DNA of 64,000 bases from Trichoplax adhaerens (lineage: Eukaryota > Animalia > Placozoa): contig NW_002060949.1 in assembly GCF_000150275.1 (NCBI RefSeq), positions 3,540,449 through 3,604,448 of the forward strand. Reading direction: 5' to 3'. Positions 1 through 64,000 of the stretch are shown here, in pieces (position 1 is the stretch's first letter; each line of letters opens with the position of its first letter). A program made the position numbers and the translations under genes. Under the pieces are notes generated by a model. That model searched no databases, was not told the origin of the DNA, and was given only the letters and a program-made list of their open reading frames with translations.

Positions 1-1224
1 TGTATGACATAAGAATCTTACTTATCCAATTTTCATGATAAAAGAGACAAGTGCATCCAGGATCTATAACAATGATGATCTGCATCCTTTGTAGAGACTG
101 TAAAGAGAGGATAGAATTTATATTCCAAGATCCAAATTGATTTCATTTTGATTTAGAAGATCAACATAAATCCCCGGAGATCGGATATTAGTACTGGATA
201 ATATTATCCTCAGTAATTGAATTACACTAGAATGGAGATATTTTTTCAATTTAAAAGTTATTCTTTTCCTCCTTTTCAAGCTCTATAATACAATCTACTA
301 ATAGACTTGTTCTTTAAAACTTATATTTTTACAGCTTTTTTCTTAATCAAGACATCGTATTTTATTTTGTCATTAATGACTGGAAAAGTAAACGAGATAT
401 TAAAGAGATATTGAATTAGTCAATGCAATTTATCCAATCGTTAGGACAAAAAATATTAAATTTGATCCACTTGATAAATCATCAATATCATTGATGATGG
501 ACTGAAATTTTATCTTGATGAAATCAAGCAACAAGAAATTCCATCGTTCTAGTTATTTGTGAAAGTCTGTTTTCATCGGAATCTATAGAATAATTACAGG
601 AAAAAAACTATAGTGATAATCTATTATGATCAAGATTGAATGACTACGAGTATACGTTATATTGGACGGTATTAATCATTGCAAAAACAACCGGATATTC
701 TGTTTAAGCTGTAATTAAATAATCATTTGTTCCTTCTTTTCTTCATTGACTATTATCCCATCATTTTTATTTTCTTTTTTTAAAGTATTGTTTGCCTTTT
801 ATTCTTTTCTCTTAATAAATTGAATTGTGTTTTAAATTAAATTAATTTCTCTTTTTTTGTCTGTAACGTTTGTTAAATTATTCATATATAGAAGTAATCG
901 AATTGAAATCAATGAAGCTGATTGTGCGTTATAGGCCTTCTTGTTAAGTTTATCATCAGTCATGGCAAATATTCATTTGATTTCTCGATACCTATTTCTA
1001 TTTTCTACCCTATTCGTCGACAATGTCAATAACCATATGATCAAAGTATTCTTTCCTGTTCTCTATCATCCCCAATTTGAATGTACAACATGTTACCACT
1101 CCATCTATTTTTTCTCCGCCTCTATAAAAATTAATTTAACTAATTGAAAATAGATATTACAAACGATTAGTGTTAAAATTAAATAATCAATTTCTTATAA
1201 ATCAATCTTTTCAACCCCCAACAG

Positions 1225-4200
1225 GTGACTATGGTGGACAAAGAAGGAGCTACTCGTGCATGCAAGGATACAAATCCAATTATTGATGGTCGTAAAGCTA
1301 ACGTTAATTTAGCTTACCTTGGCGCTAAACAACGTCCTAATGGCAACGGTTATTATCAAAATGGAACAGTACCAAATCATGTTAATATGAATAATAATTA
1401 TAACCAAGGTAAGTTGGATTAATTCTCAACCGTTATTAGCTGTCATTCAATATGGTAGTTTAATACAAAAAGTATAAAACTGATGCATTAGATCTACTTT
1501 AATTTGGATACTTGAGCTGGGCTTCCTTGATTGCCTTTTTTAATCGTAACATGGAAGCAGATTGATTACTACGGTACTAACGATGATAGAATAAGATATC
1601 AACCATATTAACATGGAAGTAGATTGACTGATTGATTAATGTAGTACCAACGATGATAGAATAAGATATTAGCTATGTTAACATGGAAGTAGATTGACTA
1701 ATGTACGGGACGATAGAATAGAATATCAGCCATGTCAACATAGAAATAGATTGCCGAAATTTTCAAAAGATAAAATAACCCAAACACGGACATTAAGAGT
1801 TATTTCTATATGTATATGTAATATATTGTCAGAGCACCATCGTGATGGAAATAGAGAACACACATTAACAAGTCAGAATAGATCAGCTATTGAAACAACG
1901 TTGTCGTAATTTATTATCCTTTCGTGCATCTACTGATTCCTATTTAAGGTAGAATGCAGTCACGAAAGTAGTGCTTCATATCCAATGAGAGTAGTAATAA
2001 TAATATAGAAAAGAAAGTAATGGATTTATGCCATCCTTACAGCGATGAAGAAAGATAGCGTTTTCAACCGTTTACTAAAACTTTCAAACAAATATTAAAT
2101 GATTCATTCAGTTATAATTATAATTAATTAGTAGCTATAGCTTTAAAAGAATTAGTTAGAATATTTTAAAAACTGAAAGAATTACAGTATAAAATGGTAC
2201 AAGAATCCAGTAATAAGGTAGATAATTGAATTATAGCCTATTTCACAAGTATAAAAAAAATTACTAAACCTATATTTACAAAGTAGTAAAGTTTTTTACT
2301 TTATATTGGACTTCCTCAAAAGATTGTTGATATTGCACTCATTAACCTTTGGTAGTAGAATCTAGCAGTATATTAATAATTATGTAACGTATTCCGATAT
2401 TATTATAAATTATATACTGTAGAATAAAGTAACACTTACTGGGATATTTAAAATACAATCTAACTTAATTAAATTAACTACATTAGAAGAATAATTTTTA
2501 AACAATTGAACTCACATACTGCAGCAGACTGTAAGACCATATTGCGATGTTGAATCTTGATCAAAAGAACAACTATACACTTTTCATACATAAAGTTCTA
2601 TTAGTAGAGGGAGGAGATTTCTAAGTGATATCATCAAGTTTATGCCTATCTTTTATAATTCGTTAAAGTTTTGTGTCGTTATTACGTGATATATTGTAGA
2701 ACCATTTACGTACTCTACATAAGTAGTTATTAAAACGCAATTAGTTCTAACTTATTTAATGCTAATAATATTTTTTATAAATTAAAAACTTATATTACTA
2801 ATTCCGTATGATAGATATTGATATTTCATGCCCGTTATTTTTATGGTTCTATAAGATATGATTTATTTCCAAGTTGAATTATTCTATTGTACGGTTCACA
2901 CATATAATAGAAGAAAAGCGTCTCTGATATTGACATAATACTGAATATATGTTTCATTTTCAAAGTATTTGATGTATTGAGGTTATCCTAGGGCAGAAAT
3001 ATCACTGCGTATTTCGATATGACTTAAATAGAAATATAGTTTTAACTTCATAGCTTGGAACTTGATCGAAATTTTGAAATAATTATAGTTGGTACGCGGG
3101 CCTATTCAAATATATTCTAAATTAGAGATGGGTACCGATATTAAATATAAACTAAATAAAGTAGATTTCCGTAATTAATTCTTTCTGTAGTATCGAGATC
3201 AAACCATCTAAGCTCTCTATTCCAGTTGCTGCAACTCATATCATGCACGATGTGCATTTTAATCATCAATAGCTATATAATTTAAAAACGTTAGTAATTT
3301 GCATCAGTAATGCTATATGCGCATTATATTATCGATTGCTATATAATTCATCAACGTTAGTAATTCATATCCGTCATCTATTTCAATGCTATAGCTACGA
3401 CCAGAATTGTTCAAAGCAGTAATAAATCTGGTGTAATAACAACAACGAGTGGTTCTAATTACCAATCGACATCACAAAATCAACATTTCGGGTAAGTAGG
3501 CATACTATTCTACTCATAATTACATATATTATCTTTGAAATGCCACGTAATTTTCCAATGTCACGTCAATTGATCATACGCAGCTTATCATCAAGTTAAA
3601 CATTTCATGATATATTTACCATAATAAATTTAATATAAACATTTTATAAATCTAACTATAATTGTATTATTCAAAGAACGTTATTATATTTTCTACTAAT
3701 AGTTTTTATGTTTATTTGAACATGTCATCGCAATAGACATTTCATACGATAACTTTGCCACAGTATTTTTTATATTAGTATAGTGAAATGCAAGAAATAT
3801 CCTTTACTATCATTGGAGAAAGTCATAAAAATTAACAAAAGAGTAAATGATTTAATGACGTTATTCAACATTATCACTTAAACCCATTGATAAAATACTG
3901 TATGAGTAAGTATTTTAGCATACTAAATCAAATTATCAGATTAGATTAATAGAGTGATAAAAAGTGCATAAATTGGTTAGTATAGATTTAGATTGATTTT
4001 CTAAGCTATTGTAACCTGGAAACAATCATTTCAGTTGAATAAGGATGCTCCAATCTAATTTATTAACAGTGCATATATCACTATCACGATTTTATACATT
4101 AACTTAAAAAGCCTAATTAATTAATAATTTCTTGGAAGTTCGAATAGACAATAATTGAATTAATTTTAACCTCTGACGTCGAAATCCGCCTTAATTTAAT

Positions 4201-6035
4201 CAATTCTCTACGCTGTTTTTATCTCTTATCAATCAACTTTAGTAGCAGTTAAGATTTTAGGCGCGCAAGTTTAGAATAGTAACAATTTACATTTATAGCA
4301 TTAGAAGCAATACTATGATCGTATATGCGCTCATTTATTTATACTTTTCCCAAATTGATATGGTAGATTAATTTCAGTATCAATAGAAATAAATTATTAC
4401 CCGGAGTTTAGAATAAGAAAAAAATGTTTTTAAATACTAACAATAATTAATTAAAAAATTGCCTAAGTAGAAGTAATCAACACAGCTATTATTTGATGTC
4501 TAATTTTTCTTAGTCAAAATGTCGACATAAATTAAGGCGATAAGAAGAAAAATAAACAGCATATTCTTTTTATTACAATCATTTCTTTCTATTACCTGAT
4601 TAGATATTGTACATAATAATACGTAATTTGACTAAGCCGCAAATATTATCAATTGAACGACGTGGTGATAAACAGCAGCATATAATATACATAATTTATT
4701 ATAGAATTTATTTGTAATGTATTACTGCGTGTTTTTCCTAAAGTTTGTCAGCTATCACTTTTGTTTTTATTACAATTACAATAGAAATAACCAATGACAG
4801 TATTAACCGGACAATAATTTAAACATTAGTGAAAAATTGTAAACTAATGACGTTATCTTAATTTTTTCAATATTTTTTTTGGACGCAATTACGTCATTGG
4901 AGTTTGGCGAGATCATTTTACTACATTATAAAAAGCGGAAGTAATGATAAATAACTCATTTTTCTTTTAAAACCATCATTAAAGAAGAGATAGAAATACA
5001 ATATCATTTCTTTTATAGCTAATAGAATGCAAGGAATAATGTATCGGACTATATTACTTTCAATTATTATCAAGGAACTTCCTTCAGTTATCTATAGCTT
5101 TTTATATAAAAAATATTGATGGAAGCTGGAGTATATGATAATAAATGAATGAAATATTGAATGTTAATTCATTTTCGCTGTACCTGATTGAGTATAAATA
5201 AAATTCTAACCTACAGCACTACGACTCGTTATCACAAATAGCTTTCATTTATGCGCAAGTATTCAACATACATGTTAGTCTTTATACATTTACCTGTAGC
5301 TATACTCATATTTTTATCTTGACATACTGTGTATACTTACGTAGACTTCATTTATTCAATCTAAAATCGGTAAATGCATACAACTACAGAATTAGATTTG
5401 TCCTAGCATATTTATGGAATTTAATTCTTTCTAATTGAAGATAATAATCTGAGTAGCATATATGCAATGTTATATCTGCTTGTCCTTTAAGATCTGTTGT
5501 TTTTCGTAACCATATCAATCGATTTTATTTATAGCTACGTTCAATTTTTATATTACTAAATCAGATTTATCAGCGTAATATACTAAATCAATCTAATTCT
5601 GTATTTATATTAATTCCTTTCTTAAATATGTGCTATTGTATTATGTATTATAGAAGGATTCAGCAGCAATATGCAACTGTATATCAACAACAATATTATA
5701 TCCAACCAGTTCCTCATGCGCATCAAGCTATGGTAACATATGCAACAACACCTTTAGCTCCAATACAACAGCAGCAACAGCAGTCAGTTTCACCAACTTA
5801 TTATGATTACATTCCTTATTCACCTACTACTCAACAAGTTTCATCTCCACCTTTTATTAATAGCAACGGCAATCGTATTTTCTTCGATCAATTGCCGTAT
5901 TATAATCAACAATCACCCATCATGGGGCAACAAGTATTTCAACAGCCGACCTTTTTACCTCAGCAACAAATGCTAGTTGCTTCGGCTACAACACCAACTC
6001 AATTTCAACCTCAACCGGTTGATAGAATCATGTAA
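1225..6035 (+). CDS. RBM24: RNA-binding protein RBM24/RBM38 (SEB-4/SUP-12) family, 5'-partial; first RRM exon presumably lies upstream of the window
   Basis: Exon 1225-1408 (cag|GTG...G|gtaag) encodes [35 protein letters not shown], the C-terminal half of the RBM24/38 RRM. It is followed by a phase-compatible exon 3395-3491 (ag|CT...GG|gtaag) and a final Q/P/Y-rich exon 5654-6035 ending QPVDRIM*. Confidence 0.88.
1548..1753. repeat. Intronic minisatellite, about 3.3 copies of a ~60-70 bp unit
   Basis: The unit taacatggaag(c/t)agattga...gatagaata(a/g)...atat recurs at about 1548, 1609 and 1679, with a partial copy at 1736. Confidence 0.85.
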
Positions 6036-8702
6036 TCGACGGCATCTTAAAGTTAATAGGAGAAGAAAATGAAAGAGAAAGCTAAAATAATACTTAAAGC
6101 CAAGTAGACTTAAAAAAATAACGTTGAAACTTTAATAATTACAATTATTATACTGTGATAATGATATATCCAACGATTTGATAGCTAAAAATTGAAACAA
6201 TTTTCGAATTTCTGAACATTCAATGTTTTGATGGTATTCCATTTTTTCGGCATCAAAACAAATTAAAGGAAAAAGTCATTTATTACCGTTGACGATTTAA
6301 TAACTTTTCATATCTATATGGCTTCAGAAGTATAACTTTTTCCATACCCTATTCCGTCTAAACTTTGACATAAGCTTAGATGAATACATTGCAAAAGAAC
6401 ATTTCGATCAAGTTTAGCTTTTTAAAATTTTTAACCAATTTTCGTAACTTCGCTATTTAACCCATTTATATTGCTTGATTTGCATTATTGAATTAGAAAA
6501 AGTATCAAGTATCACCCCCACGACAACAACATGAGAATGGCAAAACCTTGTGGATAAATCTCAATTCATCCATATTTGTTTACTATCAATGTTTCAGAAA
6601 ATGCGGATAAAGGATATATGAAATCAAGTTACTAATAATTTAGCAACTAACTTTATTGATATTATTATTGCTCCTTTCTAATATAGAATCCATTCGATAA
6701 TATTCTACAGTAAATTAACCTATAAATAGCTGGATTTAACTTGTACTATTACACATAACATCTTTTCGCAAGCTTAATAATAATATCATACCTTTAATTT
6801 GCCAGCTACATTTAGACTTTATTCTACTCGTTTAACGCTTATTTCTATATTCAAGTAATACAATGAAAGATTATTGTAGTAATAACTAGTAATATTTAGC
6901 TCTGATAATTTCAATATATGAGATGGATACATAAAGATGTTCATTGATGTAAAGCAAGACTAATGGAATAACAGGCAACTCTTGTTGTAATCAAATTGGA
7001 TGTTAAAATTATGATCTCATTTAACTGCTAGTAACTTTCCGTAAATATCACCCTTCTACACTTAGCCTATGTTTAACGAAGGAGTTGATAATTGCTAAAA
7101 TAATACTACAGTAGTGCATCACAAAATAACAATTATAATTAGTTTCCATGTAAAGGTAATTATCTAAGTCTATCTATCATACTATATTGCTATCTAGGCT
7201 ATTTTGCTTTAATGCTTGCTATGCACACGTATTAATTATTCATCAAAGATTCATATTTTGCTGCTTACTTACGATACTCTCCACCTTTAATATATAGTTT
7301 TACAACTGTAACGCTTACTAATTCATTCTTTCATAAGTTATTAATTCATTTACTTCCAATTAATTAATTGTATCTGTGACATAATTACCCAAGTTGACTA
7401 GCCTAGATGGTATTACAGAAGATCTCATTAAATTAAATTTATATAAATATATATATCTCGCATCATATATTAGAAGGTAGATTGTTGTAATACTAATCAC
7501 CTGCAGTAAGTAGAAGCAGGGTTCTTGTTTAATCATGGCCTCATGATTAAAGAAGTGGCTTATCTTGATACGTATTTATAATAGTTAACGTGCAAAAGCG
7601 TTATTCATAGCTATACATTGCCCCATCCCCTGCAAGAAACTCATGTTACTCATCATGTTACTTCATCATGATATGGATATATATATATATATTGTAACGA
7701 AGACAGCGATACTACTTTAATACATTAAATTTAAATCAGTTGTCATTTTCTAATATAACATTTATTCGCTTAACTATGTAGATTCATTTGAGCAGCTATT
7801 TAATTACGGTAATACGGTATTATTTAGATATGCGCTGTTCTATTACTACTACTAATTACTTCATTAAATATTAATTTATTGACGATAATTGGTATAAACT
7901 GTATGTATTCTACAGTTGCCTTTATCTACAATATATTTGATGTTATGATATAATTTATGCAATTTCATTGATACTTATAACCGGCCTTTACAACATCTTT
8001 TGACACTGAATATTAAGACAGAGAAAAATGTATTCCTTCTTGCCAATATGGTATAGGTTATAATTATAGGTTTTCTCTCAAACCGATGAGAAAGCTATAC
8101 ATCAAAGATGAAAATAACAATAAAATGGAAATCTTTAACGAAATTATGGTCGATTATTTGTATGTTTATGTGTAAAACTGCATCAATATAGTATAAAACC
8201 AATGTTTTAAATTTGTCTAGTTATCAACTGCTTAAGGTAGAGTAGAATAGTTTAATATTGTAAAATCCAAAGAGTTCGTGAATAATTGATAAGATTAATA
8301 GAAGCTCTATCTATAAACTCGTAAATACATACGAATGTTAAAATGTTTCAGTAAATTGTAACATACAATAACGTTAAATTACTGTCAGGTAGATTTCTAA
8401 ATGATCATAACAAGAAATCATGACAGTATAATTGCTTGCATCCTTTCTATGATAGTCCATTTTCATATACGAGTATTCAGAGAAAATTATAACTTTCTGC
8501 AGTATTTTAAACCATTTAAAATAAGTATATAATCACTAATTGATAAATTGATTGGGAATTTCGATTTATTTATACTTAAAGTCTTCTTTGTGAGGCTAAA
8601 GCTTACTTATGTCTATAGGTACAATATTAAATACGATAGTTAAAACACGTAGTTGCACGTATTTGCTTTTAGTTTCATTCCCGCAGGAAAAAATGTTCGC
8701 CC

Positions 8703-11934
<3,232 letters not shown>

Positions 11935-14167
11935 GATTGGTTTATCTAGTACAAGAACCACTATTTAATAATACAGCATACGATCTTCACCACTGGATTG
12001 AACTCATGACCATGATATAACCCTTAAAATAAGGATGTTCGTCAAGTACGTTGCTGACGACACTTTAATGGATTCTAATGCCTTTTAATGTTGTACAGAA
12101 CAGTCGCATGTGACAAAAGGGTCCTTCAACAGAGGTTAGATTATTATGATTTGAAGCGAATTCTTGCTAGCGTGGTGCTCGTAGGATAGTTATTGGAGTG
12201 ATTCCAGTAGTCGTATGATTGATGATCCTTTGGTAATGATCAAAGTCTTTAAATTGTGTGGCTGTTTGACAAAGGAAGCTTTCTATAAGGCAGTTAGTTT
12301 ACTATGATTTGAGATGAATGTTGGCCAATATTGTAAATTAGATTGGAAGTAATTTTCGCCATAGAAATTTGGTGCACGTAGTCATATGATGAATGATACT
12401 TTAGCAGCTATTTGACCAATAAGCCTCTACTGCTGTACACGCGGACAGACTCTTGCAAAATGTGCGTACTCGCATAGCCAGTTTACTGTGATTTGATATG
12501 GATTCCGACTAGTGTCGTAGACTGATAATTATAATCGAATTGATTTACTTGGTAGATAGTGCAATAAGCTTTCAAGTTCGTGAAGTTTAGCGATCTAGTC
12601 AGATTGGCAATTGCATGTTAGTATTTGCTCAAGATATCGAATAATGACTGGCAATGATGATGATTTGGTTTAAAAATGGAAGGCAATTCAAACGTCAATA
12701 TCTCTTAATCCCTTCAAAGGGTGAATTTTTGTCCTTTTTTCATGGCAGCCATCAGTGTAGGATCTACTGTGGGTATGTCCAGTATATTTATGATATGCTT
12801 GGCAATGTAGCCGTGGTGAAATTAGATACTTTCAAGCGATTGTATTATAAGCTGATTGATGGATTTTATTCATTCATTCATTATCACTGCCAATATAGAC
12901 GTGTTATCCCACATAACCATGGACAAGCGTCTGATCGGTTCATGAATTAAGCGAAAAATAAATGGAAACTCTTCCTTTCGAGTGATGCAGTGGAATCAAG
13001 GGGGGGGGGGAGACGATATTTTCAGCACCGTTGTCAGTAGAGATAGCAATCAGAGATTTTTTATGGGCTGTATCTAGTAGCAACCATAGTGGTAGCTGGC
13101 TACTAAAAGGAGATCAATCGTCGAGATTGTGAGTAGAGTTGTCTCTTTGAGGTTCAAGCTTGAGGTTTATGCAAGGCATTCAAGGGATGGAATTCGATTG
13201 TGGGCGCTATCGTAAAGACTTTACAAGCTGGATACTAGTAACGAGTCCTTTGCTTTGGCTAACTGATGCTATCGAACTCCAACCTTAATTTTAATTTGAA
13301 GGACTTGTTCTCAATTTCAACAGACTATGGACTTTACGGAGTACGGCGAGGAGCGAAACTGCTCGGTAGAATGTATAGTACAGTAGTATAGTAGACTTGT
13401 CGTCTATGACAGTACTGATTGTACTACTTCTGCACCTGTAGTAACATTTCTAACTTCTTTTTCGAACTTTTAGACAGCAAGAAAGAAATGACACTTCATT
13501 TTGCACAATAACCCTTGGCCAGAACGTCTTCTAGCTATTTAGTTTGCTGGTAGTATTCAAGTTGGAAATTAATGTTAGATCATTTATTCATATCAGCAAA
13601 CATGACAGATACATTGGCTAACTTTTCATCTACCCATTCATACAATCTTTAATATAGCTATAGTGAATTCTAAAGGTACATCAAATAGTGGATAGATATA
13701 TTTAAAAAGGAAAATAAACACCCTCAGGGTCTTTCGATGATTGCAAAGTGCTGGCATGAAACAACTTGGATACTATATTAACTAGGATAAACTACCCAAC
13801 TCTCTAACAAGGATTGATGACTGCCTACACATAAACTGTCATTTCCTTCTTGCTATGATTCAGCTTCAAATAGGAGTAGTTCGTTATTCAAGTAGGCAAA
13901 TTCAAGGGATGACAATTTATTTGCTTACCGCTAGCTGATATCCCTGAGTGGCCATCATTAAAACGTTAACAATTCTTCAAAGTCTACGCTGATAGACACG
14001 ATAGAGTAGTGTTTAAATCAGCACAAACGCCATACAGTCAAAGGTAACTAACGCAAAACCCCATCAATATCAAAGGACAAACTATCACTTTGAGGACTGT
14101 CTTAGAGCGCTGATATAGTCAACCCCAAGAAGAAAAGAAAGCAAATCCGTCCATCCGAACGTATGCC

Positions 14168-14177
14168 ACGCATGCGT
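14168..14177. promoter_or_regulatory. Palindromic ACGCATGCGT (NRF-1-like) element in a locally GC-richer promoter
   Basis: A perfect 10-bp palindrome about 200 bp upstream of the ATG at 14377. It contains the CGCATGCG core of NRF-1 sites. Confidence 0.4.
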
Positions 14178-14376
14178 AATCGATCAAGCTCGCTGCTGCA
14201 ATGCACTCCCCTGGCGAGCCGAGCAAACAAGTTTTTGTTCGATTGAGAATGATTAAACGCCAGCATCGATCATAAGCTATTGGATCCAAGTCTAGGATAA
14301 AAAAACAATTTTCTACCGATCGATTACGACCCGAAAGGAAAAAATTTTATTCTTTGCATCCATCAGGAGTAGCACG

Positions 14377-17300
14377 ATGGCGACATTAATCCAAATTTTT
14401 ATGTACGGATGCTTGATATGTGGCTTAGTGACCGCAGCCATGACGGGGATTACCTTTTGGCTACAGGTGCACGAATTAACACTCTTGATCGTATTATGCA
14501 TCGGATCAGCAATGGTAAGTCATCATTATCAATCCCATCTTTACCTTAGTACAGTAGATAGAATATCATCCATGGACTCTAATATTGATCCAACCCAGTC
14601 AATTTTCCTTCGATTGTATCGTTGTGCAAGCGATGATCTTTCCTTGATAAGGGAGGGATGATTTTGTATGGTTGCGCAGAAAGATCAACATTAATCAAGT
14701 TAGAATGATGACAGTAGAATTAGATAATATTATTATTATTATTATTATTTTTACCCCGGAAAAACGCTATCGCTCCCCCTCTTTCCGCCATTCGCTACGG
14801 GTAGGATCGCGCCTATTCTTGTCCAGAAGCATGCGATCTTTCCTCGTTGATAGGCTATCATGAAGAACGTTGATTGCGTATCCATTTCAGGATACTTTCA
14901 ATTGTAGGAGTAAATAGACCGACTTGACGATGCAGTATAGACTGACTTACTGTATCCGTAGGCCAGTAGGTTGCTTTATCTATCAAAATTTCACCCCTTT
15001 TCCATCCTCGACTTGTCGTACTGTAGCATGATCAAACTCTACGCCGATTGATATCAACATATCGGATATGGAAAGTCCTTACTGATGGACAATCTATCCT
15101 CAACTCCTGGCTTCCCTTTTTTGTCGACACTTGTCAAAAATTCAATGATGAAATTAACGTTCTTTCGCGTGCAGTGGCACATCGATTGATTAGACAAATT
15201 TTTCAATCTCCTTAACGGCGATTACAATTGAGATTCCTGTAGCAATTATAGCAGCTACTGCTTTTACAATCATTCCCAACCCACTCTTTATTCCTTGTCT
15301 GATTCCATTGCATGCCATTGCAATAGACGAAGTAATCAACAACTTCTAATTGATTGTCATCACCATCAGGAGTAGATAGTTTACAGTGCTATTAATACAA
15401 CTCAAGTTAAACTACTGTACTTTACTGTACAGTGTACAGTAGAGATCTTTTGAACGGTTTGAACAAGTCATCGCGCGAACTGATTGCTACAACATTAACC
15501 AATATTATTCCTCTCTTCCATTTCATCCTATTGCAATCTAGACCATGTTAGCCGCATACCAATGGACAAAAATCACAAAATAGCATGCATTGGATTCAAT
15601 TTCAAGTTGGGATCGTATGATCCTCAAGTTGAAAATCAACTTCATCTCTTTTCAATGGTTCGGCTAACGTGTTGCATCAAATTTAAATACATCGTAAAAT
15701 ATCGCTTACTATCGGCTATTTTTTAGATAATACATTCTTACATTAGATACAGAGGTTGATAAAAAAATACTACAGTAGATAACTCATTGTATATTATCAT
15801 CGAGCCATCATCTCATTATTCGCTGTAACTAAAAAAATAACGATTAGTTTAATTAATTAAATGCAACTACTGTATATGAATGTTTTCAGGGCATGTCTAT
15901 TTCTTTTTTTGGTTTTATATCAGTCTACTGTATTATGAGAATCATCGTTCATCTGCTCTTCATGAATGAAGAATGAAAATGACATGTTGCTAACTTGATT
16001 TTAACATGGCGCCTACTTGTACCTAGACTGGCAAATTCACAGCTCAAGTTCTACTAATCAGTTTTACAATTCATCTTAAATAGAAGAAAAAAAAAATCAG
16101 TGAGTTGTTACTATCACGTTGGGTGCCGTTGTAAAAATATTCTTTGTTGTATTGAGAGCGCCCATGTTGAATGCATTATCACTATCCACATTCTCTTACT
16201 TTATTCTACTTTCTTTCGACAATTTCTCATAGCAATATTTCCATGCTATCATTAAGATCCTTCATTTTTTGAAGAATGACCTAAATCATATTCATCAATA
16301 GATCGTATGGATGCACCGATCTTTATCATTGATTATAATCCACAATGGATATATTCAGCACAGCATAAGCTTGCTTCATTTAATCATAATTTCATGCAGA
16401 TTGATGTGGTAGAAGATTGACAATATTTATGTCGAAATACGTAGTGTCTAGTGATCAAGCATTTCGTGGGCAATGGTTCGCCCATAACCCAAGTTTAATA
16501 GCTATCGTCAACGACATTAGCTTTAACAAGATCGATCTTTGAAGGTGGCTCGATGACGCCTTTTGTGTTGAATGAGTTATTACAAATGGAATTTTTCCTA
16601 ATCATGGTCTTGATTATTGAAAGGAATAACTTTTAGTTTCATTTTTTACTGCTAGTATCGACAGTGATTAAAAAAATTAATCCTACCGAAAAATGGAAAA
16701 GTGGTAGGAAAATCGGCATATCCCTTTGATCAATTAATGATTGCTATCGTTTGAATCCCAAATTTATATTGCATATTAAGGTGAAAAAATGACGTCTAGC
16801 GTTTGTATAGTTAAACAAAGAAAATCATTCATCTAAACAGTCGTTATGATGGCAATTTTTTTTTTTCTCATGACGAGAATCAAATTGTATATTCCTCTAA
16901 ATCGATTTTTATGACATTGTAGCTTGTAGCTACAGTATCTTGCTCAATGGACATGCGATGGAGCTAGCATAGATTGATAATAGAGTCTCCGTAGAGTTCT
17001 TTAACTCATCATTATTCTGCTGGTGAAGAAAGGGAAACAACAACAAGTTTAAACAAATAGAAAAATATGTTTAGTCATCAGCTATCAAGTTATGATAATT
17101 AATTAATATACAGTGTAATCCATTATCGTCCAAATTGCAAATTGTGTTACATTGAGTAGAGAGGAACAAATTAAACAATACTGTAATCAGCAATTAGCAT
17201 CTATAAATTGTATCCGGGCTATTCCAGACATATTCTCCACAGCAGTAGTCATGGCCCATTCGTTGCATGTCTTCTAGGCGGCCATAGCTATAGGGCTACA

Positions 17301-20300
17301 GTGGAGGGGCTTTAATCAAAGAAGAGTGAAAAAAAAGTGGTTAACAGTAATGTATTACCTCGTTGTCATGGGAGATTATTTTATCCATTTCGTTTTGTAC
17401 CCTTATTAGAAAGACATGGTCCAGTGAGTACCGGAGTAAGAAGTATTTGGTTGAAATAGTCCAATGATAGAAATATTGGCTAGAGCATAAAATCTGTCTA
17501 GTCCATGATATAACACACGGCCACGGTTAATTAATTAAACTTACTGAAAAAAAATGGCCTTTGAAAAGGCATTTTTTTTCTTTCATGGACGGAGGGATAA
17601 AAAAGATTTCCAATATGATATGAATTTTTATTGTTTCAAATCTGCACAGGGGAAATTAAGCTAGAAAAGACAATTATTTGCACCTTTCGGTGATGTTATG
17701 TTTTACTTTGCATGAGTTAACTTGAATACTAGGCTTTTTATCCAATCTAGAATGATGATAATTTACTGTTTAAACCATGTTCATCATAGATTTTTCTCAC
17801 CATCATGAAAAAGATACTATAATACAATAAGACGATCCTCTACAGATTTTATCCCATTGATTTCCATTACATGATATATTGACAATTATCCACAGGATGA
17901 CCTAGTGAGGAGCTGGTAATTAATTAATCTACATTACGCCATTGAATGCATACATACAATAACGTATAAAATCATCACAAATAGAGATTGAAAACACTAC
18001 TATAATTACAATCATTCCCAAGTAGCTGGCTTAAAGAAATGGACTAAATCAATGAACCACAATATTAAGTTGGAACATTGTCAAAGTGGTTCATGAAATA
18101 TTATTGTCTTGCTTACCATTTTTTGTAATAGTGCCAAGAATGAATAAAAATTCAATTCTCTACATAATTAAAATAATTAAAACTAATATCAGAGCTGACT
18201 CTGTTTTTTTATCGATTATTTCTTTTGTGCAATAACATCGAAATTGACATGTTGACTAGTATTGGATAGACATTAATCCTGCCATTGAAGTAATAGACTA
18301 TATTATTCCTACTATTTTTTTGCATAACTATGTTGAAGGCTTGAACCATGGACGAGCTCACACTCCGGTTGATCCCATTGCTTGAATCGTATTTGAGTCG
18401 TTTACCTAATGGAAACTTTTTCGCAGCATCTTGTAATATTACATTTATGATATCAAGAGATGTCAATTTATAACTCAGCCCTGAAAATATAGTCTATTAG
18501 TTATTTTTAAAAGATATTGACTAGAACGAAATGAGTTTGAGCATTTTATAATTGAAAGAAATATATTCTATCAATGTTGAAGTTGTTCTATGTTTAACAT
18601 TCTTGTTGAATTTAGCAATTGTTATGAATTTCATTAGTGCCTACTTACCAATCGCTTTTAATGAATAACACGCTAATCCATTCTACCTTTTATTTCAATC
18701 TAGATCATTTTATCATCCTTTTTGAGTCCTTTTATTATCAAGTTACTTAAACATAGGGCTGGATACCTAGCGGTAAGCCGATCCTAACATTACTGTAGCA
18801 AAGTACTCAGATATTGTCCAAATACGTAACATGATTAATTTAATTTAATATTATTAAATTGGATTACTTTTGCTTGATGCTTACTAGAACTATTACAGTT
18901 TATTATAGTTAACACCATAATTACGATAGAGCAACATGGTAAGGTATCAATGAGCGTTACTAGAGTATTTTTTTGCTTATTTCTTGCGGCTAACTAGTAT
19001 ATAATGAAGAAATATTACTAGATATTCATCATTCGTCATGATAGAATCGCGATCAAGCATTTACAAAGATTTACCGTACTGTATAATCAACACCTTTATG
19101 CTATATTTTGTTTCTACATTTGTTAAGAGTTAAATCGTGTCTTCTGATGGAACACGGAACAATTATCTACAATTACATGATTCATCTTCTTCCTGTTTGT
19201 ACATAAATAATTCTATTATTTATGTATCATAAGATTTAAAATCAATTTCTAGATGCAGTATTAATAATATAACTTTGATGACGATGTACTACATTCTATT
19301 TCGCCTAGCTTAGCTTAAATAGCCCACTCAAGTGCAACTTCAATATTTAGATTGGAATACTATCTTATCCTAAAATTTAGATATAGCTGCCTATTTAGTT
19401 CCACTGTCACTGACGTAAATTAACAGATCTAGTCAATGATATATTGTAGTGGACGTATTATTTTTACATCATGTAGTCATCTGTCAATGTAGTCATATAC
19501 GGTAGTCAATGCATTTATACTCGTATTCGCATTAAATTTATTTCTTACTATTATTAACTTCAAGTGAGTTATTTGATGAGTTGTGAACAAGCTACGTCAC
19601 CGCCATCGATGCTAACATTTATTTCTTACAGTGAATAACGTCAAGTGAATTATAAGATGTAGTTTGTTCACAAACTGTATAAGAAGTGCTAGGCACACAC
19701 AGCTCTACTATATATACATTTTACATATATGTAAGAATATATTTACGTAAAATGCCCGATATTCTCTGAATATTGTAAAGGTATTGTAAATAATTTTGGT
19801 GAATTGGTAATCGCTAACATATTCACGCTGTATTTCTAGGTTGCAGCTAGATTGGCCTTTCCAATACTAACTATTGCGGCTATCATAACAACGTTGGTTT
19901 TTGAATCTCTTAGCCTCTTTTCGCCATGGCGTTCACCCAGAAATATTATATCAGTCGTGTATTTGGTGTTTGCAGTCATAGCTGCTGCTTTACATTTCCG
20001 ACTAGCTTATTCCATGTTTGGAAAAGGCTTTGATACGGAAACGGTATAATAATATCTCGAATAATTATTTTAATGTAATATTTATCACTAGCTGTAGTAG
20101 TAATAGCTGTAGATAATGTCGATATTGCTTAGATAAATTTAGTATGATAAACTATATAGCAATACTAAATGTACAAATCTCTTAAAACACTAAGTATATA
20201 GTTTTGGCTGCTCTTAATTTCAATAAGTGAATAACATATAAATTACGGTAGTTGATGAATTACGATTAGAAAACTTTTAATTATTATTTCTTTATAGCCA

Positions 20301-22381
20301 CATAATTTGATTTTGATACGAAAAGTCTTTATAATTACAGTATGTATTATAATATTAAAAGTAAAAGATGAGCTGGAACGTCTATAGTACACTAGTTAGA
20401 TCATTTTCTTGTTGTATTGTCATTAACACGGTCGATAAGAATATTTTTTCTTCGTACATATACGTAAATTTCTAACGTAATTAATCTTAAAATTTACTCG
20501 TTATAGTACGCAATTGATAAAGAAGAATCGGATAAAATTGATAACGTTATACTAAGACGTCAATATCAAGCAAATGTTGGCCACCCTGAGTACATTGTTA
20601 CATATGGACAGAATGATAGCGAAAGTGGCTATATACCAAATCAGGAAGGCATCGATTCTAATCTTGTCATTCATCTAGGAGATGCTATTTATCGATATGA
20701 ACGTAATGCAAGTAAAGAAACTATGAGCCTTGGCTCTTTGTCTAACGCAAACGTAGAGGATCGACGAAGCTACGTTAGTGGACCAATGGTAGCATATTCC
20801 AATAGTAGTCTCAACTTAATAGGTTCACAAAGCCGGCCAAATGTTAAAAATAAGATTCAATCTGTAAGTAATACTAGCTTGCGTACAGCTGATAGTTTGG
20901 CTAGTTCACAATCATCCTTTTTTGGCCGATCAAATGGAGCTGTTACTGAAGCAGTAGTGGTATGCGAGTACAACGGGCTTCAGAAAAATGCGACTTCGAA
21001 TAGTATTGACAGATCTGATCAAAGGAAAGCTCAGTCAAGTGGAGAAGCAGCTACTGCAAACAAAAATAAAAGACAATCTAGTAAACTCAACAATCAACGT
21101 GAAAATATACCAAAGAACAATACTAATAATGAAGGTGTGCGTGTTATTTCTAATAAAGTGCAAAATCAAGAAAGAAATACCGCGGTAAGCGAGGTAGCGA
21201 CTTCTAATTATGCTGTATGCCATTCCAGAGGCAGTCTGAATGCATTGGGCAGCAAAGATAGCTTAGTAGACCAAGTCGAAAAACAGCGCACATCGAGCCG
21301 TGATGGTACATTAGAATTTCAAGGTGTACGGAAAGCCAATAGTAAGAGTAGCTTAGTGGATCAGTGGCGATCAGGTAATAGCAGTGAAAGCTTGCATTCC
21401 ACTAAGAGGCGTGCTAGTCGTGATAGCAATGCTAGCAACCACCTCGTCACTAGCGACGGTGTTGGTTATAATCAGGGACAAGCAATTACAAATACGCTGT
21501 CGACAAACGATCAAGCAGCTATTTATGAACCTTTAATGAGTACTCCCATAAGTGACAATAGTAACGTACCGTTGAGCGAATACCCTGATCATAATATGAA
21601 GAAATTTAGTGACTTTATAAACCAGGGAAAGTATAATACTCAACCGAGCTCAACTAACAATCCCAGTAGCTCCAATCAACCAGAAATAACTCAGCCTGTG
21701 AATGTAGTAGCTTCAACTTCAAAACCAGTCGAAAGTGTTATTAATGCTCAGCACAGAGACAAAAATGAACGACCACTTTCTGCTGACGTTGTTAACTTAA
21801 GACATGATGCAAAGCAAAAGCAAGGAAATGTTGTAATTGCACCTAGTATTGGTGTTGGCCAGCAACCCCGAGCATCCGATACTTATTCAGTGGTATCAAA
21901 TGCGAGCTTAGAGATGCCTTGGCTAGGAAACGGAGGTGGTCAACGCGACAGCATTTATTGCAATCCTGATACTGCAACATTACGTAATGCTAGAGATAGA
22001 TTTAAATTAGCCGATAGATTGTATAATGATTTGAAAAAGATGCACAAAATTGAAGAAGATGCAGTTATTGCGGTTATCAAAGAGTACAAAGATATTATCC
22101 CTGTGTTAGGCGAAAAACATCAAAATCTCCGTGGCAAGGTCTATTGTAGAATCGCAAGGGTCTACTACAACTATTTAAAGAAAGAAGAAATCGCTGGTAA
22201 ATATGCGCAGAACTCGTTGCAGTTGGCACCTGAGAATAGTCAATCTGAAGTATGGTATAAAGAAGCCCAAGATATTCTACGTAAAGTTAAGCGTAAGGAA
22301 GAATGGCAAGACAGCATTAAAAGGAACCGATTAAGTAAATTAAGCGATACCGCCGATACGAAGTATTATTATACGTCATAG
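14377..22381 (+). CDS. Uncharacterised ~760-780 aa protein: four N-terminal TM helices, long S/N-rich disordered tail, C-terminal TPR-like helical module
   Basis: Phase-0 exons are 14377-14514 (ATG|gtaagt), 18704-18772 (tag|ATC...GCG|gtaag), an optional 18899-18943, 19840-20043 (tag|GTT...ACG|gtataa) and 20507-22381. The last exon (tag|TAC) is open for 72 codons and in frame with the 552-aa ORF. Hydrophobic segments: LIQIFMYGCLICGLVTAAMTGITFW, LTLLIVLCIGSAMIILSSFLSPFII, LAFPILTIAAIITTLVF, IISVVYLVFAVIAAAL. Confidence 0.72.
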
Positions 22382-23739
22382 TTATTGGGTATTAATGGCC
22401 ATATTTATATAAGATATGAAAGGAAGGCATTGAGGGTGGAAAGACTGTACTGTATAATATCAGGTCATTTTCTTCTATATCTAACTGTAAGAGTTATTGT
22501 TTAAACTAGTCATGGATTGACTGAGTGATTTTATTGAATTCACTGTAATAAAGATTTTAGAGAACATAGGCTGTAATTTTGTGAATAATTGATCCAATCT
22601 GTAACTATGGCTAAGGAAATGAGAGATTTTATTCTATTACAACTGTTATTGTGTAATATGTGATATTAGTACTTGCGCGTATGTAGTGTTGCTATTATTC
22701 CAGGTCGTAAGATATCCAGATTCTTGACTGATGGTGAAATTTCAACTTATCGGTCATTGAAGTATGTGCATTTTTGGCGTATATTTATGCAATGAGCCAG
22801 TAGAAGCCATGTTAATATATAAAATGTATATCTATACATGTAAAAATAATATATATGTATGCGTTTGTTACTTAGATGATTGAAGGTCAATTGATCTCAT
22901 CGCCATTATCACTCATTTCAATATTATTAATGTGTATTTTTGTTACAAACATCCTAAGATTATCACCTTTACAGTCTGGATTGACTACTCACTTCTGTTT
23001 ATTATAATTGAGCGATTGTAAAATTGTTGTGATTATGTAGATCACAAATATACGATTCTACAAGGAAATAACTGTACACTTTTATCTAACCTGTCATAAT
23101 TCATTTAGATATTCGGTTGGGAAACAGTATTTATCTGATATAAACGTCGTGCCTTGCAGTTTTTATTTACTGCATTTCGATGTTACTTTTTTATTGAGGA
23201 ATTTTGTTTGAGTAAGAAAAGAGTTGTTTTTTCAGATTAAATCATGATTGTTGATACTTATTCTTCAACATTTCATTTAGATCGAATAAAATCAACGAAA
23301 TACCACGCAATAGTTGTCGTTTTATGGATTAATATGATGTTATGGATAGTAATATACAATCTTTGTATATTGTCAAATCTACAGTACATCGAGTGCAGCT
23401 TATATGATGTTAGCATACAGTAAAGTATGTTCATATGAACATTTTTTAAAATCAAAATTACTTGAGATAAATGATTGGCGATAGCTTTACCAACGATTAA
23501 CAAAGGCCATGGTTAAGTTTTTTTCACAATGGCTTTTTTTATTAACCTAAAGAGTCCAAAATTAGAACATTTATGACGACAATAAATTATATTTATAGCA
23601 CTCATTATCATATAATTAGTACCATTATAACTTCATCTAGTGCAAAATACGACATTTAATGTTGAATATTTATTTAGTCAAGCGTTTACTATGCCAATCT
23701 TCATTTTCAGTAGTTACATAAAATCAATTTCGTTAAGTG

Positions 23740-24150
23740 CAAAAATATAACATCCGCTGCTCAATTATTTTAATCTAGCATTTTATATTTACTAATCTTT
23801 ATTTATTTATGTGCGCGTAGGATTAATTTTATGCTATGCAAAGTACAATATTTGCTAATCTTTATTTATTTATGTGCGCGTAGAATTAATTTTATTCTAT
23901 GCAACGTACAATATCTACTGTTCAATAGTTTTTAGTCTATCGCTTTTATTTTTACCAATCTTCATTTATTTATATCGAAGCAATTTCATAATGTGCAGAA
24001 TACAATATCCACCATTCAATGGTTTTAGTGTAGTATTTTATTTTATCAACTTCATATATGTACAGCCAAGCAATTTTATGATGTGCATAATACAACATCC
24101 GCTGTTTTGTTATTTTAATCTAGCGTTTTACTTTACTAATCTTCATTAAT
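23740..24150. repeat. Degenerate older copies of the ~92-bp minisatellite, including a ~63-bp local duplication (about 23792-23915)
   Basis: The words ttttaatctagc/ttttagtctatc/ttttagtgtagt, atcgaagcaattt and aatatccacc recur at roughly 90-bp spacing. Confidence 0.7.
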
Positions 24151-24464
24151 TTATACGTATACGCGTATGTTATAATTCTATTTGCAGCGAGAAAAAATGA
24201 AAGCTATTACAGAAACTTAACACTACGAGTCTACTGCCAGGTATGTCCTCCCCTACATCGACCGACATTGAGGACGCTAAATATTGACGGCTTCCTATCG
24301 TTAGGAGGAACGGTCACCAATACTTATTGGATAATCTAAAAGCAAGCACTTATTTATTGAAAAAAACATGGAAAAAGTCATCGATAAATTGATACTAAGA
24401 CATTCCTAGCAAGAAGCCATGTTATGGCTGTTAAGCTTCCGTATTAGCGTGGAATGAACTAATT

Positions 24465-25445
24465 ACTTTTTATAACGTGTAAAATGTAATGTAATATCCA
24501 CTGTTGCAACAGTTTTAGTCTAGCGTTTTTTATTTTTTATCGATCTTCATTTATTTATTTATATCGAAGCAATTTTATGACGTCAAAATGCTATATCCAC
24601 CCTACAACAGTTTAGCGTTTTATTTTATCAACTTCATTTATTGATATCGAAGCAATTTTATGATGTGCAAACTCAATATCCACCCTTTAACAGTTTTAGT
24701 CTAGCGTTTTTATTTTGACCAACTTCATTTATTGACATCGAAGCAATTTTATGATATACAAAACTTAATATCTACTGTTGAACAGTTTTAGTCTAGCGTT
24801 TTTATTTTGACCAATTTCAAATATTGATATTGAGGCAATTTTATGATGTGCAAACTCAATATCCACCCTTCAACAGTTTTAGTCTAGCGTTTTTATTTTG
24901 ACCAACTTCATTTATTGATATCGAAGCAATTTTATGATATGCAAAACTTAATATCTACCGTTGATCAGTTTTAGTCTAGCGTTTTTATTTTGACCAACTT
25001 CATTTATTGATATTGAAGCAATTTTATGACGTGTAAAATTTAATATCTACCGTTGAACAGTTTTAGTCTAGCGTTTTTATTTTGACCAATTTCAAATATT
25101 GATATTGAAGCAATTTTATGATGTGCAAACTCAATATCCAACCTTCAACAGTTTTAGTCTAGCGTTTTTATTTTGACCAACTTCATTTATTGATATCGAA
25201 GCAATTTTATTGATATGCAAAACTTAATATCTACCGTTGATCAGTTTTAGTCTAGCGTTTTTATTTTGACCAATTTCAAATATTGATATTGAAGCAATTT
25301 TATGATGTGTAAAATTTAATATCCACCATTGAACAGTTTTAGTCTAGCGTTTTATTTTGACCAACTTCATTTATTGACAGCGAAGCAATTTTATGATGTG
25401 TAGAATTTGACCTCCACTACTTGATTAGTTTTTAGACTAGCGTAG
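24465..25445. repeat. Minisatellite, about 10.5 copies of a 91-93 bp unit
   Basis: The unit aacagttttagtctagcgtttttattttgaccaa...gaagcaattttatga...aatatc.. starts at 24508, 24606, 24689, 24781, 24872, 24964, 25056, 25147, 25240, 25332 and 25424. Confidence 0.95.
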
Positions 25446-26059
25446 CAATCTTCATTTGTTTTTATACAAGTGCACAGTACATTATCTAATACGATCATGG
25501 CTTGAACTTCTATTTGCAATACTTTCGTTTTGTGTCTTGGGTACTTTATATTTACATTCTATCATTGACGTTGATGGAAATTTCCTACACTATTTCCCCA
25601 CAATTTTGCCTACGGTATACTGTATATGTCACGGTACACTAGCCTGCTTGGCGTTCCTCATATTGTCTATAGTTCTGTGTGTCAACGTATAGCCAAAGAC
25701 GGTGTTGAGTTACATCATTCTACAATAACAGTCTATCCCACTTCAATAGACTCGACTTATGCAAGTTGCTCAACAGATCCGCCATATTTGCGCCATGTAG
25801 AAGTCGATTAAAAGAGGAAACTATCTTGGATTTGCGATTTAGTAGCCATTATTTCATCGGTAGAAGGCAATCATCTTGGAAATTATTGATCTATTGTCAC
25901 AAAATTCATTCCTAACCATCGAGACTACGTTATATCAAAAATTTCAACGAGGGTGGATGAGGGCGTTGTCTTTGTCAGGACTCTTCATTTCTAGCCAGTG
26001 TTGGAACATCCATACGACGATTGAATTGATCGTGGCTTACTTTCATTGCTTACACCCAT

Positions 26060-28783
26060 ATGGAAGGCAAATGGAATGAATCAACTCCGATGCAATCGAT
26101 TCTTTGCAAGTTTCAATCCATTAATCAACAATTTGAACGAATGAAATGCAATGACAAAACAAAAATAGACGATTATATCCTTATTGTTGATGGCTTGAAG
26201 AGTATTATCGATCTTCTAGAAAACCCTCAAGACGATCGCCAAAAGAGTAGTCTAAAAGCCCAAACTTGTAGTAGGATCGGTAGTATCTATTATCATCTAA
26301 TCCAAAATAGCGGTAAAGCCAAGATTTACTTCGATATGTGCATAGAATTGGGTGCTCAAAGTGCTTGGTTTGAAAGTTGGTACGTAGAAGCAGTGCAATT
26401 ATCCCAAAAAATTCAATCCGATGCTCAACGAAATCGATCAGATTGGCAAACATTCGAAAATAATTTACCCAAACAGACTACTTCGGGTGTAAATAGTCAC
26501 AATCAGTCGGATTGGAAAGCATTCGAGAAAGATTTACCTCGTCACGATACTGCCAGTGTAAATAGTCACAATCCAATGGATGATGGAAGCGATCAGAGTC
26601 AAACTCCAACAACGGCTGAAATTAAATTATCATCTATTATCAAGAAATTACAGGCTGCAGACAAGCAATTAGATAAATTACGAAGCAATAGCAATTACCA
26701 AACTGACCAGGTCTTGATTTTAATTGATACGTATAAGCAAATTCTACCTATAGCTATGGACGACGAAATCCATGATAGCAGTGTAATCGCTAAAACAAAC
26801 AGTAGGATTGGACTATTATTTTATCAATTCTTGAAAAAACCAGAAAAAGCCAAAGTCTATTTCACACGTTGTAAAATCGTTCATCAGGCCAACAATGATG
26901 GTAATAGCAATGAAGAGGATTGGTACCAAGAAGCCAATACTATGTTAAATTTAATTCAACAAGAAGATCATCCTAAACCTACTGAGGGTACGCAAAACCA
27001 ATCTTCTTGTAAGAGTAATCTTCATCAATCTATTCAAGGTCAACGTCCGACTAATGACAGCTCTCCATGGCGCCAACATTTTCCTGACTCGTTTGAAAAT
27101 GATAAAACTAATGGCAGCTATTCTACTTTTATGGATCATGTTAGTCATGATACTAAAACTGTTTTTACTGACGAAGATTTATTCTCATCATGTAATGGCG
27201 ACGATAGTCCAATTGAAGTAATGCTAGATTCGACCAATAAAGAATACAATTGTATAATTAAAAGTATGAATCATAACAATAATACTACTACTTTAAAATT
27301 AATTCAGACATATCAACAACTTATTCCTCGTTTCCATCCTTCACAATATCAAATTGTTGCTGAGATACAATCTAAGTTAGGAAATATTTACTACAAAATC
27401 ATTCGAAATTTAAATAAAGCGAGAGAATTTTACGTTAAATGTATTCAATTAATGGACACGCATAGTAATAAGGATGAAAATTCAGCAAGCGATTGGCTAA
27501 TTGCAGCTCGTCAGTCACTCGATCAAATCAATAAATTGAAGGCAGCTAGTGACCGTTGCAATGTAAATGCTTTTCAATATGACAATTCGATGTCAAATGA
27601 CTTTGGTCAAAGCACCAGTGGTAGTAATAATCAGTGGTCATTTAATTCTGGTTATACGATATTTGACTCTTATTGGACGCCTCAAAACGTCTTTATAGCG
27701 AAATTAAAACTTGATGTAGCAGAAGAGAAATTAAAACGTTCGCTTCATTCCAATAGCACCAATTCTGATTTACTCACACAATTGAAGAAAACCTTTCAAG
27801 AAATTATTCAAAGTGCTATCTTTAATGAAGAAAACTTAAAAGCAAGAGCATATTATAATATTGCCCTAATGCAATATCATTTAGATGTTGACAAAAATGC
27901 GGCAAGAACGGGCTTAGAAGCATGTATTAGAGAGGCGGGCAGTAGTTGTACAACTGAGCAGTGGTATCAAGATGCACACCAACTATTAAAAACAATAATA
28001 CGAGGAGATAATACTGCATCTACTTCGAGTAAGCAATCAACCACAACTGAAAGAACAGATATTGATCCTTCATCTTTTTCGTACGACAATCATATTAGAT
28101 TACAAATTGCTAAGCAAAGGTTTCATACTTCTGATCAAAAATTAAATACTCTCCAAGAAGCTAACGACAGCTGCGATCGAGATTTTGAAGCGTTAATTTT
28201 AATTGATTCATATAAAGAGATTATTTTCTTATTAAATAAAAATCATTTAGATCTAATAGCTCAAGCTAACTGTAGAATTGGGAAAATCTATTATTACATT
28301 GTCCGAAATAACGATAAAGCTATACATTACTGTCAACACTGTATTGATATGGCATCAAAGGAGTCGCGACTAGAGAGCTGGTGTAGAGCGGCATTTGATA
28401 TTATTCAGAAAATCTCAAAAGAAACGGAAGAAAATATTAATAAGCAAGAAGAAGATAATTTTGACATCAATACTGAGCTTATTCAGGAAGAAGAGAATCT
28501 ACGACAATCTTGTAACAGCATCGAGAAGCTTTTACGTTTCATTTACCAAAAGTATCCACTGCCTCAATACAGAGAGAAAAGCTATCAGTTACCGAAAGTT
28601 ATTACCATCTCTCAGGAAAAGCGATTGTTGAATAAGGCTCTAGTACATTATCATCCAGATCGCAATTCTAGGCGCGAATACGGTTTAAGATGGTATAAAC
28701 GGTGCGAAATGATAACAAGATGTATTAATGAATGTAAGAAGAAAGCTGCTATCGCTAATTGGGCTACGTTTGAGAATGTATGA
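26060..28783 (+). CDS. Intronless 907-aa protein with five TPR-like helical modules and a C-terminal J-like (HPD) domain
   Basis: A 2.7-kb uninterrupted ORF with an in-frame stop just upstream. It has five copies of a ~105-aa module (…Y-K-x-I-I…A…R-I-G-x-I-Y-Y…K-A…C-I…W-Y-x-E-A). The C-terminus is KRLLNKALVHYHPDRNSRREYGLRWYKRCEMITRCINE, with HPD at 28652-28660. Confidence 0.88.
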   Translation: MEGKWNESTPMQSILCKFQSINQQFERMKCNDKTKIDDYILIVDGLKSIIDLLENPQDDRQKSSLKAQTCSRIGSIYYHLIQNSGKAKIYFDMCIELGAQSAWFESWYVEAVQLSQKIQSDAQRNRSDWQTFENNLPKQTTSGVNSHNQSDWKAFEKDLPRHDTASVNSHNPMDDGSDQSQTPTTAEIKLSSIIKKLQAADKQLDKLRSNSNYQTDQVLILIDTYKQILPIAMDDEIHDSSVIAKTNSRIGLLFYQFLKKPEKAKVYFTRCKIVHQANNDGNSNEEDWYQEANTMLNLIQQEDHPKPTEGTQNQSSCKSNLHQSIQGQRPTNDSSPWRQHFPDSFENDKTNGSYSTFMDHVSHDTKTVFTDEDLFSSCNGDDSPIEVMLDSTNKEYNCIIKSMNHNNNTTTLKLIQTYQQLIPRFHPSQYQIVAEIQSKLGNIYYKIIRNLNKAREFYVKCIQLMDTHSNKDENSASDWLIAARQSLDQINKLKAASDRCNVNAFQYDNSMSNDFGQSTSGSNNQWSFNSGYTIFDSYWTPQNVFIAKLKLDVAEEKLKRSLHSNSTNSDLLTQLKKTFQEIIQSAIFNEENLKARAYYNIALMQYHLDVDKNAARTGLEACIREAGSSCTTEQWYQDAHQLLKTIIRGDNTASTSSKQSTTTERTDIDPSSFSYDNHIRLQIAKQRFHTSDQKLNTLQEANDSCDRDFEALILIDSYKEIIFLLNKNHLDLIAQANCRIGKIYYYIVRNNDKAIHYCQHCIDMASKESRLESWCRAAFDIIQKISKETEENINKQEEDNFDINTELIQEEENLRQSCNSIEKLLRFIYQKYPLPQYREKSYQLPKVITISQEKRLLNKALVHYHPDRNSRREYGLRWYKRCEMITRCINECKKKAAIANWATFENV

Positions 28784-30687
28784 AGGTGTGTTATATGAAT
28801 GTTATTATATTATAGCAAACGCGGAATTGAATGCTAACGATAGAGAATTAGGAGTACTAAACCCCAAGAAGAAGATGAACCTTATGAAATAAAGTTTATT
28901 ACTACCGTTAGTTGTAATCATACGCATACAGTGGAATGGATTACGTAAAACATGTCTGTAGGATAGACCTATGTAGTGCAAAGGTGCTATTTTTACAATA
29001 TCTGTTAAATTAAAAGTATTTCAGTTATTATTGATAAAGAAATAATTTTATTAAGTATGTCTAGATGTAGGATAATTATTGTTACATCCATGTGTGATTT
29101 TACAGAATCTGAAGTAAGCTGTTACCGTTATATCATTTTGACTTTTAAAAATTAATTTACGATTACTATAAATACTGCAGTCTTGACTGATATTCGCAAT
29201 AAAAAGACGAATAATGAATTAAAAATTACTATTAGTTCTAATCAATTTAACAACTGATAATTTTTTCATTTAAAAAGAAATTGTTTATTTTTATGATAGT
29301 AAGAAGTTAAGCTATCTAAAGTAAAATGCGTGCCAATGTTATATTCGCATTAAGTTCATCTATAATTAATACCATAGTTTTGTAAGAGATGTTGATCTCG
29401 ACAGTTTATCGGCTTATCAGCATTATAGCTTCATCAGCTAATATCATTATGGAAATAATATGATGATATCTCGTAAAACTGCTTGGATTATGAAATTTAA
29501 TAAAAAGAAAGTTATTCATCTTACAAATTTTATATGAACTTTACACCCTTCGAATTTATGAAAGGTTCTATCTTGGCATTTCAATATGTATTGTATAGCA
29601 TTAACTAAATTTGCAATCGCCTGAGTCGATAATACCCTAGCTCAAGCTTTGCAAAGAAATGAGTACAAACGTACGTTTTATATTGGAGACTCATTGCATT
29701 TGCTAGTACAAGTATAATAGCTTATTAATGATGGTATTGGTAAAAAAACTCTACGATCGTTTGCTTACAAGAGCTGTTAATTTATTTATAGAATCCAAAA
29801 TACTGTATGTGAGGTTTATGAATGTACTGTTGTTCTTGAAGGTAAGAAAGTTATCAAACTGGAGAAGTAACAAAAATTATCTCGACACCTGATATAGCAT
29901 AGGTCAAGTACCATATTCCTGTTTATATTCTTAGTATACTACGGTAGTCTATTATGGCGGCGAGCAGCTTCAATAAGTAGCTTGTATGCAGTCAGATAGA
30001 GAGGAAGTCTCCTCAATCTAAATCTTTCCCAACTATGCATCTGTACCATGAGTTTGGTGTAGATCAAGAGCTTTTACTCGCGATAGCGTGGTGTACAGTA
30101 TGTATGCCAATATAGTGATTTCGCACTACCCGAATCATTTACTTAGAAGCTCATGGAGTATAATCGTATTTGGTCAGTATAGTCAAAAGTTGCAGGTAAA
30201 AGCTAGAATCAATCGACCAAAATTTTGGAGAAAGGATACAATCTATGATAGAACTATTAAGTAGCAGAGTGGATCGAGTATTCGACGATCAACTTGAGTC
30301 TACTGATGTTGCAATATATCAGTATCTACGATTTGGACTGTACATCGCACATACGACCATCTACGTTACTTATTCATAAACTACTAGAAAGAATTTTTCC
30401 ATAATTTCCTTCTAAAGATGTATAACTTATAATCATTAGGGATAATTATTAATATAGTATCTATAAATAGCAGTTAATAGCAAGTTTAAGTGGTGCCTAA
30501 TCAGCTTAATCGAGTCGTTTTCTTTCGCTAGAATATTTTACAATGATTTGTATAGATCATCCACTGATGTTCATGCTCATACACTCATAATTGCATTAGC
30601 CAATGGTAGTCAGCCAAAATCTAGTTAACAGTCTTCAACCCACGTGATCTAGGAATCAAGCATGCGTCATCGATGCAACTGAGATCG

Positions 30688-30701
30688 GTTTCCATGGTTA
30701 A
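30688..30701. promoter_or_regulatory. RFX X-box-like site upstream of DNAJC27
   Basis: GTTTCCATGGTAAA is one mismatch from GTTNCCATGGNAAC and lies about 220 bp before the ATG. AGCATGCGT is at 30659-30667. Confidence 0.55.
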
Positions 30702-30917
30702 TATCAAATGACTTCCCAATATTTATACTTTTAAAGTAATAGCCAGCTATAGTAATAGTAAGTGGAAGGTTCGAATAGAGAGATGATTTCCATGGTCTTG
30801 AGAATATAATTTTATCCTAGTTTTTAATAGGAATAAACTGGAAGGACTGTTTGGTTACAATCTATGCTACAAGGATTGTTTATAACTAAATATTGGTTCC
30901 ATCATTAAGGTATCAAG

Positions 30918-33220
30918 ATGCCGGAAAACTCAGATAACCAGAGGAAAAAGTGGTTACGAATTAAGATAATAAGTATGGGCGATCCTCAAGTCGGTAAAGT
31001 AAGTCGAAATCGTTTCAACAGTTATAGTATCTCTTAAACTTGTATTGAAAGCGATCGTTACGAATACTATTATCGATCTGTGAGTAGAGCTATAGTGGAA
31101 TTTAATATTGAGTTGCTAAAGGTAGCTAGAAGGACATCATGCGATAACTTTAGTTAGACAGTTATATAATAATAAGAATGTAGTACTATAGAATACTGTT
31201 AAGAATCCTGTAGTATAAATTGCATAATGTAGCATTTACTGTAGGTACTAGTAGCCTCAAAGTGACGATAAGCTTACATGTTGATACTTGCTAAGTTACA
31301 ATTGGATAAGTACAGTAGCAGTATTGCATTTAACTATAACATATTCGCATTTACTTCAGTTTTCTCCAATATAGGTAGCACAATAGGTAGATTCAAATTT
31401 GAATTCATAATATAAGCTAATCATAACGCAATCAAGATCGTCACAAACACTAATCTACCTTATTTATTTTTGAGTCATATTATTTTAGCAGTCAAAGAGT
31501 CTTATTTATTTATTCATTTCTATTTCAATGCTACTCCTTTAACTAGAGCTGTATCATTAAACGATATTGTGAGAAACGTTTTGTATCGAAATACATGGCT
31601 ACTATTGGTATTGACTATGGTGTAACGAAGTAAGCTCTAGCTGGCTCTAAAACTCTCTTCTAGAATACTTATTTTAACTTTATTTTTGATTTTAATTGCT
31701 CATTCTTTCCTGCTATTGATGGATTATAAATTAGATTCCAATTTTTCTGAGTTTATATTCGTAGAATAAAGCATAGAAACTTGTAATTAAATTAATATTT
31801 TAACTGCATTAATTACAATACTGGATTGATCACATTTCTAGTTGTTGTCTATCGATAAAATGAAGTTTTTGCTCATACAGATACATATGTAATACGTACT
31901 TTGGATATAGGGTAACCATTTAAATTTTATCATATTAGTTATATTTTTTTGTAAAGAAAGAATACTTTAAATGAATATATCGCTATGGCTTTCTTTATCG
32001 TTATTAGTTTAAGATTATCAATCATTCATGCAACTGACATTTATTAGGATGAACATTAAAGATAAAAGAGTTAAAGTCAATATCTTTGATATGTCCGGTG
32101 ATCCGATTTATTATGAGGTACAGCAATACAAATTTTCTTATAACTTTCTTACTTGAGGTACAAGTGCATCGTAAATCAACTATACATGTAGCTCGAATTA
32201 ATAATCAATATAATTATACTTTCTGCAACAGATTCGTAATGAATTTTATAAAGATTCTCAAGGTGCTTTACTAGTTTATGACGTTTGTAAACAATCAAGT
32301 TTTGAATCATTAAAAAAGTGGATTGAAGAAATGAAAAAAGAGATTGATAACCCTGATAGCGTCAACAAGATGGTCATCGTTGTTTGCGGCAATAAGGTTA
32401 GTCTGGTAGTTTTCTGTAGTACCTGCAAACACGATTTGCTACCATGCTTTGTTAATGTCCTTATCTTCCATTTTTAAACTAGAACAAATTAATTATAAAT
32501 GGATTGAGTTATTACAAAGGTTGATACTTATCATTTGTATGCAATCCTATAGACTGATCTAGGTGGTAGACGTGTTATTAGTGAATCGGACGGTCGCCTT
32601 TGGGCAGATAGTTATGGCTATTATTATTTTGAAACTTCTGCCAATAATGACACCGGCATTCATGAAGCTTTTGAGGTTCATTAATACGTGTATTAAGCAA
32701 CAGTGTATTTTAAAAAATATTCTCACTTATGTGTTAATTGCTTTATATTGCGTACATAATAGACGTTAGTTCAATCTGTTGTCACTACAGTGACGACCGG
32801 TAGTAGACCTACATCTGGAAGCTCATTAAATTATTCTCGAGAACAAGCTGAGTTAGTTACAAAGATTAAAGCATCTCGAGATAATTATGAAAGACTAGGT
32901 GTCCAACCAGGGGCAAACAAGTTAGTATCTTATTATAATTAACGAAAAATTAAATTAATAGCAGAAAGTAAACGTTGAATCCGATTGTTTAATCCTGTCT
33001 TGAATTGGTAACAGAGCTATTTAGCTATAAGTTAATTAGTTAATTTCAAAACAAAGCATAGAATTTTTAAGACCATTTTAATTGCTTTAGGGACGAAATT
33101 AATAAAGCATATCGAAAGCTAGCCGTTCAGTTACATCCAGACAAGAATACAGCGCCTGGAAGCGATGAAGCATTCAAAGCGGTTGTCGGAGCAAGAGCTG
33201 CTCTTCTAGGCACACGATAA
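30918..33220 (+). CDS. DNAJC27: DnaJ homolog subfamily C member 27 (RBJ; Rab-like GTPase + J domain); 7 exons
   Basis: Exons encode [27 protein letters not shown]|[28 protein letters not shown]|...NIFDMSGD...|[11 protein letters not shown]...VCGNK|TD...FETSA... and a J domain [29 protein letters not shown]. Exons start at 30918, 31547, 32048, 32232, 32553, 32763 and 33091. None are captured correctly by the ORF track. Confidence 0.95.
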
Positions 33221-34023
33221 ATATTTCTATATTCTGTATAATAGTTATTTTCATGATCAATAGTAAATAATGAAATTATAGTACATCTCTATGGCATTTT
33301 AGTTAATGGCATACGAGTAAATTTAATGTATACCTTTTAAGCAGTTAGATGCCAATATGTTATGAAATGATATCCTATGATATCTTATCGCCTGATTATT
33401 ATAATTTAAAACTAGGACTAATTTCAAGTATTTCGCTTTAAATATATACGATTCGAAAATAATTGAATATTTGCTAATTAACATATCAACAATAATGTAC
33501 AGCATAAAATTATCGTTTGCAACAAATGTGAAGCAGACATCAATGAGCAGAAACAGAATCAAATTTCAATAGGTTCCATAATAAGATTCATGTATAAATA
33601 TCATTTTATAATTCCTTTACAGTACCAAGAACAAGTTCTGATTAGCGGATAAACCAATGTTGTAAGTCATATCACGATAAAATTACGCGTCATAGTTCTT
33701 TTAAACATTAGCATAAAATAAAAATATGCATGTCTCTATATTGATTAATATCGCTATGTATATATGTGAGTTAACCGTAGCTACGCGGAATAGGTATTAA
33801 TCGAGAATAGCAATTTCGACAATAAACTGTAACTATGACGATACATTGCTTCTTTAAAATAATCACTCCCGAATGGAATGATAGCATAATCTTCATTACT
33901 TAAGTAACGTTATCGAGTTTTTTTCGATATGATTGATATATGCAGCAGAATATCATTAATATCTCTACTTTGATAATATAAACATTTACAATAAAAATTA
34001 TAAAAGCTCAAAGTTATTTCATT

Positions 34024-36775
34024 TTATGTCCTTCTTTTCTTTAGAAAGTAACTCATCTTTTCGTATACAACAAATGTAATACATGTTGCAGGAGTTACCC
34101 TAGTTCAATAAAATTATTGTGCGTTTAACAGGTATTAAAATTCTGCATCATCGGTAGAGCTCATTGCAATCAAAAAATTAGTTTGTTTCAATAACTACAG
34201 CATTACCTGATCAGATTTGGCGTTAGACCTTTATAGAATCCTCGAAAGCCTTCGTATCTACAATTTTTTAACCCAAAATAACTTTTATTAACTAGACTGA
34301 AAATAGTATATTCTGAGGATTGAACATAAAATTTGACATACTTTATAATCTTACGGATTGCATCAATAGAGCCATCGTATTTTTGAGCTATGTGAGGGTC
34401 CTGTCATATTCATGTACAATGAAGGATAAAGAGTACGATAGCATTAAGCATATATTAAACGCTGATCTCTACAGCCTATTTTACAATAGTTGTAACACCT
34501 GCAAACGAGATCGGACTACTTGATAAGGATAGGTAGTAGATGATGCAAACGTTTTTGATATTGCGGCCATACAAATATATTCAATAGCGCTCTAACGAAA
34601 AGCAATTTGAATGTTGAAAAGTAGAAATTTTAGGGGGCATAAAAGATGTGTGTATCTGTGACGCACAGAGTGCTAATTACCAAATGCTTTTCGTTCGATT
34701 GTTTTCGGAATTTATTATAAGCCTTTTTGCATTCTTCATATGCAACAAATTGTATAACTCCATGAGATACACCAAAAAGTCCCGGAGCGTAGCCCTTTTT
34801 TAATTCGATTTTATCGGTACATTAATAAAGTAAAGCAAACTTGATTTAAGATAAGTTTAATGCCAACAAGGTTATACTGTACAGACCTTATAGAATCCTC
34901 TAATTCCTTCATATTTATATATTTTGCTAAGTCCATCTAAGATATAATATATATAGTATGCATACGTTCGTTAGCTGTATCACGTCACATTTCCAAATTC
35001 GAAATGATTGACTCTATTAAACCTACGGTACCCCTTTTCATACTGCTAAAGTAGTCACTAAGAATAGTTGTTTAAGGAATTTATGATCAAGGTAACGTAC
35101 CTAGTAGTCCGTTATATGAAGGTGCAGATACTACCATTTCTCCAGTTTTGGTAGTTTGAAGTATCATTCTAGTTTTAACAACCCAAATGGGATTTGTCAT
35201 AGTAAGGGTGCAAACACCTAGAAGACAGGAGTAAAGGTAAATACTTGCGAAGAATAGAGAATCTATTGGTAATTGATAGCATTGACGCATTTTTAAAGCA
35301 AGACATATTGCATTCAACAACATCCTAAACTCCTATTTGCCTTTCCTATACAGGATGATAAAGAAATGCATATATTTCACGGATTCAGCCATCAATCCAT
35401 GCCGGTACGTTTACCTGAAGATTATTTACGCATTTCAAAACCTAGCGTCAACTGCCCACTGAGTTAATTTAAATAAAAATATATTAACATGTCACCTGAT
35501 ATCGCTGCAGCTGTCATGTGTTTAGTAGGTCCTAGAGGTTGATTAGAACCAGCTTGAAAATTGGCTTTAATAGCATTATAGCTGTTAAGCAGAATTAATT
35601 CCATTAGTCTTATAATTTTAATTTTATTGACAGTAATTTAAAAGAAAATGCTGTCTTACAAGAAAAAGTACAATCCCCATGACGATCCTGCACCCCACAT
35701 ATTTGGTATAACGCCCTATTATGAAACAAAACACTAGATCAAAATTTTACAAGTGTGGGCATCAACCATCACACATGATAGCTGTTGGAGATGGCTATCT
35801 AATTTCGTCGATTTTTACGGAGTGTTTTTATAATAATTTACATCTCATTTGAAGTGATGATGATAACACATTAGGGCATTTATACTTGTATAGTATCACA
35901 CAATTTGTTTATAGCAATTGGGTCCTATTGATGTAGTGATAAGATAGAATACGAATACTCGTCTATAGAAAGTAAAAGTTATCAAGTTTACTACGGCATC
36001 TTAGAAGTCAATAAAGTAATTAGATGAAGACAATCACAATTCAATACCTTCTCTGTTCTAATTCTTCAATGGTACTGATTGATATTATACGACTACTCAT
36101 GACTACTTGATCCAATGTAAGGGAGTATATGGACTACGATATCATCTCCTGGTTGTAATATACTTTTGTATACCTGGTAAAAGCCTCGCAAGCCGTTTAA
36201 TTGGGTAGTAGACTTGCATGCTTGAACAAGGCCATTAAAATTGGGACGGTTAGAAAAGTGGCCATCACCAACTAAGGTAAAGGCAAGAGATTAATATTAG
36301 TTGATATCCTTCTAACGTTACATGGGCGAAATGATGCTATTGAAATTGTGCAAGTGAACTATTTCCAATACAGTAGGACTTCTCATTGAAGATTACTATT
36401 GCTTTATATATTTTATGTAGTGTTTTTCAGTTATTTGGATGATTTTCGATTTATACCAGACTAAAAATTACAATATCTATAACATTTAGACATGATACCA
36501 TCATGTCTATTCCAATGGAAAGAGCAATAACCAAACAATATTGGATGATAAAATGATCGCCTAATATTACGAATTGTATTGCTCTCCATGCAGGTTCTAC
36601 CTTGAAATTTAACTTTGATGACATCCAATGGATGTAATGACAAGGTCGCTATTACACCACCACAAACACCAGCCACTAAATGGTCATAATTAAGATGTCT
36701 CATGGCAGAATGAATTGTCCGGAATAAATTGTATTTATCCGAAGGAGTTGATTTTCCAGGATCATCGGCAGCCAT
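34024..36775 (-). CDS. SLC25A32: Mitochondrial folate/FAD carrier
   Basis: Three carrier signatures: HPLDVIKVKFQ, NPIWVVKTRM and YPYQVVRSRLQ. Other motifs include HLVAGVCGGV, PNMWGAGSSWGLYF and PGLFGVSHG. The last exon is VTPATCITFVVYEKMSYFLKKRRT*. ATG at 36775. Confidence 0.92.
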
Positions 36776-37194
36776 GATGTTCTGATTGCGTTTGAAGACT
36801 AGTAGAACTTTCCGTACCCAGTACAGCACGAAGTATGACCGTATGCTGTTGTATGACACTCCTTGAAGTTCAGACGTCGATCCCCAGCCGATTGGAGCAG
36901 CAACGTTTCTTCCTCTACTAAAAGCTGTCGTGTTGCGCTCGATTTGGTAGAGTGTATTACTGTCCTGTATGAGCGTATTGTTCGTACTCAAATGTATCGT
37001 CAGTCGTTGGCGGGTGATACTCACGCCGGTACGTACTGAACCCTCGGGTCATCTCCAGTGACACTCACTATCGACTGAACGTACTACCACGACGGGCGGC
37101 TATTCAAGTCCATGTTTGAGGACTTTGATGTCCCAATCCAGAGTCCGTCCTCAAGTAAAAACACTCAAAAAGAGAGTGGACTGGCCAGTACTGA

Positions 37195-37332
37195 CAGGGA
37201 TTACTCGAGCCAAATTGTACCCCGTGCATAAATATTGTCATTCCTACGCTTGATAGACAAGTTCTGCTCTTGCAGACAGGGGTGACAGCTTTTATGCAAC
37301 ACGAGGTACAATTTGGATCGAGTAAGTCCCTG
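37195..37332. mobile_element. MITE-like inverted-repeat element (138 bp, CAGGG...CCCTG ends)
   Basis: The left arm cagggattactcgagccaaattgtacccgtgcataaaatattgtca pairs with the reverse complement of the right arm, cagggacttactcgatccaaattgtacctcgtgttgcataaaagctgtca. Arms are about 50 bp with a short spacer. No clean TSD. Confidence 0.6.
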
Positions 37333-39612
37333 CTACTGTATCAAGTTGTAGTCTAATAACTAACAGAATAACTTGAGTATTTTGTTAGTTTTTGGCATGG
37401 ACGGCAAGCGTTTCTGACTATTTCTTTTAGTACAGGCATTTTAAAGGAGTGTAATAAATGCATCTAACCATATTTATCTTTGTCAAATGGTATTTTCGAA
37501 AAGGCTTCTACTACAGGATTTGAGGAATAGTAGAGCGATAATGCATGATTACAAGAATCTAGTCTAAAAAGTGAAAGTATTGCGAGCTCAAAGCGATGTG
37601 ATGTCTCTTCTCCTCCGCCAGCTCATCTCTGCAGTTCTTAGAAACATTTCGTTGAATCCATTTATGACAACTTGATTCATCTACAGCTATTACCATGAAA
37701 AATGATAAGCTTTACTCTATACAATTACAATAAAAATGTGTGGAAAATCATTGGAAAATATCCTGATATTACACTTTGAAATATCCAATGACTTTCCACA
37801 CACGCTGAGATTGACTTTTAGTTATAGACTCATAGTACATAGACTACTAGAAGCAGGGGCTACTCAACTAAAATTTCTCCCTGTAGTGATGCACCCCTAT
37901 TCGGTTATACGGATAGCTGTATTTGTTATTGTTAGGTTACTTTAAATAGACATTATGGTGAAGCTAATATTCGATGATTGCTATCTACTATATTAGAAAT
38001 TGTTGATGACTAATAGTAGCCAGTTGACTAATTATGGTACAAGATTGATGTAGCTAGAAACACTGTAGTTGTTAAGATGCCCTTCTCCGAAAGGGCCTAG
38101 ACGTTAATAGAAGAGTAGTGATATCTTAAGTAGAATAATTTCGACTGTAGAAAATAATAATGTCCTATTTGAGAAAATTATTTTAGTTTGATGACTCATG
38201 TCTGATTGTACAGTAAACTGTATATTGCACGCTTTTTTGTTTACTGGGCCCTACTAGTAGGTTCACAACATTGGCGCATCATGGACAATCGGCTTAGGGG
38301 ATATTACCTACCTGCATTATTATCCCAATGTTCGGTCAGTATTAGGTCTTGCTTTCTTAGGGTTTAATAATTTATGGTGATGACAACAAATCCACCAAAT
38401 GTCCTTCAGTGCCAGGACATCTTGGAAAACGTCAACTACAGTTGAATTCTATGCATTCTAGATCGGCCAAGGGTTCCTTTACCTTAGACTACTCGAAACA
38501 CATCGTACAATATGCATTATTCTACCTATAGCATATTAATTACGGATATTCTACATAATATCAAGTCTATTTTTTGGATAGAACAATTGAACATCAGCCT
38601 TTTAGCACCTACAGGCAATATTAATCCCTCCACTGAGTAATGAACTACGATATAAACGGACGTTATTAAAGTCTCAATTTTGCATCAAGCAACATGCTAA
38701 TGCAATCGTTTCATTTTAGACTTCAAATAATTTCAATATCCATAGAAAGGAAAATATTGGTGGGCATGGCTGTATTATAGCAGAACGGAAATGACTAAAT
38801 TAAAAGTTCAGTCTACTTATCAATTCATTAATTATGGCGCAATAACGAGCGAGATCGCACTGTTAGGGTTATCTACCTTTGAGATGATAGACATAAGCAA
38901 TATGAAATAGCATTCGTAACTCGATAGACCACTTAATATAAAAAAGAAAAATTGGATTCTGACTAGTGGAATGCTAAAGTGAATAAAAATAAAGTTGTAA
39001 AATCATCAAATGACTCGTCTCTGTAGTAATCATAGTTATTGCCAATGATTTATTACGGAAACTCTTCCAAATATCGAATATTGGAACTTTTCGGAAGTAC
39101 AATGTAGCGAAGCAAATGCAAGTTATTATTCATTATCTATGAACGTAGATATATAATAAAATTCAGAAAGAGAGTAATGAATGAAAATTCTTCAATTCAA
39201 TACGTTATATAATACAGACTCTTGCAATCATACTATTAGCCAAATATGCTACATGAAGATAGATGATAAACATCAGTAAATACCGCATGATGATTAAATC
39301 CTATGCATTCACATTTTCTTTCTTAATATATAAGCAGAGATTGTAACATAGCTAGTTGTGATTAAGGTTTAACAATTTTGATTAAATTACATTAAAAATA
39401 ATCATAATAATTACAATATCGCAATCGGAATAATTGTCTTAATCCTTTGTCATTGGTGCCCGTTGTAAAATATTAAAACCGTCATATAATATTACGAATG
39501 CCAGTTAAAATTGTTATTAACAATATACATCGTGTGCTTGCTTATTTATACTACTGAGATATTGGTGTAAGCCAATAAATTAAATTAAAACTTAAATCAA
39601 GAGAGAATGGCG

Positions 39613-42600
39613 CTATGTTAGTCGTGGTGAATTATTCTTGATGCGTGATGCAGCGTTAAATAATAATTGCTCCATAATATGATTCCTAATATCTTCACTT
39701 ATCGAATTAGCTGGCATTAATATCATGTCAGCGATACGACTATTTTCTCTCACTGCTTCCAATAAATGACGACCCCCTTCATCTCCAATATGATTGGAAT
39801 CTAAATCGATGGATGAAATTGATTTATTATGCTTGATTCCATCGGCTATAATTGCGGCACCTTCATCACCTAATCGATTATAATCAAGTGATAAAGTTGT
39901 AATTGTGCTATTAACTTTGAGTGAATCGGCAATTGCTTTCCATCCATTCGGTCCAATTGAAGGATTACCACTAAGATTTAAGGTTGTGATAGATGGACAA
40001 CTTACTAACAATCTAGCAATGTCTTTTGCACCGGCATCACTTATGTTACAATCACCCAAATCGATATGATTAAGATTAAGTTTTTCATTCATCCCTTTGC
40101 TACTAGATTCCATTGATAGTTGGTCGTTTGAATTTTCAACGCCACCTATTTCTATCAATCCATCAACAAGATTTTTAACACCTTCATCTTGCAACGGATT
40201 TCCATGCAACCTATTATTACAATCAAATTGCAATTGAATTAGCTGTTGTACTGGTCATCAATTCCAGTCTATCAAAGAACGAGGATTAATTTGAACAAGT
40301 AGAAGCGCTTTACTAACATTAAGATTTCTATAGACGGTTGTGAGCGAAGAACTGCAATAACATGCTTTCCACCTTCAGGCCCGATACGGTTCAAATTTAA
40401 GTTCAACATCTATTTCATAAAGTCAATCGAAATCAATGGATGGAAGTCATAATCGTTTTGGACTTTTTTTTAATTTTACGTAAAGATGATTAAAAAAACT
40501 GCATTCTTTCACATTAAAAATAAACTTAAGTCATTTAATATCATTAGTCAGTAGAAGTGATATAAAAACTAGGGATGATATTGATATACTGTATTGTATT
40601 TTTAAATATGGTTTGTATTATTGCTGGCTATATTACTTACTGTTATATTAGCTGAAGATTTTTGAATTGATTCCGATAACATCTTGAGACTTTCATCATC
40701 GATATTGCTATTGCGAACAGTAATAGAATCAAGGCTTTCTTTCGTTTCCACCATTGTTGCCAATTCACTTATCTAATTTGTAAAAGTTGAATGTGCTACT
40801 ATTAGCATGATATTAAATAGATTTCTGATGATCACTCTTAATTAGAGATACGCACTTGATCATGGGTTAGAGAAGCACTGACTAGATCCAGTCCTTGTTT
40901 CTCTTCGGCTGAGCTAGTTGTATTGACTGTGGAAAGATCAAATGAATTAGACCTTACTAATACCAATTTATCATAATCAGTAGAGTGCACATCACACTGT
41001 TCGGTTGCTTACCTTCATGCGCGCCATTGGCAATATTGCTTTCATAAGCATCATCATGTTCGTTATGATAGCTTTCGTTACTTGATTGCAAATCATTAGC
41101 CGAGTATCCAGTATCTTTAGCTTCTTGATCACTGTTACTGTGTATACTTTCCCGATCTTGTTTGTCGCTACCGATATCAAGAGTTGGGCTATCCGTTGTA
41201 GCTCTATCTTTAATATTATAATTACTATCATAGCTATCAATGTGGATCTCTGGTGGCGGATTGACTCCATCTTGCAAGTCTGCATTATGAGTTGTAGTAT
41301 CCTCCGCCGCCAACAGTTCCGATTCAGATTCCCTATTCTGCGGCGGATTGATTGATTCATGATCACTCTTATCTTGAAGTTGTTGATGTTCGTCAGTAGG
41401 ATCTGTTGGAGAAATTTCAGGATCCAATTCCTTATCTGATATCAAATGTTCAGAACCTTCAGTTACTTTATTACTATCTGCTACGTCTTCGTTAACTTCT
41501 AATGTATTAGGATCATCAGAATGATGGACTATGTCAGAATTCTCCATTATATCATCAGATCCTTGGTCATTCCTTTCTTCGTGAACCTCAAATTCAGTTG
41601 TTTCACTTAAGTTGGTGGTTTCGTTCTCGTTGTAATGCTCATCTACATCTTGATCATGAGTTCCTTCGTCGTTGTCATTAGCGTTATCCATGATTTCTTT
41701 ATCGTGATCTTCAGGTTGATCAGGTGCAGTTTCATTACCAACATAACTCGGTTCATCTTGCTTAATTTCTTGCTCTTGGCTTTTTATTGAATCTGAATCT
41801 CTTACAGGATCAGCTTCTTCATTCTCATTATAGTTAGTATTATCGCTTTCTGCCTGAACTTGATCCGGTTCTTCATGCTCAGATTTCAATGATTCATTAT
41901 CATTTATAGAGGTTGTATCTACATGATCTTCGGCTAGATCTTGTTGAACTAGTTCTTGATCTTCTTCTACTACAGCCCCATTTGATGTGATAGTTGCCTC
42001 AAGGGGAGGTGATGAAGATCGGTTCAGATTTTCTTTTTCGATCGGTTCATCATCATGATTTGATTGATTAGCTTCGGCTTCAAATTCTACGGGTAGAGCT
42101 TCTTCTTCTTTCTTCGCCTGCTGATCTATCGTATCAACATCATGATCATCTTTCTCTTCTTCAATAGGTTGATTCATAGTATTTGCATCAGTTTCTTCTG
42201 CTAATGGTGTTTCTTCTTCTTCTACGGCTCCTTCGTCGAGGTCACTAGTCTTAACCTCTTCCGTTAAATGAGATTCTTCTTCTGCATCTAGATTCGTAGT
42301 ATTGATATTATCCTCTTGTAGAGTCTTTGATTCTTCTATTTCATTATGGATACCATCTAATTGTGACGTATTAGCAGTTGCCTCTATTTCGGTTTCTTCT
42401 GGATCTGTATTTTGTTCTTCTATTTGTGGCTGATTAGATTCAAAATGATCAGGCAAGGCGTTAAATTGGCTTTCTCCATCCGCGAATCGGTCCGATTGCT
42501 GTATAATCGCGATTGGCTCGGTAGCATTATCGTCGTCAAATTGTTGTTTTTGTAGTGAATTGTCTGTGATCTCTTCTAACAGCTTATCAGATGGCACTTC

Positions 42601-45600
42601 TACTTCTTTGTGGTTATCTTCTTCTTGCTGATCAGTGGGTGCTGCTATCGCTTCAGAGTAATGTTCTGTAGGCTGAGCTTGCTCTAGCTGTGCTTCATAA
42701 ATCCTCTCTTCTTCGTCTGGCAGATTATTTTCTAGTACCTCTTCTTTTTCTATAGCAATTACTGCTTCATCATTATCCTGATGATGTAAATCACTATCAT
42801 CTTGTACAGGGTGCTCATCTTGGATATTATCATCGTTATCCAAATAGTCAGTTTTTTCTTCACGATCAGATTCACTTTCTTTATCATTAAAGCGCTGATT
42901 TACTTCAGAATCATCAATTATTTCTTCATCTTTGAATCTGTTTTCGGTCATCTCTTCTAGATCTTTATCAACATCATTATATAGTTCTATACGTACATTA
43001 GGTTAACAAGAAATTTTTAATAAGTAATACCCTTATATATATTTTAAACATTTATCTAAGCTATACTCTAACATTTGCTACATACCAACTTTTAAAGAAG
43101 ACTGACTTATTTTATATTACTAAGATCTTAAAGAGTGAATTATGGTAGGATTGAAATCAAGTCATTTCAATTTAACACATAATTTAGACGTCCTAATCAA
43201 ATGCTATTTCTACCGATTAAATTAAATAACAGGTAATATTAATAATAAATTCAAATTTATTATTACCTCCTTGATCATCACCATGGTCCTGACGGTCAAA
43301 ATCTTCAGAACTAGATTCATTGTATGTATATGAAGGAGAAGGATGGTCATCGTCATGATGATCGGATTGATAATCGTTAGGTCGGGAATCCTCTATTAAC
43401 TCCTTGTTATCTTCATGATCTGAAGCCTGTGCTTCAGAATTATAAGCATCATCTTTTTCAAATTCATCTTGATAATAATCCTCTAATTGTTGATCTGCGG
43501 CAGTATCATCATGATCTGAGTGGATAGTTTTCATGTTATCGCTAGGCTCATCTAGAGGATCATTATTATGATCGCTCTCTTCGTCAAACTTGTCATCATC
43601 ATAATCATATTCGCTTTTTTGCTCTTCTTTATTAGCCTGGTATTTGTAACGGATAAGAAATGATATTAAGTAGGATATACCGGCTACAAATAGAATAAAT
43701 TTTTTTAACCAATTAATTATATTATTGAACGTATACAGTAGTATCGTCTACTGACCTGATAGCTAGCTATCATAAATTATTATGTATGACAATTTTAGCG
43801 TATTATTGTTACCTCATTATCTTCTTCGAATTTCTCATCATCGTATTGAGAATATTGATCTTGATTATCGTCATCAGCATCAGATAAATTTTTTAATTCT
43901 TCGCTAGTTTTGTCCTCAAATTTAGTTGATTGAATGTGATCAATATTAAATGAACCTTCTTCTCTTTCAATTGCTGTAATAGCATCTTCCATCTCATCGA
44001 TATCTTGAGATGTAACTGCAGTACTTTCAGTTGTTGTCAAGGTTTGCTCATCTTGTTGTTCAATTTCCTTTTTTTCTTCTTCGCTCATCGAATTCTTTAC
44101 TCGACTTCCATATGCTGTTCTTGGTCTGTTGGAAACATTAAACGTTGAACTATTTTTTAATTCCAATGCTAATTTAACGATACAGTAGTAGCGTAACTAG
44201 TCATTTCTCTCTAATTGCTGATACAGAAATGAGGTACTTTCTTTAACTATCTTAAATAACTGAAATGGTAACCATAATCTTATAGAATCGAATAATCTAA
44301 TTAGTTTACCTTTTGCGAGCCAATTCAATCCCTCGTTGATTAAGAACGGGTATACTCTCGTCAGTTTCGCTCTAAATATGAACAAATATTTAAATGTTAA
44401 TACTCGAATTATTTTATGCTTAGCTTTTAATTTCTTCATGTCATACTGTATGATACGTATAGCTGAGGTCTAGGAAATAATATTTTGCTATATTTAATAA
44501 GAAGTATGCTACATTAAAATGTTAGCCGTTACTTTTAACATTGATCATTATGAATTATAATATAAACACTACTAAACTGGAATCGTTAAGATAAATTATT
44601 TCTTTCACAGCTAAAGATAGTTACTAACATTTGTTTCCAGAGTATCGGTGATTGCAATTTTGGGCTTATTTGGTGATTTTGCTCTGGATAACATCTTTGC
44701 GGTTGCTAAGCATCTATTTATATTAAATATTTGACGATACTTAACAATTTAATACATACACGCGTATATATATATATATCAAGTTAAAATGGCACAGCTA
44801 ACTTCAAGCGTTAATTTTTAATGTATGGTACGTAATTGTATACACTGAATGTCATGAATACCAAGCAAATTGACATACTTATAACAAGGTGCAGCACCAT
44901 CTGCTCCAACATATACAAAGTGGCTGCCTAATTTCTGGCCTGCTCGATGCTTATACTCACAGCAAGCGCTTACACGAATATCTTGCATACCATTAACGTA
45001 AACGGTTAATCCAAAAGGTGATCCGCGATGTCGTCTTGAAGTAAACTTAAAGGTAGCTATAAAGTAAGATAGAAATTGGCAATAGATTAGAATTAATTAT
45101 TGATGTTTCTCATTATAATCGAATATTAGTTACAAATATGAAGATTATAAAATACTCTCTTATATGTTATAATCGCGACAGTAACAATACTTTTCGTAGT
45201 AAAGTACCCAATCGGACAACTAAATAACAATTTTAAAGATTTCATAACCATAAGGGTTTATATCACGCTAAAATTAGACGAATATCTGCTAGCATCAGAG
45301 TTGCGTACTAGTAATTAAATATCATAGTTTGTATTTCACCAATTTATTATCAAAACTGTAGTTACTACATTAGTACGTATAAAATCATAGAGGATACTAC
45401 AACATGTTTGAAACCTTAATAAAGTATATGCATATTTACTTATACTATACTATGGTAAAGGATTGATAATTCATGATATGTTACACTTCTTGCATTTCTA
45501 AATCTTTAGTCAGGTAAATCATAAAACTTACTATTAGGCGTCAATTTCCCTTTATAGATGCATAAAGTGCTTCCTCCACAATGCTGCTGTAGTACTACTA

Positions 45601-48600
45601 CTTCGCAAAGTTGATCGTCTACGGTGCCCTTTAGGCTAATATTTAATCCAAGGAATTTCATTGTAACATTACATAAAGATTGTAGCTGAGAAAGAAAATA
45701 TGAAAACAAAAACTTGTTATTATAATTATAACAAAGAATTCTTTTGTTGGTTTTAAATATTTGGTAAAGTTTAAATTTAAATCCAACGTAAATAAATGTA
45801 TTTGATTGATCATGATGATTTTCTTTATTGACTTCTTACCTGCATTCGATTCCCAGCTACAAATCTTGTGTAAACTGGTATTTTAGGCTCTGATTTCTAT
45901 TTCGAAAATAGTAGAATTGCATTTTAATCTCAGCCACAAAACAGTAAATTTAGCTATGGTTACACAGATATAACTGAAATTTGAAGACTATGTGATGAAA
46001 CTTTATTAATACTAGTAGAAGTAGTAAAGAATAATTAAATTAACGAACTGTTTTCTTGAGTTTCCTCCTAGCGATCGATTTACGTGGAGAACGTTTCGGC
46101 TCTGGTGGCGGTCTTGGCTCTAAGGGTTTCGGTTTTAATAGGAGTTTTGAATATGGCGATTCTAAGCTCCCTGGATCTGTTTTATACGAACCCCAAGCTG
46201 ATGGGTCATCGAAAGGTTTAACCTCCGATATCTAAGATAGAAGGATTATTTTAAATCTTAGTTATCTCGATATAAATTGAATGTGAAGGAAACAGCAAAA
46301 GGATCGGCTATTAAGTAGGCATCTTTATTTAGACATTACTTACATCTTGAAAATGTGATACAACTTTATCCTCGTCCGACATGATTGTGTCAATAACTTC
46401 ATGAAAGGCATTTTTACTAGTTTTTGATTTCCTAGGTTTACGAGCTACGGATGCAGATAATCGACGACGTATTGGAGCTGTCTGTGGTCTTGGTGACAGT
46501 GCTATTATTTGCATATCTCTATCAGCATTCAAATTTTTACTGCGTGATTCCTACCGTATGCAAATGAAAGTTATGTTATTTTCTATAGAAAGAATTATAC
46601 CTTTTGTATTACCACTGAATATCTATTAGATAGCGATAGTATAATAGGTATCATATTGATATTATCAACATAAGTAATGAGTTATTTAATTTTAATGTAA
46701 CGTCATCAAACTGAATATTTAATATCATCCAAAATTACCATAACATGCAATACTAATCTATTAAATTTCAATACCTTTATCCGATATTCAATGCAACTTA
46801 TTATTATTATTATTAATGATCACATGTGCTTGGATTCAAATTGCACTTTACCTTGATATCTTTGATTATTTTATCTCTTGAAATTTCTTCTAGTTTATTT
46901 CTAATTAGTAATCGATGATTTTTCTATTCAGATAAGAATAAAAAGATCAATGTAAGGTATAGGAAATTTCATTTTAAATCAATAGGATTATTTTAAATGT
47001 TGAGATCGTATTTTTTGATTAAATTTTTATCCATTATAATAATTATTATAAGTCAAAAATATTGTTATATTTGGATAAAATTATCTTAATATGACTTGTT
47101 AAATTATCTAATGTTATGTTTAGATATAATATTTTAGGCATCTACCTCCATATCAATCACTTTGTTTACAATAGCTGTTGCTAGGGCATCTTTTAAACGT
47201 CGCTTGTGCTCTTTACGAGCTATCTTTGCTCTCCAAGCTGCTTCATTAACCACTTCACCTTGTTTTGTTATCTGAAGTAAATAGTGTTAATTTAGTATTA
47301 TTATAACAGCTGATATGCTAGTTGTAGTGTTTAGCTTCTGTTTTATAATATTACAATTTTGCTGCATAATGAAGTGGTAGTATAAAAATGAAAATTTTTT
47401 AATATGACAATTTTTCATACGTAGAATATATTATGGTAAATATAAGTTAAAGTTATGTCGGAATTTTATATTTATAATATCTCTAAATGCGATATTACAA
47501 CGCTATATTGTTCGTATTGATGACAATCCTTAACCTTACAATTGATAAAAAAACTGTAAACAATTTTTAAATTGATGATAGCTGACTTACCAATCCAGTT
47601 TTTATTAGGTGCTTTCTTATTCTATTATTGGCAAAGTAGCCAGATAAATGTCTATCTAGTAGACTATTATAAGAACCTAAGGGACTATAATGCAAAGGTG
47701 ATATTTAGTTAGAAAACATTTACTGTATGGGTAAAAAATCATATCCGAACTAATTGATAATATGGAATAGTCAGACAATGGCTAGAAAATCTAGAAATAA
47801 TCGCATGTTGGACGTTCAATCGATAAAAAATAGAAATTGATTGACTTGAACAAAGAACAATTTTAGGTTATCCTTGGTTGTTTTGATGACTAGATCGTGA
47901 GTTTATAATAAAGTGATGGCATGACATGAACTCATTTTCATGGTATCGGTTTATCCACTTTAATCACTTGAATTAAGATGGCAGTCAAGTTTTTTAGTAC
48001 GAAATACAATTATGGAATAGTGTACAATACATAGGAGAAATATAAAATTTACTTTATATGCGAGTGTATATTTAAATTCATGTTATATCATTTTTGAAGT
48101 AATTCTTAGTTTAGGAATGATTATAATTGCAATTAATTGTATGAACACTAGATCTGCTACTTTCCCTATTGAAGTAGATGATAATAAATCAGTCGGGATC
48201 AGTTGACGACAAGTAAGGTTATTGCAATTTGATTTTACTTCTGAATCAGTTTCTATTGCAATTATAATGAATTCAGTCACATTGGTATTATCAATACACT
48301 TTACAAAATTATGTACTAATATGTTAACGTCTTGAAACCGGGATATTAAAGGCAATTTGGACATCTTGTGCTTATCTTGATAGTTATCCATTACGAGGAA
48401 AAAATTTTAAGTTATCGTATTTTTATTGGTATACAATTAGTTCAATTAATTTTTGATAAGGAAATAGGGCGCTGACATTATATTATATATCATTACTAAA
48501 TGATACGCTCTTAAAAAGTTGTATTAGTCTATGGGCTGATAAAATCTTAGTTTACTGTTAAGTATTGTCAATTTAAGTTAGGTTACACACTAAATTTAAA

Positions 48601-49461
48601 TGATTGATAAATTCCAGTGGAGAAAATACAATTTTGGGTTTTGGTACTGAATCATTCTGCTATTTCCTGTATTGCATATTGTATTGTTGTTCCAGAAAAG
48701 GTCTCGATCTTGGTAAATTGAAGATATGAAAGGAAGGCGTAGTAAAGGTAGTATATTGTTTTATTAATTCTAAGCTATCATAAACCACCGGTATTACTAC
48801 TTTATAATATACCGCAGTCTATTTGAAGGTATATATGTACAGTATGTGTGCCTACATGAACTAACGATCGTTTTTATACAAATTGTGTTCTAGTGGTTAT
48901 TGATGGCTAATTCTATTGAGTTACCATTTGGAGTGTGTGGCTGCAAAAAGGTTTATGGAAATATACCAGTGATGTACCAGTAGTTTGGACCTGTCTGTTT
49001 ATCACACTTGATCATCAATTTATGTACTGTAATATACTTCTTCTATTTTGTCAATCTATTAACAACGTTATAGTCGTTGATGTGATTTGATTCTGTAGTC
49101 ATTTAGCGTTGGTAATAAGAGAATATTGGCAATCATTTGTATTAAAATAGGAGAAATCCACTTTTTCTTGACTGAAAGTTTTAATCGTACAGTTATATAA
49201 TATAACATAATTGTGATAGTACGTGTTATTTTATAAATCAAACCTAATAATATCGATGATGTATGTAGAAAATAGAAAAACAAGAAAAACAAGGGACGAC
49301 TAAAAGTATTAAAAACCGATCACTTTTTAAGGGTTTAAAAATGACATCCAAATCACCTTAAGATAAATGTTATGAAGAACAAAAAGAGGTAAAGATGAAC
49401 CTAGAATTTAGGTCTATCTATTTTAGAAGTACGTATACCTTTGATCAACTTGAAACATCAT
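39613..49461 (-). CDS. ERICH3: ERICH3-like protein (N-terminal ERICH3 motif, DUF4590, long D/E-rich region) with a C-terminal RI-type LRR domain resembling LRRC73
   Basis: The N-terminus is MMFQVDQS|PLGSYNSLLDRHLSGYFANNRIRKHLIKTGL|ITKQGEV...KVIDME. DUF4590 motifs are VVVLQQHCGGSTLCIYKG and FTSRRHRGSPFGLTVYVNG...VSACCEYKH...GAAPCY. Acidic exons span about 44170-41013, then phase-consistent exons lead into LNLNLNRIGPEG, LHGNPL, DLGDCNI and LSLDYNRLGDEG. Confidence 0.85.
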
Positions 49462-49768
49462 GTTACGGCTGAACACTGCTTTCCGTGCGTCCTCTTTAAA
49501 AATTTCTAAATGGAGTTTTTCAAACTGCCAACATCAAGAGTTATCTCCAAAGCCTGACTAGAAAAGGGTTTACTTTTACTTTATTTACGATCGTATGTTG
49601 GATAGTCAAAGAGAGTATTCTTATATCTGAATTAGGCTACAGTAGTATCTATATACATACAGATGTATAATACATTGTATTTGTTTGGTTTGACTAGTAT
49701 AGGTAGTAAAGATTTTAGAAGAGTTTCATCGGCTGGAAATTTTACCAGTAGTGTTCTGTACTGTTTAT

Positions 49769-49782
49769 GTTGTCATGGTTAC
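49769..49782. promoter_or_regulatory. RFX X-box upstream of ERICH3-like gene
   Basis: GTTGTCATGGTTAC fits the RFX consensus GTTNYCATGGNNAC about 310 bp upstream of the ATG. AGCATGCGT is at 49788-49796 and a second X-box-like GTCGCTAGGGAAT is at 49837-49849. Confidence 0.6.
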
Positions 49783-50739
49783 TGCAGAGCATGCGTATCA
49801 TTTCAATTAATAAAGCAGCACTATGAAAAGGCTGCAGTCGCTAGGGAATCTCGGCTATTATAAGAAGAATATTTGTATTTACCATTCTACACTCTTTATG
49901 AATAATCAGCTATCAATACTATTGAATAGTACAGTAATAATTTTAATTTTAAAGGTGTTATTTTTCTTTCTATTGATAACCAACTGTGTACTGCTTGCAG
50001 CGCTATCTGTGGCCAATTCATTATGCCGCATTGACGTGGCACCTCAATCTTGCGTGGTATACGGTAGCGGGTAGCATTGATTCCGTGCACCGTCGATGAG
50101 TCAAAATAATTGGACGCTCTCCATAAAAATACATTCTATTCTATGAGCTTCCGTGTGATTAAGTGAAGCATAGCATGCAGTCGCCTAAGTTGATAGCCTG
50201 TATCCTTACACTGTACTGGTGTGGTACTCATCAATGCCTTCAAGGCCTTTGTGAGATTGGCTTCTGTACGCCATCGGAGTGCAAGAATAAAAACCCGACT
50301 CTCTAGCCCTTGGGCATCAATACTGACAAGAGTACGTGTTTTCTTTTCATTTCTATCATCGGCGTTTCAATTTCAATGCTTCATTCAGAGTACAGTAAAT
50401 TCCCTTATTTTTGACTCAGTGAGTCCCTAGCTGTAGAGCGTCATCAGAGTCAATTGGGTCAAAGAAATCGGCTCGATAAATGCAATTGCTGACCAAAAGG
50501 CTGAGTCACCGACTGAATAGGAATCTCTATGTGGATTACTATTGACTTCTGGTCGTCGTTTACAATTAACTTATGAGTCTACAACACTGTCAGCTTTACA
50601 CTGCACAGCAGAGTGGTGTCTATGTCACTATGCAGTACCATCGACTGTACTGTAGTGTCAATATCAGTCTAGTAATGTGATATTCCGACAGTGAAACACA
50701 AACTTGGCCTATTTACTTGGCGTTGAAATGGAAAATCGA

Positions 50740-51135
50740 TGCTTTAGAATGCATACTGTACAACTGGTTCTGTTGAGAGCCATTTTATCGAAGTACAGTC
50801 GAGTTGGAATCATTCTGTCTGGGGCTGCTGTACAGTGTACAGTGTACAGTACTTTAGAATGCATACAGTACTGTACAGTACTTTAGAATGCATACAGTAC
50901 AGTACAGTACAGTACTGTACTGTACAACTCGTTCTGTTGAGAGCCATTTTATACTGTAGAAGTACAGTATGTACAGTACTGTACACTGTACAGTAGAGTT
51001 GGAACCATTCTGTTTGGGGCTACTGTACAGTGTAATACAGTACTGTACATTGTACAAATACTGTACTGTACCGTACATGCTGTAGAGAAAAGTGTGCACT
51101 ACTGTACAGTGTACAGTGTACACTGTACAGTACAG
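50740..51135. repeat. Short tandem duplication overrun by TACAG/TACTG/TACAGTG words, in the ERICH3/STT3A divergent intergenic region
   Basis: tacaact(g/c)gttctgttgagagccattttat occurs at about 50759 and 50923. gagttggaa(t/c)cattctgt(c/t)tggggct occurs at about 50801 and 50996. ctttagaatgcatac occurs three times. These are interleaved with runs such as tacagtacagtacagtacagtactgtactgta. Confidence 0.85.
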
Positions 51136-51464
51136 CAGTAACAATACCTTAATAGACAACGTGTCATTCAATTTTGAAGTGGTGACTGAAGTGAATTGTC
51201 ACGGGCGTCAGGTCTGTCATTCCGGGTGTCGTTCGTTGCAACAGCGGCATGCTCACCCACCTCCCATCTACGTTTGACGTACAGTAGACTGTCGTGACCA
51301 GTGAGTGACTGTACTCTGTGTCTACTCACACAGTATACAGTACGATCTGATAGTCTCACTCGGTTAGTGGTGGAGCGCTTTAGTTTCGAGGAAGGAGTTG
51401 AATCCTTTACTGCTATCACTGGCCATTTTTTTTAGACATTAGATTAGGCAAAATTCAGTGAAAA

Positions 51465-57300
<5,836 letters not shown>

Positions 57301-57988
57301 TGACTTTCTCACTAAAATTTGTGTGATTGTTATACAGTATTTGACGCAAATCAATAAAGTTTTCATATTTCTTCCAAGTACTGACGCTGTTGCCTTCTAG
57401 TTAATTTCTCGATATCAAAAATCGATTCTTGACAAAATTGTACAAGCATGTATTCTAAGCAGGTTTAGTCGCATTAGGTTTTAGTAGTTAATAAGTATCT
57501 GATAAGTAACTGCGCGTAAAGCCATCAATTGAAATAGACTGAATTTTCTTCAACACTTTATTAAAATTTTATCATCAGACAACGTAAACCATTTATATAG
57601 TTTAGGGAACAGAAAACGAAATTATAACAAGTTTTTTGACTTTAAATCGGCGTATATCACCGTCACTCAACTGATAACAATATAGCCAGTAGTGTTCGAG
57701 GCCGTATTTGCTCTTGCATCTAAGAAGAATATTATTTACAGACATGGAAATAAATAATATCAAATTAATTTTAATTTTGAATGATAATCTCTGGCAAGAA
57801 ATCTTCAGTACCACAAAGTAATTCATTAAAAGAAAATTGCATTGTTTGGGATAAATCATAAGGTACTTGATAGACAGTAAACTAATTTATATTAGAATTT
57901 AGAATTTTTAATAAAGCTAAGAATGATAAATATAAATAGATTGTAGTAGCTTTTTATCCCCAATCGGAATAATTTATCCAACTCCATT

Positions 57989-60900
57989 TTATTTTGGTGG
58001 AGTTTGAGATCCAGTATCTGTTTCATTTTTCGATAAGTCCGCATCTTTCATTGTTAGATTTGGTGAACTTGTTTGACGAATAACAATATCCGATGCTCTT
58101 AGTTCGCTGTAAATATTAGTTGATGTAATTAATTTCAGTGATAAAGCAAAATACTTTTCAATTATAATACATGTAAATAATATTATTAGTGAGTTGCTAA
58201 AGCCGTTACGTTGAATTACTATCAATCTTACGTATAAACCTGCTACGTGCTAAGGCTTTAATTGGTATAACATTATATCATCGAGAAAGCGCAGCACTTA
58301 CTGAGAAGGAGTCAATTCCAAAACAGACGAATGATGCCTTTTCTCCCTCTGAGCGTAATCGTTAGAAGAATCGGTTAGCTGAGTTGTTGAAATTTGAAAC
58401 GGTACTCCTGGATTGGTAACAATTATTTGGTCGGCCAATGGATTACTTCTTCTGCAAGCAATGTGACATTTTAAAATATTATTTTAGTGGATAGGAAATG
58501 CAGAAATAAAATCTGCAACTAGAACAAATGTATGAAAGATAGCTAACTCTTACTTTTCACGCTTTTCTCCAATGGTACGAAGCCACTGTAGTAGATTGAA
58601 GTCTGCGACACCTATGGCATTATAACAGTAAAATATAGTATATATAATCGGTTTCATTTTACTTTTTGCTTCTGAAAGAGTAATAATAAGTCTACATAGG
58701 TTTTCTACCTGATGATAAGCCGGGGTTTGTTTGACCGATGTAAATATATAACAACAGTGTTACTGAAATATTAGCTAATGCATATCCCCAATTTGTGACA
58801 AAGCATAAAATAATACAGCTTACGGCCTAATAAAACAAGACATATATATATATATATATACCTTAATAAATTACATTTTCTATATTGAAAAATGCAATAT
58901 TATAACTCTAATATTTATATTAATTTAAATTTTAATTACCCCAGCGAATGATAGCCATCTATTGCATAATTGTGAAAAGGAAGCTTTCGGTTTTCCACTT
59001 ATTTCTAATATTATTTCTAAGTACAATTGGTAAAAATCATTGTTTTAATTTCAAAAACTTTACTCTTCAGTAGAATCAATGTTTTCCTTTTTTACGCTTT
59101 ATTTTGATAATGAATAGTAAATTATAAAGCATATCGATATGGAAACGGACTAAGATTAAAGTAGATTTTTAATACCTTCAGTTGTCTTATTTTGTGATAG
59201 CAATTGTTGCTTATCATCATCGTCATCTCCTATTGCTTCCTCTTGAATATCTGCATGACCATTAAAATTTTTGGATTTTTTGTCGTCGCTAAGACTATCC
59301 TCGATCTTATTATTTCGCTTTTCATCGGTTTGTCCATCATCGTTAATAGTAATTTTAACACCATCCTGCTTAGAATATGTCGCTTGATGGCTTAACGTGC
59401 CATATTCCTTACGGTCGATGCTAGCTTGCTTAGGAAGTGGTACAGAAGGGCTATAGTAGGAACTCATAACACTTTTATTTTTCCTCTCGACTTCATTTAA
59501 CGATTTCCAGCTGTCATCTTCAGTATCATGCCAAATTGTTCTTTCTTGCTGTATTTCTTGCTGCTTATCATAACTCATAGCTAATGCAAAGTATGAATAA
59601 TTTATTGCACTATAGGTAATCATAAATGGCATAGCGACAATTGGACCGAGGGTATTTAGATGACCAATTAAAATAAAAACGAATGATAATAATCCAATTA
59701 TAAGGGTTGCTAGCCAAGGTTCTTTATTTGGTCCTCGCTAAATATATTAGATAAAAAAAATGGCCAAGCTATTGGTTAGCACTCATCATATATAGATATA
59801 TATATATATATATATATATATAAGCATTACGAGGTTTTGTAGCTATAGTTGTTTGTTAATTATTAATATCCTATACGTATCATTCTTTGCAATATTAATG
59901 ACGACAAGGATTTAATATAGTAAGAGTAATTCAATTTACCCCTTTCGATAGATTTTTTAGGATAGGGACAACATCATCTAGTGCAATCTTTTGTAATACC
60001 CTTGGGGCCCCGTATAATCCTCCAAAACATGATGATAACGAAGAGATATATAAACCTATCAGAAAGAGAACAGTAATCCATGATACCTATTTTGAAATTA
60101 TGAAAGTAGTAATTTGAGTTAATTTGAGAGACGAAATCATAGTAATGAAGATTTTTGCTAGATTACATAGTACTGTACTTACCCTACTAGCAATTAAATA
60201 GTCACTGACAAGGGCATCGTTTGTACATACTGAACCAAGTAATATGGCAAAAAGTAGGTAAAGGAATCCACTAGAGTAAAATCAATTAATCTCTTTTAAG
60301 TCCATAGTAAGTAAGTGATGGGTATAACCTTAATAATAATGCCATTAAAGTGACCTATTTTAATTTACCTTACTGCTAAACTAGTTAGCGATCCGGTAGG
60401 TATACTTTTACCAGGATTTTTCAAATCACCACTCATATTTACTCCTGCCATAACACCCGTAGCAGTAGGAAAGAATACACCAAATACAGTAGAAAACGAT
60501 TGGCCGGGTTGGAAATGGGGCCACGTATTATTGATAACCGTTTCTAATTTATAGCCAGTAATACCAAATGCTGCAGTGTAAAAAAGAAAGCAATTATGAT
60601 TGATATTTAAGTATCCATTCTTACATTTCAACAGTTAATTTTTCCATCAGAATGAATGATAATTTTTCATACCAGCATTTGTATCTTTGTGAATAAATGT
60701 GCCTAAGACAAAATCTACAACTGCTAAGCCCAAAAGTCCGAGTAAGACTAATTGTAACTTGATAACCCATTTAACACCAGCTAAAACAATAGCCAGAAGA
60801 ACAAGTAGTGTTAAAGTACTAGTTAATCGAATAATCCAGATATTTTCTGTCCGAAAGACACCAGCCAGTGATTCACTAAATCCTGTTATATATAACGCTG

Positions 60901-62301
60901 TACCGACGGCCTAGTTGCAATACGATATAAATTGTTATTGGTTAAAATAGAATGGATCAGTAACTTAATTTTAAGGTTAGCTCAATACTTAGTAAAATGG
61001 TGAGAAAAAATATGATACCAGTATTAACTACTCATTGAAATGGAAAATTTACTTGTCCGAAACAGTATAGAACGCCAAAAGTTGCACCCCATCGCCTTCC
61101 AAGGACGTGGGATAGCAAAAAGTAAACGCCTCCACTTCCAATTCTCGTACGTTCACATATACCAATAGTTGATAATACTGTAATTAAAGCTATGCCAAGT
61201 GTAATAAGGATGATTACCATGGATAAAATAATCCCGGCGTTGCCCTATTGCCCATATACAGGTAATAATGGTAATCATAATTTATGTAAGTGATGATTCA
61301 CAATAGCAATGTTAAATTTTTTAACTATAATTACTTCATTCAATTTAATTTTTCTAATGCATATATGGTATATCAGAGGTGTAATGTATAAAAATAATAA
61401 GTTTATTTTTCTAGAAGAAAGATTTTATAAGCAATAACTATGACATTCGAAATTTGATACTCTTATATCACAATGCAATAGAAATTTTACGATTTAATAC
61501 TAATTTATAATAATGCTCGATTTAGTGGTAATAGTAAGTATAGTAAATGCGATATGGTATTCATGGAAGATTTTTGGATTAATGGAAAAATATAATCTCT
61601 TGAATAGCTATGTTAAAACTACCAGTTGTTTGCTTTCAAAGATACATTACAGTACCATTGTACTAAATTCATTTAAAATTATATTACTATTTACAGTTGG
61701 TAAAATAATAAATCAAAGAAGAATTACTATCTATACGTTTATATTACTAGCGTCGAGTTGTAGACACCATCTTATCGTTCATTATATAGCATTAACAATG
61801 ATGTTTAAAATGTACCTCGTATAGCATAGGCATAGACGTAAAAGAAAGAATGTAATTCATAGTAGTACTTACAACCATCCAGCCGGTCCTAAGGAAAATG
61901 ACCACACCAAAAATATTAATCATGCAACTAGTAAATACGCCTATATTGAATGAGAATTCAAAAGGAATCAAAATTATTGTTATAAATTAGTTTTCAGTGC
62001 TTAATATACATGGAAAAAATTAAAAGATAATGGAATGTAACGAGAATAATTTGTTGCATGTCTATAAATTTTAGTGTCGCCAATGCAATCATTAAAATAA
62101 CAATTTTTAACGTATATCTATGATTATGAATAGAATCGCTTTGGTTGATTTATTTCACTAATACCCATATATCCAATAGTGTTACTAATTACATTATTAT
62201 GATTAAGGCATAGCTTAACGTTACTTACCGTCCCATGTACCAAATAAAGCGGGCTCTCTGACGAAGAAATTTGCTTTCCACCATGGTTGGAAACCTTTTG
62301 C
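57989..62301 (-). CDS. SLC12A8: Solute carrier family 12 member 8 (CCC9); 5' end not resolved
   Basis: Motifs include [21 protein letters not shown]|[69 protein letters not shown] and YIGQTNPG. The tail [12 protein letters not shown] resembles the SLC12A8 C-terminus. Confidence 0.9.
59795..59821. repeat. (AT)n microsatellite in an SLC12A8 intron
   Basis: A run of about 12-13 AT units. Shorter (AT)n runs occur near 7677, 44765 and 58842. Confidence 0.9.
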
Positions 62302-64000
62302 CTAATAAAATACCATTAAAACTTTCATTTCAATATCTTTCATGAAACTAAGTATTGTTAGTAAGATACTATATTACAGTGTTGTTTTCGTGTATGTATC
62401 ATTGCGCAACTATCAAGATACCATTAATTTACTCATTAAAACATAAGACTGTTGTATTATTTTCCTTGAAGAAATAGATAGCATTGGTATAAGAAATATT
62501 GATCACAAATGAGATTCCAGTTAGGATAAAGAAAAAATAAATATGATTAGCGAATGATATCGCTCAATTATTGATAATCAAGTGAGCTTCCACATTCGTA
62601 TATCATTTTAAGAATAAATATATACCGGTTAAGTTTCAAGACATAGCAGACGAGTGTTGTAAGCATTGATGGCCATAAATTTAAACATGAATTTAGAAGT
62701 AACAATAGAATAGAATTAATTAAGGAGTAAGCTACTAAACCATTTCCATATCCAATCATTTCATTTTTTTTTTATAGTACATCTTGAAGGAAAATACTAT
62801 TTTTGATGAATGGATAACTCCACCCCCTGTTAGAAGCAACAATTTCTATAGTATAAACTTCTAGCTATTTTTTGGCGACCGATAATAATTTAATTTATAG
62901 GAAAATTCGTGACGAAATCATAAATATAATTGGTATATTTTATGTCTTTTGAAGTCATTCATTGGGGGTATACTTGTATACGTGTAAAAGTATTTCCGTG
63001 AAAATTATTAACGCCAACTGTAACTACTGGTCTACTAAGGTGATATTACAAGTTATCCATTTTCTATTAATACCGTATTTCTATCTCTATTTTAAAATGA
63101 GTTATTCTTAAGCAGTGATTACCCAAGTAAGGTAAGCTGGTAGATTACATAATCACTATGTTATCTATTATTTAATGCTTCCAGTCATTTTGAATACAAA
63201 TAGTATTTTATCTTGAACTGTTAGTGTAAAATGATTTCCAACGTAACTTTGATTCTAGGATAATCCATTGAAAGAATAAAATAGATATCATATCGAATGC
63301 TAGCCAAGCTATAGTATAACTAAATGACATTGTCAATATCCATTAGAGTTAATACTTTGATCGAATGCATACATATAATTCAATCCTATGGGAAGAACTA
63401 ATCTACAAAGCCTATAGCCTCTATTGTGATATACGTATAATTCGATATCACCATCTGGCTCATTATTTGGATATTAATAATTAAAATTATCACTTGGAAG
63501 GTAATATCATTAATTGTATTTTTCCTTCCATCGAATTGTATGGTAGAAAAGGGAAAAGTACCAATTATAAACAAGTAAATAAGCATCTGGTCAATCTAAA
63601 ATATCTTCTACACTATATACCTCTCTATATTATTCCATACGCTATATATATACGGGTATTATCATGATTAGGAGAAGAATGCAAGAAATCTTTTCTCAAA
63701 CTATTGTAATAAAATTGCCTAAAATCCGTTGACTTTGTCTAAAAATAATAGGATAATAATAAATTGCGTTAAAAATGCTTGAAATAGAGTATCCATTAGA
63801 TTATGATCACCAACTAGTTCATGAGTTCATAAGGAAGAGATTTTCCTTGCCTTCTATATATCCCATCGTAAGCTTGTTCAATTTTATGATCATCATTGTG
63901 AAGAAGAAATGGTAGTCTGGTAAAGGATTCCGGGTAGAATAGAATAGGAATAAATTGTGATCACTAACCGTAGGTCAATGAGGAAGAAAAGTTTACTCTA

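Follow-up and report, generated by a model that had tools for sequence, protein, structure and literature searches.

A single-exon gene of Trichoplax adhaerens, TRIADDRAFT_58179, probably encodes a cytosolic class-C J-domain co-chaperone in which five TPR-like domains are followed by an auxilin-type J domain, with short motifs that may tie the protein to a coat appendage. Its predicted architecture is a new one among Hsc70 co-chaperones that pair TPRs with a J domain, and most resembles that of Swa2. The gene lies in a 64,000-nt stretch of contig NW_002060949.1 (hereafter the window), where one uninterrupted reading frame of 907 codons (907 aa) runs on the forward strand at 26060–28783, from an ATG at 26060 to a stop at 28781–28783. 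Its product is 98% identical to the public model TRIADDRAFT_58179 (890 aa), from which it differs solely in a 51-nt GT..AG in-frame intron (26988–27038) predicted in that model. A collinear orthologue, 50% identical to the window protein, is likewise one uninterrupted reading frame on its own contig. The match to the public model and the collinear orthologue show that this is a real, conserved gene. Whole-protein searches against PDB sequences and Pfam returned nothing useful, and no literature was found on the TRIADDRAFT_58179 locus tag or on Trichoplax together with auxilin.

Modelling and profile comparison showed that the C-terminal ~105 residues (796–900; 28445–28759, forward strand) are predicted to fold as an extended, auxilin/JAC1-type J domain whose HPD loop is intact. 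In the AF2 model of this region (pLDDT 91), the HPD (residues 865–867; 28652–28660) sits between helices 61–75 and 87–116. A VIA search of 48,161 PDB chains returned the J domains of JAC1 (Z 9.7) and auxilin (1nz6, Z 9.4; 1n4c, Z 8.6) as its top three matches, the next standing at Z 6.4, and 102 of the 105 residues aligned to JAC1 (3ag7). All of the top five Foldseek matches were auxilin J domains (probability 0.91–0.99, with weak E-values of 0.1–0.5). Furthermore, a profile built from 41 family segments matched the JAC1 J domain at E 1.4e-4 and auxilin at E 4.8e-4 across the whole extended domain; with canonical DnaJ proteins, the match of the same profile was limited to helix II and the HPD. 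Both profile and structural alignments span auxilin and JAC1 from the extra N-terminal helix through the terminal helix. Among 41 aligned family members, the H and D of the HPD are invariant and the P is at least 90% conserved. A J-like HPD domain had been proposed from the sequence alone, and these four lines of evidence (model, VIA, Foldseek and profile) bear it out as a J fold while specifying its extended subtype.

Pfam DnaJ (PF00226) failed to match the window protein even at E 10. The same model matched 23 of the 41 family members at E up to 0.1 (best E 3.8e-6), and five members scored singly against it reached 16.8–22.6 bits, below the 27.8-bit cut-off; the absence of any match in the window protein therefore marks its J domain as an extreme case even within a divergent family. 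This failure to match, along with a helix III that exceeds that of the other family members by 7–8 residues, could be taken to mean that the domain is degenerate and has lost Hsp70 activation, the protein serving purely as a multivalent TPR-like scaffold. We consider such a loss very unlikely: the orthologue, 50% identical overall, has the same HPD and flanking block LLNKALVHYHPDRNS, few parts of the protein are as well conserved as the J core (66% identical to the orthologue), and the J fold is predicted confidently. Co-folding of the J domain with residues 1–400 of Trichoplax Hsc70 (P0180), which cover its nucleotide-binding domain, scored 0.02, a value that speaks neither for nor against activity.

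Upstream of the J domain, the protein consists of five paralogous, compact helical modules of ~110 aa, all on the forward strand: module 1 (residues 11–121; 26090–26422), module 2 (189–304; 26624–26971), module 3 (384–494; 27209–27541), module 4 (543–647; 27686–28000) and module 5 (679–791; 28094–28432). Pairwise alignment gave 21–32% identity among the five, which have in common the pattern ...LIDxYKxII...AKAxxRIGxIYY...KAxxY..CI....WYxEA...L..I; identity to the orthologue is 48–68% (61% for module 1). Their TPR-like nature is supported by predicted fold and by a weak sequence signal. Pfam TPR_8 scored 25.5 bits on module 5 (cut-off 25.7) and TPR_6 scored 24.6 bits on module 4 (cut-off 26.3), both below threshold, and a profile search matched the TPRs of Pins/LGN at E 1e-5. 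Module 5, modelled at pLDDT 95.7, has a final helix that continues into the J domain. The module fold matched three-TPR domains in VIA at Z 10–11.8 and an rmsd of about 2.2 Å, a range of Z that is common for helical repeats and that they can reach by arrangement alone, and Foldseek returned only weak TPR matches for the two-domain model. Five helical modules of TPR-like character were what the original prediction described; the five modules are confirmed, and their TPR-like character is probable.

Sequence comparison showed that module 5 together with the J domain is the core that is conserved in an uncharacterised family of ~445-aa proteins, widespread among eukaryotes. We found 209 relatives with E-values no higher than 1e-3, 27 of them no higher than 1e-10, covering profile positions of about 670–890, and all 209 align solely with module 5 and the J domain. 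Named representatives occur in molluscs, echinoderms, a nemertean, crustaceans, a ctenophore and green algae (for example, Patella LOC126810603 and Mizuhopecten LOC110449706), with no vertebrate or standard model organism among them; the Trichoplax genome yielded no further member besides the window gene. The N-terminal region of the family itself, ~200 helical residues with the signature RxxGN...SAxKN..., has no counterpart in the window protein, and modules 1–4 group with the J-proximal module. All 14 placozoan modules fall into one group (support 100/98), each pairing with its positional counterpart in the orthologue. A sixth copy occupies the C-terminus of a neighbouring 552-aa reading frame (20723–22381), at 21968–22312 on the forward strand, and the placozoan total is seven copies in three genes. 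Placozoans have exchanged the N-terminal half of the family protein for four extra module copies, and carry single copies in two other genes. The protein had been described as lineage-specific; this is accurate for the five-module architecture and the WxxF motifs, which are placozoan, but not for the core of module plus J domain, which extends from green algae to echinoderms.

The modules are separated by fast-evolving linkers that are 67–87% polar and only 16–28% identical to those of the orthologue, except for the short linker 4 (residues 648–678; 28001–28093, forward strand, as are the others) at 55%. Linker 1 (residues 122–188; 26423–26623; 16% identical) contains WQTFE (26444–26458) and WKAFE (26513–26527), and linker 2 (residues 305–383; 26972–27208) contains FPDSF (27080–27094) as well as the 51-nt stretch spliced out in the public model; linker 3 covers residues 495–542 (27542–27685). 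Beyond the structurally aligned J core, the protein ends in WATFENV (28760–28780, forward strand), a predicted helical overhang beginning with WATFE at 28760. Each of these motifs lies where the original prediction had placed it, and the HPD is in the C-terminal domain as described there. A possible origin of the linkers from J domains since lost was rejected, with local alignment recovering just the 8-residue W..FEN match itself.

The motifs had led to the proposal of an endocytic uncoating co-chaperone, in which WxxF-acidic and FxDxF sequences would engage the AP-2 alpha-appendage and Hsc70, brought in by the J domain, would remove clathrin/AP-2 coats in the manner of auxilin, GAK and Swa2. 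The orthologue retains two of the WxxF[DE] positions: a WxxF[DE] island survives in an otherwise 16%-identical linker 1, and W[AT]TFE is kept at the extreme C-terminus. Furthermore, the spacing of the HPD and the terminal Trp is shifted by one residue in one orthologue relative to the other, which speaks against fixed-register packing, and Swa2 likewise pairs its TPR domain with a C-terminal auxilin-type J domain (PMC4689296). A search of the assembly, of limited sensitivity, found no other auxilin-type J domain. The search for a canonical GAK/auxilin gene (six-frame, exon by exon, again of limited sensitivity) found three PTEN_C2 loci with no HPD-bearing J exon 13–19 kb downstream and no right-strand kinase upstream, and none of the DnaJ exons from a genome-wide scan lies near these three loci. 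The Trichoplax AP-2 alpha gene is split into small exons in the assembly.

Against AP-2 binding, FPDSF and WKAFE are both absent from the orthologue. WQTFE and WKAFE sit in adjacent tandem 69-nt units (26435–26503 and 26504–26572; 51 of 69 nt identical), of which the orthologue keeps one, as WEMFD, and lacks the second, marking WKAFE as a species-specific duplicate. In 20,000 residue shuffles, three WxxF[DE] motifs came up in 0.015% of cases, a figure that is too favourable: WQTFE and WKAFE go back to a recent duplication of a single motif, and the independent occurrences number two. One FxDxF arose by chance in about 7% of shuffles. A regular-expression scan for listed patterns found no clathrin box, DPF/DPW or NPF in the protein, which is also without a PTEN-like or UBA domain, and endocytic motifs occur at mere background frequency across 171 family members. 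The C-terminal WATFEN, moreover, resembles the terminal helix signature of auxilin (AWSEFE) and JAC1 (AWDHF) and is placed in a helix by the model, which weakens the proposal that it serves as an AP-2 motif. What endures of the endocytic proposal is the Swa2-like pairing of TPR-like and auxilin-type J domains; its link to AP-2 and clathrin is weak, and we regard it as unlikely in full. The tryptophan-based acidic motifs might instead target another coat, such as the delta-COP mu-homology domain, bringing Hsc70 to COPI or early secretory carriers. ELM does list acidic-flanked tryptophan motifs that bind this domain in tethering and (dis)assembly factors (PMC7145657), and Swa2, the orthologue of auxilin, is reported to be connected with COPI and COPII traffic (PMC4694752); however, the motif match is generic and meets the same conservation objections as for AP-2, making this reading highly improbable. 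Returning to the co-chaperone interpretation, the two conserved tryptophan–phenylalanine–acidic motifs (linker 1 and C-terminus) may provide a putative tie to a vesicle-coat appendage.

J-domain proteins determine where Hsp70 acts. For the co-chaperone proposed here, the HPD loop and basic helix II would dock on ATP-bound Hsc70 and trigger hydrolysis, after which Hsc70 would clamp onto the cargo of the TPR-like modules. With five such modules flexibly tethered, binding could be multivalent, as would suit a client that is repeated, oligomeric or arranged in a lattice. A bolder extension, which we rate as decidedly unlikely, casts the ~445-aa family as the equivalent, in animals and algae, of fungal Swa2, an ancient coat-disassembly factor left unrecognised because Pfam misses its J domain; its placozoan form would have become pentavalent and gained WxxF-acidic motifs for coat appendages, and might be the main or only auxilin-type J protein of Trichoplax. 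The auxilin-type J domain has so far been linked to vesicle-coat disassembly (auxilin, GAK, Swa2) and to plant chloroplast movement (JAC1). The present results place this subtype in a Pfam-missed family reaching from green algae to echinoderms, with an unusual, pentavalent form in Trichoplax. Should the modules bind a coat or other lattice, this would be a new Hsp70-targeting system that is simple to study; should they bind none, the gene would still illustrate cleanly how an early-branching animal amplified a domain and gained motifs.

Among known systems, auxilin (DNAJC6) and GAK resemble the Trichoplax protein in the J subtype (an extra N-terminal helix and a long helix I–II loop), its C-terminal position and a terminal aromatic-x-x-F, but the Trichoplax protein lacks their kinase, PTEN-like and C2 domains and their clathrin/AP-2 DPF/DPW-type motifs, and its J domain is only 16–23% identical to that of auxilin. 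A Pfam scan for PTEN-like/C2 or UBA domains found none, giving only the sub-threshold TPR matches. JAC1, the plant auxilin-like protein, is the best structural and profile match (3ag7, Z 9.7; E 1.4e-4) in a comparison of the J domain alone, at 12–18% identity. DNAJC7 (TPR2) and DNAJC3 (p58IPK) also combine TPR repeats with a C-terminal J domain, and both carry canonical J domains; p58IPK matched the J model at a Z of only 5.2, against 9.4–9.7 for the auxilin type. In NECAP 1, a WxxF at the extreme C-terminus binds the sandwich subdomain of the AP-2 alpha-ear (PMC3794858). The Trichoplax protein likewise has a WxxF at its extreme C-terminus, but the domains of the two proteins are unrelated and the Trichoplax motif adjoins or extends a J-domain helix.

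The closest design is that of Swa2/Ucp7, which likewise ends in an extended auxilin-type J domain preceded by a TPR domain (PMC4689296), a likeness of architecture. As a lead only, comparison of module 5 and the J domain with ESM-Atlas clusters gave the 'UBA domain-containing protein 7' family (0.84) as the nearest that is named. The Trichoplax protein differs from Swa2 in being without clathrin-binding segments (by motif scan) or a UBA domain (by Pfam) and in having five TPR-like domains where Swa2 has one TPR domain.

The gene under study, TRIADDRAFT_58179, is encoded by an uninterrupted 907-codon ORF (window 26060-28783, + strand; the whole window is G000:C1408:3540449-3604448 of the Trichoplax adhaerens scaffolds) in DNA of ~32% G+C, and every feature named in the original prediction was found where it had been placed. 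Between its product and the public model (890 aa) identity is 98%, the sole difference being a 51-nt in-frame GT..AG stretch (26988-27038) removed from the latter as an intron. An orthologue, P0002 (878 aa, 50% identical and collinear), was recovered as a single ORF on its own contig of a metagenome assembly. A small Trichoplax contig (L002, G000:C593, 1683 bp) carries a 100% identical duplicate of the 3′ end of the gene, which is probably assembly redundancy.

The five predicted repeats proved to share one common consensus (21–32% pairwise identity) and are 48–68% identical to their orthologous counterparts (J core, 66%), compared with 16–28% for linkers 1–3, which are heavily gapped and 67–81% polar. 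In the predicted structure of module 5 together with the J domain (pLDDT 95.7), residues 1–116 superpose on compact three-TPR domains with Z 10–11.8 (a range not decisive for helical repeats) and rmsd 1.7–2.5 Å; matches include MalT domain III, APC subunits, FKBP38, Tah1, Cns1, Sgt2, TOM70 and an idealised TPR. Sequence comparison agrees weakly with this TPR-like fold, as Pfam TPR_8 and TPR_6 score slightly under their cut-offs for this protein and the profile of its wider family matches the Pins/LGN TPRs (E 1e-5). TPRs of the histone chaperone NASP also appeared among the weak fold matches. The last helix of module 5 and the N-terminal one of the J domain form a single unbroken helix in the model.

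From its conservation together with profile and structural matches, we conclude that the C-terminal HPD domain is a genuine J domain, belonging to the extended auxilin type. Pfam DnaJ gave no match in this protein, even at E 10 with the isolated C-terminus; across 41 aligned family segments, 23 match it (best E 3.8e-6), and within HPD the H and D are invariant and the P nearly so. The family profile aligns across the whole extended domain of JAC1 (3ag7, E 1.4e-4) and auxilin (1xi5_J, E 4.8e-4; 1n4c, E 1.5e-3), whereas its match to canonical DnaJ domains is confined to the surroundings of helix II and HPD. With an AlphaFold2 model of residues 790–907 (pLDDT 91), the best five Foldseek hits were all auxilin J domains (probability 0.91–0.99, TM by target 0.52–0.63, E-values weak at 0.1–0.5). 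An exhaustive VIA-align search of 48,161 chains ranked JAC1 first (Z 9.7, rmsd 3.2, 102/105 residues), followed by auxilin 1nz6 (Z 9.4, rmsd 2.9) and 1n4c (Z 8.6); the fourth-best chain fell to Z 6.4 and the canonical p58IPK J domain scored 5.2. The J-like fold proposed from sequence was thus upheld.

Searching 1.84 billion representatives with a profile yielded 209 relatives, nearly all of them ~445 aa long, in which similarity is restricted to a C-terminal stretch comprising module 5, the connecting helix and the HPD domain. Named members come from gastropods, bivalves, crinoids, a sea urchin, a nemertean, crustaceans and the ctenophore Mnemiopsis and, beyond animals, from the green algae Coccomyxa and Cymbomonas and a marine protist transcriptome; all are annotated as “uncharacterized” or, automatically, “J domain-containing”, and a literature search for family members found no paper. 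The Trichoplax protein is without the canonical N-terminus (first 100 columns of the family alignment), whose RxxGN...SAxKN recalls the opening helices of EEVD-binding TPR clamps. In one member (P0015, 603 aa, from the crinoid Anneissia japonica) Pfam identifies a linker-histone H1/H5 domain at the N-terminus (E 1.7e-27); the fusion may be genuine or an artefact of merging in the gene model.

Apart from the duplicate fragment on C593, a single family J domain was found in the Trichoplax genome, whose module copies number seven, spread over three genes and belonging to one placozoan clade. The two further copies are C-terminal: one (21968-22312) lies in the neighbouring 552-aa ORF (20723-22381, +), the other at the end of a 327-aa ORF (886-1869 of locus L005, G000:C1408, ~375 kb downstream of the window; orthologue P0057). 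The 552-aa product is Ser/Asn-rich and disordered-looking, with a 652-aa orthologue, P0031. In a maximum-likelihood tree, a branch with 100/98 support separates all placozoan modules (14/14) from the rest, and each Trichoplax module groups with the one at the corresponding position in the second species (support 97–100). Amplification in the placozoan lineage therefore predates the split of these two species, and the family’s own N-terminal half was replaced in the placozoan protein.

The original prediction assigned the protein to AP-2 and clathrin through its WxxF and FxDxF motifs, a minority hypothesis that we consider unlikely. Three WxxF[DE] motifs arise under shuffling at a frequency of 1.5e-4; however, WQTFE and WKAFE lie within two adjacent 69-nt units (51/69 nt identical), of which the orthologue has one, so that, judged from sequence, the independent motifs number two, not three. 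Conservation was divided: linker 1, otherwise 16% identical, keeps an island NRS.W..F[ED], and the extreme C-terminus keeps W[AT]TFE, but FPDSF is lost and WKAFE is a recent duplicate. A motif scan of this protein found no clathrin box, DPF/DPW or NPF, and in 171 family members endocytic motifs occur at background frequency, within folded parts. A C-terminal WxxF of NECAP 1 does bind the AP-2 alpha-ear (PMC3794858), although acid-flanked tryptophan motifs are also known to bind elsewhere, for instance to the delta-COP MHD (PMC7145657). The gene for the AP-2 appendage is divided among short exons in the Trichoplax assembly. Structural alignments with JAC1 and auxilin stop one residue short of W[AT]TFE, and the HPD-to-terminal-Trp spacing differs by one residue between orthologues, which fits a tail better than a fixed-register packed helix. 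Against this, NWATFEN is modelled as helical (pLDDT ~87), and a last helix ending in aromatic-x-x-F is common to auxilin (AWSEFE), JAC1 (AWDHF) and the family (Y-E-x-[FL]-K), so the placozoan NWATFEN may be this structural signature displaced by 7–8 residues.

The next gene downstream (~30918-33205, +) combines a Rab-like P-loop exon (30918-31037) with a canonical DnaJ exon (33089-33205, 41 bits) and looks like DNAJC27/RBJ; two unrelated J-protein genes would thus adjoin. Elsewhere in the assembly, L031 (G000:C704, 1890 bp) encodes, by eye, a Sel1-like protein with an LHLHPDK stretch and then an outer-membrane beta-barrel-like protein; this small contig is apparently bacterial and could derive from an endosymbiont or an assembly contaminant.

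Overall, the observation behind the original prediction held and its interpretation was borne out in part only: fold, HPD conservation, architecture and evolutionary history have been shown, and the protein probably represents a novel architecture among TPR-plus-J co-chaperones of Hsc70, in a family that is widespread but uncharacterised. Its J domain would activate Hsc70 on a ligand bound by the modules, whose fivefold repetition on flexible linkers could confer avidity. A language-model search placed Swa2/Ucp7 nearest among named clusters (0.84), a lead rather than a direct homology comparison. Of known designs, that of Swa2 comes closest, with a TPR domain adjoining an extended J domain at the C-terminus; the TPR-J pair of Swa2 has an additional clathrin-independent role (PMC4689296).
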